From positions 55,814 through 119,813 of the IMG/VR virus record IMGVR_UViG_3300042691_025398: a stretch of DNA of 64,000 bases; one strand, written 5' to 3'. Below the pieces are notes generated by a model. That model made no database searches, had not been told where the DNA came from, and was given only the letters and a program-made list of their open reading frames with translations. This DNA comes from a virus. Its lineage: Duplodnaviria > Heunggongvirae > Uroviricota > Caudoviricetes. Of the stretch, positions 1-64,000 are shown piece after piece. A program made the translations under genes and the position numbers. Within the stretch, counting starts at the first letter, position 1, and the number at the start of each line of letters is the position of its first letter.

Positions 1-46
1 AGAAATTTACGATTATCAAATTGGTCGTTTTGGCTTTGATGGTGAA

Positions 47-3000
47 GTGTTTGATGCACAATACTTTGATCAAGCACCGCAAACTGAAACCAGAAAAATA
101 ATTCAAGGCATCAATGAAGAATTGCTGATTGATGATCTATTGATTGAGCGCAATCGTTTATTGGTTCTGATGTTTAACTTTATACTCACAGAACAACTCA
201 CACCAAATTGGCTCATGAAAACCAGCTTGATTGATGTTGAACACAACATTCGTGAGCTGTTGCCTTATCAGACCTACAGACGAGACAACCAGGACTTTGT
301 TTTGGACTATCTGTCTGAAGTTAAACCTTATCATGTGCAAATACGTGAGTTTAACTTGAAGTATGCTGGTCAAGATTTATACTCGGGTGATATCGCGGAC
401 TTTGATGTTCCTGCTTATTTTAACACAGATTATCAGCAGTATATCAGCCCAATATTATCTGAAGTTGAAGCCGAACCTAGCGACGCTGCCAGCAACAATA
501 TCATATGGCAAACACAGCCTTATGATCAATGGTTTCAAAATTACAAGCTGACACTGAATTCCATAGTGTTGGTGTCCGGTGGGTCAGGATATACCACTGT
601 GCCTAATGTGACCATCACTGGTGTGGCTGTGAGAAATGCCACAGCAGTGGCAGTGATCAACAGTGCAGGTCAAGTGAATAGTATTGTGGTCACTGATCCA
701 GGTGAAGGGTATCTTACAACACCCACAGTGACCATTACTGGTGGTAATGGATCTGGTGCCCTGGCCTATGCAGTGCTTGATAATCTGTTGGTGCGTGGTT
801 TAAAAACCACCATGAAATATGATAGATATCAATATCAAACCACAGTTGAAGAATGGCAGCCAAACATCACTTTTGACAATGGTCAATTGGTAAGCTACGC
901 TGATAGAATTTGGGAAGCCAATAGCCCTGATAGTACCGGTGTGAACACATCTGAATTCATACCTGAAGATTGGATTTTGGTGCCCATTAGCGAACTCAGT
1001 GGTGTTGACCGAACCATGGGTTATTATGTTGCGCTGGCCACTGAGCCAGGTAAAGAACTACCGCTATTGATTTCAGGAGTTGACTATCCGGGTGTGCAGG
1101 TCAAGGGATTGAATTTCAATCAAGACACCGGTTATGCACGTGGACCATTTGACATGACTCCATGGGATAACTTGGACTTTGATGAAAACGGACGTCCTAC
1201 CTATAGCGAAACCATTATTGACAGTGTGTTTGAAAGTGCATTCTTGGATCAATATCTTGGAACCGGCGCTAATGATGTCATAGTCGACGGTGGTGCATTT
1301 GTTGATCCTTACAGCAGTCATGCTCCAGAAGAACTTGTGCCCGGAAGTGAATTTGATACCATGGACTTCAAGGTGTTCACACGACCAGGTAGTGATTGGA
1401 ACGGTCTAGGACATGGCTTTGATATTTTAACCTTGCGTGCTTCGCTGAATCTAGCTGATCCTACAATCAGTTGGGCACAAATAGCACAGTATCAGACAAA
1501 TGAAATCTATCCAGCTGCTATAAGAGTCAGCAATGCAGGACCAAATGGATACAGCCTTACTTCAAGAGATCTAGATCCAAGCGAATACACAGTTGATTGG
1601 GTAAATCAAACTGTGACAATTCTAAGTGGTGCCATTGATGATGACACCATTGTGGTTGAAGTGTTTGAAGTTGGTGGCGGCAATCAACTGCTACGACGCA
1701 ACTACAACGGTGGCGATATTGGTACCGAACTGATCGTTGATGTAAAATTCAGTGAAATTTACGAGTTGGTTTTCTATGTAAACGGACAGCGATTAATCCA
1801 AGGTGTTGACTACACCTATGCTGTTTTGGATACCACTAGAACCTTGGTGACATTTAATGTGATCTTGACCAGTCTTGATGCAGTGAACTTGACTGTGATG
1901 GGTACACAAACACCTCAGTATTCATGGAGTTTGCCTACAGTGCAAACTTTTACAATTCAAGAGCTGTCTCCAAGTGCCACAGCAGTGCTCACTTATCCAT
2001 TGACCAATAGCATGCAGGGATCAAATCCTGACAATGTGTACGTGACTGTGAATGGATTTAGAGCTAGACCCAGTCAAGGCATTGAATGGTATGGCGATGG
2101 TAGCAGTGCAGAATTCCTGTTCCCAGAACGCGGTGGCTACAGCCAAGGTCTAATCGCCGACAACGAAGTTGATGTTTATGTAAATGATGTGCCGCAGGTG
2201 TTAGGCAGTGATTTCACAGTGGTACCCTGGGATGGTTTCAGTAGACGTTCTGTTGTGCTTTCCTATACACCTGACATTGGCGATAGAATTTTGATCTGTA
2301 TCACTACCAAGGCTGATTATCTTGTGTCAGGAAATGAAATCACATTTAGACCAACTGGATCGTTTGGTGTGTTCCCTGGTGATAAAGTGGTTGTTACCAG
2401 CTACAATGACACCCGACAGCAGAGCATTGTGCAAATCGTCTGGGTTGGGCCTATTCAAGTTGGTGCCACAGCCAGCGAAGGTTTTGATTTCCTTCCGTTT
2501 GACAGCGGTGCGGTCAACAATGAATCCGGCAGTTTTGACTTCAGTGAAGGTATTATTGTAAGCGAAAATGACTTTGATTTGAGAAGACCTGAGCAACTGG
2601 CAGAGAGAATGATTGTTTCTCTCAACGGTAGAATTCTCTTCCCTGGTTTGGACTACACTATTATTTCAGAGAATGACACCACATATCTTGAACTTTTGTC
2701 TGGTCCTATCGCAGTAACCGATGTGGTAGTTGCCACTTTGTTTACTAATCAAATAGTTCCAAATGCCATGGCATTCCGTATTTTCCAAGACATGCGTGGT
2801 GTTCAATCAACTTATCGTATCACTGGTGACACAACCACCCGACTGGTGCGTGATCTTGGTGTAAACGATGATGTGATATATGTGGAAAATGCTGAAGCTT
2901 GTGGTCTGCCAAACATTGCGGCCAACTATCTTGGTGTTGTGGTTATAAATGGTGAACGAATAACCTTCAGGGCGAGAGATCTAGTGAACAACACGCTGTC

Positions 3001-3442
3001 AGGGTTAATGAGAGGAACCGCAGGCACTGCTATTGACAGTCATGTAGCAGGTACTCTGGTATATAACATGGGCAGAGAAAACATCCTAGCGGGCGGTGGC
3101 TATCAAGATTATGTGGTTCAAACCACTGTGAAATCCAATGGTTCACAAACCACGTTCACTGCTCCAAATATTAATCTACTGGGCATTGACAGTACTGAAT
3201 GGCTAGAAGCGTTGACCGTTACAGTTGGCGGTATTATACAACCCTATACTGCGTATGCGTTTGTGAGTGCAAGTCCAGCCACTGTGATGTTTTACTCTGC
3301 TCCGCCAGCGGGACGTCTGGTTACTTTAGCAGTAAAACGAGCTCAAAGTTGGTATCAACCAGGTCCGTTTGAACCCAGCGATGGTGTGCCCTTGCAGTTG
3401 CAGAACACAGCAGCAGCTAAATTCTTGAGGAATGATGACTAA
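47..3442 (+). CDS. Large phage structural protein (tail fibre/baseplate-like) with repeated GGSGYTTVPNVTITG Ig-like segments
   Basis: 1131 aa ORF with an internal near-duplicate (SGGSGYTTVPNVTITG / PGEGYLTTPTVTITG). Gly/Thr/Val-rich beta composition is typical of phage fibre and adhesin proteins. Confidence 0.5.
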   Translation: MFDAQYFDQAPQTETRKIIQGINEELLIDDLLIERNRLLVLMFNFILTEQLTPNWLMKTSLIDVEHNIRELLPYQTYRRDNQDFVLDYLSEVKPYHVQIREFNLKYAGQDLYSGDIADFDVPAYFNTDYQQYISPILSEVEAEPSDAASNNIIWQTQPYDQWFQNYKLTLNSIVLVSGGSGYTTVPNVTITGVAVRNATAVAVINSAGQVNSIVVTDPGEGYLTTPTVTITGGNGSGALAYAVLDNLLVRGLKTTMKYDRYQYQTTVEEWQPNITFDNGQLVSYADRIWEANSPDSTGVNTSEFIPEDWILVPISELSGVDRTMGYYVALATEPGKELPLLISGVDYPGVQVKGLNFNQDTGYARGPFDMTPWDNLDFDENGRPTYSETIIDSVFESAFLDQYLGTGANDVIVDGGAFVDPYSSHAPEELVPGSEFDTMDFKVFTRPGSDWNGLGHGFDILTLRASLNLADPTISWAQIAQYQTNEIYPAAIRVSNAGPNGYSLTSRDLDPSEYTVDWVNQTVTILSGAIDDDTIVVEVFEVGGGNQLLRRNYNGGDIGTELIVDVKFSEIYELVFYVNGQRLIQGVDYTYAVLDTTRTLVTFNVILTSLDAVNLTVMGTQTPQYSWSLPTVQTFTIQELSPSATAVLTYPLTNSMQGSNPDNVYVTVNGFRARPSQGIEWYGDGSSAEFLFPERGGYSQGLIADNEVDVYVNDVPQVLGSDFTVVPWDGFSRRSVVLSYTPDIGDRILICITTKADYLVSGNEITFRPTGSFGVFPGDKVVVTSYNDTRQQSIVQIVWVGPIQVGATASEGFDFLPFDSGAVNNESGSFDFSEGIIVSENDFDLRRPEQLAERMIVSLNGRILFPGLDYTIISENDTTYLELLSGPIAVTDVVVATLFTNQIVPNAMAFRIFQDMRGVQSTYRITGDTTTRLVRDLGVNDDVIYVENAEACGLPNIAANYLGVVVINGERITFRARDLVNNTLSGLMRGTAGTAIDSHVAGTLVYNMGRENILAGGGYQDYVVQTTVKSNGSQTTFTAPNINLLGIDSTEWLEALTVTVGGIIQPYTAYAFVSASPATVMFYSAPPAGRLVTLAVKRAQSWYQPGPFEPSDGVPLQLQNTAAAKFLRNDD

Positions 3443-3626
3443 GAAAAGTCAGGGTTTTTTGCCTAACTAAATATACGATCATGGAAACAAAGACAAATAA
3501 CTCAGTGCCTGTGCCAAAACCCAAGGAAAGCAACAAACCTCCCAATGAAAACGGTACGGTTCATGTTGACGAGTTTGTGCGAATACACGATCCAAACACC
3601 AAACAAGTATATCACGAGGGAAGAGC

Positions 3627-4232
3627 ATGATCCAAGGGCAATTCAAAATTGACGGCTTTTTAAAGATTTATGATCCCAAAACACAAGAAGTGTTTTTGGA
3701 CAAGCACAATGCCATTCACTATGAAAACATTTCAGTGGGCATGGCGCAAACGCTGGCAGATAGAAACACTGGTTATATCTATCAAATGGCATTTGGTAAT
3801 GGCGGTAGTTCGGTTGATCCCACTGGCGTGATTACGTATTTGCCCCCTAACACCGTGGGACAAAATGCCAGCCTGTACAACCAAACCTATCAAAAGATTG
3901 TAGACGATGCCAGTACTGACAACACAGACCCGATCAACAACAGAATGTCAGTGTTACATACACCCGGTAAATTCTACACTGATATCCTGGTTACCTGTCT
4001 GTTAGATTACGGTGAACCAGCAGGTCAGCAGGCATTTGACAACTCCACTAATTTCAGTGGCGAATTTGTATTTGATGAACTTGGCTTAAAAACTTGGAAC
4101 GGTAGCGTAGATGATCTACGCTTGATCACTCATGTAGTTTTTCACCCAGTACAAAAAAGTTTGAATCGTCAGATACAAATTGATTACACGCTAAGGATAC
4201 AGACTCTAACCAACCTTAGCAGTAATGCATAA
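3627..4232 (+). CDS. Hypothetical structural-module protein
   Basis: 201 aa ORF between two fibre-like genes. No recognisable catalytic motif. Confidence 0.35.
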   Translation: MIQGQFKIDGFLKIYDPKTQEVFLDKHNAIHYENISVGMAQTLADRNTGYIYQMAFGNGGSSVDPTGVITYLPPNTVGQNASLYNQTYQKIVDDASTDNTDPINNRMSVLHTPGKFYTDILVTCLLDYGEPAGQQAFDNSTNFSGEFVFDELGLKTWNGSVDDLRLITHVVFHPVQKSLNRQIQIDYTLRIQTLTNLSSNA

Positions 4233-4280
4233 ATATTAGCAGTTTAAAGGTGCTAAATATACAAAGGACAGTAGACTAAC

Positions 4281-5663
4281 ATGGCTTATCAGATTAATCT
4301 TACCGACGGTACACCATTTGCAACAATTGCGGACGGTACCATTAATACTTCTAGCAGCATGGTGCTGGTTGGAAAAAACTATGCTGGATATGGTGAATTT
4401 CTAGACACAAACTTTATCCACTTATTAGAAAACTCATCAGCGATTAGCCCCCCTGGTAATCCACTTGCTGGACAACTTTGGTGGGACAAATCAAATAATC
4501 TATTAAAAGTCTACAACGGAACAACTTTTAAAACCATCAGTGCTGCTACAGCGTCTACCACTCAACCAGCTAGTAATGTTACCGGTGACTTGTGGTATGA
4601 TATCACTAATCAGCAGTTGAAAGTTTATAATGGATCAGCATTTATTCTTGTTGGTCCACAGAGCACAGGCGGCGGTGGCACCACTGGTGCTGTGCCAGCA
4701 ACTATTACAGATACCCCGGCTGGTGTAAGCCACACTGTGATTGAATTAACCATTCAAGATGCAGTGGTTGGTATTGTGAGTTCAGATGCTGAATTCACCC
4801 CTGCTGGTGCTGGTATTCCTGGATTTACCACAGTGAAACCTGGTTTGAATCTAGCCAGCACAGTGAACGGACAAACTCCTTTGTTCCAGGGCACAGCAGC
4901 CAACGCAGTGTTGTTGAATGGCGTGGCCAGCACTGGTTTCATTCGCAACAGTGGCACTGGTCAAACCATGAGCACCACCCTAGGCGTATTAACTGACAGC
5001 GGACTCAGTGTTGGTGCAGACAGTGATTTTAGAGTGAGCGTTAGTGGAACTGCTGTTCAAATTGACAATCAAACTCAAGACGGTAACATTGTGTTTAGAG
5101 TAAACGATGGTGGCGTGACCACTGCTGTTCTAACTCTTGATGGTGCTAATGCTGCCGCAGTGTTTTCAGCGTTCTCAACTTCTTCAATTCAAAAATCTGG
5201 TACCAATGCTGTGGGTAATATTGGTTCCGCAAGTAACTATTTTAACCGTGTGTTTGCAACAGCTACCACAGCTTTGTATGCTGACGTTGCAGAACGCTTT
5301 GCTAGTGATACCACTTACGAGCCTGGCACTGTGGTTGAACTGGGCGGTCCTAAAGAAATCACTATCAGTCAAAACGAACTGAGCGAAAATGTGTTTGGTG
5401 TGATAAGTACTCGTGCAGCCTTCTTAATGAACGGCGGCGCAGGCGAAGACGACACTCATCCACCAGTAGCAGTCACAGGACGAGTACCAGTGCGTTGCAC
5501 TGGACTGATCAAAAAAGGTGATCGCCTAGTATCCGCAGGTAATGGTTTGGCTCGTGCAGCTCAACCCGGCGAAGCAACTGCTTTCAACACTATTGGTCGC
5601 GCTCTAGTAGACAAAGAATATTCAGATGAAGGCGTAGTAGAAGCCATCGTAATGATCAAGTAA
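4281..5663 (+). CDS. Tail-fibre-like protein
   Basis: 460 aa, Gly/Thr/Ala-rich. Repeated motif LWWDKSNNLLKVYNGTTF / LWYDITNQQLKVYNGSAF. AGGA-type RBS upstream. Confidence 0.5.
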   Translation: MAYQINLTDGTPFATIADGTINTSSSMVLVGKNYAGYGEFLDTNFIHLLENSSAISPPGNPLAGQLWWDKSNNLLKVYNGTTFKTISAATASTTQPASNVTGDLWYDITNQQLKVYNGSAFILVGPQSTGGGGTTGAVPATITDTPAGVSHTVIELTIQDAVVGIVSSDAEFTPAGAGIPGFTTVKPGLNLASTVNGQTPLFQGTAANAVLLNGVASTGFIRNSGTGQTMSTTLGVLTDSGLSVGADSDFRVSVSGTAVQIDNQTQDGNIVFRVNDGGVTTAVLTLDGANAAAVFSAFSTSSIQKSGTNAVGNIGSASNYFNRVFATATTALYADVAERFASDTTYEPGTVVELGGPKEITISQNELSENVFGVISTRAAFLMNGGAGEDDTHPPVAVTGRVPVRCTGLIKKGDRLVSAGNGLARAAQPGEATAFNTIGRALVDKEYSDEGVVEAIVMIK

Positions 5664-5674
5664 AGGAAGAACAA

Positions 5675-6640
5675 ATGACGTACTCTAGTGGTAGTTTAAT
5701 TGAAGCCACCGATTATAATGGTTTCGTAACTGGAACCGCCAATGCCAATTTAAATGATGTTTGGAGCGTGGGTTCAGGAGACAAAGGCTACGGCGAAAGC
5801 GCAGTGGCAAACGTGAGTGTTGCTGCTACCGTAACCGCTACAAACTGGGCAACGTTAGTTAATCGTATCAGTTCTTTGGGCAGTCACACTGGCACAACAA
5901 TCACATCAAGAAGTGCACCAACAGCAGGCGATCTAGTTCAAGTTCTAGCAAATGTAAACACTGACCTAACCAATATCACAACCAATCGTGGCAATGCAGT
6001 GGCATCAGGTACACAGTACACAGCATGGACAGGCACATCAGGCAAAACAGGTGACACCACAGGCGTAGGCTCAATCACTTTTACTCACACCGTTACTTTT
6101 TCCAGCGCAAATGCAGCTAGATATTTCTGGAACGCAGGTGGTATTATCAAATGGCAAGTTGGCAAAAGCTCAACAGGCAATGATGGTGATCCAGAGTGGA
6201 ATGACCTAGCAGCAACACTGTGCGGAACACTTTTTATAACTGGTAGAGTGGCCGGCCAAACAGCCAACATTGCAGGCACTAGTTATACAGGCACAACCAA
6301 ATCTGGCGGAACAGGTACACCTAACACTCTTTTAACCACCACAGGCTGGTATCAACTCACAACATCCAACACTATCTTATACAAACAGTTTGCAGACACA
6401 GCTCCTTATACCAGCAACTTTATTCAATTGCAAGCCAAAACTGGAAACACAGGCACCACGTTGGATCTCACTACCACATGGAACAATGCAGAAGGTGATA
6501 CCATTTCTGGTGGTACTGCACCGTCTGGCGCATCATTTGGCACATGTCCAACAACTCTAGTAACCTATTTCCCACCAAGTTCAACATATTTGACAAGTGC
6601 AGCGTGGGGAACACCCACAATTGTTGCAGGCGTAGCTTAA
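5675..6640 (+). CDS. Thr/Gly-rich structural (fibre/decoration) protein
   Basis: 321 aa with extreme T/G/S/A composition. Immediately downstream of the fibre gene. Confidence 0.45.
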   Translation: MTYSSGSLIEATDYNGFVTGTANANLNDVWSVGSGDKGYGESAVANVSVAATVTATNWATLVNRISSLGSHTGTTITSRSAPTAGDLVQVLANVNTDLTNITTNRGNAVASGTQYTAWTGTSGKTGDTTGVGSITFTHTVTFSSANAARYFWNAGGIIKWQVGKSSTGNDGDPEWNDLAATLCGTLFITGRVAGQTANIAGTSYTGTTKSGGTGTPNTLLTTTGWYQLTTSNTILYKQFADTAPYTSNFIQLQAKTGNTGTTLDLTTTWNNAEGDTISGGTAPSGASFGTCPTTLVTYFPPSSTYLTSAAWGTPTIVAGVA

Positions 6641-6670
6641 TTTTAGGCATTTTGATCATGTAAAGGGCCA

Positions 6671-7018
6671 TTGGCCCTTTACCTTTATGCAAGTTTATGT
6701 TATAATCTTCCCATGGATACCAATGATCTAGTGGCATACGCCCGTGCTCGTTTTGATCACGAGGCAAACAAACGCCTACTTCAAGAAAAATATGAAGCCA
6801 AATTAACATTCGCATACAAAGGCGGCATGTTTCGAGCTGATCCTGCGATGATTGCTTTTTTAAGCTTGTATGGGGATGAACCAATTGTGATACAGGATCT
6901 CTATCACAATCCCGTACAAATTAATGCACAAGAGCTGCGCACTCTGATGATGCAACGGCATCAGGAACAGATGAATGCCTGGCTAAACGAACACAGCCAA
7001 TCCAGTAGAAATCGATGA
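6671..7018 (+). CDS. Hypothetical protein
   Basis: 115 aa ORF. Start of the co-directional biosynthetic block. Confidence 0.3.
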   Translation: MALYLYASLCYNLPMDTNDLVAYARARFDHEANKRLLQEKYEAKLTFAYKGGMFRADPAMIAFLSLYGDEPIVIQDLYHNPVQINAQELRTLMMQRHQEQMNAWLNEHSQSSRNR

Positions 7019-7812
7019 CAACCGGTGTGTTATTATTTGCATTCAATAATGATCATTTTGATTATTTGCGCATAGCTGCCTGGAACTGCAAACGCATTCA
7101 TGAGTTTTTGAATTTGCCAGTAGCAGTGGTCACCAACGTTCAGGATCATGATCAAATTCACTGCTTTGATCATGTGATTTATAAAGCCAAGCCTGAATCA
7201 GGCAAACGATACTTTGAAGACGTACAAAGCACTGTGTCATGGTACAATCTAGATAGAAGCTCCGCTTGGGAGATTTCTCCATTTGATCGTACCTTGGTGT
7301 TGGATGTTGACTATGTGGTCAATAGTCAACAGTTGCTTTGTCTACTGAACTTGAATCAAGATTTTGTTTGCCACAAGCACGCGATTGATGCCAAGACTGG
7401 AAAAGAATTCAACGCCACATTTGGTCGTTACAACATGCCCATGTATTGGGCCACGGTCATGTGCTATCAACGCAGCAAAAAGGCTGAAACTGTTTTTACC
7501 TTGATGCAAATGATACAAAAACATTGGCAGCACTATAGAGAACTATATCAAATAGACAGACCAACGTTTAGAAATGATCATGCTTTGAGTATTGCTCTGA
7601 ATATTGAATCAGGGCAATTTTTAAATACCACTAACATACCTTGGAGTTTGCTCAGCGTGATGCCTTCAGACAGGCTCAGCCTTATAGACTCGGAAGATTT
7701 TAGAGTTGATTACCAACAAAACAATCGTGATCATTATGTGTTGATCAAAAATCAAGATTTTCATGCCATGGGTAAAAGTTATCTGGAGAACATAATTGCC
7801 AATCATAGCTGA
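7015..7812 (+). CDS. Hypothetical protein (possible nucleotide-sugar transferase)
   Basis: 265 aa. Its start overlaps the upstream stop. Sits in the glycan-synthesis operon. Confidence 0.3.
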   Translation: MTTGVLLFAFNNDHFDYLRIAAWNCKRIHEFLNLPVAVVTNVQDHDQIHCFDHVIYKAKPESGKRYFEDVQSTVSWYNLDRSSAWEISPFDRTLVLDVDYVVNSQQLLCLLNLNQDFVCHKHAIDAKTGKEFNATFGRYNMPMYWATVMCYQRSKKAETVFTLMQMIQKHWQHYRELYQIDRPTFRNDHALSIALNIESGQFLNTTNIPWSLLSVMPSDRLSLIDSEDFRVDYQQNNRDHYVLIKNQDFHAMGKSYLENIIANHS

Positions 7813-8527
7813 ACAGGGCTTTGTTATTCCTGCTTTCAATACCCAGCATGTGGACTATGAATCATGCGCACAGCGATTGAAGAAGTCAATACTGGATTTT
7901 CACAGCACAGCCAACGTGACTATTTTAAGCAATGCTGACTTACCAGTGACCAATCTCACAGGACAGGCATTGGATTGGTTTGCCTACAAGTTAAGTCCCT
8001 ACAGACAAACTATCAAACTAGAAGCCGACATGCTCATGGCCGGGCCTTGTGCGCATTGGTTTGACCTATTACAACATCGTGACATTTGTATCTCAACCGG
8101 TTGCTTGGATTTTTATGGACAGCAGTCTACAAGTAGATTTTATAGAAAATTCATTGACCATAACAATCTACCAGACGTGTATAATGCCATCACTTATTGG
8201 AGAGTGAGTCATGCTGCACATGAGTTTTTTACTTGGTGTAAAAGAATTTTCATGGATTGGGATGAATACCGTAGATTGGTTAAATTTGCAGATGAGGAAC
8301 CCACTACAGATTTTGTTTATGCGATAGCAGCACAAATTCTAGGCCCAGAAACAGTGACCATGCCCTTTGCTAGCTATCCAAAAATCAGACACTTCAAACA
8401 GCATATTCTTAAAACCATGACCAATGATTGGACCAAAGAACTTGTATGGGAAGTTGACCCATTGCGTATTAACACTATGGCACAATGGGGTGCAGTACAT
8501 TATGTGAATAAAACATGGACACCGTAG
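7796..8527 (+). CDS. Hypothetical protein
   Basis: 243 aa, overlapping start/stop with its neighbours. Confidence 0.3.
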   Translation: MPIIAEQGFVIPAFNTQHVDYESCAQRLKKSILDFHSTANVTILSNADLPVTNLTGQALDWFAYKLSPYRQTIKLEADMLMAGPCAHWFDLLQHRDICISTGCLDFYGQQSTSRFYRKFIDHNNLPDVYNAITYWRVSHAAHEFFTWCKRIFMDWDEYRRLVKFADEEPTTDFVYAIAAQILGPETVTMPFASYPKIRHFKQHILKTMTNDWTKELVWEVDPLRINTMAQWGAVHYVNKTWTP

Positions 8528-8859
8528 ATTTTTGGCAACAGGTAGCAGAGTTATTAGAACCAGTTACAAATCATGAGACTCATTATAGAGTGTATTATGA
8601 CTCAACTGGACAAGTGTTATTTTATACCATGGAACACCTTCCAGGTAACTATCTAGACATTGATAGAGAAACCTACGCTCGCGCAGATTCCAAAGCGAGA
8701 GTTCAAAACGGAAAACTTGTAGCAGCAGCCACTCGAGTGAGTAGTAAACTCGTTCCAGACAATCAAGGACAGCCATGTCATCCACAGAATGTTGCTATTG
8801 TAAGTGATTCAGATCAAAACACAAAATGGAAGTTGAAACATTATGACCGAGCTAGTTGA
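8515..8859 (+). CDS. Hypothetical protein
   Basis: 114 aa ORF in the operon. Confidence 0.25.
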   Translation: MDTVDFWQQVAELLEPVTNHETHYRVYYDSTGQVLFYTMEHLPGNYLDIDRETYARADSKARVQNGKLVAAATRVSSKLVPDNQGQPCHPQNVAIVSDSDQNTKWKLKHYDRAS

Positions 8860-9769
8860 TATTGCTGATTTAGACTGTGTATTTTTAACCTATGATGAAC
8901 CTAATGCTGAGGAAAATTGGGTCCGTGTTCGGAACATGGTACCCTGGGCGCGACGAGTGGATGGTATTAAAGGGTCAGACGCCGCCCACAAAGCAGCAGC
9001 GATGGCGTCAACCACTGATCGCTTTGTGCTTATTGACGGGGACAATATCCCTGATGTTGCCTTTTTTGGGTGTACACTGGAGTTGGATGATACTAACCGG
9101 GACGTTGTATATCGCTGGAGGGCTAGGAATAACGTTAATGGATTGATGTATGGCAACGGTGGTATTAGTTGTTGGACACGAGACTTTGTGATGAACATGA
9201 AAACACACGAAGCAAGTGATGGCGCAGATGAAACCGCAGTTGAATTTTGTTTCCATCCAAAGTACTGGGCCATGCATGACTGTTACTCAACCACTTGTAT
9301 CAATACCACAGACTTTCAAGCCTGGCGTGCTGGATTTAGAGAAGGTGTCAAGATGTGCTTGGACCGTGGCCGCAGACCTTCTGTAAGCGAATTTCAAGAA
9401 CGTGTGTATCAACGTAATCTTGACAATCTAACCATATGGCACAACATTGGACGTGATGTTGAAAATGGTGATTGGGCAATCGCTGGTGCACGAATGGGCA
9501 CCTACATGACCATGTTGACCGAATGGAACTACCAATTGGTGCAAGACTTTGACGAACTAATAAAAATTTGGGATACAGTAAGAGATAATCATCCAGATGT
9601 GGTTGCAGGACGGCTTGCTGAAGATCTAAACACACAGCTTGGCCTACCCATGAACAGCACACAGGGCATGGAAAGTGAATTTTTTAAACATCACTATCGT
9701 GCTAACTTTCACAACCGGGGCATCATGACCAAAGAGATTGATGTGATTCAAGCACAGGAAGGCCGGTAA
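8843..9769 (+). CDS. Hypothetical protein, paralogous to the C-terminal domain of ORF 24471-26081
   Basis: Shared motifs GSDAAHKAAAMAST..F / GREAAYKVAAEQSET..F and NVNGLMYGNGGI / NPVNGLEYGAMNI. Confidence 0.35.
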   Translation: MTELVDIADLDCVFLTYDEPNAEENWVRVRNMVPWARRVDGIKGSDAAHKAAAMASTTDRFVLIDGDNIPDVAFFGCTLELDDTNRDVVYRWRARNNVNGLMYGNGGISCWTRDFVMNMKTHEASDGADETAVEFCFHPKYWAMHDCYSTTCINTTDFQAWRAGFREGVKMCLDRGRRPSVSEFQERVYQRNLDNLTIWHNIGRDVENGDWAIAGARMGTYMTMLTEWNYQLVQDFDELIKIWDTVRDNHPDVVAGRLAEDLNTQLGLPMNSTQGMESEFFKHHYRANFHNRGIMTKEIDVIQAQEGR

Positions 9770-10836
9770 TGTCTTATTTTACGCTACCCGCAGGTTACAA
9801 ACATCAATTAGTTTCTAAACCTAGGGGTAGATTACTGTCAACTCCAATACACAATAGTTGTAATGTGCCATATAAAACTGTGGTAGTGGATTACAATTCC
9901 AACTGTTTGATATGTGGTTGCGATGGTTGGCTACCAATTCCAGTAGGACAAGTGCAAGATTTTTTCAGTTTAGAAGATGTATGGAATAGTCCTACCGCAA
10001 AAATCCTGCAACAAGATATTGATGATAAAAAATTTACTTGGTGTGCAGTAGAACACTGTGGGATCAAACATCATAATATAAAACAATCTAGATATGAATT
10101 ATCAATAAACATTGATGAAAGTTGCAATTTACACTGTCCTAGTTGTCGCAGAGAACCAGTTATGCATTTACAAGGCACAGCTTTTGACAAGAAACTACAA
10201 GACATTGAACGCATACTTGGTTGGTTAGAATCCTTTCAACATCCTATACATATTGTGTTGTCGGGCAACGGTGATCCATTAGCCAGTGCAATCATTCGTC
10301 CTCTTATAAAAAAATACAAACCAAAAAGCAATCAGAGTTTTAAATTTTTTACCAATGGATTGTTGATCAAAAAACAACTAACAGACACAGCTATATTCAA
10401 CAATATAACAGAATTTTCAATAAGTGTTGATGCAGGTAGTCAACTAGTTTATGAAAATGTTCGTAGAGGCGGCAGTTGGCCAGTACTATTAGAAAATCTT
10501 GAATATTTAAAATCCATTGGCAAATCCGGATCAACCATCTTGAATTTTGCATTGCAAAAAAGCAATTTTGCTGACTTACAAAATTTTATTGATCTGTGTC
10601 ATTGGTACAATTTTAGCGCATTTGTGCATGGGCTTGACGATTGGGGGACCTGGAACACTAATGATGTGCAAGTACCTGATGCATGGACAATTAAAAACGG
10701 AACATTTAAACAGCACAATGTTTTAGACAGTGCTCATCCTCAATATCAAGAGTGCAAAAACATGATTCAAACAATTATGTCAGCTTCGCCACAGAATGTG
10801 TTCTTTTCTTTCGATTTACAGGCCAAACTTAGATGA
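9769..10836 (+). CDS. Radical SAM enzyme (divergent first member of the array)
   Basis: CX3CX2C motif (ESCNLHCPSC) followed by VLSGNGDPL. N-terminal Cys cluster (CNVPY..CLICGCDGW). Confidence 0.6.
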   Translation: MSYFTLPAGYKHQLVSKPRGRLLSTPIHNSCNVPYKTVVVDYNSNCLICGCDGWLPIPVGQVQDFFSLEDVWNSPTAKILQQDIDDKKFTWCAVEHCGIKHHNIKQSRYELSINIDESCNLHCPSCRREPVMHLQGTAFDKKLQDIERILGWLESFQHPIHIVLSGNGDPLASAIIRPLIKKYKPKSNQSFKFFTNGLLIKKQLTDTAIFNNITEFSISVDAGSQLVYENVRRGGSWPVLLENLEYLKSIGKSGSTILNFALQKSNFADLQNFIDLCHWYNFSAFVHGLDDWGTWNTNDVQVPDAWTIKNGTFKQHNVLDSAHPQYQECKNMIQTIMSASPQNVFFSFDLQAKLR

Positions 10837-12227
10837 CACAAAACAAAGGCGATCAATCAGTTGGAACCAAAAGCCAGTTCTTAAATTCCGCAGAGCAAAT
10901 GCGAGACACACTAGGACCTGCTCGCTGCTATGCTAAATGGAAACAAGTCAGCCTGCATCTCACCACTGGTATGACCAACAGTTGCTATCATCCACCGCTG
11001 CATGAAATAGATACTACACTGCTGGCTGACAACCCCGGTGCATTACACAACACACCTTATAAAAAAGCTCAGCGCAAGATAATGTTGCGCAATGAACGTC
11101 CCACGGAATGTCAGTATTGTTGGAACATGGAAGACCTTGGTGAACTAAGTGATCGTCATTATCGTTCCGGCGAGCCATGGGCAAACATTGATCTTGATGG
11201 ATTAACTGGTGATGAGGATGTGATACCCAGCTACGTGGAAGTGAACTTTAGTAATGTTTGTAATCTCTCTTGCAGTTATTGCAGCCCTCAGTTTAGCAGC
11301 ACCTGGATGGACGAGGCCACTAGGCATGGAGCATATCCCACTAGCAATAAACATAATGATCCTGCACACTTTACCAATCGTAGGCGCCCCATACCAAACC
11401 GTGAACACAACCCTTACCTAGATGCATTTTGGCAGTGGTGGCCTTCTCTTTATCCAAAACTACGACATTTCCGTATGACCGGTGGAGAACCTCTTCTTGA
11501 CAAAAATACCTATAGAGTTTTTGATTATGTTTTGGCTTCCCCTCACCCTGAGTTGCATTTAAATGTCACAAGTAACTTTAGTGTGTCCAATGAAATATTC
11601 GTACGCTACTTGGATTATGTTAGAAAATTATGCGACACTAGGATCGAACACTTTATGCAGTACGTAAGCATTGATACTGGAGACTGGGATCAAGCAGCTT
11701 ATATTCGACGTGGGTTGATGCCAAGTCAATTCATGGTAAATGTAAATCAATATTTAGAAAAAGTTCCAAACCGCAATAGTTTGACATTCATTGTTACTTT
11801 GAATAATCTAAGTGTGTCAGGTCTAGACCAATTGTTCGATTATATCTTAGAATTGCGTTCAAGACACAGTCGTACCTATCAGCGTGTATGGTTTGATACT
11901 CCGGTGTTACGCAACCCTCGTTGGCAAAGTTTACAAATATTACCGGAATCATATCAACGTCGGATGGAGCAACACATTGACTTTATGCGACAGAATCTAA
12001 TGCCCGAAGGCAGTTTTGTCGGATTCAAGGACTACGAGATACAGAGAATGGAACGTGCATTAGCTTGGATGCGTGAACCACAAGATGCTGACATTGTAAA
12101 ACAAGATCGTGCAGACTTCTATCGTTTTTTTAACGAATATGATCAACGTAGTTACCAAAAGTTTTCAAAAGTGTTTCCAGAAATGAACAAGTTTTGGCTA
12201 GAGTGCGAATCTCATGCCAATGCCTAA
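10833..12227 (+). CDS. Radical SAM enzyme, subtype A
   Basis: NVCNLSCSYCSP (CX3CX2C) and GGEPLL. N-terminal motif AKW..GMTNSCYHPP and a CQYCW Cys pair. Start overlaps the upstream stop. Confidence 0.65.
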   Translation: MTQNKGDQSVGTKSQFLNSAEQMRDTLGPARCYAKWKQVSLHLTTGMTNSCYHPPLHEIDTTLLADNPGALHNTPYKKAQRKIMLRNERPTECQYCWNMEDLGELSDRHYRSGEPWANIDLDGLTGDEDVIPSYVEVNFSNVCNLSCSYCSPQFSSTWMDEATRHGAYPTSNKHNDPAHFTNRRRPIPNREHNPYLDAFWQWWPSLYPKLRHFRMTGGEPLLDKNTYRVFDYVLASPHPELHLNVTSNFSVSNEIFVRYLDYVRKLCDTRIEHFMQYVSIDTGDWDQAAYIRRGLMPSQFMVNVNQYLEKVPNRNSLTFIVTLNNLSVSGLDQLFDYILELRSRHSRTYQRVWFDTPVLRNPRWQSLQILPESYQRRMEQHIDFMRQNLMPEGSFVGFKDYEIQRMERALAWMREPQDADIVKQDRADFYRFFNEYDQRSYQKFSKVFPEMNKFWLECESHANA

Positions 12228-13332
12228 CCTTGTGCTCGACGAGTCTTGCGAAGTCACGGCATTGCTTAAACCCTATGCAACCGACACATTTTGGACTTTC
12301 AAGCATCTGAGTTTCGCATCCGACCGCATTTACGTGGTGGGAAGGAAACAGTTCATTGCCAATCTTGATCTTATATCTAAACTGCTAGACAGAGGGATAA
12401 AAATAGTGTATTCTAATCCATTTGAAGGCAGCGAAACTGTGGTCAGCATTTTGACCAAATTAAACTGCCAGCAGTGGTTCTTCGATCGCAAGGTACTGTT
12501 GATAAGTGGAGGAGATATTGGCCTAGAATGGTATAATTTGAGTTATGATCTTTTTCTTACCAAGGTGCACAACTATACCGAAAATCTAGATGTGATTGCA
12601 AAGTGCGATGAGATTTTTACCAAACAACATAAGCCTTACAAATTTCTTTTCTTGAATGGTCGTGGACGAGCGCATAGAAAATACATGATAGAAAAACTAC
12701 ACGCTCTTGGACTTTTAGATCAAAGTTTGTACACTTGGTTGGATCCCATGGCTCCCGAATCTTCATGGATAAATCAAGATATCATGATCACGCCAAGACC
12801 TATTCACATGTTACCAGTACAGTATGAAGTGCAAAGATATCAAGAGCGTGTGAACCTTGAATACAACACCACTGACTATGCCATGATGAAACTGTTTAAC
12901 AACGAGTGGGGAGCCATTTATCTCAATCTGCCCACTTATACAGACACCTACTTTAGCCTAGTAACTGAAACAGTGGCTGATTACCCGTTTAGTTTTCGCA
13001 CAGAAAAAATCTGGAAGCCCGTGGCCATTGGGCACCCTTGGGTATGTGTGGCCAATTCAGGTTTTTACAGAGACATGAGAAATTTAGGATTCCGTACCTT
13101 TAACGGAATCATTGACGAAGCATTTGATGCCATAGAAAACACACAACAACGATTAGATGCTGTGCTAGGTGTGGTTCAAGAAATCTGTGCCAATCCTATT
13201 GAATTCCTTGATGCCAGTAGAGATATCTGTAAATATAACCAAGCTCACATGTGTGCACTTAGAGAAAAAGTCAGTGCAGATTTTCCAAACAGATTTTTCA
13301 AATTTTTAAGAGACTATCAATGGACGACCTAG
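12214..13332 (+). CDS. GT10-like glycosyltransferase (fucosyltransferase-type C-terminal motif), paralog 1
   Basis: C-terminal YFSLVTETVADYPFSFRTEKIWKPVAIGHPWV resembles the GT10 FucT signature (FENS...YxTEKxW). Confidence 0.5.
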   Translation: MPMPNLVLDESCEVTALLKPYATDTFWTFKHLSFASDRIYVVGRKQFIANLDLISKLLDRGIKIVYSNPFEGSETVVSILTKLNCQQWFFDRKVLLISGGDIGLEWYNLSYDLFLTKVHNYTENLDVIAKCDEIFTKQHKPYKFLFLNGRGRAHRKYMIEKLHALGLLDQSLYTWLDPMAPESSWINQDIMITPRPIHMLPVQYEVQRYQERVNLEYNTTDYAMMKLFNNEWGAIYLNLPTYTDTYFSLVTETVADYPFSFRTEKIWKPVAIGHPWVCVANSGFYRDMRNLGFRTFNGIIDEAFDAIENTQQRLDAVLGVVQEICANPIEFLDASRDICKYNQAHMCALREKVSADFPNRFFKFLRDYQWTT

Positions 13333-14654
13333 AATTCAAACACACTGTCCTTGACCAGTTATCGCCAAGCTTTTGTGCAGCAAAGTGGTATAATGCAACC
13401 ATTTGGCTGGGTTCAGGCATGACCACATCCTGCCACCACCCACCGGCTCATTTAGTGGACATTGATAAAGTCCGTGCTAACCCTAGGTTACTGCACAACA
13501 CAGACCAAAAGAAACAAGACCGTGAGATGATGCAACGCGGCGAACGCCCGGCAGGTTGTGAATACTGTTGGAAAATTGAGGACATGAACCGCGACGCTAT
13601 AAGTGATCGTGTGTACAAGTCTAAGATTTACAAAATAGAGGACATAAACTATGCAAGACACACTCCCGCTTCAGGAGACATCAATCTTAAAACTTTGGAG
13701 ATCAGTTTTGATCGGACTTGTCAATTTGCTTGTAGTTATTGCAATCCCGCCTTTAGTAGCACATGGGTACGCGACATATCTAAAAATGGGCCATATGTGG
13801 GATTGGCAAGTGACGGTCGCAATCATTTCACTCATGCTCACAATAGTGCTCAACTTTATAATTTCGGTGAACAAAATCCTTACGTAGATGCTTTTTTTGC
13901 ATGGTGGGAATCAGACCTCCACAGAACTTTAGACGAACTGCGTATCACAGGAGGCGAGCCCTTGATGTCTGGGTATACATGGCAATTGATTGATTGGTTT
14001 AAAAACAATCCTGGCCGCAGTCAAACTCGTCTGGCAATAAATTCAAATCTTGGCATGGACACTGCCAAGATACAAAGACTGCTTGATGCTTGTGAAGGCA
14101 TTGAATTGGATTTGTACACCAGTAATGAAAGCATGGACATTCAGGCAGAGTATATTCGCGATGGCCTGACATGGAAACAATGGGAAGAAAATCTTTCTCT
14201 GTTGATTCGTAGTGGCAGCATAAGAGGACTGCATGTGATGAACACTGTGAATGCACTGTGTTTAGAAAGCCTGCCAGAATTTTTAACTTATCTTCTCACG
14301 TGGAAATCTCAGTATGGCGCTGACTTTCCAAACTTTACCTTGAACATTTTAAGATTCCCCAGTTTCCAGTCTCCCTTGGTACTACCTGAACACATAAGAA
14401 CTCTGCACCGTGATAGACTACAACGTTGGCTTGACACCTGGCATCATCATGTGATGCTGCAAGAACACGAGCGTAATCATATAAAACGCTTGATTGATTA
14501 TCTTGATGTGGTAAAAACTCCGCATTCTGAATCTTTTGATTTGCCTGTTTTACAAAAAGATTTCAAACAGTTTTATCAACAATATGATTTGCGTCGAGGC
14601 AAAAATTTTCAAGATACATTCCCTACATTGAAAGAGTGGTATGCGCAAATCTGA
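13320..14654 (+). CDS. Radical SAM enzyme, subtype A
   Basis: CQFACSYCNP (CX3CX2C) and ITGGEPLM. N-terminal AKWYN..GMTTSCHHPP and CEYCW, paralogous to 10833-12227. Confidence 0.65.
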   Translation: MDDLEFKHTVLDQLSPSFCAAKWYNATIWLGSGMTTSCHHPPAHLVDIDKVRANPRLLHNTDQKKQDREMMQRGERPAGCEYCWKIEDMNRDAISDRVYKSKIYKIEDINYARHTPASGDINLKTLEISFDRTCQFACSYCNPAFSSTWVRDISKNGPYVGLASDGRNHFTHAHNSAQLYNFGEQNPYVDAFFAWWESDLHRTLDELRITGGEPLMSGYTWQLIDWFKNNPGRSQTRLAINSNLGMDTAKIQRLLDACEGIELDLYTSNESMDIQAEYIRDGLTWKQWEENLSLLIRSGSIRGLHVMNTVNALCLESLPEFLTYLLTWKSQYGADFPNFTLNILRFPSFQSPLVLPEHIRTLHRDRLQRWLDTWHHHVMLQEHERNHIKRLIDYLDVVKTPHSESFDLPVLQKDFKQFYQQYDLRRGKNFQDTFPTLKEWYAQI

Positions 14655-15924
14655 GTACAACGATCCCAAGCCAGTAAAAATAGAATTTGATAGCCTAACT
14701 GATAGGCAGAAGTTTCTCTTAACTGAAAGCAAAACCTTTTGCATCTATCCATGGATACACTTGCATGCATATCCCACCGGAGAAGCACATCCCTGTTGCC
14801 ATAGCACCATGTGGCAATCAGTGGGACACTGTAAAAAGAACACTCTAGAAGAAATCTGGAATCAAGCACCCATGCGAGCATTACGCAAAAACATGCTGGA
14901 AGAAAAGCCCAGTGCAGGTTGTGTACGTTGTTATGAACAGGAAAAATCAGGTTTCATGAGTGGTCGTCAAGGTGCTAACAAACATCACGGACATCATATC
15001 AATCGTGTGGATGAAACTGATCATACCGGACATCTCAACAGATTTGAAATGACCTATTGGGATATTAGATTCAGTAATCTGTGCAATCTAAAATGTCGCA
15101 GTTGCGGATTTATTTTTTCTAGTTCTTGGTATGCAGATCAAGTGAAACTCACTGGCCCAGAGTGGCGTGATAAATTCACTGCATTAAACTATGCTGGCCG
15201 TACTGAAATTGACATGTGGGAACAGCTGATGCCTCATCTTGATTATGTTGAACAAATCTACTTTGCTGGCGGCGAACCTTTAATGATGGAAGAGCATTAC
15301 AACATTCTTGAAGAACTAGAACGTCGTGGTAGATTTGATGTTAGACTGATCTATAACACAAACTTTACACAGACCAAATTAAAGAATCGTTCGGTGTTTG
15401 ACTACTGGCGCAAGTTTGACAGTGTGAGCATTGGTGCTAGCCTAGATGCCATGGGTCCAAGAGCTGAATACATTCGCAAAGGCACTGACTGGGACACAGT
15501 TGAAAGAAATCGCAGCATGATGCTTGAAATGTGTCCTAATGTGGACTTTTATATCAGTCCCACACTCAGCTTGATGAATGCCTGGCATCTAACAGATTTT
15601 CACCGTGACTGGGTTGAACGTGGATTCATACGTGCACAAGATCTAAATGTGAACATACTTCAAGATCCTCCACATTTTAGAATTGACGTGGCTTCAGCAC
15701 ACTACAAAGACATGCTAAGACAGAGATTTACAGAACACATTGAGTGGTTAAGACCATTGGATCCTTTAAAACGTGCTAGTCAAGGATTTGAAAGTGCAAT
15801 CACATTCATGGACAGTAACGACAACAGTAACAAGCTAGATGAATTCTGGGCAAAAACACATCAGCTTGATGTGATCCGTGGAGAGAACATTTTTGACGTG
15901 TTACCTGAGTTAAATCAACTATGA
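14641..15924 (+). CDS. Radical SAM enzyme, subtype B
   Basis: NLCNLKCRSCG (CX3CX2C) and FAGGEPLM. N-terminal FCIYPW...G..HPCCHS and CVRCY. Confidence 0.65.
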   Translation: MRKSEYNDPKPVKIEFDSLTDRQKFLLTESKTFCIYPWIHLHAYPTGEAHPCCHSTMWQSVGHCKKNTLEEIWNQAPMRALRKNMLEEKPSAGCVRCYEQEKSGFMSGRQGANKHHGHHINRVDETDHTGHLNRFEMTYWDIRFSNLCNLKCRSCGFIFSSSWYADQVKLTGPEWRDKFTALNYAGRTEIDMWEQLMPHLDYVEQIYFAGGEPLMMEEHYNILEELERRGRFDVRLIYNTNFTQTKLKNRSVFDYWRKFDSVSIGASLDAMGPRAEYIRKGTDWDTVERNRSMMLEMCPNVDFYISPTLSLMNAWHLTDFHRDWVERGFIRAQDLNVNILQDPPHFRIDVASAHYKDMLRQRFTEHIEWLRPLDPLKRASQGFESAITFMDSNDNSNKLDEFWAKTHQLDVIRGENIFDVLPELNQL

Positions 15925-17156
15925 AAGTACCACATGACAAATTTTGTGTGCTGCCCTGGGTAAGTCTAGAAACATCGCCGATTGGCACAGTGCGTCCATG
16001 TTGTTTGGCCAAAGATGAAATCACAGATGACAACGGAAAAAAATTCCAACTTAAAACCTCGAGCTTCGATCAAATACGAAATAGCAGTCACATGCGAGAC
16101 CTCAGGAATCAGTTCTTGGCCCAAGATAAACTTCCGTCCACATGTGAGCGTTGTTGGGCAGTTGAAGACAGCGGAGGCACTAGTAAACGACAGCACAGTC
16201 TTGACAGACTCAAACATGTTATCCAAGAGCAAACCTGGACAGAAGAAGCAAAAGACCTAGTGTTCTTGGATCTAAAGCTGGGCAACATTTGCAACCTAAA
16301 ATGTCGTATATGTGGCCCATGGAGTTCCAGTACCTACGCCAGTGAAGAAGTTGGTCAGATAATGACTCTAGATCGTAAACAGACCTATGCATATCAAATG
16401 TTGCGTGAAGGAAGATGGCCAAGAGAGAGTCCAGACTTCTGGCAAGAACTTGATGCCATTGCAGATCAGCTGCGTTATCTTGAATTCACAGGTGGTGAAC
16501 CATTTATGATCGCAGAGCACTTTGATTTTTTACAAACACTTGTGGATCGTGGCCTTGCTCCCAACATTGAAATTCATTATAATACCAATGGTACACACTA
16601 TCCTGAACGTGGAGTAGAACTATGGCCTCACTTTAAGCTGGTAGAAGTTGCTTTCAGTATTGATGATCTTGAAGATAGATTTGAGTATCAAAGAACTGGT
16701 GCAAAGTGGTCAGAAGTTATGTCTAATCTTGAACTGTTTAGACAACTGCGAGAACAATCTAATAACATTCAATTGCAATTGTGTTGTACCATTAGCATTT
16801 GGAACGTTGTATACTTCAACGAAATTGCTGCCTGGGCTACTGGTTTCCCCTGGGACTTTGTTTATTGGAATTATCTACATGATTCACCGGTGTGGTGTAT
16901 TGCAAACGTTGTTGAACCAGTCAAAAACAACATAGCAAGGTATCTACGCGGTCAACCAATTGTGGATCAACACGCTGATGCTAGGAATCAAATAATTGAT
17001 TTTATGTATTCAAGAGAGGGATGGATGGGTTGTGGACGTGGCGGTACACTGACCTATGAAATTGAACGCTTTGATAGACTGCGCAATCAACGTTTAGGTG
17101 ATGTAGCTCCACTGTTGGCAACCATGATCTACTACAGCGGACCTTATGATGATTAG
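15921..17156 (+). CDS. Radical SAM enzyme, subtype B
   Basis: NICNLKCRICGP and FTGGEPFM. N-terminal FCVLPW...G..RPCCLA and CERCW. Confidence 0.65.
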   Translation: MKVPHDKFCVLPWVSLETSPIGTVRPCCLAKDEITDDNGKKFQLKTSSFDQIRNSSHMRDLRNQFLAQDKLPSTCERCWAVEDSGGTSKRQHSLDRLKHVIQEQTWTEEAKDLVFLDLKLGNICNLKCRICGPWSSSTYASEEVGQIMTLDRKQTYAYQMLREGRWPRESPDFWQELDAIADQLRYLEFTGGEPFMIAEHFDFLQTLVDRGLAPNIEIHYNTNGTHYPERGVELWPHFKLVEVAFSIDDLEDRFEYQRTGAKWSEVMSNLELFRQLREQSNNIQLQLCCTISIWNVVYFNEIAAWATGFPWDFVYWNYLHDSPVWCIANVVEPVKNNIARYLRGQPIVDQHADARNQIIDFMYSREGWMGCGRGGTLTYEIERFDRLRNQRLGDVAPLLATMIYYSGPYDD

Positions 17157-18438
17157 GCCAGAAACACTGTGCATGGCGCCTTGGGTGCATACCTATCTGT
17201 CCCCACAAACTGAACGTCGTATGTGCTGTGCCAGTCGTGAACCTGCGCAGAATTTTCGTCAATACATTGATACCAAAGCAGGCACAGGCAAGTACATACC
17301 CATTACATTGGAAGAACACTGGAACAGTGATCACATGCGCAGTGTGCGGCGTAGGATGCTTGCAGGTGAAACCTTGCCTGAATGTGAAGTGTGCAACGAT
17401 AAACTGCTTAACACTGACGTATATCGTGATTACTTTAATAATCTTTTTGCGCACAAATGGACTGAAGTGTTGGCCACTACAGGACCTAGCGGAGCTACCA
17501 GCATGCAGCCCGTGAGTTGGGACTATAGATTCAGTAATCTTTGCAACTTCAAATGTCGCATGTGTGGTGACATGCTGAGTTCAGCATGGGAAAGCGAACG
17601 CAGACAACATGACCTCATTGACTGGACTGATGCTAGAAACAATTGGATGCAGCCAGAAGTCAAACAAAAAATCACACAGTTTCAAGATTCAGTTATAGAA
17701 CAAGAATTCGCACAGGCAGTTGAACAACATCGTGTGGAAGAAGTATATTGGGTGGGCGGTGAACCTCTCATGTATGAACAACACTGGCGATACATGCGCA
17801 GGATTGTTGAGCTTGGTGATGGTGCAAAAATTTATGCAAGATACAATACCAATCTTTCAAGAATCAACTATCAAGGTATAAATCTTTACAACGACATACT
17901 AGCACATGTTAGAGATTGGCAAATTTGTGCAAGTCTTGACGGCACTGGTACTGTAGGAGAATACATTCGCACAGGGTTGAATTATGATCAGTGGTTAGAT
18001 AACTTTAGGCAAGGACTAGAGCATCAAAAACACCCACGACAGATGCGCATTGACTTTACACTAACACTACCAGGTTTGCTAGAAGTAGTAAACATTGAAC
18101 GATTAAGTCAAGAGCTTGGCTGCGGACTATTGTGCAAAACAGTGTTTGCTTTCAGCCCAGACAACATGTGGAGTCCACTGATACTACCAAGGCCAATTCT
18201 CAATCAAGTGGTTGACTCTCTATTGGCCAAGGTGAGTACATCGGTGGTAAAGGACATGCTCGAACAACTGAAAACTAGATCCACTTTTGAAGAAACATGG
18301 CCGGATCTTTATCCAGACGCTGTGTTAAAAGGTAAACAAACTGTGCTACAATTAGAAAACATCCGCAAGCACTCAACAACCATGTCAGACATACTGGATA
18401 AGGATGTGATACTAGGAAAGTGGTGGAATGACATCTAA
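17146..18438 (+). CDS. Radical SAM enzyme, subtype B
   Basis: NLCNFKCRMCGD and VGGEPLM. N-terminal LCMAPW....RMCCAS and CEVCN. Confidence 0.65.
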   Translation: MMIRPETLCMAPWVHTYLSPQTERRMCCASREPAQNFRQYIDTKAGTGKYIPITLEEHWNSDHMRSVRRRMLAGETLPECEVCNDKLLNTDVYRDYFNNLFAHKWTEVLATTGPSGATSMQPVSWDYRFSNLCNFKCRMCGDMLSSAWESERRQHDLIDWTDARNNWMQPEVKQKITQFQDSVIEQEFAQAVEQHRVEEVYWVGGEPLMYEQHWRYMRRIVELGDGAKIYARYNTNLSRINYQGINLYNDILAHVRDWQICASLDGTGTVGEYIRTGLNYDQWLDNFRQGLEHQKHPRQMRIDFTLTLPGLLEVVNIERLSQELGCGLLCKTVFAFSPDNMWSPLILPRPILNQVVDSLLAKVSTSVVKDMLEQLKTRSTFEETWPDLYPDAVLKGKQTVLQLENIRKHSTTMSDILDKDVILGKWWNDI

Positions 18439-19489
18439 GATTAAAATGATTTTAAGAAATCCAGTACAAAAAAACAGTACCGTGGAAGTGATCATTGACG
18501 TGCATGACACAGTGCTGTCGCAGGATTGGATCACAGCTTTGACACACTTGATACAAAAGCAATACAAAATTGAAAAGAACTTCTGTTTCATGGGATTTCC
18601 TGATGGCGCACGTGACCTTGATTTTTTATGCGCAGAACTCAATCAAGCCGTGGACACAATCAATCAAAGCGATCTAGACTACATCATACATGATCAAGTA
18701 ACACCAGAACAGTTGTTAGAAGACAAGACCATTCTAAATCATGTGCACAATCATTTTGAAATCTTGCAAGGTACTGTAAATCATCTAAGTGATTTTTACA
18801 AACAAGCTGACTATCGCACCAAATATGCCATAAGAGAATTGAACACTGTGTGTCATGAACTGGAAAGTTTGGTGTTGAGTAAACTGCGTCAACGCACTGC
18901 TCCAGAATGGGTAAGGCTCAGTCAAATCAACACCTGGCTGAATGCACCAAGACACAGTCTACTAGATCAACATCGCAGACCCTGGAGCATGGATTGTTAT
19001 GATCGCCATCTAGGCGAAGTGTACATGCATTGGGCACAGATTGGCAAAACTCTGTTTGAAGTATACAGAGATGAAGGTGCTCCAGAACTCACTGAAGCAG
19101 TGTGTGAAGCCATTACTCATCTAGAGTATTACAGTGGTGAATTTGATATTGAATGGGGCAACAATATCAAATACGCAGACCATGAATGGTGGAGATTTGA
19201 AATTGATGGATTTTATGACTGGTTGAATGCCAATGGCCTTGATCATACAGATCCTAAATTGAGTTTGGGATATTTGCCTATTGCTCAAGTTGATCTACGT
19301 GCATCTTTTGGTAGTGAAGATTATCTCCAGATATGGCCCGTGCTCAGTGATCATCTTGATGTATACAAAATTGAAGTTAACGGGCACACAGCTACATACG
19401 ACTACTGTTGGACTGATTCAGATTACAAACAGCAGCAGATTGCACAGTTGCGACCCGGATACGATCACAGCTCTAAGGACCGTGTATGA
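18428..19489 (+). CDS. Hypothetical protein
   Basis: 353 aa ORF overlapping the last radical-SAM stop. No motif recognised. Confidence 0.3.
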   Translation: MTSKIKMILRNPVQKNSTVEVIIDVHDTVLSQDWITALTHLIQKQYKIEKNFCFMGFPDGARDLDFLCAELNQAVDTINQSDLDYIIHDQVTPEQLLEDKTILNHVHNHFEILQGTVNHLSDFYKQADYRTKYAIRELNTVCHELESLVLSKLRQRTAPEWVRLSQINTWLNAPRHSLLDQHRRPWSMDCYDRHLGEVYMHWAQIGKTLFEVYRDEGAPELTEAVCEAITHLEYYSGEFDIEWGNNIKYADHEWWRFEIDGFYDWLNANGLDHTDPKLSLGYLPIAQVDLRASFGSEDYLQIWPVLSDHLDVYKIEVNGHTATYDYCWTDSDYKQQQIAQLRPGYDHSSKDRV

Positions 19490-19660
19490 ATTGGATAACA
19501 AACATTTGGAAAAGAATTGTTTTGGAAATACGATATCGTAGGAAACTGCGCGAACTGAGAAAACGAGATCCATTCATATACAAATGAACTTTTTTATTTT
19601 GAATCTTTATTTCTACTTTGCTATCCTAGCAGCAATCAGGCTAGGTGACTGGCTAGGCAT

Positions 19661-21202
19661 GTGCATTGTGGTAATTGCATACTGGGGTATGCTATCTTGG
19701 TTGGATCTAGAATGACACACATTCTTGGAGTCAGCGGTGGATTTCACGATGGAGCAGTTGCTCTGATCAACACCAATGGTGATATCTTGTATGCAGCGCA
19801 CAGTGAGAGATATAGCAAGTTAAAAAATGATCCAGGCATCAGTCCAGATCTATTACAGTATATAAAAGATTATGACATCCACACCGTGGCCTTTTATGAA
19901 AGACCCTGGTTGCACAATGTTCAACAGTTTGTAAGCGGACAAAAATCATATACACCTTGGACCACCAAGGGAAGGATTAAGGATCTAATACCAAAGATGC
20001 CTTGGACTCCAAGCACAGTAGAGAGTCATCCACATCATTTAAGTCATGCTGCCGCTGCCTTTCAAACTTCTACATTTGACACTGCTGCTGTAGTGGTAAT
20101 TGATGCCATCGGCGAGTTGGACACTATCAGTATCTATAAAGCCAGTTATAACGATCATGGCCAGGCAGTGTATAAACGAGTGTGGCGACATTTGTACCCA
20201 CACAGTATTGGTTTGTTTTACTCTGCTATGACAAAATACGTAGGCCTAAAGCCCATGGAAGATGAATATATCTTGATGGGCATGAGTGCGTATGCAAATA
20301 TAAACAGTCGTTTGGCAAAAACGCATATAAAACAAAATCTAATTGACGACATACACACAGCAACCTTCCTACGCAATCTACACATTGGCATAGAAGAAAA
20401 CGAATTTGCATTATATGAACCAGAAGACCTTGCAGGAGCAGCTCAACGAATCACCGAAGAAATGATATCTTCGATCATGCGCCTGGCACGTACTCTCACA
20501 GGCGAATCCAATCTATGTTATGGTGGAGGAGTGGCATTAAACTGTGTGGCCAACAGCCGACTGGGGGGATATTTTGATAAGATATGGATTATGCCTAATC
20601 CTGGTGATGCTGGAGCCAGTCTTGGCGCAGCCGCATTGAGTTATGGGCGTAAACTCAACTGGAAAAATGCTTATCTTGGTCATTTTATCAATGGCGACTA
20701 TCCTGTAAAATTTTTACTTGATGAACTAATCAAAAATCAAATAGTTGGTGTGGCAAGTGGCCGCGCTGAGTTTGGTCCACGTGCGCTTGGCAATAGAAGT
20801 TTATTGGCTGATCCACGTGGACATGATATAAAGGATCGTGTAAATGAAATCAAACGCAGACAAAAGTTTCGACCATTCGCACCTGTCGTACTGGAAGAAA
20901 TGGCTGATCAGTACTTTGATTTCAGCCCTGGGTGGAGTGATAGCCGTTATATGCAGTCAGTCGCTCGTTGTAGGAATCCTGACTTGTTTCCTGCTATCTG
21001 CCATGTTGATGGGACCAGTAGAGTACAAACGGTACCAAAAGACAGTTCAGGAATTAGAGAACTCCTAGAAAAATGGTTTGTAATGACTGGATGTCCAATG
21101 TTGTTGAATACTTCTTTAAACATTCGTGGTGAGCCAATGGTTAATGATCGTTATGATGCTCGGCGATTCTCCGAGCTGTATGGCATTAAAGTTTTCACTT
21201 AA
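19661..21202 (+). CDS. Carbamoyltransferase (NodU/CmcH/TobZ family)
   Basis: N-terminal HILGVSGGFHDGAVALINTNGDILYAAHSERYSKLKND is the Kae1/YgjD-like ASKHA start of O-carbamoyltransferases. Length 513 aa. Confidence 0.75.
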   Translation: MHCGNCILGYAILVGSRMTHILGVSGGFHDGAVALINTNGDILYAAHSERYSKLKNDPGISPDLLQYIKDYDIHTVAFYERPWLHNVQQFVSGQKSYTPWTTKGRIKDLIPKMPWTPSTVESHPHHLSHAAAAFQTSTFDTAAVVVIDAIGELDTISIYKASYNDHGQAVYKRVWRHLYPHSIGLFYSAMTKYVGLKPMEDEYILMGMSAYANINSRLAKTHIKQNLIDDIHTATFLRNLHIGIEENEFALYEPEDLAGAAQRITEEMISSIMRLARTLTGESNLCYGGGVALNCVANSRLGGYFDKIWIMPNPGDAGASLGAAALSYGRKLNWKNAYLGHFINGDYPVKFLLDELIKNQIVGVASGRAEFGPRALGNRSLLADPRGHDIKDRVNEIKRRQKFRPFAPVVLEEMADQYFDFSPGWSDSRYMQSVARCRNPDLFPAICHVDGTSRVQTVPKDSSGIRELLEKWFVMTGCPMLLNTSLNIRGEPMVNDRYDARRFSELYGIKVFT

Positions 21203-22229
21203 GATAGTCCTCTAGTCCACCTGAGCGTCGCACGTCCTGAGTGCAACAACTGATACCACCATCCCAGAAGTAACTGTGTCTTAGTTCACAAATCACTGGA
21301 GTGATATTATGCTTTTCGCAAAAGTCAAACACTGTTTTGTTGTATGCAGAAAATATCACTGTTTCTTCGTCTAGCACAAGACAGTTTACATCAAACACAG
21401 TTTCCGCTACATAACCTGTCCATTTGGTAAGATATGTGTTTACATACTCAGTGAATTCTGGTGTGGGTGTTTGTCCTTGTACGTACCAGGCACCTGGACT
21501 CTCTTCGTATCTGAACTTGCCCACTTCCATGGCGGCCCATATACTACTATCCCAGATTTTACACACATCCCAACCAGGAAAATCTTTGGCTAGATCAAGA
21601 TTCACATCATGTTTACTGGACAGTATCACTCCTGGTTTCAATATAGCAAACACAGCATCGCCGTGGCCATCAGTCACGGCTTCGTGAACACGATAATCAG
21701 ATCCCAGCACATTGTTTACAATCCACGCTGTTTGTTCTGGACGCAGGAAGTCGCTGTTGTCAAAGAAGATATCACGCCCCACACGCACAATGCAGCTTGC
21801 ACTGGCGCCATTAAGAACACAGTCAGGATCCCAGGGCAGATCGCCATGTGGGTTGATTACCGCATCACCATAGGCAGCACAGATATCATTGAGTTCATGA
21901 ATGGGCAAGATTCTCAAGAGTTTCTGTCCAAGAGTGATTTGCCAATCTCTTGGAGTCAACGGTGGAAGCGGAACCCCTTCTGCTCTGATTTGATTGTTTT
22001 GAAACCAATGTTTGTCAGGTAGATTGGGTCTTCTAACCACAGCACCATACTGTTCAATAGTGCGCTGAAGTATGTCAAGATCTTCAGCAGTTTCTGCTAG
22101 TATCTGCTGCAATTGATTTCTCACTTGCGCATTGTCTATGAAGTCAAAATAATCTGGATCATAGGCACGGCCAACTATCACCTCTTCAAGAGGTTGCCAA
22201 CTGGTAAAGGAATTAACTAATGGAATCAT
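21195..22229 (-). CDS. Amidinotransferase-family protein (GATM/StrB1 fold), paralog 1
   Basis: N-terminal SWQPLEEVIVGRAYDP matches the NEWDPLEEVIVG start of glycine/inosamine amidinotransferases. YRVHEAV..HGD..F and the C-terminal ISCCTQDVRRSGGLEDYL match the GGFHCWTCDVRRRG active-site Cys region. Confidence 0.7.
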   Translation of the reverse strand: MIPLVNSFTSWQPLEEVIVGRAYDPDYFDFIDNAQVRNQLQQILAETAEDLDILQRTIEQYGAVVRRPNLPDKHWFQNNQIRAEGVPLPPLTPRDWQITLGQKLLRILPIHELNDICAAYGDAVINPHGDLPWDPDCVLNGASASCIVRVGRDIFFDNSDFLRPEQTAWIVNNVLGSDYRVHEAVTDGHGDAVFAILKPGVILSSKHDVNLDLAKDFPGWDVCKIWDSSIWAAMEVGKFRYEESPGAWYVQGQTPTPEFTEYVNTYLTKWTGYVAETVFDVNCLVLDEETVIFSAYNKTVFDFCEKHNITPVICELRHSYFWDGGISCCTQDVRRSGGLEDYLK

Positions 22230-23403
22230 ATAATTGTCGAGTAAGGTTATTTAATCTGTCAGACTTTGATGATAGAAAGTTCTGTTGGTTATACACAGCA
22301 TCCTCTTCACACTGTTGAGCCCATCTAAATAGATCCAAGGATAACAATGATTGCACTGTCATTTGAGCATGCAAGTATCGTTGTGTGTTGTCTGTTATGC
22401 TGTCATATACATTTGAAATTTGAGCATCGTAAGTTCTGTATCCGAGCTCTCTTAATGTAGCCAGACTACCCGCTGGTGCAAACAGCACAAAAGGTTGTGC
22501 ATGTTTGATTGGCTTGAAAGTTTTTTCAGTTAAAAATGTACCGGTGCTTTGATCTGCATCAAACATGGTTTCAAGTACGATGTTGAAATAACTTTCTTGA
22601 AAATGTTCTGGTACCAGAGTATGATGCTGATTGTGTTCTTGTGCTGAGAGACTATCACAGGTGTAAGGTGCACCGGCAACAAATTTATCAACTGATTCAG
22701 CCAGTCCTGGAAACCAAGCCAGCTCAATTGGATTGTCTTCGGGTTGATCACTTACATCAAGCAAATTGTAACTAAAGAAACTATTATCAAGAGACCCACG
22801 TCTTTGTAGGTCGGCCAACACAGTTGCTCTCCACCATTTGTGTGTGCGACTAAGCAGTGTGAACTGACAGTTTCTTGGTGCTGGATTCCATGACAAGGCT
22901 GTTTGTTTTTTATTTGCTCTCCAATAAAACAATTCATGGTCGGCGAAATACACAAAGTTGCTCACATCACGTGCTGCGGTATTGCCACTAACAAATCTAT
23001 AACATTCAATGCTGAGACTGTGTTTTTTACACAATTCATCAAGCCTTACTTTTTCTTGCACAGGGTTGTCACCTTCGTGATAATAAAACAGCACTGTCAC
23101 TAGATTTTTCCTAACAAGATCTAACACCAACTGCGGTATTAATTCAAAGTAATCAATTGAGAAGTTGAAAAAGCCCAGTCCAATAGGATAAAAACACACA
23201 TCAGGTAATTGATCTTGCAAGCGATAAGTTTGATAAGGCACTGCATGATCTTCAACATAATACAGCAGACGCAGCGGCACCACATATGGGAAAGCACTAC
23301 CAATGTCTCCATAGCCCTGACTGAGATCACTCAGAGGCATGAGATTGGGATATGGTTTGTTGTTAATCCAACGATCAAACAAAAAGTTCAGTTTGTATAT
23401 CAT
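22213..23403 (-). CDS. GT10-like glycosyltransferase, paralog 2
   Basis: YFNIVLETMFDA...FLTEKTFKPIKHAQPFVL, same family as 12214-13332. Confidence 0.5.
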   Translation of the reverse strand: MIYKLNFLFDRWINNKPYPNLMPLSDLSQGYGDIGSAFPYVVPLRLLYYVEDHAVPYQTYRLQDQLPDVCFYPIGLGFFNFSIDYFELIPQLVLDLVRKNLVTVLFYYHEGDNPVQEKVRLDELCKKHSLSIECYRFVSGNTAARDVSNFVYFADHELFYWRANKKQTALSWNPAPRNCQFTLLSRTHKWWRATVLADLQRRGSLDNSFFSYNLLDVSDQPEDNPIELAWFPGLAESVDKFVAGAPYTCDSLSAQEHNQHHTLVPEHFQESYFNIVLETMFDADQSTGTFLTEKTFKPIKHAQPFVLFAPAGSLATLRELGYRTYDAQISNVYDSITDNTQRYLHAQMTVQSLLSLDLFRWAQQCEEDAVYNQQNFLSSKSDRLNNLTRQLYDSIS

Positions 23404-24472
23404 GTAGTACAGATTCTAATTCCTGCCATAGTCGGGCTTCAAAGCCGCCATTGTAAAAGTGATTGTAATTGTGCATCACAATGTCTTGACATTGCTGGTG
23501 TATTTTTTGTTTGTCTGTGTGTTCTAGCTCTCGCAACAACTCGGCTATTCGTTGCATACGCATGTGATCATCAGTTTCTGTATCATAACTTTCATCCCAA
23601 ACCGAATGAAATGTTTCAAAGCCATATTTTCTAAGATAACCAAGACTGTGTGCAGTACTGGCCAACACAAATGGCATTTGCATGCATATGGGTTGGAAAG
23701 TTTTTTCAGTAAGATGTTGTCTTATTCCGGATCCAACTGTTTCATTAACCACATATACCAAGCATTCACTACTTTGAGTCTGGAGACTCAGTGTGGCACT
23801 GGCATAGCTGGGTACCACCTGAGTTTCTAACTGCAAGGGCAACGGTACTTGAGCGAACACTTGATGTATGTCTGGATAACTTGAAAGCAAGGTTTCACTG
23901 GCCTGATACACTGTGACATTTTCTGCGGGACAGATCAAGGGAAAACTAATTCTATTGTGTGCTAGATCGTTTTTCACCAAATGATACATCAAGATCAATC
24001 TATGCAATCTTTCACCTGCAATAATGCGATTGGGTGATATGAAAGTGTGTTTGATAGTTCTATCTGCATAGGGTTCCAGCAAATAGGATCTATTGTAACC
24101 TCTAAACCAATCCAATGCAGCCCATCCATTGTAAAAGTAATAGAAGGATTTCCAGTTGTTCAAAGCACACAATCTAGCAACTGTGGCACTGTTGTATTCA
24201 CTGGTGATGATTGCTCCAGTGCCAGGTGCAAGGTTAGTTGACTCTTCACACTGTACAATATGGTCAATAATTGGACGTAATCTACTGATCTCAACTGGTT
24301 CTTGATCAAAGGCCAAAACATAGTTGAATTCTCCTCCTGGTGGAGCATACGACCTTAAATATTCAATGCCAACATGCCCTGGTGGATCTAAAAACCAAAA
24401 CCTAGTTCGCGGAACATAACGGCGAATATAGGCCCATAATGTATTGGCATAAATCTCCTCTATTCTAATCAT
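23375..24472 (-). CDS. GT10-like glycosyltransferase, paralog 3
   Basis: LVYVVNETVGSG...HLTEKTFQPICMQMPFVL. Confidence 0.5.
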   Translation of the reverse strand: MIRIEEIYANTLWAYIRRYVPRTRFWFLDPPGHVGIEYLRSYAPPGGEFNYVLAFDQEPVEISRLRPIIDHIVQCEESTNLAPGTGAIITSEYNSATVARLCALNNWKSFYYFYNGWAALDWFRGYNRSYLLEPYADRTIKHTFISPNRIIAGERLHRLILMYHLVKNDLAHNRISFPLICPAENVTVYQASETLLSSYPDIHQVFAQVPLPLQLETQVVPSYASATLSLQTQSSECLVYVVNETVGSGIRQHLTEKTFQPICMQMPFVLASTAHSLGYLRKYGFETFHSVWDESYDTETDDHMRMQRIAELLRELEHTDKQKIHQQCQDIVMHNYNHFYNGGFEARLWQELESVLHDIQTELFV

Positions 24473-26081
24473 GTTTGATGTATTTTATTTTGGTAACAAA
24501 CCTAACCTGTTCGCACACGAACGTAGAATCAACAGTTTAGATCAAGCAAGGCAATTGTGTAACACTAGGTTTTTTTGGATTGTTGATTACTTAGTGGATT
24601 ACTCCGGCTTTGACTTTCTTTATGAACCCGTGCCTTGGCAGCAGCATCAAAGGCATGTGTGGCCCAGTCAATGGCAGTGCGACAGCGGTACCTGGTTGGT
24701 CCCAAATCATGATTGGTCAGAATCCAATTATCAGCATCCAGTGGTCACACGCACGCCTTTCAAGGACGTGATTTATATTGATCACGGCAACAGCAATAAG
24801 CCAACAGTTGAACACCAGCGACGTACTAGATTTGTTGAAAGTTATTTAAAAACTCTAGCTCGCATAGTATCTAATCTAGATCAAGAATATGCATGGGTGT
24901 GTAGCAGTGTGTGTGATTATTCCAACTTTGATTTCAGTTGGCACCCTGAACCATGGCAAAACACCATGATACATGTGTTTGCTAGTGGCAAACAAAAGTT
25001 TGGTGACACTTTCTATATACATGTGCCTTCTGCTCAAGAACAACTTAAAAAAGTTGAACTTCTAGATTGGGCCAACGTAAACTTTGTTGAATCTATCAGT
25101 GTGCCTAGGCATCATATGCCTGTGAATTTTCATTACAAAGACAGTCACATAGAACCAATACAAAGTCATGAGTTCACAGCACCTTTAGAAATTTTTACCA
25201 GCGTTAACATTGACAACATAGATATACCAGAAATTTGTTTGTGGAGAGATCAAACCAAAACTATCACTCCCTTGAGCAAAGGTGCGTCCACGGTGATAGT
25301 TCCGCAACAGGCAGCTCCGTATATCAAAAAGCAGTTGTATGATTATGCTTACATAAACAAATCTCAAAATGATCTTGTAATTGATCAAGAGCAAGATGTG
25401 ATTTTTATCAGCAACAATGAACCCATGAGCGAACGAAACTGGGAGATATTGAAATCTCATTGTCCTAGAGCCCGACGTAGTTCAAATGTTCATGGACGTG
25501 AAGCTGCATACAAAGTCGCAGCAGAACAGAGTGAAACTCCTTGGTTCTTTGCTGTGTTTGCCAAGACCGAAGTGCTGTCTTCGTTTGATTTCAGTTTTCA
25601 ACCTGATCGCATGCAACAGCCCAAGCACTATATTTTTCACAGTCGTAATCCCGTGAATGGTCTTGAATATGGTGCCATGAACATAAATTTGTACAATCGT
25701 CAACTGGTATTGGACACAGTTCCTGGGTTGGATTTCACGCTCAGTGCCTTGCACACAGTGGTACCTGTGTGTGCAAGCATATCAAGATTTAATACTGACC
25801 CTTGGATCACTTGGCGCAGTGCTTTTAGAGAAACCATGAAACTGCAAAGGGAAGTCGAGCTAGGTGCTGATATTGAAATAGAACACAGACTTCACGTGTG
25901 GTGCACTCAAGCACAGGGAGAAAATGCTGATCATTGTCTTCAAGGAGCTCTTGACGGAGTTGAATATTATAAGTCGGTTAATGGTGACTATGATGCACTG
26001 TGTTTGAGTTTTGATTGGCAGTGGTGCCAGGATTGGTATTACAACAAGTATAAAAAACAGCCTTGGTTAGAATCGCAGTAG
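24471..26081 (+). CDS. Repeat-domain protein (three SxFDFxxxPxPWQ repeats plus a C-terminal domain paralogous to 8843-9769)
   Basis: Internal repeats SGFDFLYEPVPWQ / SNFDFSWHPEPWQ / SSFDFSFQPDRMQ. Confidence 0.4.
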   Translation: MFDVFYFGNKPNLFAHERRINSLDQARQLCNTRFFWIVDYLVDYSGFDFLYEPVPWQQHQRHVWPSQWQCDSGTWLVPNHDWSESNYQHPVVTRTPFKDVIYIDHGNSNKPTVEHQRRTRFVESYLKTLARIVSNLDQEYAWVCSSVCDYSNFDFSWHPEPWQNTMIHVFASGKQKFGDTFYIHVPSAQEQLKKVELLDWANVNFVESISVPRHHMPVNFHYKDSHIEPIQSHEFTAPLEIFTSVNIDNIDIPEICLWRDQTKTITPLSKGASTVIVPQQAAPYIKKQLYDYAYINKSQNDLVIDQEQDVIFISNNEPMSERNWEILKSHCPRARRSSNVHGREAAYKVAAEQSETPWFFAVFAKTEVLSSFDFSFQPDRMQQPKHYIFHSRNPVNGLEYGAMNINLYNRQLVLDTVPGLDFTLSALHTVVPVCASISRFNTDPWITWRSAFRETMKLQREVELGADIEIEHRLHVWCTQAQGENADHCLQGALDGVEYYKSVNGDYDALCLSFDWQWCQDWYYNKYKKQPWLESQ

Positions 26082-27035
26082 GTAAGGTTGTTTTAAAAAC
26101 CAGTCAAGATATTCTTCAATGCCTTGTTCAATATCCACAGAGGGTCGCCAGCCAGTAACCGCTGTGAGTTTTGAACTGTCAAGTGTGTCACGATTTGGAT
26201 AAAAACTATCAGCGGGTGCATATTCTACTCTACACAGAATTCTACGTTGAATAATTTCAGCTGCTTCGCCAATGGTACGTCCATTACCTCTAGTACAGTT
26301 AAAAATTTCGTTAGCAGCATCTGGGTGTAATGTAGCAGCAGCAAACGCCGCAGCAACATCGGTGACAAAACTGAAGTCCAGTCGGTTATCTGGACCGTTC
26401 ACTGTGATCACATGATCAATCATGGCGTCCACGGTCATTTTTGAAATCACACGTACTACCATATCGCGTGGTCCATACAGTGCACTGGGTCTAAGAATGG
26501 TGTAATTAAGTCCGTATTCTTTGTGCCATATTTTGCACATGCGTTCTGCTTGTAATTTATAACTGCCATAAAGGGTCAAAGGATCACATTCACTTTGCTC
26601 ATTTGGCTGACCGTCAAACTTGCCAAAATCTCCGTATACCATGGAACTGCTGGCCAGCACAAATCTGTCAACCTTGAATTGCACACACAATTCCAGTGCT
26701 AGCGCAGTTGCCGCTACCATATTAACAGTAGCATCCACAACATTTTTCTTTACCATTCTAGCATTTGGGTATGTAGCAAGATCTACCACTCGCTCTGGCT
26801 GCACTTCCAAGAATACTCTGTGCATGAAATCTTTATCAGTGACATCACCAAACCAAATTGCATGATCACCAATATAATCCACACGCTGTTTCATTACTGT
26901 ATCAAACTCCCACTGTGGATATTCGCTATAGTCATGGTGACAATCTACCACATGCACTTCATGGCCTTGATCAAGTAACATACGTGAAAGATTGTGGCCA
27001 ATGAATCCATGTCCACCTAGAATTAAGATTTTCAT
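26067..27035 (-). CDS. NAD-dependent epimerase/dehydratase (extended SDR)
   Basis: MKILILGGHGFIGHNL Rossmann GxxGxxG at the N-terminus. Length 322 aa. Confidence 0.8.
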   Translation of the reverse strand: MKILILGGHGFIGHNLSRMLLDQGHEVHVVDCHHDYSEYPQWEFDTVMKQRVDYIGDHAIWFGDVTDKDFMHRVFLEVQPERVVDLATYPNARMVKKNVVDATVNMVAATALALELCVQFKVDRFVLASSSMVYGDFGKFDGQPNEQSECDPLTLYGSYKLQAERMCKIWHKEYGLNYTILRPSALYGPRDMVVRVISKMTVDAMIDHVITVNGPDNRLDFSFVTDVAAAFAAATLHPDAANEIFNCTRGNGRTIGEAAEIIQRRILCRVEYAPADSFYPNRDTLDSSKLTAVTGWRPSVDIEQGIEEYLDWFLKQPYLLRF

Positions 27036-28075
27036 TTTAATGCCTTTGCAATTTGTTCAACTTCTTCGTCGGTTAGGGTGTGTTGATTGGGTACTGTAAA
27101 TGATTTTTGGCAGAGTTCTCTACTGCGAGCTAGCACAGCGTCTCTGTGATAAAGTGGCTCATCGTTGATCAACGGCAAATAGTGTATGGTAGTTGCTACG
27201 CCGTGGTCATATAGGTGCTGGATATAACCTGATTGATCGTTGGTTTGAAAAACCAATTTTTGAAAGCCGTTTCTTTCTATATCAAAGTCTGTGGCGCATG
27301 TGATTTTGGTACTACAAGCAAGATATCTTGCAATGTGTTCGCGACGACGATGCCAGCTGTCTGCCCGATCAAGACATGTCCAAATAGCAGCCGCTTCAAA
27401 ACTGTTGATCATGCTGTTAAGGCCAGTATGATGTGCTGCATGTTTTGAATGATATTTGCCGTGCAAGCGTAATGCTCTAGCCCTAGCAGCCACTTGGATG
27501 TCATCGGTAAACAGAGCTCCACCACTACCCCAACTGGATATGGGTTTACTTGGACTAAAACTCACACAACTTATATCACCGCACTTGACACTCCATGTGC
27601 CATTGCGGCTTTCCATGCTCTGTGCAGCATCATTAATGATAGGAATTCCCAGCTTGTCTAACTCTGACCAGTTGCTCATGTTGCCAAACATATCAGCTAC
27701 TACCACAGCACGAGCGTCAGCAGGTATTTGCGTGGGATCAATACAATAGTTGTGATTTACGTCCACTGTGTGCACTTGATACCCAGCTCTTCGTATGGCA
27801 TGTGCAGTGGCAATAAAAGTGTAGTTTGTCACTGCCACCAATGCACCTTGAGGCAAATTAAGACAAATTAATGCGATAATCAATGCATCAGTGCAACTGG
27901 CAGTGGTAACGCAATGACCACGACCGTATTGTTCTGCTAGTCTAGATTCTAGTCTCTGTACCAATCGAGTGTTTTGAGCCAACCCATTGGCATTGTCCTC
28001 ATCAACCAATTGCCAAACATTCTCGCGAATGTCTTGCCAATTCCGATTGTTTTGAAACAGAGCTATGTTATTCAT
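27032..28075 (-). CDS. DegT/DnrJ/EryC1/StrS-family PLP sugar aminotransferase
   Basis: CVSFSPSKPISSWGSGGALFTDD matches the conserved SFHxxKxxxxGEGGxxxTND block of sugar aminotransferases. Confidence 0.75.
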   Translation of the reverse strand: MNNIALFQNNRNWQDIRENVWQLVDEDNANGLAQNTRLVQRLESRLAEQYGRGHCVTTASCTDALIIALICLNLPQGALVAVTNYTFIATAHAIRRAGYQVHTVDVNHNYCIDPTQIPADARAVVVADMFGNMSNWSELDKLGIPIINDAAQSMESRNGTWSVKCGDISCVSFSPSKPISSWGSGGALFTDDIQVAARARALRLHGKYHSKHAAHHTGLNSMINSFEAAAIWTCLDRADSWHRRREHIARYLACSTKITCATDFDIERNGFQKLVFQTNDQSGYIQHLYDHGVATTIHYLPLINDEPLYHRDAVLARSRELCQKSFTVPNQHTLTDEEVEQIAKALK

Positions 28076-28697
28076 AGCTGCTGACTAGATTAAAAGTTTC
28101 TGCATATCGCGCACCAATTTTTGAAGCCGCGTATTGATTAGATATGCTTATGTCTTGAATCTCTCTCATGCCAAGATAACTGCTATAACATTCTAACAAC
28201 TGCAATTTAAACTTCCAGTGTTCACTGATGTCTATGGTAATCTGCGGACGAACAGTATGCCAGTGTTCGTATGGCCAATGATTCATGGTCCAAATTTCTC
28301 GTGCACGATTTTTCAATAAGGGCAGCACAAGACTGTAGGTGTTTCTATGATCTTGGTGACTGTCTTCGGGATTGGGCAGTATAGCAAGATCGCAATCCGC
28401 GACATAGTCAGACAGTCTTGACATGGTGACATTGTCACATACTAGATTTGGACGACCACTTCCGTGTGTGTCTGTGTTAAACAACAAGCAGTTCCAACCA
28501 CTGATGTCATAACTGCGATGCAGTTCATTAAGCACAGATTGTCTTGTGCGTTTGCGATCATCTTTCTCACTGGGTCTTACAGTGATAATACTGAATATCT
28601 CCGCACCTTCTTGTTGCCAACGGCGTAGAGATCCTGCACAACCTATCTCTAAGTCGTCAGGATGAGCTGAGAATACCATTATCTTTTTTCTGGCCAT
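28068..28697 (-). CDS. PIG-L/LmbE-family N-acetyl-sugar deacetylase
   Basis: IMVFSAHPDDLEIGCAG matches the AHPDDE motif of LmbE-like deacetylases. Confidence 0.7.
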   Translation of the reverse strand: MARKKIMVFSAHPDDLEIGCAGSLRRWQQEGAEIFSIITVRPSEKDDRKRTRQSVLNELHRSYDISGWNCLLFNTDTHGSGRPNLVCDNVTMSRLSDYVADCDLAILPNPEDSHQDHRNTYSLVLPLLKNRAREIWTMNHWPYEHWHTVRPQITIDISEHWKFKLQLLECYSSYLGMREIQDISISNQYAASKIGARYAETFNLVSSYE

Positions 28698-28924
28698 CTT
28701 AAAAAATATTCTGTAATTTTTTTAGCATCCTTGATCTCACCAGTTACTTGTACTTTGAAACCAAAACTGTTAACATCTGGATAACACTGCCATGTCAAAT
28801 CATCAGCATGTTTTCCTACCCATTTGCCATGTTCGGTTTGTTGCCACTTCCAAATTGGATCTTCTGCATACAGTTGAGGATCCTCTACATCGCCCAAGTT
28901 GAATGATAAAAATTGTATTTTCAC
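28679..28924 (-). CDS. Hypothetical small protein
   Basis: 81 aa ORF, translationally coupled with its neighbours. Confidence 0.3.
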   Translation of the reverse strand: MKIQFLSFNLGDVEDPQLYAEDPIWKWQQTEHGKWVGKHADDLTWQCYPDVNSFGFKVQVTGEIKDAKKITEYFLRWPEKR

Positions 28925-29565
28925 TTGATCAATTCAATAAATTTATCGGCCATGGCCTGATGTTGTTGTGGTCCAGGGTGCAATTGATCACTGCCTAGGT
29001 CAAGCCACTGTTGTGGACTTTGACACATCTGATGATAGTTAGGAATGTCATAAAGTTTTGCTGCGTTTTCCACATCGTAAAGCACACTCATTACAATCAG
29101 GTTAGCGCCTATACGAGTGCAAAAGTTATTGGCTCTACGTATGGCCTGTATGTTATGATACATGAGAGTTGGGTGCAAAAGCAAGTCAATTGGAAATTGT
29201 TTATCAATGCTTTTGTCATAAGCATACTCTCCAGGTGTTAAATGAAACAATGACAGTTGCTTGATCACTGGCAATCTAGGAGGAACTGTGAGAGCCCATA
29301 GCACCAGATCACCTTGCATGATCTCACTTTGACAGATTTGGTCGCTTTGCCATATCACACTGCTGCCTTCTGCACTAAGATCGCTGTAAGGCAGTTGGAT
29401 AGTTCTGCTGACTATTTCCTTCCAGGTTTGGTGGGTGTCAACACCAACACCCATAGTGACGCTACAACCCGCAGCCCAAAATTGTTTGGTGGCTTTTCTT
29501 GGTTGGCCGGATCGTATGGCAGCTAGTTGTTCTAGCTCTTGAAAGCCCGGCCCTGTGATAGGCAT
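28921..29565 (-). CDS. SGNH/GDSL-like hydrolase (tentative)
   Basis: N-terminal block AAGCSVTMGVG and C-terminal DQLHPGPQQH resemble SGNH blocks I and V (GDSxxxG ... DGxHP). Confidence 0.4.
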   Translation of the reverse strand: MPITGPGFQELEQLAAIRSGQPRKATKQFWAAGCSVTMGVGVDTHQTWKEIVSRTIQLPYSDLSAEGSSVIWQSDQICQSEIMQGDLVLWALTVPPRLPVIKQLSLFHLTPGEYAYDKSIDKQFPIDLLLHPTLMYHNIQAIRRANNFCTRIGANLIVMSVLYDVENAAKLYDIPNYHQMCQSPQQWLDLGSDQLHPGPQQHQAMADKFIELIK

Positions 29566-29574
29566 GAAAAATCC

Positions 29575-30228
29575 TTAGGTGGTATGATCAATCAAGGGAA
29601 AAATCTTGGCAATCACACCAGCGCAGGCCAAGGCAATTTCTTGATGTTCTTTTTGGGTGCCATGTGCACGGCGTAGTTCAATATAATGTACCCATGATCG
29701 CAAGGTACCATTCATGTACAAACGACTTTCAGTAAGACCTTCTGGCAGCACAACACGAGCCTGTTCTTTGGCAATGCCATTTTCTATAGCCCAAACGTAT
29801 GCCTGTTTAGCAGCTTCGATCACAAAACGCTGTCTAGCTGCCCATGTTTCATGTAAGTCTTCATTGTCTGTTTCAATGCTGTTCTGTCTGTTTTTGGGAT
29901 CTTGCAATCTTGCTTCTCTATACACAAAGTTCAAATCCTTGGTTGGATCAGCATAACGTTGACTGAATTCTTGAAAACTAAAGCTTCTATGTCGTAGCAT
30001 CTGTCTAGCAATGTCACGTGTGGTTGTGATTTCAAGACAAGCTGACACCATTTCAAGTGGACTCCAATGTTGATGCTTGATAAGATAGCGTATTAATTTT
30101 TCACTGGTCTCGGTATTGGTCTGATTATTTGGATTACTCACACGAGCACAAAACGCAATTAGTTCTTGTGCATTATCCACCCCAGGAATATCCACAGGTT
30201 GGCTATAGCTGATCAATTTTATAGTCAT
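29575..30228 (-). CDS. thyX: Flavin-dependent thymidylate synthase ThyX
   Basis: RHRSFSFQEFSQRY matches the ThyX signature RHRxxSxxxxSxRY. Length 217 aa. Confidence 0.8.
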   Translation of the reverse strand: MTIKLISYSQPVDIPGVDNAQELIAFCARVSNPNNQTNTETSEKLIRYLIKHQHWSPLEMVSACLEITTTRDIARQMLRHRSFSFQEFSQRYADPTKDLNFVYREARLQDPKNRQNSIETDNEDLHETWAARQRFVIEAAKQAYVWAIENGIAKEQARVVLPEGLTESRLYMNGTLRSWVHYIELRRAHGTQKEHQEIALACAGVIAKIFPLIDHTT

Positions 30229-30533
30229 TTAAGTCTGTTTAGAATCTTGTTGGTATGAGGTTGAACCATTTCAGCAACTGCTGGAATGTCAAGCACGAAT
30301 TCCACATCGTGAACATCGTCTGACAGTTCAGCAAGTTGTCGAGTTATGATTGCTTCTATTTCGTCTAGTGCCAGACCCTGTTTTTTCAAGGTCTGGAAGT
30401 TGATAGTTTTACGGCGGCGACCATCTAGACGTATGACCACTTTTTTAATGCATTCTAATGGTATTGCTGTTTTTTCATCAATACCGGATATGATATGCTC
30501 CCACCGTTCGAAGAAATCATCACTGAGATTCAT
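30225..30533 (-). CDS. Hypothetical protein
   Basis: 102 aa ORF. Confidence 0.3.
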   Translation of the reverse strand: MNLSDDFFERWEHIISGIDEKTAIPLECIKKVVIRLDGRRRKTINFQTLKKQGLALDEIEAIITRQLAELSDDVHDVEFVLDIPAVAEMVQPHTNKILNRLK

Positions 30534-31242
30534 GTGCCACTGCTACCTGTTTTTTTGGTCGTCCCACGGGACGTGGCTTGGTAGATGTGTCTTGTGCGAT
30601 CTCCTTTGGGAAGGCATTTGGATATAATGCTTCGGCTTCTTTTTTCATTCGTCTTGCTTCGGCAATCATGGTCTGTGCTTCACCTTCCATGCGTTTGGCC
30701 TGTGCCAACATGTTGTTGGCTAGATCTTGATCGCTTAGAGCTGAACTAGAATTAGCCTGTAGTTGACTGTTGATTGCCGCTTGTTTGGCCGCGCGATCTG
30801 CTTTGTAATCAGCTTCAGCTGCACGTTTGGTCACAGCATCCACAAGGCCTCGATTGGCATCTTCTGCTGCGAGTTTTTTCCTTGCATCTTCACCAGTCTT
30901 GAGATCTGCCAGAATTTTATTGAGCTCATCAAGTCTAACTGTGCTGCTGGTGCTAGGTGTCATGATAACCTGCTCGGTGTTGACCTTTTTTAACATACCT
31001 TCTCTATGCAGAGTTTCTAGAATGTTCCTACCATCGGGCAGTAGGTTTCTATGTAGTGCATCTGCAAACTCATCGGCCTGTTGACCAACGTCGCTTTCCA
31101 GAACTTTCATAATTGAATCGTGCCAGTGTGCTGGCAAGATTTCTGGATAGATTACCAAGCACATGTGGTCCATGCCCGGGATGGTACGAAACACAACTGC
31201 TACTTTGCGATCGTTGTGTTTGCCAATGTGTTTTATAAACAT
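30520..31242 (-). CDS. Hypothetical protein with basic C-terminal AT-hook-like tail (RPVGRPKK)
   Basis: 240 aa. Coiled-coil and charged middle region. Confidence 0.3.
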   Translation of the reverse strand: MFIKHIGKHNDRKVAVVFRTIPGMDHMCLVIYPEILPAHWHDSIMKVLESDVGQQADEFADALHRNLLPDGRNILETLHREGMLKKVNTEQVIMTPSTSSTVRLDELNKILADLKTGEDARKKLAAEDANRGLVDAVTKRAAEADYKADRAAKQAAINSQLQANSSSALSDQDLANNMLAQAKRMEGEAQTMIAEARRMKKEAEALYPNAFPKEIAQDTSTKPRPVGRPKKQVAVAHESQ

Positions 31243-31243
31243 T

Positions 31244-31528
31244 TTATTCTCCTTGTTGTGATTCTACTGGAACAGATTCATGGCCAATACCGTCCGCTTT
31301 GGTAGTTAAATCTTGTGGGGTTTCCACATATTTTAAAAAGGCGTCTAGTTTGTCAAAAGCCTTGCCAACGTTCTGCATTTCTTCGGCACGAAATGCGCCT
31401 CGCTGTGCAGCCACTTGTATACAGGATCGCAGTACAATCAAGTCTTGCACGTTGATAGATGGCAATTCAGGGGTTTCCTGTTCAGTTGCGTTTTGGGGTA
31501 GTGTATTTTCCATAGTAGTGTTTTCCAT
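31244..31528 (-). CDS. Hypothetical protein
   Basis: 94 aa ORF. Confidence 0.3.
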   Translation of the reverse strand: MENTTMENTLPQNATEQETPELPSINVQDLIVLRSCIQVAAQRGAFRAEEMQNVGKAFDKLDAFLKYVETPQDLTTKADGIGHESVPVESQQGE

Positions 31529-31539
31529 ACGGATATTTA

Positions 31540-31576
31540 CTCAAGAAAAACCCGCAGATTAAAAATATCTGCGGGG
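31540..31576. terminator. Bidirectional rho-independent terminator
   Basis: cccgcagat-loop-atctgcggg hairpin flanked by A-run and T-run. Confidence 0.55.
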
Positions 31577-31594
31577 TTTTGGGCAAATTGACTG

Positions 31595-32395
31595 TTATTT
31601 GTTTATCATCAATCCAGTCATGTTGCTGGGTACAATAATAGTCTGTACTCGACCGTTCTTGATGCCTTCGGAAATGTTTAGAGCAGCTTGTGCATTCATG
31701 TAAGCAATCGAACTTGCTGATTGTGCACTGAGAGCCTGCATCCTACGTGACTCAGCTTCGGCTGTTTTTACTTCCACTTCTTTCTGCTTGAATTCATTCT
31801 TGGCACGTACTAGAGCATTAGCTGACTCAACAACTGAATCCGCAGGTACAATGTTACGAACTAGCACTTGATTGATAGTGATTGCACCATCTAACTTTTC
31901 ATCAGCTAGAGTACGCTGAATGGTTTCACGTACCCGTTGCTCAATGGCAGCACGGTTGTCATTCATATCCAGTGCTTCATACTCACGTGCAGATTTGTAC
32001 ACAGCATTTCGAGCACTTTGAACAATGTAGTTATACATCAGATAGGTATCACCGTTGTGCTGAGCATGAAATGCCTTGCTCTTTTGGCTGTATAGTTCAC
32101 TGACCTGGCCTTGATTGATGTTGTAGATCACAACTGCATCAAAGTCTTTCATGGTGCTGTTGTCTTTGGCCAACGGAGTCATGTCATTGATAGTGACATT
32201 AACATCCTTGATTGGAAAGGTCAATACATCACCAATCAAGGTTTGATTAAAGCTACCTGGTAATAGTTCACCTTGTTGGATCTGTTTGTCAAATCCAATA
32301 CGCACACCCACTTCGCCGGTTTCAATACGAGTACAACCACCTCCCATGACAGCCAATGCAAAAATCAAAAACACAGTAAATGAAAAAATCCTCAT
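31595..32395 (-). CDS. SPFH/band-7 (stomatin/prohibitin-like) lipoprotein
   Basis: Signal peptide with a lipobox-like GGGC, then the SPFH core (EVGV...DVN...DAVVIYNI). Confidence 0.6.
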   Translation of the reverse strand: MRIFSFTVFLIFALAVMGGGCTRIETGEVGVRIGFDKQIQQGELLPGSFNQTLIGDVLTFPIKDVNVTINDMTPLAKDNSTMKDFDAVVIYNINQGQVSELYSQKSKAFHAQHNGDTYLMYNYIVQSARNAVYKSAREYEALDMNDNRAAIEQRVRETIQRTLADEKLDGAITINQVLVRNIVPADSVVESANALVRAKNEFKQKEVEVKTAEAESRRMQALSAQSASSIAYMNAQAALNISEGIKNGRVQTIIVPSNMTGLMINK

Positions 32396-32580
32396 GATGC
32401 CCTCTTAAAAAACAGTAACAATTACAAAAAGTGTCAGCAGAGCTAACACACTAAACAACATTGCAAATCCAACAGTTTTCAACAAACTTAGTCGTTCTTG
32501 GCCAGTGTATCTACTGATAGTGGTTATAGTCAAGCCAAACAGGATGCTTAGAAGCAAATAGATCAAGATTGCTTTGATCA

Positions 32581-33840
32581 TCACGTGGTTGCCTTTTCAT
32601 AATATGCATATTGTCCCCAGGGAGGTACAATTTCTTTGGTACCGTGTATGATCCACAGAGTGTCAGAGTAGTTTTCATCGCCCCACGAACCAAACGGATA
32701 ACCGTCTGTGAACACAACCAATCGCTTGGGTTCAATCTGTTCCTTTTTCAAGTAATCAAACACACAGTCAAAGTCGGTACCACCGCCTCCGGTGATTTCG
32801 TAATCGCATATGGTATCCAAATTGTCCGAAGTGTAGGTTACTGGATTGTATGCTTCTGTGTCAAATGTGACCACATGGATACGAAACTGTTGAAACTGAT
32901 CCATGATGCCCTGTACTTCACTCAAAAAGTCCTTGAGCATTTTCTCACTTATGGACCCTGATGCGTCAATTGCGATAGCAATATCAATCTGTTCGTCGTT
33001 GCGCATGCCAGGCATGATAGCATCCATGTGCCAGCCTCTACGACTGGCTCGCATCCAACTGAAATCACTCTTGATCGTGCTCTCCAAGTTCAACCTTAGC
33101 AGTTCGCGCCAGTTCAACGCTGGTTCAGTAAGATCTTTGATCAGCCTACGCACACCCAATGGGATGTTACCTGCTTCGCTGGTTGACGCTGCATTTAGTA
33201 TGGCTTCTTTGATTTCGTCGCGGATCTTTGCACGTTCTTCGTCAGTGATTTTAGGACGGTTACCATCTTCATCTTGGTCACCATCGCCGTCCATGTGTTC
33301 GTCGAGTATGCGTTCTACCAACTGGTCTATGTCGAGCTTTTCTGCATTTTCATACAGATAATCGTAAACCTGTTCGCTACTCCAGCCTTCGTATTTCTGA
33401 TCGTAAAGGCAAGGCACAGTGGTAATAAACTGGCCTACATGATGTTTTCTAAGATCTGCATTCACACAATAGTCATTGGCCACGTTCCACAACTGCGGAT
33501 CACGCGATCCACGACGTCCAAAGTGATCATATACACAGTGCAATACTTCATGTCCAAACAAGAATTCTAGTTCTCGAGGTTCGAGCATTTTAATAAACTT
33601 GGAATTGAAGTAGAAGTTTCTTCCATCTGTGGCAGCGGTGCTGCACCATTCATCAGCAGGCACCAGTTTGAGCCTTGTGGCTAGATTGCCAAAGAAACTG
33701 CTCTTGAGCAACAGTCCAATTCGCGCAGTTCTCAACTGTTCAATAACATTTTCAAGCTCGCGTCCTTGAGGACTTGGGCCAATCAAGTTTTGGAATTTTT
33801 TCGCAAGTTCTTTTGTATTCTCAGTTGTGTTATTTGACAT
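32581..33840 (-). CDS. VWA-domain protein (CobT-like partner of the AAA+ ATPase), with an HExxH motif
   Basis: VWA MIDAS-like DIAIAIDASGSIS and HEVLHCVYDH. Confidence 0.55.
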   Translation of the reverse strand: MSNNTTENTKELAKKFQNLIGPSPQGRELENVIEQLRTARIGLLLKSSFFGNLATRLKLVPADEWCSTAATDGRNFYFNSKFIKMLEPRELEFLFGHEVLHCVYDHFGRRGSRDPQLWNVANDYCVNADLRKHHVGQFITTVPCLYDQKYEGWSSEQVYDYLYENAEKLDIDQLVERILDEHMDGDGDQDEDGNRPKITDEERAKIRDEIKEAILNAASTSEAGNIPLGVRRLIKDLTEPALNWRELLRLNLESTIKSDFSWMRASRRGWHMDAIMPGMRNDEQIDIAIAIDASGSISEKMLKDFLSEVQGIMDQFQQFRIHVVTFDTEAYNPVTYTSDNLDTICDYEITGGGGTDFDCVFDYLKKEQIEPKRLVVFTDGYPFGSWGDENYSDTLWIIHGTKEIVPPWGQYAYYEKATT

Positions 33841-33883
33841 AGCAGCTCCTTGTTAGCATATCAATATTATACATGATCTGTCT

Positions 33884-34423
33884 TTATTGGTCAAGCGGAC
33901 TAGATAATGTAAAAAAAGCAACTTCTTTTTCTGAAGCACAGTATATGCGGTATTCTGTTCCGGTTTTACCATTGGTCCAACTCCAAGTGGGATTCAAAAT
34001 ATCTTTGTTTTCAAAACCGGTCAAATCTTTTATAGTCTGTCGTTTACGCCAACCCGAAAGAGTGTGTTGCAATTCACAGTGAGCCAGTATTTGACACCAT
34101 GCACGTATTTCAGCACTCCATCCATATGTTTTCTCAAACCATTTTTGAGCCTTGATAAATGTCAATGCGTCGGAACCCCGGGTACTGGTTCTGTGAAAAC
34201 TGATGTAGTACTCAAAGTGCTCATGATAATTGAATCTATGATCAAGTTTTTGTATTTTATACGGTGTCTGTTTCATATGACTTCTCGGGAAACTTAAGGT
34301 TGAAAATTGTGATATCTCGTGGATCAGTAAAATAAAAGTTAATGGTCCATATTTCATCAGGGCCAATCTTTTGATCCACCGGTACCATAAAGTGCCAGCG
34401 TTTGATAACACCTGGATTACCAA
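33884..34423 (-). CDS. Hypothetical protein
   Basis: 179 aa ORF. Confidence 0.3.
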   Translation of the reverse strand: MVIQVLSNAGTLWYRWIKRLALMKYGPLTFILLIHEISQFSTLSFPRSHMKQTPYKIQKLDHRFNYHEHFEYYISFHRTSTRGSDALTFIKAQKWFEKTYGWSAEIRAWCQILAHCELQHTLSGWRKRQTIKDLTGFENKDILNPTWSWTNGKTGTEYRIYCASEKEVAFFTLSSPLDQ

Positions 34424-34530
34424 ATGTCCGCCTTACCCCTGCGAGCAACTCACTGATGTACGTGTGATTATAACGCACTGTTCGTCTAACATTATGTAAT
34501 TGTTTCATGTTGAGAGTTTAAATAACATTA

Positions 34531-35478
34531 ATGTTTTCAATTAATAAACCTTGGGATCGATTACACACCGCGGTTGTGGGTAGTGCATACAGCACGGGCA
34601 GATTTGATTGGATAGAGTACACTGATATTCGACGTGAGTTAGAAATCATTGCACAGGAAACCCAAGAAGATCTTGACCACCTTGCCCACATACTTACATC
34701 ATTTGATGTACAAGTTCTACGCCCAGATATAAACCTGGTGCCTGCGCAGACCTTGCCTCCAGTGGCGCCGCGTGATGATCTGTTGATGTTACAAGATGTC
34801 ATGTATGTGTTAAACAATGATCGTGCAAGCGGTTACGAATCTATAGTTGCACATGTTAGATCTCAAAATAACTTGGTACACACGCATGATCAACCGGACA
34901 ATCACGGAGCCAATGTGTACGACATGGGTGATATGGTTTATTATAGCGTGGATCATATCGAAGACTTGCATAAATCGGAAACATGGTTCACTCGATTTTG
35001 TGACCAAAGGCCCAGACGCCGTTACTATAATGTTGGTCATTTGGACGGTTGGTGGTGTGCACCTACTCCGGGTGTGATAGCTGCCAGCCGTGATCATGAA
35101 CGTTTTGCATTTCAACAACTGTTTTTTCAACATCATTTTCCAGGTTGGCAAGTGCATTATCTTAATGAGACCTTTCAAGGACTAGACCAGCGTGCATGGC
35201 ACAGTGAAACTCATCCACCCGACAGTGAGTTTGCACGTTGGGTTAACAGTCATATACCGCACTGGCTTGGCTGTGCCAGTGAAACAGTTTTTGAAATCAA
35301 CATACTAGTGATTGACCATGAGCTGTGCATAACCGGACAAGATCATCCTGTGTTGCGCGATTCTCTTAAACAAAAAGGGTGCCACCTTGTGGTAGCACCC
35401 TTGCGCCATCAAACCTTTTGGGATCTAGGCATACACTGCGCCACGTCTGACCTGCATCGTGTTAGGAATTCGAACTAG
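34531..35478 (+). CDS. Amidinotransferase-family protein, paralog 2
   Basis: N-terminal WDRLHTAVVGSAY plus C-terminal GIHCATSDLHRVRNS (the Cys-containing active-site end). Collinear with 21195-22229. Confidence 0.6.
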   Translation: MFSINKPWDRLHTAVVGSAYSTGRFDWIEYTDIRRELEIIAQETQEDLDHLAHILTSFDVQVLRPDINLVPAQTLPPVAPRDDLLMLQDVMYVLNNDRASGYESIVAHVRSQNNLVHTHDQPDNHGANVYDMGDMVYYSVDHIEDLHKSETWFTRFCDQRPRRRYYNVGHLDGWWCAPTPGVIAASRDHERFAFQQLFFQHHFPGWQVHYLNETFQGLDQRAWHSETHPPDSEFARWVNSHIPHWLGCASETVFEINILVIDHELCITGQDHPVLRDSLKQKGCHLVVAPLRHQTFWDLGIHCATSDLHRVRNSN

Positions 35479-36553
35479 CAGTCAGAATGTACTTGCCGTA
35501 ACGCTCATGGAACTCATCAAAGTTCTTGAGCTTGCTGGGCTGGAAGGGCAAGTCATATGTGGTCAGTGCAACACGAGCACCCATCACAACAATTTCTGTT
35601 TCGAAGTTATCCATCATGAAACGGAAGAAGTTATCAGCCATGCTGTTAAAAGTCTTTTCGTCCATGCCGTTTTCGTGTGCATCCTTCAGCTCGTAGCACA
35701 TGGAAGTGACCAAGGAATACATGGCACTGACTTCTTTCACCTTTAGTTCTTTCACCTTGCCTGCAAGGATATCTTCTGGCTTGGGCATCTTGGCAGCAAC
35801 CTTGCGATGTGCTGCAAATTTCACTGCAAGACCTTCGCCCACGGTACCTGCAATCAAGTTGGTCGCAGTGTCATCATCAAGGTCTTCATCAGCAAGAATT
35901 TCGCTTACGAAACTCCAGGTACGTGGTGTTGCAAAAGCACGACTTGCACTCTTGCTGTCGAAGTCATACAGGTCCTGCTTGGCAAAACTCAGATAACCAA
36001 TCACGTCTTTGTGAATCTTGTGTTCAACAGCCCACTCTTGCCAGCATGCAAAGTCTTGCTTGAGCTCTTGGTGAATAAAACGATTTGCCAACGGTGTAGG
36101 CATACGATATGTTACACCTTTGTCACTTTCGCGATTGCCTGCTGCAATCATCACCACGTTGTCTGGCAAGTGATATTTGCCAATGCGTCGATTAAGAATC
36201 AATTGATAGGCAGCTGCCTGTACTGCTGGTGCCGCAGAATTCATTTCGTCCATGAATAACACGATTATAGGATACTGGTCGGCCAGTTCTTGATCAGGCA
36301 GCTCAATAGGAGGAGCCCAATCCATCTTGCCAATTTCCTTGTTGTAATATGGAATACCGCGAATGTCAGTAGGCTCCATCTGACCCAGTCGCAGATCGAT
36401 CATGAAACCGCCCATGTCTTCGGTTACCTGAGCTACCACATCACTCTTGCCAATACCAGGAGGACCCCACAAGAACAGCGGACGCTTTACCGCGAATGCC
36501 TTGTTAATGCTCTTACGAGCTTGCTTGATTGTTACTGTGCGTGAATCTGACAT
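35462..36553 (-). CDS. cobS: CobS-like AAA+ ATPase (MoxR/CobS family)
   Basis: Walker A LWGPPGIGKSD. Length and architecture fit phage CobS homologues. Adjacent VWA partner. Confidence 0.7.
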   Translation of the reverse strand: MSDSRTVTIKQARKSINKAFAVKRPLFLWGPPGIGKSDVVAQVTEDMGGFMIDLRLGQMEPTDIRGIPYYNKEIGKMDWAPPIELPDQELADQYPIIVLFMDEMNSAAPAVQAAAYQLILNRRIGKYHLPDNVVMIAAGNRESDKGVTYRMPTPLANRFIHQELKQDFACWQEWAVEHKIHKDVIGYLSFAKQDLYDFDSKSASRAFATPRTWSFVSEILADEDLDDDTATNLIAGTVGEGLAVKFAAHRKVAAKMPKPEDILAGKVKELKVKEVSAMYSLVTSMCYELKDAHENGMDEKTFNSMADNFFRFMMDNFETEIVVMGARVALTTYDLPFQPSKLKNFDEFHERYGKYILTASSNS

Positions 36554-36624
36554 TGTAGCTCCTAGAAAAATTTTATTACAGTCGTCAACTAAACATTACA
36601 GCATGTATTATACGAATATTTGAT

Positions 36625-37284
36625 TTACTGGTCAAGCACTGTGACTCTGTTCAACTGGGTACTTTTGTTCCTAAATCCTTTTATAGTGCCTTTGATTTTG
36701 GACTCTTGTCCAGTTGTCATGTTGTTCTTGTAACTAAAGAACACAAGATGTTTACAAGATGTTAACGCAGTGATAAACCAGCAGTTATAATTGTTGCTAT
36801 AGATTGATTTAACCACATGCACCTGAGCATGAACACGTTGACCTACATCTGCTAATGGTTGATTAACAATATCGGCGCTCATTTTTTCTTCATACACACC
36901 GCGACGCCATGCACTGATTTGACTGGCCACAAGAGCCATTTCTGATGCATGCGTGTCTCTGAAACTAGAGAACGCAAGCACTTCACCTAGCCTTTTTTCA
37001 AACCCGTTAGCAGTGCCTTTGAGTGCCTTGATAACAGATGCTTTGCGTAACCATTGCAATGCTTGATGTCCAACCTCACGATCGGCGTCCGTAAGCATTT
37101 CTGGATGCCTTAGTGCATCACGCATGATTTCTTTGTTAGACTTGCGCTTTTCTCGAACAACCTTGTGGTCGTCCTCCATGTAAGCTTCTAGCCATTCCGT
37201 GGCTCGCAGATATTCGCCACTGTTCATCCTATCAGCCAAGGCAGCAGCAGCCCAAACAGATTCAGCAGACCATGTGGTGCTCAT
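36625..37284 (-). CDS. Hypothetical protein
   Basis: 219 aa ORF. Confidence 0.3.
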   Translation of the reverse strand: MSTTWSAESVWAAAALADRMNSGEYLRATEWLEAYMEDDHKVVREKRKSNKEIMRDALRHPEMLTDADREVGHQALQWLRKASVIKALKGTANGFEKRLGEVLAFSSFRDTHASEMALVASQISAWRRGVYEEKMSADIVNQPLADVGQRVHAQVHVVKSIYSNNYNCWFITALTSCKHLVFFSYKNNMTTGQESKIKGTIKGFRNKSTQLNRVTVLDQ

Positions 37285-37285
37285 T

Positions 37286-37507
37286 TTATTCAGCCTCGGT
37301 AGCTTGTACAGCCATCTTCTTTACAGCTCGCTCCGCGTCTTCTCGTGCGTTGGTAAAAGCATAATCACAAGACAAGGAGTTGTGTCCACTAAACAGTTTC
37401 CATTCACCATCTTGCATCCATTCTACACGGATGTCGTATGCCCGAGACATTGGATCACCGTCATAGACGATACGAACCGTGCCAAAATCGTGTGCCACTC
37501 GCATCAA
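37286..37507 (-). CDS. Hypothetical small protein
   Basis: 73 aa. Confidence 0.3.
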   Translation of the reverse strand: MMRVAHDFGTVRIVYDGDPMSRAYDIRVEWMQDGEWKLFSGHNSLSCDYAFTNAREDAERAVKKMAVQATEAE

Positions 37508-37518
37508 TTCCTCCTTGA

Positions 37519-37824
37519 CTATTGTTTGTTTCGAATTCTTTCAATAACCGTGTCAGCACTATCAAAATCATCCACTGAGTCTAATAAGCTGAGTCGCATC
37601 AACTCGATAAGTGTGTTACAGGTATTTTGATCGTTAACTGGCAGTGTGCTGATGAAACTTTCCACACCTTCCATGGTTTCTATAGCCCACATTATTTCAC
37701 AAAAGGCCATTTGCTTTTCTGTAAGGCCGTGTAGTTCTATGATCATACAAGCTCCTGTACTAGTTAGGCTGCCTTTTTGGAAGTAAAACGATCGCCCACC
37801 AAGGCTTCTTGTTTGGCCCACCAT
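37519..37824 (-). CDS. Hypothetical protein
   Basis: 101 aa. Confidence 0.3.
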   Translation of the reverse strand: MVGQTRSLGGRSFYFQKGSLTSTGACMIIELHGLTEKQMAFCEIMWAIETMEGVESFISTLPVNDQNTCNTLIELMRLSLLDSVDDFDSADTVIERIRNKQ

Positions 37825-38162
37825 TGCTGCATAAACTCTTCTGGATCTTGTCCTTTGCGCGGCGCATCGCCTACACGTTTGACTTTCGCAACAGGAGTTG
37901 CTACTTTTGCAACAGTTGCCTTTTTAGCAGGCTTAGCAGACTGTGCAATTTTAGCAGCACGACGCCATCCAGCAGTGATGCCTTGTGAGGTGAGCCAATC
38001 TATTGCTTCGTCCTTGCCCATTGCAAACGGCAGTTTGATCATGTTTACGTCTTTAGCACCAAGTTTTTCTAGTACCGCAGCACGACCTGCATCATTTGCA
38101 AATTTGTAAACAGTTACATTATCAACAACACATGTGCCCGCAAAAGTGAAAGTTTTGGACAT
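37764..38162 (-). CDS. Lys/Ala-rich histone-H1-like DNA-binding protein (tentative)
   Basis: C-terminal AKIAQSAKPAKKATVAKVATPVAKVKRVGDAPRKG low-complexity basic tail. Confidence 0.35.
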   Translation of the reverse strand: MSKTFTFAGTCVVDNVTVYKFANDAGRAAVLEKLGAKDVNMIKLPFAMGKDEAIDWLTSQGITAGWRRAAKIAQSAKPAKKATVAKVATPVAKVKRVGDAPRKGQDPEEFMQQWWAKQEALVGDRFTSKKAA

Positions 38163-38239
38163 TTACAACTCCTTATCAGTTACTATACCAATATTATATG
38201 AAAATGGGAATAATTGGCCAACCGTTTTTATGTTGCTAA

Positions 38240-38434
38240 TCAAGCAACTTTTTCGTAACGAGCACGGAAGAAGTTATCAGGATCACCGGGCGGGTTGTTA
38301 TAATTGTAACAGAATTGTTCAGCTTCTTGTTCTGTTGTAAAATACTTAACACCCATCGGACGCTGTCCATAACCGCGTTCATACTCAGTCATTGTTACTT
38401 TATACAGAGGACCAGGGCTTTTGACTTCGGGCAT
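38240..38434 (-). CDS. Hypothetical small protein
   Basis: 64 aa. Confidence 0.25.
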   Translation of the reverse strand: MPEVKSPGPLYKVTMTEYERGYGQRPMGVKYFTTEQEAEQFCYNYNNPPGDPDNFFRARYEKVA

Positions 38435-38591
38435 GTTAATCTCCTTTAGGGCGACTTACAATCCAAATAATAATTGCTAAAACAATAAGAAACCAAAACA
38501 TCATGTGTCTCCTGTCAACTGCTACAATTACAGTATAAAGGAACTGGATTTTTTGGTCAAGGAGTGCAAGTGCGCGATGGCACTTGCAATT

Positions 38592-39881
38592 TTAATAACG
38601 GTATGTTTCTGGTTTGAAGGGACCTTGCACAGGTACATTGATGTACTCTGCTTGGGCATCAGTGAGGGTGGTAAGTTCTGCGCCCACATGTGCCAAATGA
38701 AGTCTAGCCACTTCTTCATCCATGTGCTTGGGCAGTAAATAAATCTGTCCAGGTTGATACCGGTCAGAATGTTGCCAAAGTTCAATCTGCGCCAACACCT
38801 GGTTGGTAAAACTGTTTGACATCACATAGCTTGGATGTCCTGTAGCACAGCCAAGGTTTACCAATCGTCCTTTAGCTAACACTATAATCTTAATACCGTC
38901 AGGTCGGGTAACATGATCAACCAAGGGCTTGATTTCTTGCCAATGCCACGATTGAATGCCGGCAATGTCAATCTCGCTGTCAAAGTGACCAATGTTACAC
39001 ACAATAGCATTGTTTTTCATGCGCAGCATATGATCACGATTGATCACATTGATGTTGCCTGTGGCAGTAACAAAGATATCTGCATGTTCGGCCGCATAGT
39101 CCATTGTGACCACACGATAGCCTTCCATGGCCGCTTGTAAAGCACAGATAGGGTCAATTTCAGTGATCCATACCTGTGCTGACAACGCACGTAATGCCTG
39201 AGCTGAACCCTTGCCTACATCACCATAGCCTGCTACCACAGCTATCTTGCCTGCGATCATGACATCAGTTGCACGTTTGATAGCATCAACAAGACTTTCG
39301 CGACAACCATACAGATTGTCAAACTTGGCCTTGGTCACTGAATCATTTACATTGATAGCTGGTAACTTTAGTGTGCCTGCTTGGACTCGTTCCACTAGTT
39401 TGTGAATACCAGTAGTGGTTTCCTCACTAACACCTACTATGCCAGGCAGCAGTTCTGGATGACGATCATGTACCCATGCTGTGAGATCGTGACCGTCGTC
39501 AAGCAGCATGTTGGGCAACCATCCATCAGGGCCTGACAGTGTTTGTTCAATACACCACCAGTATTCTTCTTCGGTTTCACCTTTCCATGCAAACACAGGA
39601 ATTCCACGAGCAGCTAAAGCCGCAGCCGCATGATCCTGTGTGCTGAAAATATTGCAAGAACTCCAGCGCACTTCGGCACCCAACTCAACCAAGGTTTCAA
39701 CTAGCACAGCAGTTTGAATGGTCATGTGCAAGCTGCCAGCAATGCGAGCACCTGCTAATGGTTTGGCATCACGGTATTTGTCTCGAACACTTATCAGTCC
39801 GGGCATTTCGTGTTCAGCAATGGCTATTTCTCTACGACCCCAGTCTGCTAGACCAATGTCTGCTATGCGATAATCTGTCAT
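38592..39881 (-). CDS. ahcY: S-adenosyl-L-homocysteine hydrolase
   Basis: N-terminal [26 protein letters not shown] is the canonical AhcY start. NAD-binding [10 protein letters not shown] block present. Length 429 aa. Confidence 0.9.
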
Positions 39882-40047
39882 TTATGAAAGTCCTTACGTT
39901 CGTTTCTGTTTGCTCTAGGTGGTGCCATTCTAGATTGCATTTCTGCTTGTACCATGCTGCTGATAAAATGGTGACGCTTGTTGGCATCAATAATCGTAGC
40001 GGCCTGCATTTTGCTGGGTTTGGATAGTTTAAAATGTTTGTTGGCTT

Positions 40048-40311
40048 TCATCGGCGTCCTTTGTTCCTTGAATTAGTTTCGGGCGGTTCACGCAGCAACC
40101 AGGATCTATTGACCTTGCCTGCTTGTATTTCATGCATGGTAGTGCTCAATGGTGTATTGCCTTGATTTACCATTGGTGCATGTCCGGATTTGATTTCTCT
40201 AATGCGTTGACTTAAAACTAACACAGCGTCAAACTGGTTACCCAATTTGTGCACTGTGTCCTCACTGCTTAAACTGATTGCATCTCTCTGTGGTAAATTA
40301 GACATTTTCAC
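40048..40311 (-). CDS. Hypothetical protein
   Basis: 87 aa. Confidence 0.3.
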   Translation of the reverse strand: MKMSNLPQRDAISLSSEDTVHKLGNQFDAVLVLSQRIREIKSGHAPMVNQGNTPLSTTMHEIQAGKVNRSWLLREPPETNSRNKGRR

Positions 40312-40394
40312 TCCAATTGTTTAGTTATGATTATAACACGGAAATGTCTTTCTCACAACAGATATGATAAACCCGCCACTAGGGCGGGTCAGGA

Positions 40395-42313
<1,919 letters not shown>

Positions 42314-42423
42314 CGTTGCCTTCTCCTTTAAAAATAAGCAAGAAAGTATGCACAGTCTCACCTGAGCACTGTGCAAAGGTTATTTATAACATTTTAATCA
42401 TGTGCAAAGCAAGTTTTTTGGAT

Positions 42424-42446
42424 AAAAAAAGCCCTTGCGGGCTTTT
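42424..42446 (-). terminator. Rho-independent terminator after the pstS-porin operon
   Basis: gcccgcaagggc hairpin followed by a U-run on the minus strand. Confidence 0.55.
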
Positions 42447-42487
42447 GCGGGTTACGAGTTCCCGCAGCACTCTATGCTTGTGCTCGA

Positions 42488-43897
42488 TTAGAAACTCAAT
42501 TGACCTCTTAGCATCACTGCTCGATCGCCGTTCACACGACCACCTGACGAGCCAACTGCACTGTCAAATTTGGTGTCAACATAGTTCAACAAGAAACGCA
42601 CATTATCGTTCCAGAACCAGGTCACACCATAGGTCATTGCAGTTGCACGATTGGCTTTGCCTGCTGCTACTGTGATATCACTGGCGTCAAACTCGCTGGC
42701 ACGTACACCCACTTGCCAAGCACCTGTGCCACCTGCTGTGACTGCGGTGTTTGGTTTGATCCAGTTGAACACACCATTACGATAGTTGTGATTTTCACCA
42801 GTCAGGTTGTACACTGCTTGCACATAGTTACCTTGGATTTCACGATCAACACCAGTGGTGGGATCATATTTGAAGTTGAACATTTCACCTTGTACCTTGA
42901 GAGCACGATAGGCAAATGCAGCCTCTAGTCCTTGGCGTGTGCGTTCGGTCTCACCACTTAATGCACTGCCAGTGAACCAGCCACTGTGCAATCTTGCTTC
43001 AGTGCGGCCACTTGCTGGAGTTACGCCACCTTTGATGCTGCCTTGACTGTAAGCACCGCCTAGATGCACGACCATGTCTTTGTTCTGAATGATTTCTGCA
43101 ACGTTGGTAGTTAAACGACCAATTAAATCAACACCGTCAACTGTGGCATCCTTGTTGGCACGACCACGGCTGGCTGCAAGTGCATAGGTAAAGCCCACAG
43201 CAGGCACACCATGAATCATCACACCAGTTTCTTTAGCAGGAATAAACTCACCATCAGTGTTGCCCACTAGACTGCGTTCCATGAAGTCTATATTATTAGA
43301 GCTGGTTAATTGCTCAAGACTGAATGGCATCTTGAATGTACCAAACTGCAATTGTGCAGCTGGATTGGCATCATAGTTGACCCAGAACTCATCAATGGTT
43401 GTGGAGGTTGAACCAGCGCCTACATCATTGCCAAAGTTTGCCAGCAGCTGATATTTGAAGTCCTTGGCAATTTGTCCACGAATACCAAAACGTCCACGAC
43501 GCATTTCCATGGTGTTTGCGTAAGAGTCAGTGGTTTGACCTGTAGCGTAGTCTGGGCTGTAGTTTCTATAGTCCATGTGGATACGACCAGTGAACTGAGC
43601 AGTGGTGTTTCCATCCTTGCTCTTGATGCCAAGTCCATTCTCTAGAACTGAACCATCGTTGGCCTTGCTCACACGATAGTTGTTGTTGTCGCGAATGTCT
43701 TTGTCAATTCTTGACTGGTTGAACTGTTTATTTTCTTGCTTGTCACGATAGGTTTCTAGTTTAGAATCATATTCCTTCTGTGACAGAATGCCTTTTTCTC
43801 GCAAGATATTCAGAGTATCAACATACTCATCTGCGTGTGCTGCGCCAAAACAAAAACTCAAAGCGATAGCAACACTTAGTTTTTTAAGATTTTTCAT
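42488..43897 (-). CDS. Outer-membrane porin, likely phosphate-selective (OprO/OprP-like)
   Basis: Signal peptide. Alternating beta-strand composition. C-terminal aromatic residue (…RGQLSF). Co-directional and adjacent to pstS. Confidence 0.5.
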   Translation of the reverse strand: MKNLKKLSVAIALSFCFGAAHADEYVDTLNILREKGILSQKEYDSKLETYRDKQENKQFNQSRIDKDIRDNNNYRVSKANDGSVLENGLGIKSKDGNTTAQFTGRIHMDYRNYSPDYATGQTTDSYANTMEMRRGRFGIRGQIAKDFKYQLLANFGNDVGAGSTSTTIDEFWVNYDANPAAQLQFGTFKMPFSLEQLTSSNNIDFMERSLVGNTDGEFIPAKETGVMIHGVPAVGFTYALAASRGRANKDATVDGVDLIGRLTTNVAEIIQNKDMVVHLGGAYSQGSIKGGVTPASGRTEARLHSGWFTGSALSGETERTRQGLEAAFAYRALKVQGEMFNFKYDPTTGVDREIQGNYVQAVYNLTGENHNYRNGVFNWIKPNTAVTAGGTGAWQVGVRASEFDASDITVAAGKANRATAMTYGVTWFWNDNVRFLLNYVDTKFDSAVGSSGGRVNGDRAVMLRGQLSF

Positions 43898-43906
43898 TGT
43901 TTGTCC

Positions 43907-44932
43907 TTATTTCCAAATAGGCTGACCGTCGGCACCTTTTAACTGAGCCTTCCAGTTGTCCTGTACCAATTTTACTACACTATTTGGCAAATGTACATAC
44001 TCAAGTTCTTCACTCATCTTGCTGCCATTTTTAAATGACCAATCAAAGAATTTAAGAATAGCACGACCTGTTACAGCATCCGCTTGCTGACGGTGCATGA
44101 TGATGAAACTTGCACCTGTGGCTGGCCAAGCATCTTTACCTGTTTGCCAAGTTAGCAATTGATAAAAGCCAGGAGCATTTGCCCAATCAGCACCTGCTGC
44201 TGCGGCTTTAAATGTACTGTCATCTGGTTGTACAAAGTTACCATCACGATTTTTCAATTGTGCATGGGCAATTTTGTTTTTCTTAGCGTAGGCATATTCA
44301 ATGTAACCAAACGCACCTTTGATACGCTGCACCTGTGCAGCAACACCTTCGTTGCCTTTACCGCCTACACCAGTTGGCCATTTAACTGCTGTGCCTTCGC
44401 CAACTGCTTTTTGAAAATCAGCATTGGCCTTGCTCAAATAGTTGGTCCAAATGAATGTAGTACCTGAACCATCTGCACGATGTACCACAGTGATATTCAA
44501 AGCAGGAAGACTCACACCAGGATTTAGATCTGCTATTGCACGATCATTCCATTTTGTAATTTTACCAAGGTGAATGTTGGCAATCACGTCACTGGTTAGT
44601 TTAAGTTGCCCTGCCTCGATTCCTTCAAGATTCACTACAGGCACAACGCCTCCAATGATAGCTGGGAACTGCATCAAGCCTTCTTTGTCTAGTTCTTCAA
44701 TTTTCAATGGCATGTCTGATGCGCCAAAGTCCACGGTCTTGGCCTTGATTTGACGAATACCACCACCTGATCCAATTGATTGATAATTCAGGCCAATGCC
44801 TGTGGCTGCTTTATATGATTCAGCCCATTTTGAATAGATAGGATAGGGGAAAGTTGCACCTGCTCCAGTTAAATCAGCAGCTGATGCTGAAATAGCCAAA
44901 GAAGTTGCCAATAGTGCGAGTAATTTTTTCAT
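43907..44932 (-). CDS. pstS: Periplasmic phosphate-binding protein PstS
   Basis: Signal peptide, then GAGATFPYPIYSKWAESY...GSGGGI PstS signature. Confidence 0.85.
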   Translation of the reverse strand: MKKLLALLATSLAISASAADLTGAGATFPYPIYSKWAESYKAATGIGLNYQSIGSGGGIRQIKAKTVDFGASDMPLKIEELDKEGLMQFPAIIGGVVPVVNLEGIEAGQLKLTSDVIANIHLGKITKWNDRAIADLNPGVSLPALNITVVHRADGSGTTFIWTNYLSKANADFQKAVGEGTAVKWPTGVGGKGNEGVAAQVQRIKGAFGYIEYAYAKKNKIAHAQLKNRDGNFVQPDDSTFKAAAAGADWANAPGFYQLLTWQTGKDAWPATGASFIIMHRQQADAVTGRAILKFFDWSFKNGSKMSEELEYVHLPNSVVKLVQDNWKAQLKGADGQPIWK

Positions 44933-45003
44933 ACTGTAATCTCCAATTTATGTGCAATGCACAATATATTTAAACACAGAAGTATTACAGCAGTGTTACA
45001 AAT

Positions 45004-46002
45004 TTAATGTAATTTCACCAAATTATTGCGGAAAATTTCCCAAGCAGATTCCCAGCTCCATCTGTGACTACCTTGCCATACCTGATGCCTATCCAACATG
45101 AAAGCATCTTTTACTGCTTGTTTTAGGTCAGTGTTCATACAGCCAGTGATGCCCTCATCAATCACATCTTCTGGTCCTTGACAAGGAAACGCTGCCACTG
45201 GTGTTCCACAGGCCATGGCTTCTATCATGACAATGCCAAAGGTTTCCCATTGACTAGGAAACACAAACACATCGGCATTGGCATAATATTTGGCCAAGTC
45301 AATACCAGTTTTGTATCCTGTAAAATGCACTTCGGGATACTGTTTACGATAGGTCTCCAGCATGGGGCCATCACCTACCATGATTTTTTTGTAGCCTCTA
45401 TAATCAAGCTCAAAAAATCTTTCAAGATTTTTTTCCTTGCTCACACGACTTACACACAACAGATAAGGTTCGTGTGAGCTATTTCTATGCCCTGGATGAA
45501 AAATCTCACGATCTACACCGCGTGTCCATGAAATAATTTCGCCATCAAAACCATGTTCCTTCAATTCTTTAACCATGGTGTCTGTGGTAGTTAAAACCTT
45601 ACCCGAGTGTTTGTGAAACCATCGCACTAAAGGCCAAGTAACTGCTTCAGGGATACCAAACAGTTTTCTAAGTCCTTCTGGAAACTTAGTATGATAAGCA
45701 GTGTTGTACCTATAATTGTGTTTGTCAAGATATTGTCTAACACGCAGACCCAAAGGACCTTCGGTGGCGATATGGATATGATCCGGATTGATCTCCTCAA
45801 GTATCTCGCCCACTTTCCTGGGAAAGGCAATCTTGACTTCGTTGTAGCCAGGGCAACTAACATAGCTGAACCGCCCGGGATCAAGATATACAACACGATA
45901 GTTGTCCCGAACCGCAAGCGTCTCAATATTCTTATAGGTCGTAACCACACCATTGATCTGCTCCGGTAAATTGTCTGTGACTATTAAAATTGTTTTTTGC
46001 AT
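45004..46002 (-). CDS. Glycosyltransferase family 1 (GT4-like)
   Basis: C-terminal E-x7-E type region FPSQWETFGIVMIEAMACGTPVAA. Confidence 0.75.
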   Translation of the reverse strand: MQKTILIVTDNLPEQINGVVTTYKNIETLAVRDNYRVVYLDPGRFSYVSCPGYNEVKIAFPRKVGEILEEINPDHIHIATEGPLGLRVRQYLDKHNYRYNTAYHTKFPEGLRKLFGIPEAVTWPLVRWFHKHSGKVLTTTDTMVKELKEHGFDGEIISWTRGVDREIFHPGHRNSSHEPYLLCVSRVSKEKNLERFFELDYRGYKKIMVGDGPMLETYRKQYPEVHFTGYKTGIDLAKYYANADVFVFPSQWETFGIVMIEAMACGTPVAAFPCQGPEDVIDEGITGCMNTDLKQAVKDAFMLDRHQVWQGSHRWSWESAWEIFRNNLVKLH

Positions 46003-46098
46003 TCTGCTACCACCTTAAAGGATTCAAATTTTACCCAATATGCGAGACTGCTTTTTGCACGTTCGCATGCCTGCTGAGTTTCAAACTCCATTTGCACC

Positions 46099-46932
46099 CT
46101 AGCCGGAATGTCTTTTGGATCGTTTAGGTGCACTGCTATCAATATCATCAACCACACTGTCGCTCTCCTGAGTCCAGCTTATGATTTCCCACGTCCCATT
46201 GTGATGTTCAACCAAGGCTGTGCAACTTTCAACCCAGTCACCATCGTTCATATATGTAACACCGTCTATTTCTTTGATTTCAGCATGATGTATGTGTCCG
46301 CATATCACGCCGTCAAAGCCACGCTTCTTACAATATGCGGCTAGATTTCGTTCAAACTGGAATATAAAGTCTATTGCTCTTTTGACTCTATGCTTGAGGA
46401 AAAAAGAAAGGCTCCAATAGCCAAAACCAAGCCTATGGCGCAACCAATTAAATCTGCTGTTAAGGCCAAGAATGAAATCGTATGCTTTATCTCCTAATAT
46501 ACTAAGCCAAGGCGCCAGTCTTGTAATACCATCAAACAAGTCACCGTGGGTAACCAGATAATGTTTGCCATCTGCTCCAATGTGTTCGCATTGGTTGGTC
46601 ATTTCTATCATGCCAAAGTTTAGATTGTAATTTAAAAATGGTCTTAGAAATTCATCATGGTTGCCTAGAACGTAAATCACTCGAGTGTCTCGTTTGGCAT
46701 GTCCTAGTACACGGCGCACCACATTGGTATGACTCTGTTTCCAACGCCATTTGTTCTGCTTGATTTTCCAAGCATCGATGATGTCGCCCACGAGATACAA
46801 TGTTTGGCAGGAGTTGTGTTTGAGAAAATTGTTGAGTTGTTCAGCCTTGCAGTCCTTGGTACCTAGGTGAACGTCGGATATAAAAATTGTGCGATAGGTT
46901 TTCATTTTATTTTTATTTAAACACAGTAACAT
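46099..46932 (-). CDS. Calcineurin-like metallophosphoesterase (LpxH-like)
   Basis: ISDVHLG ... LVGDIIDAW ... GNHD ... GHIH motifs. Confidence 0.6.
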   Translation of the reverse strand: MLLCLNKNKMKTYRTIFISDVHLGTKDCKAEQLNNFLKHNSCQTLYLVGDIIDAWKIKQNKWRWKQSHTNVVRRVLGHAKRDTRVIYVLGNHDEFLRPFLNYNLNFGMIEMTNQCEHIGADGKHYLVTHGDLFDGITRLAPWLSILGDKAYDFILGLNSRFNWLRHRLGFGYWSLSFFLKHRVKRAIDFIFQFERNLAAYCKKRGFDGVICGHIHHAEIKEIDGVTYMNDGDWVESCTALVEHHNGTWEIISWTQESDSVVDDIDSSAPKRSKRHSG

Positions 46933-46965
46933 TACAATCCTATTACAATTTTGAAAATATTTTCA

Positions 46966-47290
46966 TGAAAAAGCCCGCCGAAGCGGGCTTACTATTTTGG
47001 GTGACAAGGCATAGTTGCCTCGGAGGTTAGGCTGCTAGAGCGAAAACCTCGTCGTTAGCTGCGTTTGCAGTTACTATTTTGCTTGGATTACGTCCATCGC
47101 CTTTCGTGTTGCCTTCTCTACTATCTCACCCTGTCGAAACCTTGACTGGCCCATCAAAAGCATACTTGGAAGATTTATTAACCGCTGACTCTTACTCTTC
47201 CCCAGCGTCACTATAGTATGCTTTTGGTGGACCAGGCGGGAGTCGAACCCGCGTCCAGAATGCCTTCGCTTTGAAGGAATTACAACAATA
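46966..47290 (-). ncRNA. ssrA: Circularly permuted (two-piece) tmRNA
   Basis: The tRNA-like 3' end GGACGCGGGTTCGACTCCCGCCTGGTCCACCA (reverse complement of 47225-47260) lies upstream of the coding piece. The coding piece starts GGGCCAGTCAAGGTTTCGACAGGG at about 47153 and carries the tag reading frame ..GCAAACGCAGCTAACGACGAGGTTTTCGCTCTAGCAGCCTAA (ANAANDEVFALAA*). A terminator hairpin lies at 46968-46990. The 5' boundary is approximate. Confidence 0.7.
46968..46990 (-). terminator. Rho-independent terminator of tmRNA
   Basis: aagcccgcttcggcgggctt hairpin plus U-run on the minus strand. Confidence 0.6.
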
Positions 47291-47648
47291 CTTGAATTTT
47301 ACATTTATTTTTGCAGCATGTCAAATTACTCAACCTAGTATTAATCTTCATCTATTTTATGATGGTAAGTTTCATACCATAGTGCAAATAACACACCAAG
47401 CAAGCATCCCGTAAATATGGATCCTAAAAGAACTCCAATGATAAAATACAATTGTTCTGTGCCCATTGTTATTTTTCTACCAATCTTTGTTCACAACGAG
47501 CTTGAATTTTATCTTCTCTGTGATGAATCAATACTGGCAGTATTTCTTCACATTCTTCTCTGCGAGCAAAAGATTTCCAATCACGCCATTCGCCATCTGC
47601 TGCTACTAAAACAACAAGAACCCAGACGTATGATCCCACATAAGTTTC

Positions 47649-48233
47649 CTAAAATGCTGCGTGTATTCTTGCTAGTATTGTGTCCACCACTTGACTACTC
47701 AACACCACTTCATAATGATTAAAAGGCAGCTCAAGTAATTCTATATCTGATCTTTGACGCATGCTTTTGATAGTGACCACGCCATCATTTGGTTCTTTGA
47801 TCCAGGGACTTTCACCCGCTGTGGTTACTATTTGCGTCCAGTTTTTTGGCGAAGCAATTTGTCTAGCGTCTACCATGGGCATGCTCATGGTACCAATATC
47901 TTTCATTAACCTATTAAACGGTAAAAAATATTTAGCAAAATCTGCTTGTTCGCTGCCACCATAAGGTGTGCTTAGACTTACGCCGCCTCGTGTGGTTTCT
48001 TTATAGTAGTCTGCTAGATATAAACTGTAGATGCCACCCAGGCTGTGGCTGATAAAGAACAAACGTTCTGCATCATCAAGACGGCCCTTCATTAGGGCTA
48101 GATTGTTGTCAAAGCCGTTGTCACTGCGGTACTCAAGCATGATGTCAGGTTCCTCAAATTCATCCCTGACAAATTGCCTTATGAAGCTGAAGCTTTCAGC
48201 TGTGGCACTGGCTCCGTGTATGTAAACAATCAT
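47649..48233 (-). CDS. Alpha/beta-hydrolase (lipase/esterase-like)
   Basis: GxSxG nucleophile elbow ISHSLGG. 194 aa. Confidence 0.55.
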   Translation of the reverse strand: MIVYIHGASATAESFSFIRQFVRDEFEEPDIMLEYRSDNGFDNNLALMKGRLDDAERLFFISHSLGGIYSLYLADYYKETTRGGVSLSTPYGGSEQADFAKYFLPFNRLMKDIGTMSMPMVDARQIASPKNWTQIVTTAGESPWIKEPNDGVVTIKSMRQRSDIELLELPFNHYEVVLSSQVVDTILARIHAAF

Positions 48234-48236
48234 GAC

Positions 48237-48464
48237 TCACTTGGCACCTTTATTGTTATTGGAGTTGGTGTTGTTTTTTTCCAGTTCTTCTTTGGCATAG
48301 TAACGCATGCTGGTTTCATCATAGGGGTTGATACGCCAGCCCCAGGATTTCCAATATTTTGAAATCAGGTTATTGATTATAAGAACAGCGCCAACAAGCA
48401 CTATACTGCTGATAGCCAGCAGTATTGAAGAAGCTAAAAAAACAGCAGTTTGATCCATGTTCAT
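48237..48464 (-). CDS. Small membrane protein
   Basis: 75 aa with one hydrophobic helix. Confidence 0.3.
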   Translation of the reverse strand: MNMDQTAVFLASSILLAISSIVLVGAVLIINNLISKYWKSWGWRINPYDETSMRYYAKEELEKNNTNSNNNKGAK

Positions 48465-48622
48465 CTGGTTATGCCTTTTGTGAATAATTTATTTAAGAGA
48501 AAAGTATGATATTATCTGTCGTTACGCAACACAATCCAGGCGATTATTTTACATGTAAAATAACCACCCACTGCTGTGATCAAGAGTGCTATTGGGCCTT
48601 TGAAAATAGATACCAATTCCAT

Positions 48623-49093
48623 TCAATATTTAATCTCGGGCAGGCTGTACAACACAAAGTTGTGCACCACCGGATTGTATCTAATCTTGAACACACAAAC
48701 ACCTGGTTCGTCTAGGTATCCATAAGTGCGTTTTACGCCACCGGACTTCAAACGATACACAGAATAATGATCTAAATCCGCCAAAGGCTCGTTATCCAAT
48801 TCCACACGTTCCACTATCACAGCACTTTCATGATCTGATCTTTCAAGAATTTCTATTCCAATCTGTGAGATTGATCTGGGGTCATGTTCAAAATCAAAAC
48901 GTTCTGTGTCTATGTTGACTTTTTCTCGATAGACATAGTCTCCGAGAATCAACCATTTGACGTTCTCGGGGGTGCCCTTATATTTTACGTAAAACGAAAG
49001 TTTTTGCAAGTTTTTTGGCTTGGACATATTGATCATAAACCTCTTGTTGTTCACGCAACATGCGCTCGGCCTCTTGGCCATCTCTATCACCAA
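48623..49093 (-). CDS. Hypothetical protein (start uncertain because it overlaps the upstream gene)
   Basis: 156 aa ORF. Overlaps the end of the B12-radical-SAM gene by about 115 nt, so an internal start is likely. Confidence 0.3.
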   Translation of the reverse strand: MVIEMAKRPSACCVNNKRFMINMSKPKNLQKLSFYVKYKGTPENVKWLILGDYVYREKVNIDTERFDFEHDPRSISQIGIEILERSDHESAVIVERVELDNEPLADLDHYSVYRLKSGGVKRTYGYLDEPGVCVFKIRYNPVVHNFVLYSLPEIKY

Positions 49094-50525
49094 AGCCCAA
49101 TTCGTGCTGTAGCTCTAGAAATCTTTTATATCTATTGAATCGAGTTTGATAGTTGTTGTCTGGATTGGTTGGAGTGTTCCAAAAGATATGACTCCATCCC
49201 TTGACCACATGCTCTCGCTCAAATTGATAATGATCACGCAGTCGATCGTCATTGGTCAGTGGCACTTGATCGCCTAGAGTGAACGGACTGGATATGCTCA
49301 CACTCAACAGTCCATCATGTGCCCAATGCCGATATCGGCGCAGTAGATCCAGTGTTTGTTCAAAATCTTGTTCAGTCTCCATGGGATAGCCGGCCATGAA
49401 CAACCAAATTTGCTTTATACCATTGTCATGTAACTGATGTGCAGTATAATCAATGTCAGCGTTGCTGAATTTTTTACGCATGTCATAGCGCACACGCTCG
49501 CTTCCGCTCTCAACTCCAATTATCCATTCCTGACATCCAGCTTCAGCCGCAAGAGCAAAATCTCTAGGCGGTTGATTTTCTCGTCCGCGAAAGATAGCGT
49601 AGCCACTGTAACGCAAGGTTCTTGGCAAATGATCAGCCAGATATTGATTCATTTTACGATAGTTTGGTATACTACCGTTTATCAAGTTACCGCTGAATCT
49701 AAAAAAGTCAATGCCTGTGCGTTCATGGCTTGCAATCATCTCTTTGGCCAGCAGTTCTCCGTCTTTGAATATGTACTTGGGCCATAGATGTTCCACATCG
49801 CAAAATGTACAGCGACGTACACAACCTTTGCTGTCAGTGATCAAGAGATACCTGTCACCAGGATTGAATCTTTGGTAAAGATCAAAATCATAATTGTGCC
49901 AGTCTGGAATAGGCACTGCATTGAGATCCGCGGAAGTCTGCGGAGGTGAATCAACCAGTCCATACATGTCCTGTTTAATCACATCAATGATAAAGCTTTC
50001 AGCATCGCCTGTAACCGCACAGTCAATCATGCCGCGTTCTACCAACCAACGAGCTCTTGAACCTGTGGCGTGTGTATCACCGGTGTACTCACCTTGAGTC
50101 AAGATTTCTAGACCACGGCCACCTGCTAGAATCTTCACACCAGGCAACCAACGTCTAATGCTATAACACATGAGTGTGAGATAGGTTTCACTCATGACAC
50201 TGAACACACTTAGACCAATCACTTCTGGATCAAACCGATCTCGGATGGCCAGCAGTTGTTTACGGTTCCATTTTAAAATGTCTATGAGTACTCTTCTTGG
50301 CAGCTTGCGTTCATTGCTGGGACCTTGACTGATATAAAACAGCAGTTCAGGCCAGTATGGTTTATCAATAAATTCCGCAGTGAATTCTGCCGCAAGGTCT
50401 ACTGGCACAGCAGCAATGCCTGCTTGATTAAGACAGGAACTGAGCAGTGCAGGAGCAGTGGCTGGCCAACCCGGAGTCTGATATGGCAAGCTGACTATTA
50501 CAATGTGTCGCTTGTCACTGGTCAT
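48978..50525 (-). CDS. Cobalamin-binding-domain radical SAM enzyme (class B-like)
   Basis: N-terminal Rossmann-like B12-binding region (HIVIVSLPYQ...) and radical SAM CX3CX2C (GCVRRCTFCDV). 515 aa. Confidence 0.6.
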   Translation of the reverse strand: MTSDKRHIVIVSLPYQTPGWPATAPALLSSCLNQAGIAAVPVDLAAEFTAEFIDKPYWPELLFYISQGPSNERKLPRRVLIDILKWNRKQLLAIRDRFDPEVIGLSVFSVMSETYLTLMCYSIRRWLPGVKILAGGRGLEILTQGEYTGDTHATGSRARWLVERGMIDCAVTGDAESFIIDVIKQDMYGLVDSPPQTSADLNAVPIPDWHNYDFDLYQRFNPGDRYLLITDSKGCVRRCTFCDVEHLWPKYIFKDGELLAKEMIASHERTGIDFFRFSGNLINGSIPNYRKMNQYLADHLPRTLRYSGYAIFRGRENQPPRDFALAAEAGCQEWIIGVESGSERVRYDMRKKFSNADIDYTAHQLHDNGIKQIWLFMAGYPMETEQDFEQTLDLLRRYRHWAHDGLLSVSISSPFTLGDQVPLTNDDRLRDHYQFEREHVVKGWSHIFWNTPTNPDNNYQTRFNRYKRFLELQHELGFGDRDGQEAERMLREQQEVYDQYVQAKKLAKTFVLRKI

Positions 50526-51468
50526 GGTTTAAATGGTAAACTAATGTGTAAAAATCAAAAACATTGCCTTCGGTTGTGGCAGCGAAAGGAGACTGTAAAC
50601 GAGTCAAGTGATGTTTGCGTAGTGAGTAATCAAAGTCCTGCATCACAGCATCAAACCAAGCCTGATTCGGGCAGCCCACTCTGATTAGTGTGTCTGTAGC
50701 ATGATAGGCTTTCCAAGACACCTGTGTGTTTTCCTGCCACCAATAAACCAGAGGATCCAAACTATGCACAATGTTTTGCGGGCACCAGTTTTGTATGATT
50801 ACAGCAGTTGGACGATGGTGCGTGACTGCTCTCATGATACCATAATGATCAGTAACAATGTTCATGATTGCTGGCAGTATCACAGTGTCAATGTCCGTAC
50901 ATAATTGTTGAGTGTGTGATAGGTCATTGATATCACTTTTTATAGTTTGAAAACGCTTTTTATCCGGATCAATTAGAGAACACATTTCCTGCGCTATACC
51001 CAATCCAGATTCTTTAACATCTGTCAAGGTCACCCACGATGCTCCGTGGTGCAAGCACAGCGCACCAAACAATCCTATGTGTGTGGCAAAATCAATCACT
51101 GACTTGTTCTGTATTGCATCAAGATTATCTAGAATTGCTAATTGTAATCTCGTACGGTCAAAATCGTCCAGCTGCCAAGTACTATCACTTTCAAATTGAT
51201 CAAACGGAATATCTAGATCCAACCAATGATCCGCGCTGAAGTTATGCATGGTCATGCATTCTTGTTTGATAAAATCTGGCAGCAGATCAAAGTCTTTGGG
51301 TTGGTTGCAATCGGGCCAAGATTGGTCACGTATGTTTGCATAACTGCGCTGCCAACTTAGAATATTACGTTGGTCATACACAGGATCTTTGCCCACATTA
51401 TTGCGTTCTAACAAATAGGCTTTGCGAGCTGCGTATTCGTAGATTTTCAAATCAAACATATTTTGCAT
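50515..51468 (-). CDS. Class I SAM-dependent methyltransferase-like protein
   Basis: Motif I-like VIDFATHIGLFGA followed by an acidic residue (LTDV). Translationally coupled to the B12-radical-SAM gene. Confidence 0.45.
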   Translation of the reverse strand: MQNMFDLKIYEYAARKAYLLERNNVGKDPVYDQRNILSWQRSYANIRDQSWPDCNQPKDFDLLPDFIKQECMTMHNFSADHWLDLDIPFDQFESDSTWQLDDFDRTRLQLAILDNLDAIQNKSVIDFATHIGLFGALCLHHGASWVTLTDVKESGLGIAQEMCSLIDPDKKRFQTIKSDINDLSHTQQLCTDIDTVILPAIMNIVTDHYGIMRAVTHHRPTAVIIQNWCPQNIVHSLDPLVYWWQENTQVSWKAYHATDTLIRVGCPNQAWFDAVMQDFDYSLRKHHLTRLQSPFAATTEGNVFDFYTLVYHLNHDQ

Positions 51469-51508
51469 GTGGACTATTTACTGTACCACATGCGCAGATA
51501 GAAATTTG

Positions 51509-51832
51509 CTATCGGCCAGCAGAATGTGGTTTAAGATCTTGTCCCACCTGCACTAGACAGAACTGCTCGTCGTTCCACTTTTCAATTAAACTGTAGGATC
51601 CGGTATTTTTATTAGCAAACAAAATTGACTGCACCATGACTTCTTGATTGTCTATCCTACGCAAAGCAGTCATCTGCAACATGGGTTGCTCATGATAACT
51701 GGATAACATGGCATTTATAGAGTCCCAATTTGAACAATTGGTCAAAGTTGTCACAGTGAAAATTTCTTGTGCCTGCACAGATAGAGCCGCAAACAGTACC
51801 GCCGCGCCTAGGATTTTCATGATGGGTTCCAA
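51509..51832 (-). CDS. Small secreted protein
   Basis: Signal peptide MKILGAAVLFAALSVQA. Confidence 0.35.
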   Translation of the reverse strand: MEPIMKILGAAVLFAALSVQAQEIFTVTTLTNCSNWDSINAMLSSYHEQPMLQMTALRRIDNQEVMVQSILFANKNTGSYSLIEKWNDEQFCLVQVGQDLKPHSAGR

Positions 51833-51889
51833 AATTATATTTATAGGTACCCAAGAAAAAAGGCTGTGTCACTAAGGACACAGCCCGGT

Positions 51890-52453
51890 TCAACTTACAC
51901 CATGATTTCCATTTTGAAAACCCACTGACCCACCTTCTGCTTCTATACGTTTGATCACATCTTCAAACAGGATAGGGGCAAAGTCTGTTTGTTCTACGCA
52001 GACGCAATGATATCTAACGTCAACTGCACCATCTTTCATAACTCTGTTAGCATGAAGATGACCGTGTATGTTGGTACCAAAGCGACCCAGACTTTCTTCG
52101 TGTATGGGAATATGACTTAGTATCATTCCGTTCATAACATGGTATGCACGTAGTTCACGGAAGTGCTCTCTATATTCTGTGTCACGAAAGATATCGTGGT
52201 TACCACGTATCAGCACCTTGTCGCCGTTTAAACGAGAAAGTGTGGACAGAGCTCTGCGGTTGATAACAACATCACCTAGGTGATAGACTTTGTCGTTAGG
52301 CCGAACACGTTCGTTCCAAGCCTTGACCATAAACTCGTCCATCTCCTCGGGGTCGTCCCAAGGTCGCAGTTTTGTCACACCATCGTTGCGCATGAAGCGG
52401 CAAACGCCAGCGTGACCAAAATGCGTGTCACTGACTAAAAACACTGCTGGCAT
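51890..52453 (-). CDS. Calcineurin-like metallophosphoesterase
   Basis: FLVSDTHFGH ... HLGDV ... GNHD motifs. Confidence 0.65.
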   Translation of the reverse strand: MPAVFLVSDTHFGHAGVCRFMRNDGVTKLRPWDDPEEMDEFMVKAWNERVRPNDKVYHLGDVVINRRALSTLSRLNGDKVLIRGNHDIFRDTEYREHFRELRAYHVMNGMILSHIPIHEESLGRFGTNIHGHLHANRVMKDGAVDVRYHCVCVEQTDFAPILFEDVIKRIEAEGGSVGFQNGNHGVS

Positions 52454-52471
52454 CTGGTTCTCCTTGTAATA

Positions 52472-52897
52472 TTATGCTACTGACAATTCAGTAGCTGGGT
52501 AAGTAATCTTACCTTCGTACTCCAATTGACTACGTTCAAACTCAGTTAGGTAATCATCTGCTACTACTTCCCAACCAATAGCAGTCTCACGGAAGTAATC
52601 GTTGTCGCACTCGATCTTGGGTTTGACTTCTGCTAGTATCTTAAGAGCATTCTGGAAGTCAGCCTCGGTCTTCCATGAAATGTTCTTGACCACGTAGTCG
52701 TTGCCACCTTTGGCCTTCCAGTAGGCGTCATCGCCCTTGCCGATAGTGCCGTCTTCGCGCCATGCGTAGTTTTCGTAGACTTGGGTTGTAATCAGCAGTT
52801 TAGACATTGTCGACTCCTTGTTATTCACTATACTTGTATTATATAGAATTGAGAATAATTGGTCAACCAAAAAAGTTGCTAGAATTGCAATTAGCAA
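52472..52897 (-). CDS. Hypothetical protein
   Basis: 141 aa. Confidence 0.3.
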   Translation of the reverse strand: MLIAILATFLVDQLFSILYNTSIVNNKESTMSKLLITTQVYENYAWREDGTIGKGDDAYWKAKGGNDYVVKNISWKTEADFQNALKILAEVKPKIECDNDYFRETAIGWEVVADDYLTEFERSQLEYEGKITYPATELSVA

Positions 52898-52908
52898 ATC
52901 TGCAACAA

Positions 52909-53322
52909 TCAGTTGTCAAGCGTCAGAGCTTGCAGCATGCGGTTCTTGACCAAGAGATTGGGCGCTCTATATCCTTCAGTATCTTGAAAGCCCATGATCA
53001 CGCCAACTTCGCAAACAGCTCCACTGCGACAAACTCCAGCATGACAGTGCACAATCACGTTCATGCTTTGATCCAAGGCATGCTTCAAAAGTTTTACCAA
53101 CTGATTGGCCTGAAGCTCGCTGCATCGCCACTCCTCGTTGATGCTGTAATCATTGGCTTCGATGTCAAGAAAACAAAACTGATGTGTTTCACGAAACTGA
53201 TACTTGGGCGTTGGGAATTCCACTCCAGGATCCACGATTTGAATCAACATGCTGTTTATGCCAGCATCGTAGTGCCAACCTTGTTGAATTTCCTTTAATG
53301 ATATGTTTTGAATCCAGGGCAT
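52909..53322 (-). CDS. Dual-specificity/tyrosine protein phosphatase (CX5R)
   Basis: VIVHCHAGVCRSGA P-loop. Confidence 0.75.
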   Translation of the reverse strand: MPWIQNISLKEIQQGWHYDAGINSMLIQIVDPGVEFPTPKYQFRETHQFCFLDIEANDYSINEEWRCSELQANQLVKLLKHALDQSMNVIVHCHAGVCRSGAVCEVGVIMGFQDTEGYRAPNLLVKNRMLQALTLDN

Positions 53323-53547
53323 GACGCTTCCTTAAAATAATGAAATTCACGAGCAGTGATTAAAAAAAATCTGCATATGATCTTGGTTATCTGTTGTTAT
53401 AATCTTGATACATACTAGTGCAGTATGTTAATTTTAATCAAGGAGAACTAACATGGCATGGACTACACCAGCAGCTCAAGATATGCGTTTTGGTTTTGAA
53501 ATCACAATGTACATCGCAAATCGTTAATATTGAAAATGTAAAAAAGA

Positions 53548-53572
53548 AAGCCCGCACCGTGCGGGCTTTTTT
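53548..53572. terminator. Bidirectional terminator at the distal end of the tRNA array
   Basis: gcccgcaccgtgcgggc hairpin flanked by A-runs and T-runs. Confidence 0.55.
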
Positions 53573-53574
53573 AT

Positions 53575-53652
53575 TGGTACCCCCTCTCCGATTCGAACGG
53601 AGAAAACTGCTCCTTTTGAGAGAGCCGACTTTACCAATTTGTCCAAGGGGGC
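53575..53652 (-). tRNA. tRNA, anticodon CAA but short variable arm (atypical), CCA encoded
   Basis: Cloverleaf. Acceptor GCCCCCT/AGGGGGT. Anticodon stem GCTCT/GGAGC. Loop CTCAAAA. T-loop TTCGAAT. Confidence 0.55.
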
Positions 53653-53654
53653 AT

Positions 53655-53733
53655 TGGTCTCTCTGGCTGGATTCGAACCAGCGATCTCTGGTCCCCCAGA
53701 CCAGCACTCTAGACCAGACTGAGCCACAGAGAG
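53655..53733 (-). tRNA. tRNA-Pro (GGG)
   Basis: Anticodon stem CTGGT/ACCAG. Loop CTGGGGG. T-loop TTCGAAT. CCA encoded. Confidence 0.6.
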
Positions 53734-53734
53734 A

Positions 53735-54109
53735 TTAACGTAAACATCTAGCTCGTGCTTCGATCATGTGATCAACATTGCCTTTAACCACTACATTGGT
53801 ATAGGTATCAACAGTGCCACTAGCATGATCATACACTCGGTTATCCACTGCATGATAGGTACGCACACGTTCGTCACTGGCACGATAGCGTTCGGTGTCT
53901 TTGTGAAAGTGCCGCTCTACTCTAGCGCGACACACTGCTAGCGCATTTTTTCGATTGTCTTCTCTGCTGCGACTAGCAGTGCCATTGGCCTGTATGCCTG
54001 TGGGTTCATGGATACAACGGCAACAATTCTGATGTTTGTTTCGATGTTGACCACCACCACCGGTGCTGGAGAACCATTCAAATCTAAATTGGTCTTCTGT
54101 GATTTTCAT
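53735..54109 (-). CDS. arfB: ArfB-like peptidyl-tRNA hydrolase (GGQ motif, RF-1 domain protein)
   Basis: FSSTGGGGQHRNKHQNCCRCIHEPTGIQANG...SRSREDNRKNA parallels the release-factor/ArfB GGQ catalytic loop (GPGGQHVNKT..AVRLTH.PTGI...ERSQ..N). Basic C-terminal tail. Start trimmed to the internal Met MKITEDQF. The ORF track extends to 54211. Confidence 0.65.
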   Translation of the reverse strand: MKITEDQFRFEWFSSTGGGGQHRNKHQNCCRCIHEPTGIQANGTASRSREDNRKNALAVCRARVERHFHKDTERYRASDERVRTYHAVDNRVYDHASGTVDTYTNVVVKGNVDHMIEARARCLR

Positions 54110-54384
54110 TATAGATTCCTCATGCTCAACAGCAGTGCAGTTAAGTATTTTTCTTCTCGAAATGCAATAAAATGTCTGTGATCTTTCTTGGGCATGGTGT
54201 ACCATCCCCATACAGGATTTTGTATTCTATCCTGATTCCAGATAGACCAACCTTCGCCATGCTCCCAATATAATTTGTGACGCAGCTCTACAGATTTTAT
54301 CACTTCCCAACGCCAGGTTAATGCATAGATTAATCCTGCACGACCCAATTGATATCTTTTGTCTAGCTTGATAATCTTCATCAC
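54109..54384 (-). CDS. Hypothetical protein
   Basis: 91 aa. Its stop overlaps the arfB-like start. Confidence 0.3.
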   Translation of the reverse strand: MMKIIKLDKRYQLGRAGLIYALTWRWEVIKSVELRHKLYWEHGEGWSIWNQDRIQNPVWGWYTMPKKDHRHFIAFREEKYLTALLLSMRNL

Positions 54385-54395
54385 TTCCTCTATCT

Positions 54396-54480
54396 TGGTG
54401 CGACTAGCCGGAATCGAACCAGCACGACCGAAGTCGGGAGATTTTAAGTCTCCTGTGTCTACCTATTTCACCATAGTCGC
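54396..54480 (-). tRNA. tRNA-Leu (UAA), type II
   Basis: Anticodon loop CTTAAAA. Long variable arm. CCA encoded. Confidence 0.7.
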
Positions 54481-54485
54481 ATGTT

Positions 54486-54562
54486 TGGTGCGCCAGAGGG
54501 GAGTCGAACCCCTAAAATCCAGTTTCTAAGACTGACACGTATACCAGTTCCGTCACCGGCGC
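54486..54562 (-). tRNA. tRNA with anticodon UAG and short variable arm (atypical)
   Basis: Anticodon stem TCAGT/ACTGG. Loop CTTAGAA. T-arm AGGGG-TTCGACT-CCCCT. CCA encoded. Confidence 0.55.
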
Positions 54563-54568
54563 AATGTT

Positions 54569-54644
54569 TGGTGCCAACTCCCGGGATCGAACCAGGTTCC
54601 ATGCGTCTTCAGCGCACCGCAATGACCACATTTGCTAAGTTGGC
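54569..54644 (-). tRNA. tRNA-Phe (GAA)
   Basis: Loop CTGAAGA. T-loop TTCGATC. CCA encoded. Confidence 0.65.
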
Positions 54645-54645
54645 T

Positions 54646-54720
54646 TGGTGCATCGTGAGAGGGTTGAACTCCCGACCTTGGCCTTGTAAGGGCCCTGCTC
54701 TACCACTGAGCTAACGATGC
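54646..54720 (-). tRNA. tRNA-Val (UAC)
   Basis: Loop CTTACAA. Acceptor GCATCGT/ACGATGC. CCA encoded. Confidence 0.6.
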
Positions 54721-54724
54721 AGAA

Positions 54725-54958
54725 TTATTTCCAAGTGAGCACAAACAAACAACGATCTTTATCCCATTTGAATGCAACACCTAGATGATAGTATTCACCA
54801 CTATCGTTCCATGCCCATGAAGCATGATGTGAACCAACATGACGCTCTAGCCAGGACTGCACAAGATCTACACCTTGTATCCAATCCAGCTGAGGTAAAG
54901 AAGCAGTTGGCCACGGTATAGTGGCAGTATAGACAAAAGCATGTCGATCAACCAGCAT
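54725..54958 (-). CDS. Hypothetical small protein
   Basis: 77 aa ORF between tRNAs. Confidence 0.3.
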   Translation of the reverse strand: MLVDRHAFVYTATIPWPTASLPQLDWIQGVDLVQSWLERHVGSHHASWAWNDSGEYYHLGVAFKWDKDRCLFVLTWK

Positions 54959-54970
54959 GCTTGTATTTAA

Positions 54971-55049
54971 TGGTCTCGAAGGTGGGATTCGAACTCACGA
55001 TCTCCTGCTCCCAAAGCAGGCGCTTTAAGCCAGACTAAGCTACTCCGAG
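54971..55049 (-). tRNA. tRNA-Pro (UGG)
   Basis: Anticodon stem CCTGC/GCAGG. Loop TTTGGGA. Confidence 0.6.
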
Positions 55050-55132
55050 ATTAACTGTTTTGATGTATGTGATACAGAAATAAAAATACCATTACGATAA
55101 CTATGATTGCCCCATGATAGTTCTCCTTGTAT

Positions 55133-55207
55133 TGGTAGGGGATGAGGGACTCGAACCCCCGCATGGCGGAATCAAAATCCGCTGCCTTACCAACTTGGCG
55201 AATCCCC
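55133..55207 (-). tRNA. tRNA-Gln (UUG)
   Basis: Stem GCGGA/TCCGC. Loop TTTTGAT. Confidence 0.65.
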
Positions 55208-55215
55208 AACTGCTC

Positions 55216-55290
55216 TGGCCCGACCGGCAGGAATCGAACCCACATTCTGGAGGTAGAAGCTCCATGTCCTATCCATTGAACGACGGTCGG
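55216..55290 (-). tRNA. tRNA-Arg (UCU)
   Basis: Stem TGGAG/CTCCA. Loop CTTCTAC. Confidence 0.65.
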
Positions 55291-55364
55291 TTAAATCGAG
55301 AAGTCTTGACCTTGTGTTAAACATGATTCAGTGGCCTAACAACAGCGGGACAAGACATATTACT

Positions 55365-55440
55365 TGGAGCGGGTGAACAGGTTCGAACTGTCGACATTCT
55401 GCTTGGAAGGCAGACGCTCTACCAACTGAGCTACACCCGC
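55365..55440 (-). tRNA. tRNA-Gly (UCC)
   Basis: Stem TCTGC/GCAGA. Loop CTTCCAA. Confidence 0.65.
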
Positions 55441-55447
55441 ATTACTC

Positions 55448-55522
55448 TGGAGCGGATAGTCAGGTTCGAACTGACGACCTACACGTTGGCAACGTGTCGC
55501 ACTACCACTGTGCTATATCCGC
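55448..55522 (-). tRNA. tRNA-Gly (GCC)
   Basis: Stem ACACG/CGTGT. Loop TTGCCAA. Confidence 0.65.
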
Positions 55523-55528
55523 TTATAT

Positions 55529-55996
55529 CTACAATGCACCATTGGCTATTCGGTCTGCTGCATAACTTGCAGCAAATGCCCGAGGTTTCACCAAGGGAAT
55601 CACATTACATGTGCCACGAATGTAACCAATAGCTTGACTGATCACACAGCTAGAACCATGCTCTTCATTGGGGTTGATATCCAAGTGCACTTCTACTGGA
55701 AAGTCTCCCATGATTGGTGCTAGACGTTGAAACATGTCACTCACACGATACACTTCATTCATCAATCGCATGGCTGGCTTACTGGCCTTTTGATCGTAAT
55801 CGCGTTCCTTGGTGATTTCACCAAAGATTTTACAACCATTGTTGCCATTCACATGCACTACCACTGCCACGGTGTATTCTGCAAACCATACACCTTTTTC
55901 TCTAAATCGCACACTGTCTGCGCCAAGATAAACTTTTGTACCCGGACCGCAGTTGTCGATATATTGTTTTACTTCATGTAAGTTTATCTTAGGCAT
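55529..55996 (-). CDS. Hypothetical protein within the tRNA array
   Basis: 155 aa ORF. No confident motif. Confidence 0.35.
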   Translation of the reverse strand: MPKINLHEVKQYIDNCGPGTKVYLGADSVRFREKGVWFAEYTVAVVVHVNGNNGCKIFGEITKERDYDQKASKPAMRLMNEVYRVSDMFQRLAPIMGDFPVEVHLDINPNEEHGSSCVISQAIGYIRGTCNVIPLVKPRAFAASYAADRIANGAL

Positions 55997-56003
55997 TGTT
56001 TCC

Positions 56004-56078
56004 TCTCTTGGTTGGCCGGTCCGGAGAGATTCGAACTCCCGACAGCTGGTTTCGAAGACCAGAACTCTTCCGCTGAGC
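56004..56078 (-). tRNA. tRNA-Arg (UCG)
   Basis: Stem CTGGT/ACCAG. Loop CTTCGAA. Confidence 0.65.
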
Positions 56079-56085
56079 TACGGAC

Positions 56086-56173
56086 CGAATTTTTTGGCGG
56101 AGAGTATAGGATTCGAACCTATGCGCCCATTTCTGAACGACAGTTTAGCAAACTGCTGCCTTAACCACTCGGC
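56086..56173 (-). tRNA. tRNA-Ser (GCU), type II
   Basis: Loop TTGCTAA. Long variable arm. Confidence 0.65.
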
Positions 56174-56219
56174 CAACTCTCCATTTGTTTTATTTTACTA
56201 CGATGATCATTATTGATCA

Positions 56220-56293
56220 AGAATTACTTGGTGCCCCCTGACAGAATCGAACTGCCAATCCCGGGTTACAAAGCCGGTGTTATACCATTTAAC
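56220..56293 (-). tRNA. tRNA-Thr (UGU)
   Basis: Loop TTTGTAA. Confidence 0.55.
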
Positions 56294-56299
56294 TAAGGG

Positions 56300-56389
56300 G
56301 GCAAAAACTGGCGGAAGCGGTGAGATTCGAACTCACGGAGCATTTCTACTCGTCTGTTTTCAAGACAGGTGCAATCAACCGGACTCTGC
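56300..56389 (-). tRNA. tRNA-Ser (UGA), type II
   Basis: Loop CTTGAAA. Long variable arm. Confidence 0.6.
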
Positions 56390-56398
56390 CACACTTCC

Positions 56399-56605
56399 TT
56401 AACTGGGAATTATTTTTGGAATATAGGGTACATTGCGCGGCCCATGCCGCTGTTCGAATAACTGTCGTGCTTCGGTTAGATCTCGAGCATACACTCGATC
56501 TTTTACTTCACCTTGCGGTGTTCTTACTGTGGTTTCATACATTGGCATCATAATCTCCTTTGGTGCTGATGGTGGGGATTGAACCCACGGCTTCCGCCTT
56601 ACCAA
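56399..56605 (-). CDS. Hypothetical small protein
   Basis: 68 aa ORF between tRNAs. Confidence 0.3.
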   Translation of the reverse strand: MVRRKPWVQSPPSAPKEIMMPMYETTVRTPQGEVKDRVYARDLTEARQLFEQRHGPRNVPYIPKIIPS

Positions 56606-56635
56606 GGCGGTACTCTACCACTGAGTTACATCAGC
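56561..56635 (-). tRNA. tRNA-Thr (GGU)
   Basis: Stem CCGCC/GGCGG. Loop TTGGTAA. Confidence 0.65.
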
Positions 56636-56636
56636 A

Positions 56637-56711
56637 TGGTGGTGATAATTGGTAATGATCCAATCTCCTCGCCTTATGAAGGCGGTGCGCATCCATCTAC
56701 GCCATATCACC
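56637..56711 (-). tRNA. tRNA-Met/Ile2 (CAU)
   Basis: Loop TTCATAA. Unusual T-loop ATCATTA. Confidence 0.5.
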
Positions 56712-56717
56712 AGAATT

Positions 56718-56792
56718 TGGTAGCGAGTAGTGGGATTGAACCACTGACCAATGCGTTATCAACACACTGCTCTTCCGCTGAGCTAACTCGCC
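56718..56792 (-). tRNA. tRNA-Ile (GAU)
   Basis: Loop TTGATAA. Confidence 0.6.
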
Positions 56793-56794
56793 AT

Positions 56795-56868
56795 TGGCGC
56801 CGGAGGAGGGAATCGAACCCCCACTAACGGTTTTGGAGACCGCCGCACTGCCATTATACTACTCCGAC
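56795..56868 (-). tRNA. tRNA-Trp (CCA)
   Basis: Stem GCGGT/ACCGT. Loop CTCCAAA. Confidence 0.6.
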
Positions 56869-56884
56869 TTTAAACTATGTTAAT

Positions 56885-56962
56885 TGGAGCATCGGGCTGG
56901 ATTCGAACCAGCGAATCGAAGGTTTTGCAGACCCCGCCATTAGGCCTCTCTGGTACCGATGC
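56885..56962 (-). tRNA. tRNA-Cys (GCA) (tentative)
   Basis: Loop CTGCAAA. T-loop TTCGAAT. Confidence 0.5.
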
Positions 56963-56965
56963 ATG

Positions 56966-57259
56966 TTAATCTTCTTCGTCGTCAAACTCACCTGAGTTAT
57001 GACAATAGCCTTTCAATGTACCTACGAGCATTTCTCGATCTGTGATTACAAACACATTGTATTCACTCCGACGAAAAGGTTTCATTTTAGGAGGTGGTCG
57101 ACGACTATCTGTATCATAAGGCAAAGGTTCAACTTTGACATTACCTGAATCTTCGTATGTCTGTGCCACACGCCCTATGATAATTCTATTGTTATGACAG
57201 GTCAATACAGTGGAACCTGTTTGAATAGTTGTTCCTAAAATGTCTTTTAAGCCTGTCAC
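56966..57259 (-). CDS. Hypothetical protein
   Basis: 97 aa. Confidence 0.3.
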   Translation of the reverse strand: MTGLKDILGTTIQTGSTVLTCHNNRIIIGRVAQTYEDSGNVKVEPLPYDTDSRRPPPKMKPFRRSEYNVFVITDREMLVGTLKGYCHNSGEFDDEED

Positions 57260-57287
57260 AAAACCTCCATTAAAGTTTTGGTTATGT

Positions 57288-57363
57288 TGGGGTGACTGAA
57301 GGGAGTCGAACCCTCACTGTACGGAATCACAATCCGGGGCACTACCATTATGCTACAGTCACC
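57288..57363 (-). tRNA. tRNA-His (GUG)
   Basis: Loop TTGTGAT. Extra 5' G(-1). C73 discriminator. Confidence 0.65.
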
Positions 57364-57364
57364 A

Positions 57365-57629
57365 TCAAATTTTGTCAAGTGGAATTTCTTTCACTGGACT
57401 GTCAATTTTGCTCTCTACTACAAAGACATCAAACATTGTGTCATCTTCTGGATGACATATTTCTTCTAAAAAAGTTTCATTAAACTTTGTACGCCAGTGT
57501 AGAAATTTCTGTTTGTCAGCATCCCACCTGGCCACACTGGCATTGCGACATCTTCCTGCATAATATGCACCATGCTCAAGTTCAGACTTGGCAATTTTAG
57601 AAGTGTAATTGTATGGACTATGAATCATA
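57365..57629 (-). CDS. Hypothetical protein (trimmed so it does not overlap tRNA-Ala)
   Basis: The ORF track extends to 57832, through the tRNA at 57645-57720. The internal start MIHSPYNY avoids the overlap. Confidence 0.3.
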
Positions 57630-57644
57630 ACATTTCCTTGTAAG

Positions 57645-57720
57645 TGGTGGAGGTTATCGGACTCGAACCGATCACCCTCTGCTTGCAAAGCAGATGCTCT
57701 CCCAGATGAGCTAAACCCCC
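57645..57720 (-). tRNA. tRNA-Ala (UGC)
   Basis: Loop TTTGCAA. G3:U70 identity pair in the acceptor GGGGGTT/AACCTCC. Confidence 0.7.
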
Positions 57721-58211
57721 GTTTGAATAATTGTACGCAATTGATCAAGACTTTGATCAACATCACCATGGTGTAATATACCATGACCTCCGGCTGCCTG
57801 CCATTGCTCGATGTTGCTGCGACGGTCATCAATCAAGATATCACCAGGCCGAGCCCAAAGCTGTTTGTCATGACTGTAAGGACCAAACCAGATGGGTATG
57901 TCACCAAAATGTCTTTGCTTCCATGTGACCTTGTCCTGGAATGCCCAGGGAAAATCATTGTCTTGTGGCACAGCAGTTAAGAATCTAACATCTCGGTTGG
58001 TTTGATCTGCAAGATCCAACACTGTGGCTACCAAGCGCCTGGCATCAGGCATTAGTGGCAAGTCACGATAAAATCTTGGAAAGGCACGTAACTTGATCCA
58101 GTCATGATCCGGCCAACGTTCATTGGCCGAATGACTGCGTCCAATAATCTTTGATGCTTCTGCATCAAAGTCGGCTACCACACCATCCATGTCTAGATAG
58201 ATTGTTTGCAT
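57711..58211 (-). CDS. HAD-superfamily 5'(3')-nucleotidase-like hydrolase
   Basis: IYLDMDGVVADF motif I. 166 aa. The 3' end overlaps the tRNA-Ala 5' end by about 10 nt. Confidence 0.5.
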   Translation of the reverse strand: MQTIYLDMDGVVADFDAEASKIIGRSHSANERWPDHDWIKLRAFPRFYRDLPLMPDARRLVATVLDLADQTNRDVRFLTAVPQDNDFPWAFQDKVTWKQRHFGDIPIWFGPYSHDKQLWARPGDILIDDRRSNIEQWQAAGGHGILHHGDVDQSLDQLRTIIQTGV

Positions 58212-58225
58212 ACTTTCCTTTTGAT

Positions 58226-58301
58226 TGGCTCCAGCGGTTGGGATCGAACCAACGACAAACGGATTAACAGTCCGCTGCTTCTACCTCTGAGCTACGCTGG
58301 A
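58226..58301 (-). tRNA. tRNA-Asn (GUU)
   Basis: Loop CTGTTAA. Confidence 0.65.
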
Positions 58302-58308
58302 ATTGATT

Positions 58309-58401
58309 TGGTGGGTGTCCACGGATTCGAACCGCGAATGTTTACCACGAGGGACCGGATTTACAGTCCGGTGTAGCACACGCCATAGCTACAAGACACC
58401 C
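58309..58401 (-). tRNA. tRNA-Tyr (GUA), type II
   Basis: Loop CTGTAAA. Long variable arm. Confidence 0.65.
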
Positions 58402-58406
58402 AAATA

Positions 58407-58772
58407 TTATTTTTTCATTGCTTCCATGTCGGCCAGCAAGCTGGCCCACTGAATCTCTGGATTTGCACCTTTATCGAATCCATGCAAGGCCACAAGAGTT
58501 TGATCTGCACCTTCTGGTACTTTGAAATAGATGCTGGCATAGGTACAGTCAAAGTCGTCGTCTGTGTCATGTGAATACCAGGGATGACTTGTTACCCATG
58601 CAGGAAAATAATCTTCCCGATTGCCGCCACCATTGCGGGTGTAAACTACAATGTAGCCATCTTCCATGTAGACATTTCTAAAACGACCAAAATCCGCACG
58701 AGTGGCGCCAAGAATTTCCAATAAACGATCAGTGTCTGGGTTCATACCGAACACAGTGTTGTACAAGCTCAT
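58407..58772 (-). CDS. Hypothetical protein
   Basis: 121 aa. Confidence 0.3.
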   Translation of the reverse strand: MSLYNTVFGMNPDTDRLLEILGATRADFGRFRNVYMEDGYIVVYTRNGGGNREDYFPAWVTSHPWYSHDTDDDFDCTYASIYFKVPEGADQTLVALHGFDKGANPEIQWASLLADMEAMKK

Positions 58773-58790
58773 GTTGCCTCCAGATTGCTG

Positions 58791-59204
58791 TTATTTGAGA
58801 TCTTTGGAATCCACACAGGTGCCGCCTTTGAACACATAGATATCTGAGTCTATGCGGATTTGTTCAAACACGTGATTGTTCACACAAATATATGGATCTT
58901 TGTAATTTTGAGTCCAAGAATACACTCCAAAACCTATACCAGCCAGCACCATGAGTATGGGAATATACTTTAGATACTTTACTATTTCTGGCATCGCACT
59001 CAGTATTTGAGGCAGATTTTTGAGCAATTCTTTCATGCTCTTATTTACTACTTTTGGCGGTCCCAAGGGGTAACGATCCCCTTCTTTCAGCGTGACAGGC
59101 TGATGTGCGTCCATGAACACTTTGGAACCTGTGTCTGGTGCTCTGCGTCCCGCGGCGGTAATTATAGTCTGTAGTAACACCCACCGACCCTCCACCCGCT
59201 CCAC
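58791..59204 (-). CDS. Hypothetical membrane protein (start uncertain)
   Basis: 137 aa. A hydrophobic segment. The 5' part lies in a GC-rich spacer that may be non-coding. Confidence 0.3.
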   Translation of the reverse strand: MERVEGRWVLLQTIITAAGRRAPDTGSKVFMDAHQPVTLKEGDRYPLGPPKVVNKSMKELLKNLPQILSAMPEIVKYLKYIPILMVLAGIGFGVYSWTQNYKDPYICVNNHVFEQIRIDSDIYVFKGGTCVDSKDLK

Positions 59205-59318
59205 AACCGGGACCGTTCTCGCATTGCCAGCGCACTTTCGGTTTGAAGTGTACCACCCGTGCTTGTCAAGGCACTTCTCATCCTCCGGGTCAGAGTATCC
59301 AGTGACGCTGGAACGTTT

Positions 59319-59394
59319 GGTACACCGTACGGGATTCGAACCCGTCTTTACGCCTTGAAAGGGCGTTGTCCTAACCGGATAGACGAACGGTGCA
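59319..59394 (-). tRNA. tRNA-Glu (UUC)
   Basis: Stem ACGCC/GGCGT. Loop CTTTCAA. Confidence 0.65.
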
Positions 59395-59701
59395 TAAAAT
59401 TAATGCTAACAAGGAACTGACTGTTACATGATGCCGAAGTCATGGTCGCATCAAACCCTTGCTGAACCCTTGAGGGACGATCCGCATTTGATCGTTTTAT
59501 TCTAAATTTTGAATCAGCCACTTGTTTTCCACTCAAGCCCTGAAACTGAGTTGTTACCCTGTCCATCCCTTTTATTCTCTGTCTGTGTGCAGAGGGATAC
59601 TGCCTATCAGATTCTGGGTTACCCCGCTAACGGTTTTCTGCCACCGGACCTCTATCGCTAGTCAAACGCTACTTTTAGGAGAGTAGTAACCGGAACTGGT
59701 T

Positions 59702-59773
59702 GCGGGAAACAGGAATCGAACCTGATGTCTTTGGCTTATGAGACCAACGAGTAAACCGTTTCTCCCTCCCGCC
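59702..59773 (-). tRNA. tRNA-like gene with CAU anticodon (Met/Ile2-like, atypical D-arm)
   Basis: Acceptor GCGGGAG/TTCCCGC. Anticodon stem TTGGT/GCCAA. Loop CTCATAA. T-loop TTCGATT. D-arm irregular. Confidence 0.45.
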
Positions 59774-59824
59774 ATTGTTTTGCAATATTTCTAGTGTAAC
59801 AAAAAGAATTTTATTGGTCAACCA

Positions 59825-59897
59825 TATAAAAACACACTATCCTAGATAACCTCTTTGGGACGGACCTTAACCGTTCAAAATGTGTTTTTATATGGTG
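59825..59897. repeat. Long-stem hairpin element, copy 1 (CCATATAAAAACACAC ... GTGTTTTTATATGG)
   Basis: 14-bp inverted arms flank about 44 nt. The right arm abuts the CCA end of tRNA-Lys. Confidence 0.6.
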
Positions 59898-59969
59898 GGG
59901 CCACTGAGATTCGAACTCAGGCCTGACGGATTAAAAGTCCGCTGTCTTAACCGCTTGACTATAGCCCCA
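59894..59969 (-). tRNA. tRNA-Lys (UUU)
   Basis: Stem GCGGA/TCCGT. Loop CTTTTAA. Confidence 0.65.
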
Positions 59970-60009
59970 TTATCTTATCACTCTTGTCACTGTCCATGAT
60001 GGACTCTCC

Positions 60010-60237
60010 TTATAATGTTTTACCTAGTCCCATCCAGATAAGTTGGTCTAGATCTGCTTGGTAATCTTTGCCTAATCTACGTTTTTCGTAGATGGCTTTT
60101 AATATGACCTGACCATCGCCGTAGTCAGTGGTGCCTGCTCCACGACGCTCTAGCTCTAAAACCAGTTCGTCTGTGTCAAAGTCTTCCATATCAATGTCAA
60201 CATCAACTTCTTTTGATACAGTTATATAACGACTCAT
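60010..60237 (-). CDS. Hypothetical small acidic protein
   Basis: 75 aa. Confidence 0.3.
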   Translation of the reverse strand: MSRYITVSKEVDVDIDMEDFDTDELVLELERRGAGTTDYGDGQVILKAIYEKRRLGKDYQADLDQLIWMGLGKTL

Positions 60238-60458
60238 GGTATTTTTCCTTTATAGATTGTAAGGCCACCTTGTCCCCAAGGCCCCTCACTGAGTTGTTAC
60301 CCTGTCCGCACATTTGTACTTGTGGCTAGAGCGTGGACTCCACCTACGTTTTTTCTATCACCCATATATTGGGCTTTGAGGCTATCAACGTAAGAGCCCT
60401 GGCATTGTGGTGAAGCCAATTTACCCCCATGACTAACGAAGATGGGACTCCGGGATAC

Positions 60459-60530
60459 CATATTGAAACACACTACAAAACGCTGTCACGCTCAGAGTTC
60501 GTCCATTAGCGAAGCAATGTGCTTCAATAT
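60459..60530. repeat. Long-stem hairpin element, copy 2 (CCATATTGAAACACAC ... GTGCTTCAATATGG)
   Basis: Inverted arms flank about 45 nt. Abuts a tRNA-like T-arm/CCA fragment at 60531. Confidence 0.6.
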
Positions 60531-60562
60531 GGTGGACCGCGGGGATTCGAACCCTATACTAG
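60531..60562 (-). other. tRNA-like 3' fragment (T-arm plus acceptor 3' strand plus CCA), resembling the tmRNA 3' end
   Basis: Reverse complement reads GGGTTCGAATCCCCGCGGTCCACCA. No matching 5' acceptor strand was found nearby. Confidence 0.4.
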
Positions 60563-60634
60563 TTACCTAGCATATTTTCTCTCTGCGACTTCGGGTGATC
60601 ACTCCCTAGCCGGCAACCATTGCCATTACAGCCC

Positions 60635-60696
60635 ATATTGAAACACACTATGCCACGCTCTGAACCTGGACTCTTAGTAATGTGCTTCAATATGGC
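60635..60696. repeat. Long-stem hairpin element, copy 3
   Basis: CCATATTGAAACACAC - 33 nt - GTGCTTCAATATGG. Confidence 0.6.
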
Positions 60697-60796
60697 AACA
60701 ATGTTGACTACCCTTCTAGCCCACGGTCAAGTTCTGCTAGTCGCTTTAGGGTCACCGGTAGTTCTGTCGCGCAACAGGTTACCGATCATTGTTTAC

Positions 60797-60891
60797 CATA
60801 TTGAAACACACTTAGGAATTGAACCTTTTTCAGCGAGCATCGCCTGTCTACCAAGACACCCTTTCGAACGGGTCAAATGTGTTTTAATATG
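60797..60891. repeat. Long-stem hairpin element, copy 4
   Basis: CCATATTGAAACACAC - about 65 nt, containing a GGAATTGAACC T-loop-like segment - GTGTTTTAATATGG. Confidence 0.6.
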
Positions 60892-61072
60892 GCCCAACAA
60901 TTAGCAGTATATACTGCCGCCAATTATTGGTCAACCATATTGTTGGGGTCGACACCCCAACCAGGAGTCTTACTGATCGCGTTACCGCCGCGTCTTCATG
61001 TGTCCTGTCCGCCCGTTTGCAGTTTTTTGTGAACTGCTGGTCCTCGTTACCTTAAACACTACGACAATTAGC

Positions 61073-61228
61073 TAGAGTATAACTTAAACTCTTGTGATTG
61101 TCTATAGCCTTGATGCATCAGCCTTGCACGTTCTAGCTTGTCTTCAATCAGCTTGGCCACCTGTTCGGCTGTTAGTACATGTTCGTTAAACTGATGCAAT
61201 CTTGTTTCATCTTTCTTTTCTTTCATAT
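61073..61228 (-). CDS. Possible small protein (about 52 aa, MKEKKDETRLHQFNEHV...)
   Basis: Unannotated short ORF read on the minus strand. Below the ORF-track length cutoff. Confidence 0.2.
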
Positions 61229-61235
61229 CACCTTA

Positions 61236-61275
61236 TAAAAACAAAAACCCTGGAGTGTTTAGTTCCAGGGTCCTA
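61236..61275 (-). terminator. Rho-independent terminator
   Basis: ccctggagtgtttagttccaggg hairpin followed by a U-run on the minus strand. Confidence 0.45.
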
Positions 61276-61537
61276 GTAGAATGTTGCTAGACATTTGTCG
61301 ATCTACTCGGACCCTCCACGATCACTATTCTCATTCGCACGGGTATATCCAAACTGGAGCCATGATGTTAGCCCGCCCATGACAATACATGGGTGTTGTT
61401 TGGATAAGGGCGATGTCGTGTAAGTCTTCATAGCGTCTATTGTATGCTTTTATTTATACCAGGTCAATGTAAATTTTGAATTATTCAACAGCAATTTTGC
61501 CAAAATATCTTAATAAGTTTGCAACTCAGTTGTGATT

Positions 61538-61921
61538 TCAATAACTTTTTGGCAAATGGTCTACATAGTTATTAAAATTACCAAACAAGGCCATCATCAT
61601 GGCTTCTTTGCTGCCAAAAAAAGTAATACGATTCTTTCGATCAATGTGATAGGGCCATGTGTGTCCTCGATCCAAGCGTAACAGTGCACCACGAGAAATC
61701 TGCTGTTTTCTTGGAATTTCAAATTCATGACATTCTAGTTCAGCCAAATCGCGGAACACATGCAGACCTTGGTCAGTTAAAGCCAAGCCGCCTTGCGTTC
61801 TTAAATTACGCCACCAGGTTTGCATGGCTGTGTCAAAACTACACCGCTGACTATCTGGCAGTAGTTCTAGAATCTTTTTTGTGATTTCAGCTTTGCGATT
61901 CACTGGGATAGACCTGATCAC
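61538..61921 (-). CDS. Hypothetical protein
   Basis: 127 aa. Confidence 0.3.
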   Translation of the reverse strand: MIRSIPVNRKAEITKKILELLPDSQRCSFDTAMQTWWRNLRTQGGLALTDQGLHVFRDLAELECHEFEIPRKQQISRGALLRLDRGHTWPYHIDRKNRITFFGSKEAMMMALFGNFNNYVDHLPKSY

Positions 61922-62189
61922 CAGCTTGCAGTAGGACTACCGTGAATTTGTTTGTTTTGAATTGTGTGTTGAGCTTTTTGGCTAGATTTATCGCATGTCC
62001 AGGATTGCTAAAGCTGACTTTTTTGTACTTGGGACCTGGGAACTGCTGCAACATGTTGGAAGTTTTTAGATTGATAGGAGCGCCATCAAAGAACACTGCC
62101 CAGATCCCTTCACTGGCCAACACCTGCTCTGTGCGATAGGTTACTTTATCAGTGAGTTCTACTAGAATTTTTGGCTTTGGTCTTGACAC
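61887..62189 (-). CDS. Hypothetical protein
   Basis: 100 aa. Confidence 0.3.
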   Translation of the reverse strand: MSRPKPKILVELTDKVTYRTEQVLASEGIWAVFFDGAPINLKTSNMLQQFPGPKYKKVSFSNPGHAINLAKKLNTQFKTNKFTVVLLQAGDQVYPSESQS

Positions 62190-62235
62190 AGCTTCTCCTT
62201 GCTTCTATCAAATATTTATGCCAAAAACCATGTAG

Positions 62236-62436
62236 TTATTTAAAGTTGCCGCCTGTGAATTCCAGCTCTATTACCTGTGCGTCCTGTGCTTGAGCTTGCT
62301 GCAAGTCCTGTAACTGCATGAGCAGCTTGGTGATTTCAGCGTGTAGATCTCGAGCATCCTGCAAAGGCATCACAAAGTCTTTGGCTGCCCGCAGTTCATG
62401 AGCTTTTAGTCTATCCACAAATCTATTGATATGCAT
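62236..62436 (-). CDS. Hypothetical small protein
   Basis: 66 aa. Confidence 0.25.
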   Translation of the reverse strand: MHINRFVDRLKAHELRAAKDFVMPLQDARDLHAEITKLLMQLQDLQQAQAQDAQVIELEFTGGNFK

Positions 62437-62438
62437 GC

Positions 62439-62873
62439 TTATTCCGCTTCCTGTTGATTATGAAATGGTCCTTGATACGGATATCTTTGTAAAGTGATCA
62501 GCTTGGGGTTCCGCATCACTCGCCACTGTTTGTTCTGTTGCACACGATACCATCCAGCTGCATACCAACTCTTGCTTTTACGAGTCTTGGTAAACAGCGG
62601 CAACTGACGTCTTACTTCATAGATACCGTTGTATGCGGCACAGCCGGTGTCAAACCCATGCACTTGATTTGAGGGTTTTCGATTGGTCTTGAGAGCTGGT
62701 TCAAAGTCAATGCCCACACGTTGTTTGATCATGCGTACATTTTTAAAACTTTCCACTTGGCCACCAATGGTCACAGCAAATCCTGCGTCAGTGGCCTGAA
62801 TGTTTCCTACTTTTTGATCATCTTGTTTGAGAATCCAAAAACGATCAGGTATTACAGGTTTGGCTACTATCAT
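62439..62873 (-). CDS. Hypothetical protein
   Basis: 144 aa. Confidence 0.3.
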   Translation of the reverse strand: MIVAKPVIPDRFWILKQDDQKVGNIQATDAGFAVTIGGQVESFKNVRMIKQRVGIDFEPALKTNRKPSNQVHGFDTGCAAYNGIYEVRRQLPLFTKTRKSKSWYAAGWYRVQQNKQWRVMRNPKLITLQRYPYQGPFHNQQEAE

Positions 62874-63867
62874 TCAATACTCCTTGATAAACGGTGTTCA
62901 ACCAGTTGGCATATTGATCTGCCTGATCACTGATTTTTTGCAAGTCAAATTTGCCACAAAAACGCATGAAGCGGACACCAACTTGACCAATGTCCTTGTG
63001 TGCTACTTGTTCTTTAATAGCAGTGTCCACTTTGTGTTTGATATCGTCTGGTTGTGCGTTTAGATCAATCAAGTGACGATTTCGATTATAATCATCAAGC
63101 ACCCGGTGTTCAGCACCATTATGATCAGTCCAACGCTGCAACATCAGGTTGTTCCACGCATAACCACGATTGTGTCTGTCTTCAAACGCTTCAGTAAGTC
63201 CCACTTTGTTTTTAGTACCCTTGGTACGCACACCCGGATATGCAGAAAACACATTGTCAGATGCATCACCTCGCATGCATTTTTCAAACAGCAACCATTC
63301 TGGGTCAGGGATTAGTTTGGGTTCTTTGGTTTTTTTATCAACTACTTCGCGCCCGCGAGCATCAAAAATACCTTCTAGCGTGATAAGTTCATCTTGGATA
63401 CCGTTGAATTGATTTACATTGGTTGCAATCAACTGTACAAAATCAGTGTCACTGCTCACAATAGTATGATGATCGCCAGGATGTAAATGTATCCATCTAG
63501 CAATGATATCATCAGCTTCGGCTTCTGGATGACGTATTACCGAGCAGTTTGTGCCCTGCTCCAAGTATTTAGTAAACTGATCATATGTGTCCCAGAACAA
63601 GCGATCTTCTTCTTGTTCTGCTTCAGTCAAAGCAGCTCTGGACGCAGCACGATTGGCTTTGTAGGGTTTGTAAAAGTCCTTGCGCCATGAACGTCCTTCC
63701 AGTGCGAAAATCACATGGTCAGCTGAGAATTTACGAGCAACCTTGTTGATCGCGCTAAGAGTGATGTGTAGGGCATAGCCCACTTTTTCATCAGCTGAAC
63801 TTGCACGGTGGGCTACGTGTCTAGCCCGGAAAAACATATTCGCGGTATCAATCAAAAGATAGTGCAT
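62845..63867 (-). CDS. rnh: 5'-3' exonuclease / flap endonuclease (T4 RNase H-like, FEN family)
   Basis: N-terminal MHYLLIDTANMFFRARH matches the LLxDGxxxxxRAxxA start of 53EXO/FEN nucleases. Acidic clusters (DTDF, EADD) are consistent with metal-binding sites. Confidence 0.7.
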   Translation of the reverse strand: MHYLLIDTANMFFRARHVAHRASSADEKVGYALHITLSAINKVARKFSADHVIFALEGRSWRKDFYKPYKANRAASRAALTEAEQEEDRLFWDTYDQFTKYLEQGTNCSVIRHPEAEADDIIARWIHLHPGDHHTIVSSDTDFVQLIATNVNQFNGIQDELITLEGIFDARGREVVDKKTKEPKLIPDPEWLLFEKCMRGDASDNVFSAYPGVRTKGTKNKVGLTEAFEDRHNRGYAWNNLMLQRWTDHNGAEHRVLDDYNRNRHLIDLNAQPDDIKHKVDTAIKEQVAHKDIGQVGVRFMRFCGKFDLQKISDQADQYANWLNTVYQGVLNDSSQTCNT

Positions 63868-64000
63868 GATTCACCTAGATGTTGTGAGAGTGAATGTATT
63901 GTAGCACAAAGTTCGCCCAAAAGCAATGGGCTTCGGCACCAAAATGCCAACTGTGATTGTTAACAGTTTTGTAACCATTTTCACGCAGCACTGAATCATA

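Follow-up and report, generated by a model that had tools for sequence, protein, structure and literature searches.

GOLLD is a complex, pseudoknotted RNA of phages and prophages which lies near tRNA islands, also in lake metagenomes, has a linker that sometimes carries a tRNA, and is of unknown function (PMC12286853). ROOL likewise belongs to phages and prophages and lies close to tRNA islands, has multiple pseudoknots and no known protein partner, and both RNAs oligomerise (PMC12286853). HDV-like theta ribozymes of gut phages adjoin phage tRNAs and are involved in the processing of tRNA ends (PMC10879173). The tRNA cluster of phage T4 contains, on the tRNA strand, two small and stable RNAs, rnaC and rnaD (species 1 and 2 RNAs; 119 and 139 nt), the function of which is unknown. 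The length of ROOL is about 580 nt, and theta ribozymes adopt a nested double-pseudoknot HDV fold of about 60–70 nt.

Here we analyse a phage tRNA array in which each long spacer is very probably the gene for a discrete, stable and highly structured noncoding RNA within the tRNA operon. The window is the whole 64,000-nt stretch of DNA studied, and the features in question are collected in Table 1. Spacers 2 and 3 are assigned to one family of ~200–215 nt, the 19-mer RNA, of which they encode the paralogous subtypes B and A, respectively. Spacer 1 is assigned to the sp1 family, ~200 nt in length and unrelated to the 19-mer RNA.

Both families share with GOLLD the location beside phage tRNA islands and the complex, pseudoknotted build; however, GOLLD is often longer than 800 nt as compared to ~200 nt here, and the consensus sequences have no common blocks. 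ROOL occupies the same niche. Like rnaC and rnaD, which begin 1–6 nt past the preceding tRNA or RNA (T4 record), the RNAs described here are placed directly behind their neighbours, whereas the T4 RNAs are shorter and rnaC ends in a tRNA-like T-arm, which the 19-mer and sp1 RNAs lack. We consider the likeness to rnaC/rnaD, GOLLD and ROOL to be one of context only. Theta ribozymes are also structured RNAs beside phage tRNAs, but no HDV-type model matches here. The tmRNA, which is stable and contains a series of H-type pseudoknots, is also encoded by these phages (46936–47338 of the window; locus L050 of another phage); unlike it, the 19-mer and sp1 RNAs have no tRNA-like domain, tag frame or tmRNA model match.

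Table 1. Position and basis of assignment of the features in and around the long spacers of the tRNA array
Feature	Position	Strand	Basis and remarks
tRNA-Asp(GUC)	59055..59129	-	ARAGORN; Rfam tRNA 38.4 bits; directly downstream of sp1 RNA
sp1 RNA	59138..59317	-	nhmmer against A4, 151.7 bits; first row of A4
tRNA-Glu(UUC)	59318..59393	-	ARAGORN; Rfam 60.1 bits; separates type B RNA and tail from sp1 RNA
Tail module	59394..59504	-	upstream of tRNA-Glu; nhmmer homologues in L018, L002, L067, L072
19-mer RNA type B	59505..59699	-	nhmmer against A3, 153.7 bits
19-mer copy 1, GGACAGGGUAACAACUCAG	59546..59564	-	exact match
tRNA-Met(CAU)	59701..59772	-	ARAGORN; Rfam 43 bits; directly upstream of type B RNA
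Sigma-70-like promoter candidate TTGACC-17-TACACT with TG	59793..59821	-	consensus match only; upstream of tRNA-Met
Long hairpin, 18-bp stem	59819..59898	-	-25.6 kcal/mol, z = -4.1; inverted repeat I5
tRNA-Lys(UUU)	59893..59968	-	ARAGORN; Rfam 70.3 bits
75-aa ORF with Shine-Dalgarno	60010..60237	-	ORF list; directly 3′ of type A RNA
19-mer RNA type A	60248..60457	-	nhmmer against A1, E = 1e-39
19-mer copy 2	60289..60307	-	exact match
Long hairpin, 20-bp stem (ACCAUAUUGAAGCACAUUGC / GUAGUGUGUUUCAAUAUGGU)	60455..60535	-	-34.2 kcal/mol, z = -5.75, 0/200 shuffles
Sigma-70-like promoter candidate TTGACC-17-TATACT	60906..60934	-	consensus match only, 10/12

Layout of the tRNA array and search for known RNA classes

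The initial annotation had described three long, GC-rich spacers between tRNAs, most of which would be packed 2–10 nt apart. Long non-tRNA stretches are indeed present near the positions given there. Spacer 1 is the gap of 188 nt between tRNA-Asp and tRNA-Glu (59130–59317), and spacer 2 is the gap of 307 nt between tRNA-Glu and tRNA-Met (59394–59700). The third one (60238–60458) is not an inter-tRNA spacer: it lies upstream of tRNA-Lys, flanked by the 20-bp hairpin and the 75-aa ORF. Enrichment in GC holds for spacer 1 (57.4% versus 43.2% in the window) but not clearly for the other two (45.0% and 48.4%), and the tight packing was overstated, since 12 of the 27 tRNA gaps are 10 nt or shorter.

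The 19-mer GGACAGGGTAACAACTCAG, said to be shared by two of the spacers, occurs exactly twice in the window, both times on the tRNA strand, and is absent from 100 dinucleotide-preserving shuffles even with 3 mismatches allowed. The stretch common to both copies extends over 31 nt with 84% identity (family D20). Spacer 1 does not contain it and has a family of its own; the three spacers, handled before as one class, belong to two unrelated families. The GGUAAC and GNRA-like hairpins ascribed to several spacers are found as well: in the RNA sense GGUAAC appears 7 times in 59100–61100 against 15 times across the remaining 62 kb, and several of these sites are G-GUAA-C tetraloop hairpins.

No Rfam 15 model matches the spacers when the whole window is searched at the gathering threshold, and no group I/II intron, RNase P, 6S, riboswitch or ribozyme model is found in 58900–61500 at E<=10; small self-cleaving ribozymes of the HDV-like/theta, hammerhead, twister, pistol, hatchet and glmS types are among those without a match at this threshold. 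The same search of 11 related phage loci at the gathering threshold gives no match on the RNAs, and at E<=1 no intron, RNase P, 6S, riboswitch or ribozyme model falls on the family members of the related locus L077 (8400–10700). A weak DUF2815 Rfam match on the spacers is noise (18 bits versus the 41-bit cut-off). The GOLLD model (RF02032) matches neither the window nor the 19-mer and sp1 members of L077, while as a positive control it scores 213.5 bits at L077 8986–9452. This genuine GOLLD is located ~1 kb from the 19-mer RNA and ~120 nt from the sp1 RNA of the same phage. The ROOL model (RF03087) has no match in the window or the related loci, and the T4 region 69000–74500 has none to the profiles of both families (A1, A3 and A4; nhmmer --max, E<=10).

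The suggestion of the same annotation that the spacers are intron remnants or RNase-P-like fragments thus finds no model behind it. GUAA tetraloops of the GNRA type together with pseudoknots are typical of introns and RNase P too, and ORFs of 58–81 aa can be drawn across the spacers. However, group I introns and bacterial RNase P RNA give no match at the thresholds above, the tRNAs for Asp, Glu, Met and Lys are complete and normal-scoring, and the RNA elements are intergenic and interrupt no tRNA or ORF. ORFs 59041–59256, 59113–59358 and 59348–59566 overlap with both tRNA genes and structured RNAs, and none of them matches Pfam, in line with their having been called spurious-looking, and the pattern of substitutions is that of a base-paired RNA. 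We therefore regard group I intron remnants, RNase P RNA fragments and short protein-coding genes as extremely improbable. The 5′ ACCCGGCUUAC of some type A members resembles CR-V of RNase P, which we take to be a coincidence, contradicted by the covariation of that segment. The resemblance of GUAACAA in the 19-mer to 16S rRNA 1497–1503 is presumably coincidental as well.

Architecture and covariation of the two RNA families

Family members are those within reach of nhmmer. The 19-mer RNA consists of subtype-specific, variable and pseudoknot-rich 5′ domains and a constant core of ~65 nt around the 19-mer. In members, GGACAGGGUAACAACUCAG is present either exactly or with at most 3 substitutions or 1 inserted nt, and on its 3′ side come a covarying outer stem, GGGC, the inner hairpin and GU(A/G)GC. 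Both window copies show all of these elements (134.7 bits against A1 and 153.7 bits against A3). The type A HMM also matches the 3′ half of type B (E=1.7e-10), the 3′ core being common to both subtypes.

In type A the 5′ end forms an H-type pseudoknot (CGGAG/CUUCG and UCCCAU/AUGGGG). Then comes the hairpin UUGGC/GCCAG, the ACC loop of which pairs with GGU, and after it further hairpins, the 19-mer and the 3′ stem-loop GGGGCC...GGUGGCC. In type B the 5′ UUCCGGUUAC... domain begins a few nt past tRNA-Met, and the GGG-GUAA-CCC tetraloop hairpin, the 19-mer and the 3′ stem-loop follow in this order. The tail module next to it comprises a near-invariant hairpin of ~65 nt (UUUAGCAAGGGUUUGAUGC...GUUCCUUGUUAGC); its RNAalifold model comes from 5 sequences only, too few for firm covariation.

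In the predicted fold, the three-way junction of the constant core has the 19-mer as its hub. G1G2A3 would pair with the 5′ end of the RNA; G6-C17, G7.U16, G8-C15 and U9-A14 would form a hairpin of 4 bp with the loop AACA; and G19 would open the 3′ stem, the stem-loop of which has a conserved internal loop. The hairpin and the pairing with the 5′ end are outside the reach of covariation because their bases are invariant, so that the support comes from two natural variants, in L083 and L010, which preserve the hairpin (G.U to A-U, U-A to U.G).

The sp1 members are recognised by a scaffold of 9 covarying helices and, within it, the invariant blocks GCGGGUGGARG and UAUAAUUACC, all of which are seen in the window copy. 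Further invariant pieces of the family are GAUGAGAAGU, CGCUGGCAAUGCGAGAAC, GAGCGGGUGGAGG and UAUAAUUACCGCCG. In the window the RNA begins 1 nt past tRNA-Glu and ends ~8 nt ahead of tRNA-Asp. A pseudoknot of the sp1 RNA is indicated by the modelling.

Consensus folding was done with RNAalifold on 35 type A members (alignment A1), 17 type B members (A3) and 32 diverse sp1 members (A4). For type A the consensus has 27 pairs, 17 of them compensatory. Its pair cells are 95.6% paired, as compared to 77.9% in shuffled and 34–46% in slid alignments, and 189 cells have double changes versus 53 in shuffled ones, a value reached by 0/500 shuffles. For sp1, 26 of the 39 pairs are compensatory, 94.1% of the pair cells are paired versus 76.3% shuffled (0/500), and the double-change cells number 208 versus 60 (0/500). 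G.U pairs are invariant or frequent in the helices of both families, which fits an RNA of the minus strand rather than a DNA cruciform. The single-sequence folding energies are no better than those of shuffles (z = -0.82, -0.04 and +0.74).

The column-wise helix search on the MAFFT alignment suffered from misregistered variable regions and from false partners of G-rich invariant columns; hence, for type A we adopted a per-sequence test, in which helices of at least 5 bp are counted between cognate and between cross-paired segments. Hairpin 2 forms in 24/35 cognate cases versus 8% cross-paired, and the pairing of the loop with the segment before the 19-mer in 24/35 versus 30%. For stem S1 of the 5′ pseudoknot the values are 14/35 and 19%, and this stem is moderately supported. 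The GGU:ACC pairing covaries to CGC:GCG. We consider the type A pseudoknots to be supported by these comparisons of sequences.

The initial annotation had proposed the spacers as candidate structured RNAs and had named the lack of conserved structure, covariation and conservation in relatives as speaking against this. All three spacers have conserved counterparts in other phages, and their base pairs show strong compensatory changes; the comparison therefore clearly goes the other way.

Genomic context and possible modes of action

In the fetched loci all tRNAs are co-oriented with the RNAs (3264/3264). The 5′ end of the RNA lies within 15 nt of the 3′ end of an upstream tRNA in 36/65 type A, 22/43 type B and 51/81 sp1 copies, and a tRNA follows within 200 nt downstream in 57/65, 38/43 and 53/90, respectively. 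We suggest that RNAs of both families are, most likely, stable species excised from the tRNA polycistron, as this genome context implies. They would be co-transcribed with the tRNAs from sigma-70-like promoters and released by the tRNA-processing enzymes of the host, with RNase P cutting at the 5′ end of the tRNA that follows and endo- or exonucleases acting after the 3′ end of the preceding one. Where a flanking tRNA is missing, the cuts may occur within the recurrent 18–20 bp hairpins, which look like RNase III-type sites. The released RNAs would then act in trans.

The 20-bp hairpin ends exactly at the start of the type A RNA and is conserved in L079 and in the close relative L018. In other phages, arms with its sequence are found beside members of both families, and it is a candidate double-strand-specific processing site. 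The 18-bp hairpin represents a punctuation hairpin that recurs in several copies; its 5′ arm starts inside the CCA end of tRNA-Lys. The promoter candidate ahead of tRNA-Met has a 17-nt repeat at 60924–60940 (family D18). The other candidate would drive the series of hairpins and modules including the type A RNA. We note that promoter-like sites are barely above expectation, 9 being found versus 5.1 +/- 2.6 in shuffles.

Close spacing to upstream tRNAs might also mean that the RNAs are self-cleaving ribozymes, which trim the 3′ trailers of upstream tRNAs by cutting at their own 5′ end, as theta ribozymes do, with the 19-mer or the sp1 core as putative active site. In favour of this are the pseudoknot at the 5′ end, the invariant core amid freely varying helices and the start of the RNA, which in the majority of copies is 15 nt or less from the 3′ end of a tRNA; tRNA-adjacent ribozymes are known in phages (PMC10879173). 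However, no Rfam ribozyme model matches, many copies are preceded by a protein gene or a hairpin instead of a tRNA, ~200 nt is far above the need of known trailer-cutting ribozymes, and the putative cleavage junction has no conserved nucleotide beyond an A-rich linker. We consider this quite unlikely.

The two families are often found together. Within loci of up to 15 kb, type A co-occurs with sp1 in 20 cases, type B with sp1 in 19 and type A with type B in 8, and all three are present in 8. Type B is located 5′ of sp1 in 26/27 loci with both, and in 11 of these the gap is just 88–240 nt, about one tRNA. This arrangement is reminiscent of GOLLD, in which a linker with a tRNA joins the 5′ and 3′ domains and which forms cages; GOLLD and ROOL are found in the niche of the RNAs described here and oligomerise (PMC12286853). 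Type B RNA, the embedded tRNA and sp1, perhaps with type A, could then be domains or subunits of one composite GOLLD-like assembly, and the invariant internal-loop strand AUAAUUA of sp1 contains the palindrome UAAUUA. Against this, the distance between type B and sp1 reaches 0.5–2.4 kb with several intervening tRNAs (e.g. in L010 and L002), which are presumably excised, each RNA is found alone in many loci, and no intermolecular covariation among type A, type B and sp1 rises above partner-shuffled controls. The conserved order may simply be synteny, and we hold such an assembly to be unlikely.

A third alternative places the RNAs in cis, as leaders (riboswitches or attenuators) controlling the downstream gene or tRNA. 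The type A RNA of the window ends 9 nt ahead of the start codon of the 75-aa ORF with its Shine-Dalgarno sequence. A mini-ORF and tRNA-Lys follow the type A or B RNA in many phages, and in many of those the spacer CCUGUC between the Shine-Dalgarno sequence and AUG of the mini-ORF is, on inspection of the sequences, complementary to GACAGG of the 19-mer. The downstream neighbours are heterogeneous, however: those within 120 nt include tRNAs for 13 different amino acids, and other copies are followed by ORFs or hairpins. The sp1 RNA is normally flanked by tRNAs on both sides, and there is no match to a riboswitch model. The 75-aa ORF has no Pfam match and is missing in L018, where the alignment with the window breaks at 60035–60250; it is therefore not an obligatory partner of the type A RNA. 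We find a role as cis-acting leader very unlikely.

Returning to excised RNAs acting in trans, the invariant hub nucleotides amid freely varying helices would point to a tertiary core. With low confidence, we suggest for this core a catalytic role or the binding of a conserved component of the cell, probably related to tRNA or translation during infection. Conserved proteins encoded nearby are a metallophosphoesterase, an RNA polymerase omega-like protein, an RNaseH-like protein (PF04308) and unknowns, and no obvious candidate for a protein partner is seen among the neighbouring genes.

Distribution and meaning for phage biology

Both families are conserved across hundreds of uncultivated phage contigs. 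The exact 19-mer is present in 95 IMG/VR stretches, with flanks which are divergent yet alignable, and the sp1 pattern in more than 120. Among 185,579 species genomes (one per species) the 19-mer has a single match, in an AT-rich context and without the flanks of the family, which we reject as a chance occurrence. In INPHARED (GenBank phages) the region of the window finds tRNA matches only, and representative sp1 and type A members find no match even at relaxed E-values. Both families are apparently confined to uncultivated phages. A literature search on the motif strings and on such RNAs found nothing specific; the catalogue of Fremin et al., with ~10,000 candidate viral RNAs, may include them.

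The 19-mer and sp1 RNAs are two families for which no Rfam 15 match and no relatives in GenBank phages were found. It is among complex, pseudoknotted RNAs built around invariant cores that ribozymes, riboswitches and assemblies of RNA only, like the cages of GOLLD and ROOL, were discovered, and to our knowledge new widespread RNAs of such complexity are now rare. It is conceivable, if rather unlikely, that the two families represent new classes of RNA machines, either ribozymes acting on tRNA precursors or other RNAs, or a GOLLD/ROOL-like multi-RNA assembly for host translation or against tRNA-targeting defence. Being compact (~200 nt), they are concrete targets for studies of structure and function. 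The seed alignments can be used for new covariance models and for better annotation of phage genomes, where these regions are now blank or filled with spurious ORFs.

Last, like GOLLD, ROOL and the long-unexplained rnaC and rnaD of T4, the two families have tRNA arrays as their niche. This suggests that phage tRNA arrays serve as a general launch pad for non-tRNA RNAs, which are processed by the tRNA machinery.

Two RNA families in the spacers of the tRNA array

Phage tRNA arrays harbour two conserved, covarying RNA families, which are encoded on the tRNA strand and co-occur. In the window they lie in the long spacers among 28 tRNA genes, all on the minus strand. The initial annotation had described most of these tRNAs as packed 2-10 nt apart, which does not hold, as only 12 of the 27 gaps are of 10 nt or less. 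Two of its three long spacers do separate tRNAs (188 nt, 59130-59317; 307 nt, 59394-59700), whereas the third, 60238-60458, has a long hairpin on one side and a 75-aa ORF on the other. GC richness, ascribed to all three, is clear only for the first (57.4%, window 43.2%), the others having 45.0% and 48.4%. The 19-mer GGACAGGGTAACAACTCAG reported from two spacers indeed occurs exactly twice, and it is absent from every shuffle of the window even at three mismatches. GGUAAC (RNA sense), also pointed out there, is found 7 times within 59100-61100 versus 15 times across the remaining 62 kb. The ORFs predicted across the spacers overlap tRNA genes, have no Pfam match and look spurious, as was thought.

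The 19-mer is the mark of a widespread phage RNA family. Exact copies are present in 95 IMG/VR stretches, with flanks that are divergent, still alignable, and sort into subtypes. Common to all are the 19-mer and the 3' stem-loop; types A and B have the 5' starts listed in the table, and different 5' domains are seen in a few contigs. In the window's type B copy, the type A profile matches the 3' half (E=1.7e-10). The single exact match in prokaryotes (185,579 species, one genome each) was rejected as a family member, having AT-rich surroundings without any flanking family feature.

The first spacer holds a second family, the sp1 RNA, unrelated to the 19-mer RNA. Its homologues were present among the first set of loci, and its two invariant blocks (GCGGGTGGARG, 18-48 nt, then TATAATTACC) recur in more than 120 IMG/VR stretches among the matches listed.

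Features of the window
Feature	Position	Strand	Details
19-mer copies	59546-59564, 60289-60307	-	
19-mer RNA, type A	60248-60457	-	5' start (A)CCCGG-UUUACACUUU...
19-mer RNA, type B	59505-59699	-	5' start UUCCGGUUACUACUUUCC...
sp1 RNA	59138-59317	-	
Sigma-70-like promoter candidates	60934-60906, 59821-59793	-	TTGACC-17-TAYACT
Long hairpins	59819-59898, 60455-60535, 60631-60697, 60793-60894	-	18-20 bp stems, z -4 to -5.8
Cloverleaf-like RNA	60534-60632	-	99 nt; T-arm GGGUUCGAAUCCC
Non-coding module	60696-60794	-	homologue in L079
Non-coding module	60893-61065	-	GCG-GUAA-CGC and other GUAA hairpins; homologues in L002, L093, L094
Module just upstream of tRNA-Glu	59394-59504	-	~65-nt near-invariant hairpin with invariant AUGACUUCGGCAUCAUGUAA
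12-codon mini-ORF	59959-59997	-	MDSDKSDKIMGL*; strong Shine-Dalgarno sequence
tRNA-Lys	59893-59968	-	overlapped by mini-ORF
Permuted (two-piece) tmRNA	46936-47338	-	betaproteobacterial type; tag ANAANDEVFALAA
Flap-endonuclease/RNase H protein	62845-63867		
L numbers: fetched IMG/VR loci of other uncultivated phages

An Rfam scan, one of the checks proposed in the initial annotation, gave no match to Rfam 15 in the spacers at E<=10 except DUF2815 at 18 bits (cut-off 41 bits). Type A and sp1 members of locus L077 likewise lack a match at E<=1; the positive control was a genuine GOLLD RNA in the same locus (213.5 bits). This GOLLD (8986-9452, -), whose linker contains a tRNA-like insert, shares its tRNA region with a type A (10407-10610) and an sp1 RNA (8662-8865). 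No relatives of either family were found in GenBank phage records. The kind of RNA is already known, namely the orphan ornate RNAs of phage tRNA islands (GOLLD, ROOL, T4 rnaC/rnaD), to which neither family has detectable sequence or model similarity. T4 rnaC/rnaD are placed alike, directly after a tRNA (tRNA-Arg in T4), but are not homologous to either. In the searchable literature, neither the motif strings nor any account of RNAs like these turned up; the catalogue of Fremin et al. (PMC10690425), with ~10,000 unnamed candidates, may include both families.

Covariation and pseudoknots

Comparison with related phages, another check proposed in the initial annotation, finds both families conserved and covarying. 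The type A consensus (RNAalifold, 35 diverse members) has 27 predicted pairs, 17 with compensatory changes. Counted on this structure plus the S2 stem, cells are paired in 95.6% of cases versus 77.9% in shuffled controls and 34-46% with partners slid, double-change cells number 189 versus 53, and the covariation score is 0.473 versus 0.145 (0/500 shuffles). For sp1 (RNAalifold, 32 diverse members) there are 39 pairs, 26 of them compensatory, with 94.1% of cells paired versus 76.3% shuffled and 36-49% slid, 208 versus 60 double changes and a score of 0.520 versus 0.194 (0/500).

Since MAFFT leaves variable regions out of register, further type A helices were judged by pairing each RNA's own strands versus strands from other members. 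At least 5 bp form in 24/35 cognate cases for hairpin 2 (8% cross-paired), in 24/35 for the hairpin-5 loop with the segment directly 5' of the 19-mer (30%) and in 14/35 for the 5' stem S1 (19%). S1 is CGGAG/CUUCG in the window and CGCAG/CUGCG or CAGAG/CUCUG in other members. The ACC of the hairpin 2 loop pairs with GGU after S2 and covaries to CGC:GCG. Hence, from these helices and the GGU:ACC covariation, type A probably has three H-type pseudoknots.

In sp1 a hairpin, CUCUG-ACC-CGGAG, has the covarying form GUGUG/CACAC, and the GACCC segment within it apparently pairs with GGGUG; the shift to GGUCC/GGACC in L002, L125 and L172 suggests a further pseudoknot. Type A is pseudoknotted, and sp1 probably is too. 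An internal loop of sp1 (GUGGAR opposite AUAAUUA) does not vary.

A hairpin is possible inside the 19-mer (G6-C17, G7.U16, G8-C15, U9-A14; loop AACA). Two rare natural variants, GGACAGAGUAACAGCUCAG in L083 and GGACAGAGUAACUGCUCAG in L010, retain it by replacing G.U with A-U and U-A with U.G. In type B the initial YGGA of the 19-mer is predicted to pair with the invariant 5' UCCG. Both pairings stay predictions because the bases are invariant. G.U pairs are frequent or invariant in both families, which fits RNA read from the minus strand.

Genomic setting

In all fetched loci the RNA strand is the tRNA strand, for 3264/3264 tRNAs. For type A, 36/65 copies have their RNA 5' end within 15 nt of an upstream tRNA 3' end, and 57/65 have a downstream tRNA within 200 nt; the corresponding counts are 22/43 and 38/43 for type B and 51/81 and 53/90 for sp1. 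The remaining copies follow a protein-gene stop codon or a long hairpin. Type A as a leader of the 75-aa ORF was rejected because this ORF is an insertion missing from L018 (91-98% identical).

Always on one strand, type A and sp1 occur together in 20 loci, B and sp1 in 19, A and B in 8 and all three in 8, far above the expectation from the locus size of at most 15 kb. Counted from coordinates, type B is 5' of sp1 in 26/27 loci, and in 11 of these 26, as in the window, only 88-240 nt (about one tRNA) separate them. A composite, GOLLD-like assembly (PMC12286853) is unlikely; no intermolecular covariation was found among the three RNAs. Neighbouring genes in the fetched loci include no consistent protein partner. 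An RNA polymerase omega subunit homologue (Pfam RNA_pol_Rpb6, E=6e-12) is encoded near the tRNA/ncRNA region in L038 (~1066-1311, +) and 43 other loci; other frequent neighbours are a metallophosphoesterase (62 loci) and an RNaseH_like PF04308 protein (39 loci).

The long-hairpin stems are conserved (ACCAUAUUGAAGCACA.../...UGUGUUUCAAUAUGGU) and stand exactly at RNA-module borders. Arms of identical hairpin sequence recur in other phages, where they flank family members; 264 arm pairs were counted over both strands of 2.1 Mb of loci. These hairpins may serve as sites for RNase III-type processing or may delimit cassettes. The two non-coding modules between hairpins and promoter-like sites (60696-60794, 60893-61065) are probably additional small RNA genes. 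The module upstream of tRNA-Glu is kept in L018, L002, L067 and L072, a set (n=5) too small for judging covariation.

In the cloverleaf-like RNA, an acceptor-like stem and a D-arm-like hairpin are accompanied by a long extra arm, which a GUAA tetraloop closes, and by an 'anticodon' arm that is oversized; CCA follows directly. This RNA receives no tRNA call from ARAGORN or Rfam, has no homologue among the fetched loci, and is missing with one hairpin copy in the close relative L018.

Nucleotides 8-10 of tRNA-Lys(UUU) supply the stop codon of the mini-ORF. This tRNA follows the mini-ORF in 41/42 distinct IMG/VR versions, the stop being at tRNA nucleotide 10 in 36/41. Nearly all versions keep two Lys codons, and two have in-frame 9-nt insertions. 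Speculatively, translation of the mini-ORF may control how tRNA-Lys matures.

Apart from the tRNAs, the region is not shared by any GenBank phage, and the nearest cultured relatives, PA5oct-like Pseudomonas jumbo phages, reach 52% amino-acid identity by the flap-endonuclease/RNase H protein. Thus, the source of the window is a phage that is uncultivated and probably large. The tmRNA type hints at a betaproteobacterial host; L050 likewise has such a permuted tmRNA (8311-8716, +). In the array of a related phage, L079, a tRNA with anticodon CUA (9231-9305, -; labelled Pyl by ARAGORN) would be of amber-suppressor type.

Proposed processing and role

We suggest that the 19-mer and sp1 RNAs would be transcribed within the tRNA polycistron and freed by the maturation enzymes of the tRNAs next to them. 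Where an adjacent tRNA is absent, the long hairpins would provide double-strand-specific cut sites. Self-cleavage, with the RNAs acting as ribozymes on tRNA trailers in the manner of theta ribozymes (PMC10879173), is quite improbable. Once released by the tRNA-maturing enzymes, the RNAs would persist as stable, trans-acting molecules. The invariance of the hub nucleotides, amid helices that covary freely, speaks for a precise tertiary core, which would bind a conserved partner or catalyse a reaction. Among putative roles of these RNAs, one tied to tRNA or translation seems the likeliest, at low confidence.

Follow-up and report, generated by a model that had tools for sequence, protein, structure and literature searches.

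T4-like phages of fresh water carry, in their tRNA operons, numerous small RNA modules of a family that seems not to have been described before, i.e., hairpins in which a long conserved stem closes a variable insert (hereafter cargo). These hairpins are read here, with a probability of about one half, as co-transcribed elements that serve both as punctuation and as scaffolds for small RNAs, that would be excised by tRNA-processing or double-strand RNases, and whose universal arms would allow cassettes to be exchanged.

Hairpins of the window

The window, i.e., the whole 64-kb stretch of DNA that was analyzed, contains four of these hairpins (Table 1). All 28 tRNAs of the window are on the minus strand, as the hairpins are, and since this is also the functional strand the hairpins come after the 3' end of the tRNAs. 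The arm (14-mer, up to 2 mismatches) is found 8 times across the 64 kb against 0.92 ± 0.93 in shuffled sequences, and none of 100 shuffles reaches 8. The eight matches all fall within 59822-60892, i.e., 1.1 kb at the head of the tRNA array. The spacing between copies is irregular (636, 175 and 163 nt) and their cargos are mutually unrelated.

The four copies described in the initial annotation are thus real, each lying 1-4 nt away from the position first given (repeat search). Their arms are inverted, as had been proposed, but a length of 14-16 bp is too short: the stems reach 18-20 bp on the minus strand, G·U pairs included. Folding of each copy, put forward at that stage as a check, gives a long-stem hairpin on the minus strand in all four cases, with z-scores from -3.7 to -6.0, and the minus-strand fold is stronger than the plus-strand one in three of the four.

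Table 1. Hairpins, neighbouring RNAs and predicted promoters in the window.
Feature	Position	Strand	Properties
Hairpin 1 (HP74)	59821..59896	-	Stem A-CCAUAUAAAAACACAUU...AGUGUGUUUUUAUAUGG-U; 40-nt cargo; -25.8 kcal/mol; z -3.7; arms 59821-59836/59881-59896, 16 nt, 100% (repeat search)
Hairpin 2 (HP75)	60457..60533	-	20-bp stem including G·U pairs; 41-nt cargo; -34.2 kcal/mol (minus strand) vs. -22.7 (plus); z -6.0; arms 60457-60472/60518-60533, 94% (repeat search)
Hairpin 3 (HP63)	60633..60695	-	29-nt cargo ACUAAGAGUCCAGGUUCAGAGCGUGGCAU; -27.2 kcal/mol vs. -17.9 (plus); arms 60633-60650/60678-60695, 89% (repeat search)
Hairpin 4 (HP97)	60795..60893	-	63-nt cargo; -35.5 kcal/mol; z -4.65; arms found as members of direct-repeat families, 60795-60813 and 60875-60892
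tRNA-Lys(UUU)	59893..59968	-	ARAGORN; Rfam tRNA 70.3 bits; encoded CCA common to hairpin 1
tRNA-like RNA	60530..60634	-	Between hairpins 3 and 2; predicted fold
Structured spacer RNA	60696..60795	-	100 nt; closing helix AACAAUG/CAUUGUU, followed by G and the CCA of hairpin 3
Sigma-70-like promoter	60906..60934	-	TTGACC-17-TATACT; 10/12 matches; ends 13 nt upstream of hairpin 4
Solo 3'-arm remnant	60924-60940	-	...CAAUAUGG; 17-nt repeat of the hairpin 1 flank; precedes promoter 60906..60934
Sigma-70-like promoter	59793..59821	-	TTGACC-17-TACACT; TG before the -10 hexamer; upstream of tRNA-Met

Two copies start at an encoded CCA, in agreement with the initial annotation. Nucleotides 1-4 of the hairpin 1 stem are the A73-CCA of tRNA-Lys(UUU), and hairpin 2 begins at the A-CCA that ends the tRNA-like RNA before it (...GGGUUCGAAUCCCCGCGGUCC-A-CCA). 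The latter had been taken for a tRNA-like fragment. It is indeed tRNA-like but not a fragment, since it folds as a complete RNA of about 100 nt with a 7-bp acceptor stem (GGGCUGU/GCGGUCC, including G3·U70), A73 and CCA. It has D-like and T-like arms without a normal anticodon arm, and neither ARAGORN nor Rfam calls it. Its G1G2 are the final two G of hairpin 3.

The near-identical phage L063 also has hairpin 2 and an identical copy of the spacer RNA, and lacks both hairpin 3 and the tRNA-like RNA. Sigma-70-like promoter sites adjoin two of the four hairpins, the site at 59793..59821 beginning at the final nucleotide of hairpin 1. Family-wide, the 3' flank is no -35 box, and the 3' arm is followed by U (81%), then A/N and A/N.

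Family of hairpins and conservation of the stem

A scan of viral contigs with the 16-mer gave 248 paired-arm elements, spread over 120 loci with 1,564 tRNAs in a total of 1.1 Mb. Far from being absent from related phages, which the initial annotation had named as a refutation, the copies number in the hundreds, which settles the point decisively. Diverged stems exist beyond this sample; a gapped-pattern scan for them returned mostly chance matches, with extended stems in only 16 of 115.

The RNA-sense consensus is A-CCAUAUUGAA(A/G)CACAUU [25-120 nt cargo] AGUGUGUUUCAAUAUGG-U. The arms are inverted repeats of 17-18 nt and form a clamp helix of 18 bp, 5' (A)CCAUAUUGAARCACAUU / AGUGUGUUUCAAUAUGG(U) 3'. 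Arm positions are mostly 90-100% conserved, a value inflated by the sampling (exact 16-mer and arm thresholds of at most 3 mismatches), and the orthologous proteins of the phages are 50-70% identical.

The stem covaries: 87.4% of cells are paired over 22 columns, against at most 46% in slid controls. Changes occur on both sides in 18 of the 22 pairs, and none of 500 shuffles reaches the observed value. Pair 16 is a U·G wobble in 57 of 72 sequences. The arms of a hairpin pair better with each other than with those of the neighbouring hairpin (16.7 vs. 16.06 of 17 positions, p = 4e-7). Arms bracketing the RNA between two hairpins, considered as the selected register, were thus rejected.

Stems have a strand. 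Read in the sense orientation, the 248 members contain 1.94 G·U per stem vs. 0.19 A·C, and in 205 of 221 cases the nearest tRNA is on this sense strand. The G·U asymmetry is also compatible with a single-stranded DNA hairpin formed on the same strand.

Junctions with tRNAs

The CCA of the stem is the 3' CCA of a preceding called tRNA in 96 of the 248 elements, and 27 elements overlap the first GG of the next tRNA. CCA is encoded in 97% of the tRNAs of these loci. The distance to a tRNA is at most 20 nt for 145 of 245 hairpins and at most 500 nt for 220 of them; about half of the hairpins have no adjoining recognisable tRNA. Downstream tRNAs are on the same strand, 0-12 nt after the stem. Successive hairpins tend to be separated by about 65-200 nt. 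Of the non-tRNA spacers, 21% are closed by a helix of 6 bp or more lying just before N-CCA, vs. 3.9% of shuffles.

The junctions are exact. When empty and filled sites are compared (tRNA-Ser, tRNA-Glu, tRNA-Leu/tRNA-Ala), the insert UAUUGAA...CAAUAU lies exactly between CCA and the next RNA, and its downstream neighbour begins at G1G2 of the next tRNA. Hairpins take the place of the ordinary inter-tRNA spacers of 2-12 nt. The tRNAs found upstream are biased towards tRNA-Glu(UUC), Lys(UUU), Leu(UAG) and Gln(UUG), and a generic punctuation role leaves this bias unexplained.

Exchange between related phages

At one syntenic site with conserved flanks, five phages (window, L063, L007, L001, L071) have five different contents. 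Cargo is swapped at the same site between related phages, and indels also occur at tRNA-Ser, tRNA-Glu and tRNA-Leu sites. No target-site duplication is seen at the empty and filled sites compared. These sites differ in the adjacent spacer as well, and recombinational replacement thus fits better than clean transposition.

Properties of the cargo

The cargos of the 248 elements form 171 clusters, 125 of which are singletons. This diversity could be that of a neutral filler. Cargos recur in differing contexts, and the same 63-nt element is found in at least seven of them. The cargo of hairpin 1 is found again after tRNA-Lys (L007, L063, L071) and after tRNA-Leu(UAG) (L027). That of HP63 is essentially the same in 10 contigs, with single-base changes in two copies, and stands after tRNA-Glu (L007), after tRNA-Pro (L028) or at the syntenic site (L071). 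Helices within cargos show compensatory changes, in small alignments of 4-5 sequences each.

Part of the cargos resemble tRNA. The T-loop motif GGTTCGA occurs 16 times in the sense orientation and once in antisense. In 21 of the 171 cargo classes a T-arm is stacked on the stem and abuts the 3' arm as in tRNA; many of these classes also have UGGUGG or UGGUA loops. Hairpin 4 has a T-loop-like GGUUCAAUUCC abutting its 3' arm and a D-loop-like GUCUUGGUAGAC. The cargos are not hidden tRNAs: after the stem was trimmed to 7 bp and ACCA was added, ARAGORN made no call among the 248 elements, and Rfam tRNA (RF00005) matched no hairpin at E up to 1-5.

Cargos do not pair with their own upstream tRNA better than with random tRNAs (p = 0.23). 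Complements of anticodon loops are not enriched in cargos (5 vs. 8.7 ± 3.0 in shuffles; 10 sense copies), and the match of the HP75 cargo to the anticodon arm of tRNA-Asp is for this reason treated as chance.

Database and literature searches

Scanned with Rfam, the window (45-64 kb) and six related loci gave only tRNAs, tmRNA and one GOLLD RNA, the latter in the related locus L046 (191 bits), and the hairpins matched no family. YrlA gave a single weak match, on tmRNA (E = 0.9), and none on hairpins. TROVE/Rsr is absent from the 30 window ORFs scanned. The region has no close relative among GenBank phages, the matches being limited to tRNAs, and a 65-nt hairpin query returned nothing meaningful. 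Literature searches gave only unrelated primers with the arm sequence, and nothing on such elements with keywords.

Across 596 Gb of cellular genomes, matches to the arm 17-mer are about as frequent as expected by chance, hence the hairpin is not a host element; the few real matches are contigs with tRNA arrays in freshwater MAGs. Diverged copies are present in the cultured phage BUCT-ZZ01 (ON615601; Synechococcus elongatus PCC 7942), with hairpins after tRNA-Lys (about 123,299-123,393 of that record), before tRNA-Met and beside the tmRNA, and no cultured relative sharing its hairpins was found among GenBank phages. A DUF458/RNase H-like gene is recurrent in hairpin-bearing arrays. It was considered as a hairpin-specific nuclease and rejected, since it is also found in phage DLP6, in an array without such hairpins.

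Proposed mechanism

Among the functions listed in the initial annotation, RNA processing or stability signals fit best with the strand-specific wobbles, the orientation relative to tRNAs and the ends at CCA and at the next G1. The modules would be transcribed in minus-strand sense within the phage tRNA operon. Each consists of a clamp, i.e., the conserved 18-bp helix with its fixed U·G, closing an insert of 25-120 nt that probably has its own conserved secondary structure and sometimes mimics the tRNA elbow. Nucleotides 1-3 of the stem are at the same time the CCA encoded by the tRNA or tRNA-like RNA that precedes, and the last two G may be G1G2 of the next tRNA.

The duplex would act as punctuation in that it keeps neighbouring RNA folds apart and may offer a cut site to a double-strand nuclease of the RNase III type. 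The 5' end of the module would be set by 3'-end maturation at CCA, where a cut between CCAU and AUU would suit the preference of RNase E, and the 3' end by RNase P cleavage of the next tRNA. The predicted product is a stable small hairpin RNA bearing the cargo. The sequence conservation of both strands of the stem exceeds what RNase III needs and suggests that a specific partner recognises it or that recombination homogenises the arms. As DNA, these arms, alike in all copies and all related phages, would therefore be short homology patches for the exchange, gain and loss of cargos and of tRNA-plus-hairpin units.

A wider reading of the same facts, tentative and rather improbable, is that of a cassette system for small RNA genes (an «RNA-gene integron»). 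The universal stem would be processing signal, clamp and recombination handle at once. With it, hundreds of different structured RNAs could attach to certain tRNAs (Glu-UUC, Lys-UUU, Leu-UAG, Gln-UUG) at their CCA ends, and phages infecting the same cell could trade them. In such a system, tRNA-elbow mimics might be decoys or effectors in phage-host conflict. The 3' UGG(U) of the stem pairs with the target (A)CCA, and a step of RNA-guided docking may thus be hinted at.

Alternative explanations

The duplex alone may matter, as an RNase III-type site or an insulator of folding comparable to the leader-trailer stems of rRNA operons, the hairpins being pure processing or insulation spacers filled with neutral sequence that drifts and is shuffled. 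The length of the stems (18-20 bp), the hyperdiverse cargo with its singletons and the replacement of ordinary spacers agree with this, and either pairing register would give a duplex since the arms of neighbouring hairpins are cross-complementary at 16/17 positions. This reading is nevertheless rather unlikely. In these arrays, a plain short spacer lies between most tRNAs, hence the hairpin is not generally needed for processing. Further points against it are the near-invariant HP63 cargo (two single-base variants in 10 contigs) amid differing stems and flanks, the compensatory changes in cargo helices, and T-arm and D-loop-like motifs that are enriched and tRNA-like in orientation and position.

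That the hairpins are selfish mobile DNA is less probable still. They would be MITEs or single-strand hairpin transposons of the IS200/IS605/REP style, inserted in one orientation 3' of ACCA, with arms conserved for recognition by a transposase or nuclease. The exact presence/absence junctions after CCA, the spread of one 63-nt element over several contexts, the indel between near-identical phages and an arm sequence conserved more than structure requires would be explained. Insertion is strand-specific, single-stranded DNA tolerates G·T wobble, and many of these arrays have HNH endonuclease ORFs. The «miniature mobile elements» of the initial annotation are half right. The presence/absence polymorphism and the swapping of cargos support them, but target-site duplications are missing, the adjacent spacer changes together with the element, and in the window the elements are confined to the tRNA operon. 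The cargo differs in each copy of a genome, which is the opposite of MITE families, and it has RNA-sense features (T-loops 16:1, covarying helices). The 20 most recurrent families of neighbouring proteins include no transposase, Y1/HUH enzyme or integrase.

It is quite improbable that the hairpins form a family of RNP scaffolds or decoys, in which the stem with its fixed U·G would bind one phage or host protein, as Y RNAs bind Ro, and the cargo would give specificity, e.g., to decoys for tRNA-targeting defence nucleases. The conserved helix sequence and wobble pair suit such a role, a shared terminal stem with a variable interior resembles the architecture of Y RNAs and vault RNAs, and the T-arm classes with their UGGUGG/UGGUA loops agree with it. 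tRNA-Glu(UUC), Lys(UUU) and Gln(UUG), after which hairpins are enriched, are known targets of anticodon nucleases. On the other hand, no candidate binding protein co-occurs specifically with the hairpins, the DUF458/RNase H-like protein being present also in hairpin-free DLP6; the YrlA and TROVE/Rsr searches were negative for the hairpins and for the ORFs tested, respectively; and enrichment is seen neither for anticodon-loop complements or copies nor for pairing with the upstream tRNA. Intrinsic terminators, CRISPR-like repeats and tRNA intron remnants are extremely improbable, even though the stems are strong and the elements are repeated near tRNA genes. The 3' arm has no U-tract, a terminator scan flags none of the four copies, and same-strand tRNAs go on downstream, sometimes with zero nucleotides between; the terminators of the initial annotation are thus discarded. 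The same applies to its intron remnants, since no Rfam intron family (nor any other) matches and the elements lie after CCA, between RNA genes and outside tRNAs. It had correctly set CRISPR repeats aside, the arms being inverted rather than direct and the spacing irregular.

Significance and comparison with known systems

The tRNA array of a phage is commonly taken for a list of tRNAs. In this clade, the arrays also hold a large and exchangeable repertoire of small structured RNAs, all built on a single conserved stem, with unannotated tRNA-like RNAs in between. If the hairpin RNAs accumulate, they would be (i) a new type of non-coding RNA in phages, with variants in the hundreds, and (ii) a natural modular RNA scaffold, i.e., a fixed clamp with a swappable insert freed by tRNA-processing enzymes. 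Synthetic biology already relies on this design for tRNA-flanked guide RNAs. Experiments are feasible, since the cultured BUCT-ZZ01 carries diverged copies. The family is also a concrete case of short conserved repeats driving the modular evolution of T4-like genomes.

The RNAs rnaC and rnaD of T4 (species 1 and 2) are likewise small non-tRNA RNAs of unknown function within a T4-type tRNA operon, and maturation by tRNA-processing enzymes is established in T4. rnaD begins one nucleotide after tRNA-Arg, and rnaC has a tRNA-like T-arm by its 3' end, as have the 21 cargo classes above. They differ from the hairpins in that they are two fixed genes without a common long stem and without pairing with the preceding CCA; no sequence similarity was noticed in an informal comparison. 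RNase III stems (rRNA leader-trailer stems, T7 early mRNA, a reported step of T4 tRNA processing) similarly place a duplex of about two turns around stable RNAs, and the helices of 18-20 bp correspond to the roughly 20 bp of uninterrupted double-stranded RNA that characterizes these sites in stable-RNA precursors. On the contrary, known RNase III sites have no sequence-conserved family, no fixed wobble and no recurrent structured inserts.

In MHV68 TMERs, MALAT1/mascRNA and plant tRNA-snoRNA, a small RNA lies beside a tRNA-like structure and the cut at the tRNA end makes the end of the neighbour. These systems are eukaryotic or herpesviral and use RNase Z at CCA-less ends, whereas the hairpins are bacterial/phage-borne and have the encoded CCA base-paired. 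Y RNA/YrlA differs in topology from the hairpins, whose T-arm is stacked on the terminal stem. GOLLD and ROOL are also phage-encoded, found in lake metagenomes and located in or beside tRNA arrays, but each of them is one RNA of 400-800 nt with a conserved core, whereas the hairpins are modular, measure 60-160 nt and belong to no Rfam family. MITEs (Correia, RUP) and IS200/IS605 share with the hairpins the inverted-repeat structure, the small size and the presence/absence polymorphism, and IS200/IS605 also the single orientation of insertion, with a short specific sequence on the 5' side. The hairpins differ from them by a variable internal sequence, the restriction to tRNA operons, the RNA-sense cargo, the missing target-site duplications and the lack of a transposase among recurrent neighbours.

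The promoter-early stem-loops (PeSLs) of T4-type phages (Arbiol et al. 2010, PMC2839356; Comeau et al. 2014, PMC4122927) serve as homology patches through which the intervening DNA is inserted, deleted or replaced in close relatives. A PeSL combines a promoter and a terminator, flanks protein ORFans and has a short stem-loop GGGG...CCCC (PMC2839356, PMC4122927). Like PeSLs, the hairpins are short, conserved and repeated stem-loop motifs of T4-like genomes, associated with indels and replacements between close relatives. Unlike PeSLs, they have an 18-bp stem without U-tract, carry their variable part inside, are anchored at CCA in tRNA operons and show wobble pairs specific to the RNA strand.

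Hairpins of the window

The repeat search finds four long-stem hairpins, as arm pairs and direct repeats, at the positions proposed in the initial annotation. With at most two mismatches the 14-nt arm has 8 copies in 64 kb, none of them outside 59822-60892, vs. 0.92 ± 0.93 expected from shuffles (0/100 shuffles reach 8); with three mismatches allowed, the additional matches are dispersed and at chance level. The minus strand holds all 28 tRNAs, the tmRNA and the neighbouring ORFs, and on that strand every hairpin comes after an RNA gene. The proposed adjacency to tRNA CCA ends is also borne out: tRNA-Lys(UUU) ends in ...GGCCCC-A-CCA, the A-CCA being positions 1-4 of the hairpin 1 stem, and hairpin 2 is preceded by ...GGGUUCGAAUCCCCGCGGUCC-A-CCA. 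Folding of each copy as RNA gives z-scores of -3.7 to -6.0. The fold is stronger on the minus than on the plus strand in three of the four hairpins (hairpin 2: -34.2 vs. -22.7 kcal/mol; hairpin 3: -27.2 vs. -17.9; hairpin 4: -35.5 vs. -30.6), and A·C mismatches of the plus strand are G·U pairs on the minus strand.

Features of the window and their coordinates (hairpin arms from the repeat search)
Feature	Position	Strand	Description
Auxiliary metabolic genes	38592-44932		phosphate-selective porin O/P, PstS-like phosphate-binding protein, S-adenosylhomocysteine hydrolase
GroEL	40395-42017		
tmRNA	46936-47338	minus	permuted type, tag ANAANDEVFALAA
RF-1-domain ORF	53735-54211	minus	inside tRNA array
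DUF458/RNase H-like protein	55529-55996	minus	PF04308, phrog_11311; inside tRNA array
Hairpin 1	59821-59896	minus	arms 59821-59836/59881-59896, 100% complementary
Hairpin 2	60457-60533	minus	arms 60457-60472/60518-60533, 94% complementary
tRNA-like RNA	60634->60530	minus	unannotated; predicted fold: 7-bp acceptor stem, G3·U70, A73, CCA, D-like and T-like arms
Hairpin 3	60633-60695	minus	arms 60633-60650/60678-60695, 89% complementary
Structured spacer RNA	60795->60696	minus	unannotated; predicted fold closed by AACAAUG/CAUUGUU-G-CCA
Hairpin 4	60795-60893	minus	arms 60795-60813, 60875-60892; direct-repeat families D1/D2
Sigma-70-like promoter	60934-60906	minus	within stretch 60893-61070

Family and carriers

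The family was sampled by one exact IMG/VR scan for CCATATTGAAACACAC. This search of related phages, called for by the initial annotation, gives at least 120 loci; paired arms lie 50-190 nt apart in nearly every listed locus, i.e., at least 248 elements. The listed loci total 1.1 Mb with 1,564 tRNA genes, and a tRNA is found within 20 nt of 145/245 listed hairpins and within 500 nt of 220/245. The carriers are T4-like phages. Neighbour genes in the listed loci encode RegA, the gp44/gp62 clamp loader, dCMP deaminase, Hsp20, a 5'-3' exonuclease, HNH endonucleases and a DUF458/RNase H-like protein; the window also encodes GroEL, PstS, a phosphate porin, AdoHcy hydrolase, an RF-1-domain protein and a permuted tmRNA.

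The arm 17-mer occurs about as often as expected by chance in 596 Gb of cellular genomes; its few genuine matches lie on short contigs with tRNA arrays that were binned into freshwater MAGs (Planktophila, Crocinitomicaceae, Lac Pavin Planctomycetia and probably Polynucleobacter). No close relative was found among GenBank phages. Synechococcus phage BUCT-ZZ01, a lake cyanophage, carries diverged copies: one immediately 3' of tRNA-Lys (AUAAUUAUCUUAAAGCACAUUG...UUAGUGUGCUUUAAAAUAAUUAU), a second ending 3 nt before tRNA-Met and a third adjoining this phage's own tmRNA, whose predicted 5' end it overlaps. Hairpins of this kind are absent from Stenotrophomonas phage DLP6, although its array is similar and it carries a DUF458 gene.

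Stem

The RNA-sense consensus of the listed elements is A-CCAUAUUGAA(A/G)CACAUU ... AGUGUGUUUCAAUAUGG-U. The inferred sense strand has 1.94 G·U vs. 0.19 A·C per element, and is the strand of the nearest tRNA in 205/221 listed cases. Over 72 distinct stem constructs, 87.4% of cells are paired vs. 31-46% after a shift of the partners by 1-3 columns, both-sided changes affect 18 of 22 pairs, and none of 500 shuffles matches any helix measure. Starting at the discriminator position, the helix reaches about position 18, with pair 16 as U·G in 57 of the 72 sequences. The stem is a selected helix. The arms of neighbouring hairpins are cross-complementary at 16.06/17 positions vs. 16.7 for own arms (p = 4e-7), thus the local hairpin is the selected fold.

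Arm positions are mostly 90-100% conserved in the listed elements, a sample favouring consensus arms because of the exact 16-mer seed and the threshold of 3 mismatches per arm. Identity between orthologous proteins encoded in these loci is only 50-70% (DUF458 protein, median 63%). The stem is conserved in sequence, on both strands, beyond pairing alone; variants with diverged yet compensated outer stems exist.

Junctions with tRNAs

The stem shares its CCA with the 3' end of an ARAGORN-called tRNA in 96/248 listed elements; roughly ten others come after tRNA-like 3' ends that are not called. The last two G of the stem start the next tRNA in 27 listed elements. CCA is encoded by 97% of the tRNAs in the listed loci, whether a hairpin follows or not, and the discriminator is A in 72/95 tRNAs adjoining hairpins in related loci.

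Empty and filled sites can be compared. After tRNA-Glu, ...CCA|AGUUUUUGG (locus L037) corresponds to ...CCA|UAUUGAA...CAAUAUGGUA|AAGUUUUGG (L087). Between tRNA-Leu(UAG) and tRNA-Ala the spacer is 9 nt long in L064, and in L025 UAUUGAA...CAAUAU fits precisely between CCA and G1G2. The tRNA-Ser site is empty in L056 and filled, with different cargo, in L008 and L036. No target-site duplication is seen at these three sites.

In the listed loci a hairpin follows 28% of tRNA-Glu(UUC), 28% of Lys(UUU), 23% of Leu(UAG) and 16% of Gln(UUG), far more commonly than other tRNAs, and none follows tRNA-Met (0/127), Asp, Ala or Cys. Shared ancestry partly confounds this bias.

Cargo and its exchange

The 248 listed inserts (cargos) fall into 171 similarity clusters, 125 of them singletons, and certain cargos recur. 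Hairpin 3 has a 29-nt cargo that is shared almost unchanged by 10 contigs (a single-base change in two copies), with varying stems and flanks; this cargo is found after tRNA-Glu (L007), after tRNA-Pro (L028), at the syntenic non-tRNA site (L071) and elsewhere. A single cargo class occurs after Leu(UAG), Lys(UUU) or no tRNA, and 18 different classes follow tRNA-Glu in the listed loci. Compensatory changes in cargo helices affect 5/39 and 3/43 predicted pairs, in small alignments. The most enriched cargo k-mers are those of the T-loop: GTTCGA is present in 22 classes vs. 2.8 expected, and GGTTCGA is 16 times sense and once antisense. The cargo T-stem abuts the 3' arm, the same placement as in tRNA, and a UGGUGG/UGGUA loop accompanies it in many of the inserts concerned. 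No insert is called as tRNA by Rfam scans or ARAGORN, and there is no enrichment for pairing with the upstream tRNA, nor for complements or copies of the anticodon loop.

At one syntenic site, with flanks about 85% conserved, the content is different in each phage compared: hairpin 4, spacer, hairpin 3, tRNA-like RNA and hairpin 2 in the window; the same without hairpin 3 and the tRNA-like RNA in the near-identical L063; a 70-nt hairpin in L007; a 101-nt hairpin in L001; the 63-nt hairpin in L071. The arms are thus directly seen to be sites of exchange, gain and loss. Short homology suffices for T4-type recombination. Repeat-mediated exchange has a documented precedent in the PeSL repeats of T4-like phages (PMC2839356, PMC4122927).

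Segments between and beside hairpins

Inter-hairpin gaps cluster at 65-200 nt in the listed loci. Of the non-tRNA spacers, 21% (vs. 3.9% of shuffles) have their two ends joined by a helix of at least 6 bp that immediately precedes N-CCA. From this closure and the folds of the window, hairpins therefore alternate with tRNAs and CCA-ending tRNA-like RNAs, an arrangement that recalls T4 rnaC and rnaD.

Upstream of hairpin 4, the non-coding stretch 60893-61070 (minus strand) is about 85% identical in L001, L007, L012, L047 and L071, with compensatory changes (GCAGUU/AACUGC vs. GUGAUU/AAUCAC); this comparison suggests another structured RNA. An exact 20-nt repeat, GGACAGGGTAACAACTCAGT, lies at 59545-59564 and 60288-60307 (minus strand; 0 copies expected), about 50 nt upstream of ORF 60010-60237 and about 150 nt upstream of tRNA-Glu. 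The repeat is shared with L063, L080 and L099 and may represent a phage promoter or a regulatory motif in RNA.

Other genes of the arrays

GOLLD RNA (RF02032, 191 bits), with an embedded tRNA, lies in the tRNA array of L046 (10590-11049); the clade therefore also carries GOLLD. DUF458 homologues occur in 30 related loci, in DLP6 (inside the tRNA array) and in Ruegeria, Xanthomonas and large Vibrio phages, those outside the related loci being tRNA-rich large phages; the protein is a candidate tRNA-operon RNase. The RF-1-domain ORF may be an ArfB-like peptidyl-tRNA hydrolase, and together with the tmRNA of the window it suggests that ribosome-rescue functions are supplied by the phage.

Interpretation

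Several readings had been offered for the hairpins. Transcription terminators of the tRNA operon are ruled out: there is no U-tract, the terminator scan flags none and genes continue downstream. CRISPR repeats had been dismissed, rightly, since the arms are inverted. The absence of any Rfam match on the hairpins excludes a Y RNA or other Rfam family as well as the suggested intron remnants. Miniature mobile elements, in the form of classical MITEs, do not hold either: target-site duplications are lacking, interiors are unrelated, the elements are confined to tRNA operons and no transposase is nearby (none among the recurrent neighbouring proteins of the listed loci). A DNA-level mobility mechanism or a dedicated stem-binding protein may nevertheless exist for the hairpins.

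We infer that the element is a co-transcribed module serving as punctuation and scaffold. The 18-bp duplex would insulate the cargo fold from the adjoining tRNAs and would offer a site for a double-strand RNase. The 5' end of the hairpin RNA would be set by maturation at CCA, and its 3' end by RNase P cleavage of the next tRNA. RNase E prefers RN|WUU, which CCAU|AUU in the stem fits. The end product would be a stable hairpin RNA. The arms, because common to all copies, would double as recombination handles.

Neither an Rfam family nor a literature description of these elements was found in Rfam and literature searches. The ingredients are known, i.e., small RNAs of phage tRNA clusters, processing stems and repeat-mediated shuffling; their combination, hundreds of exchangeable structured inserts on a single universal stem anchored at CCA, appears new.
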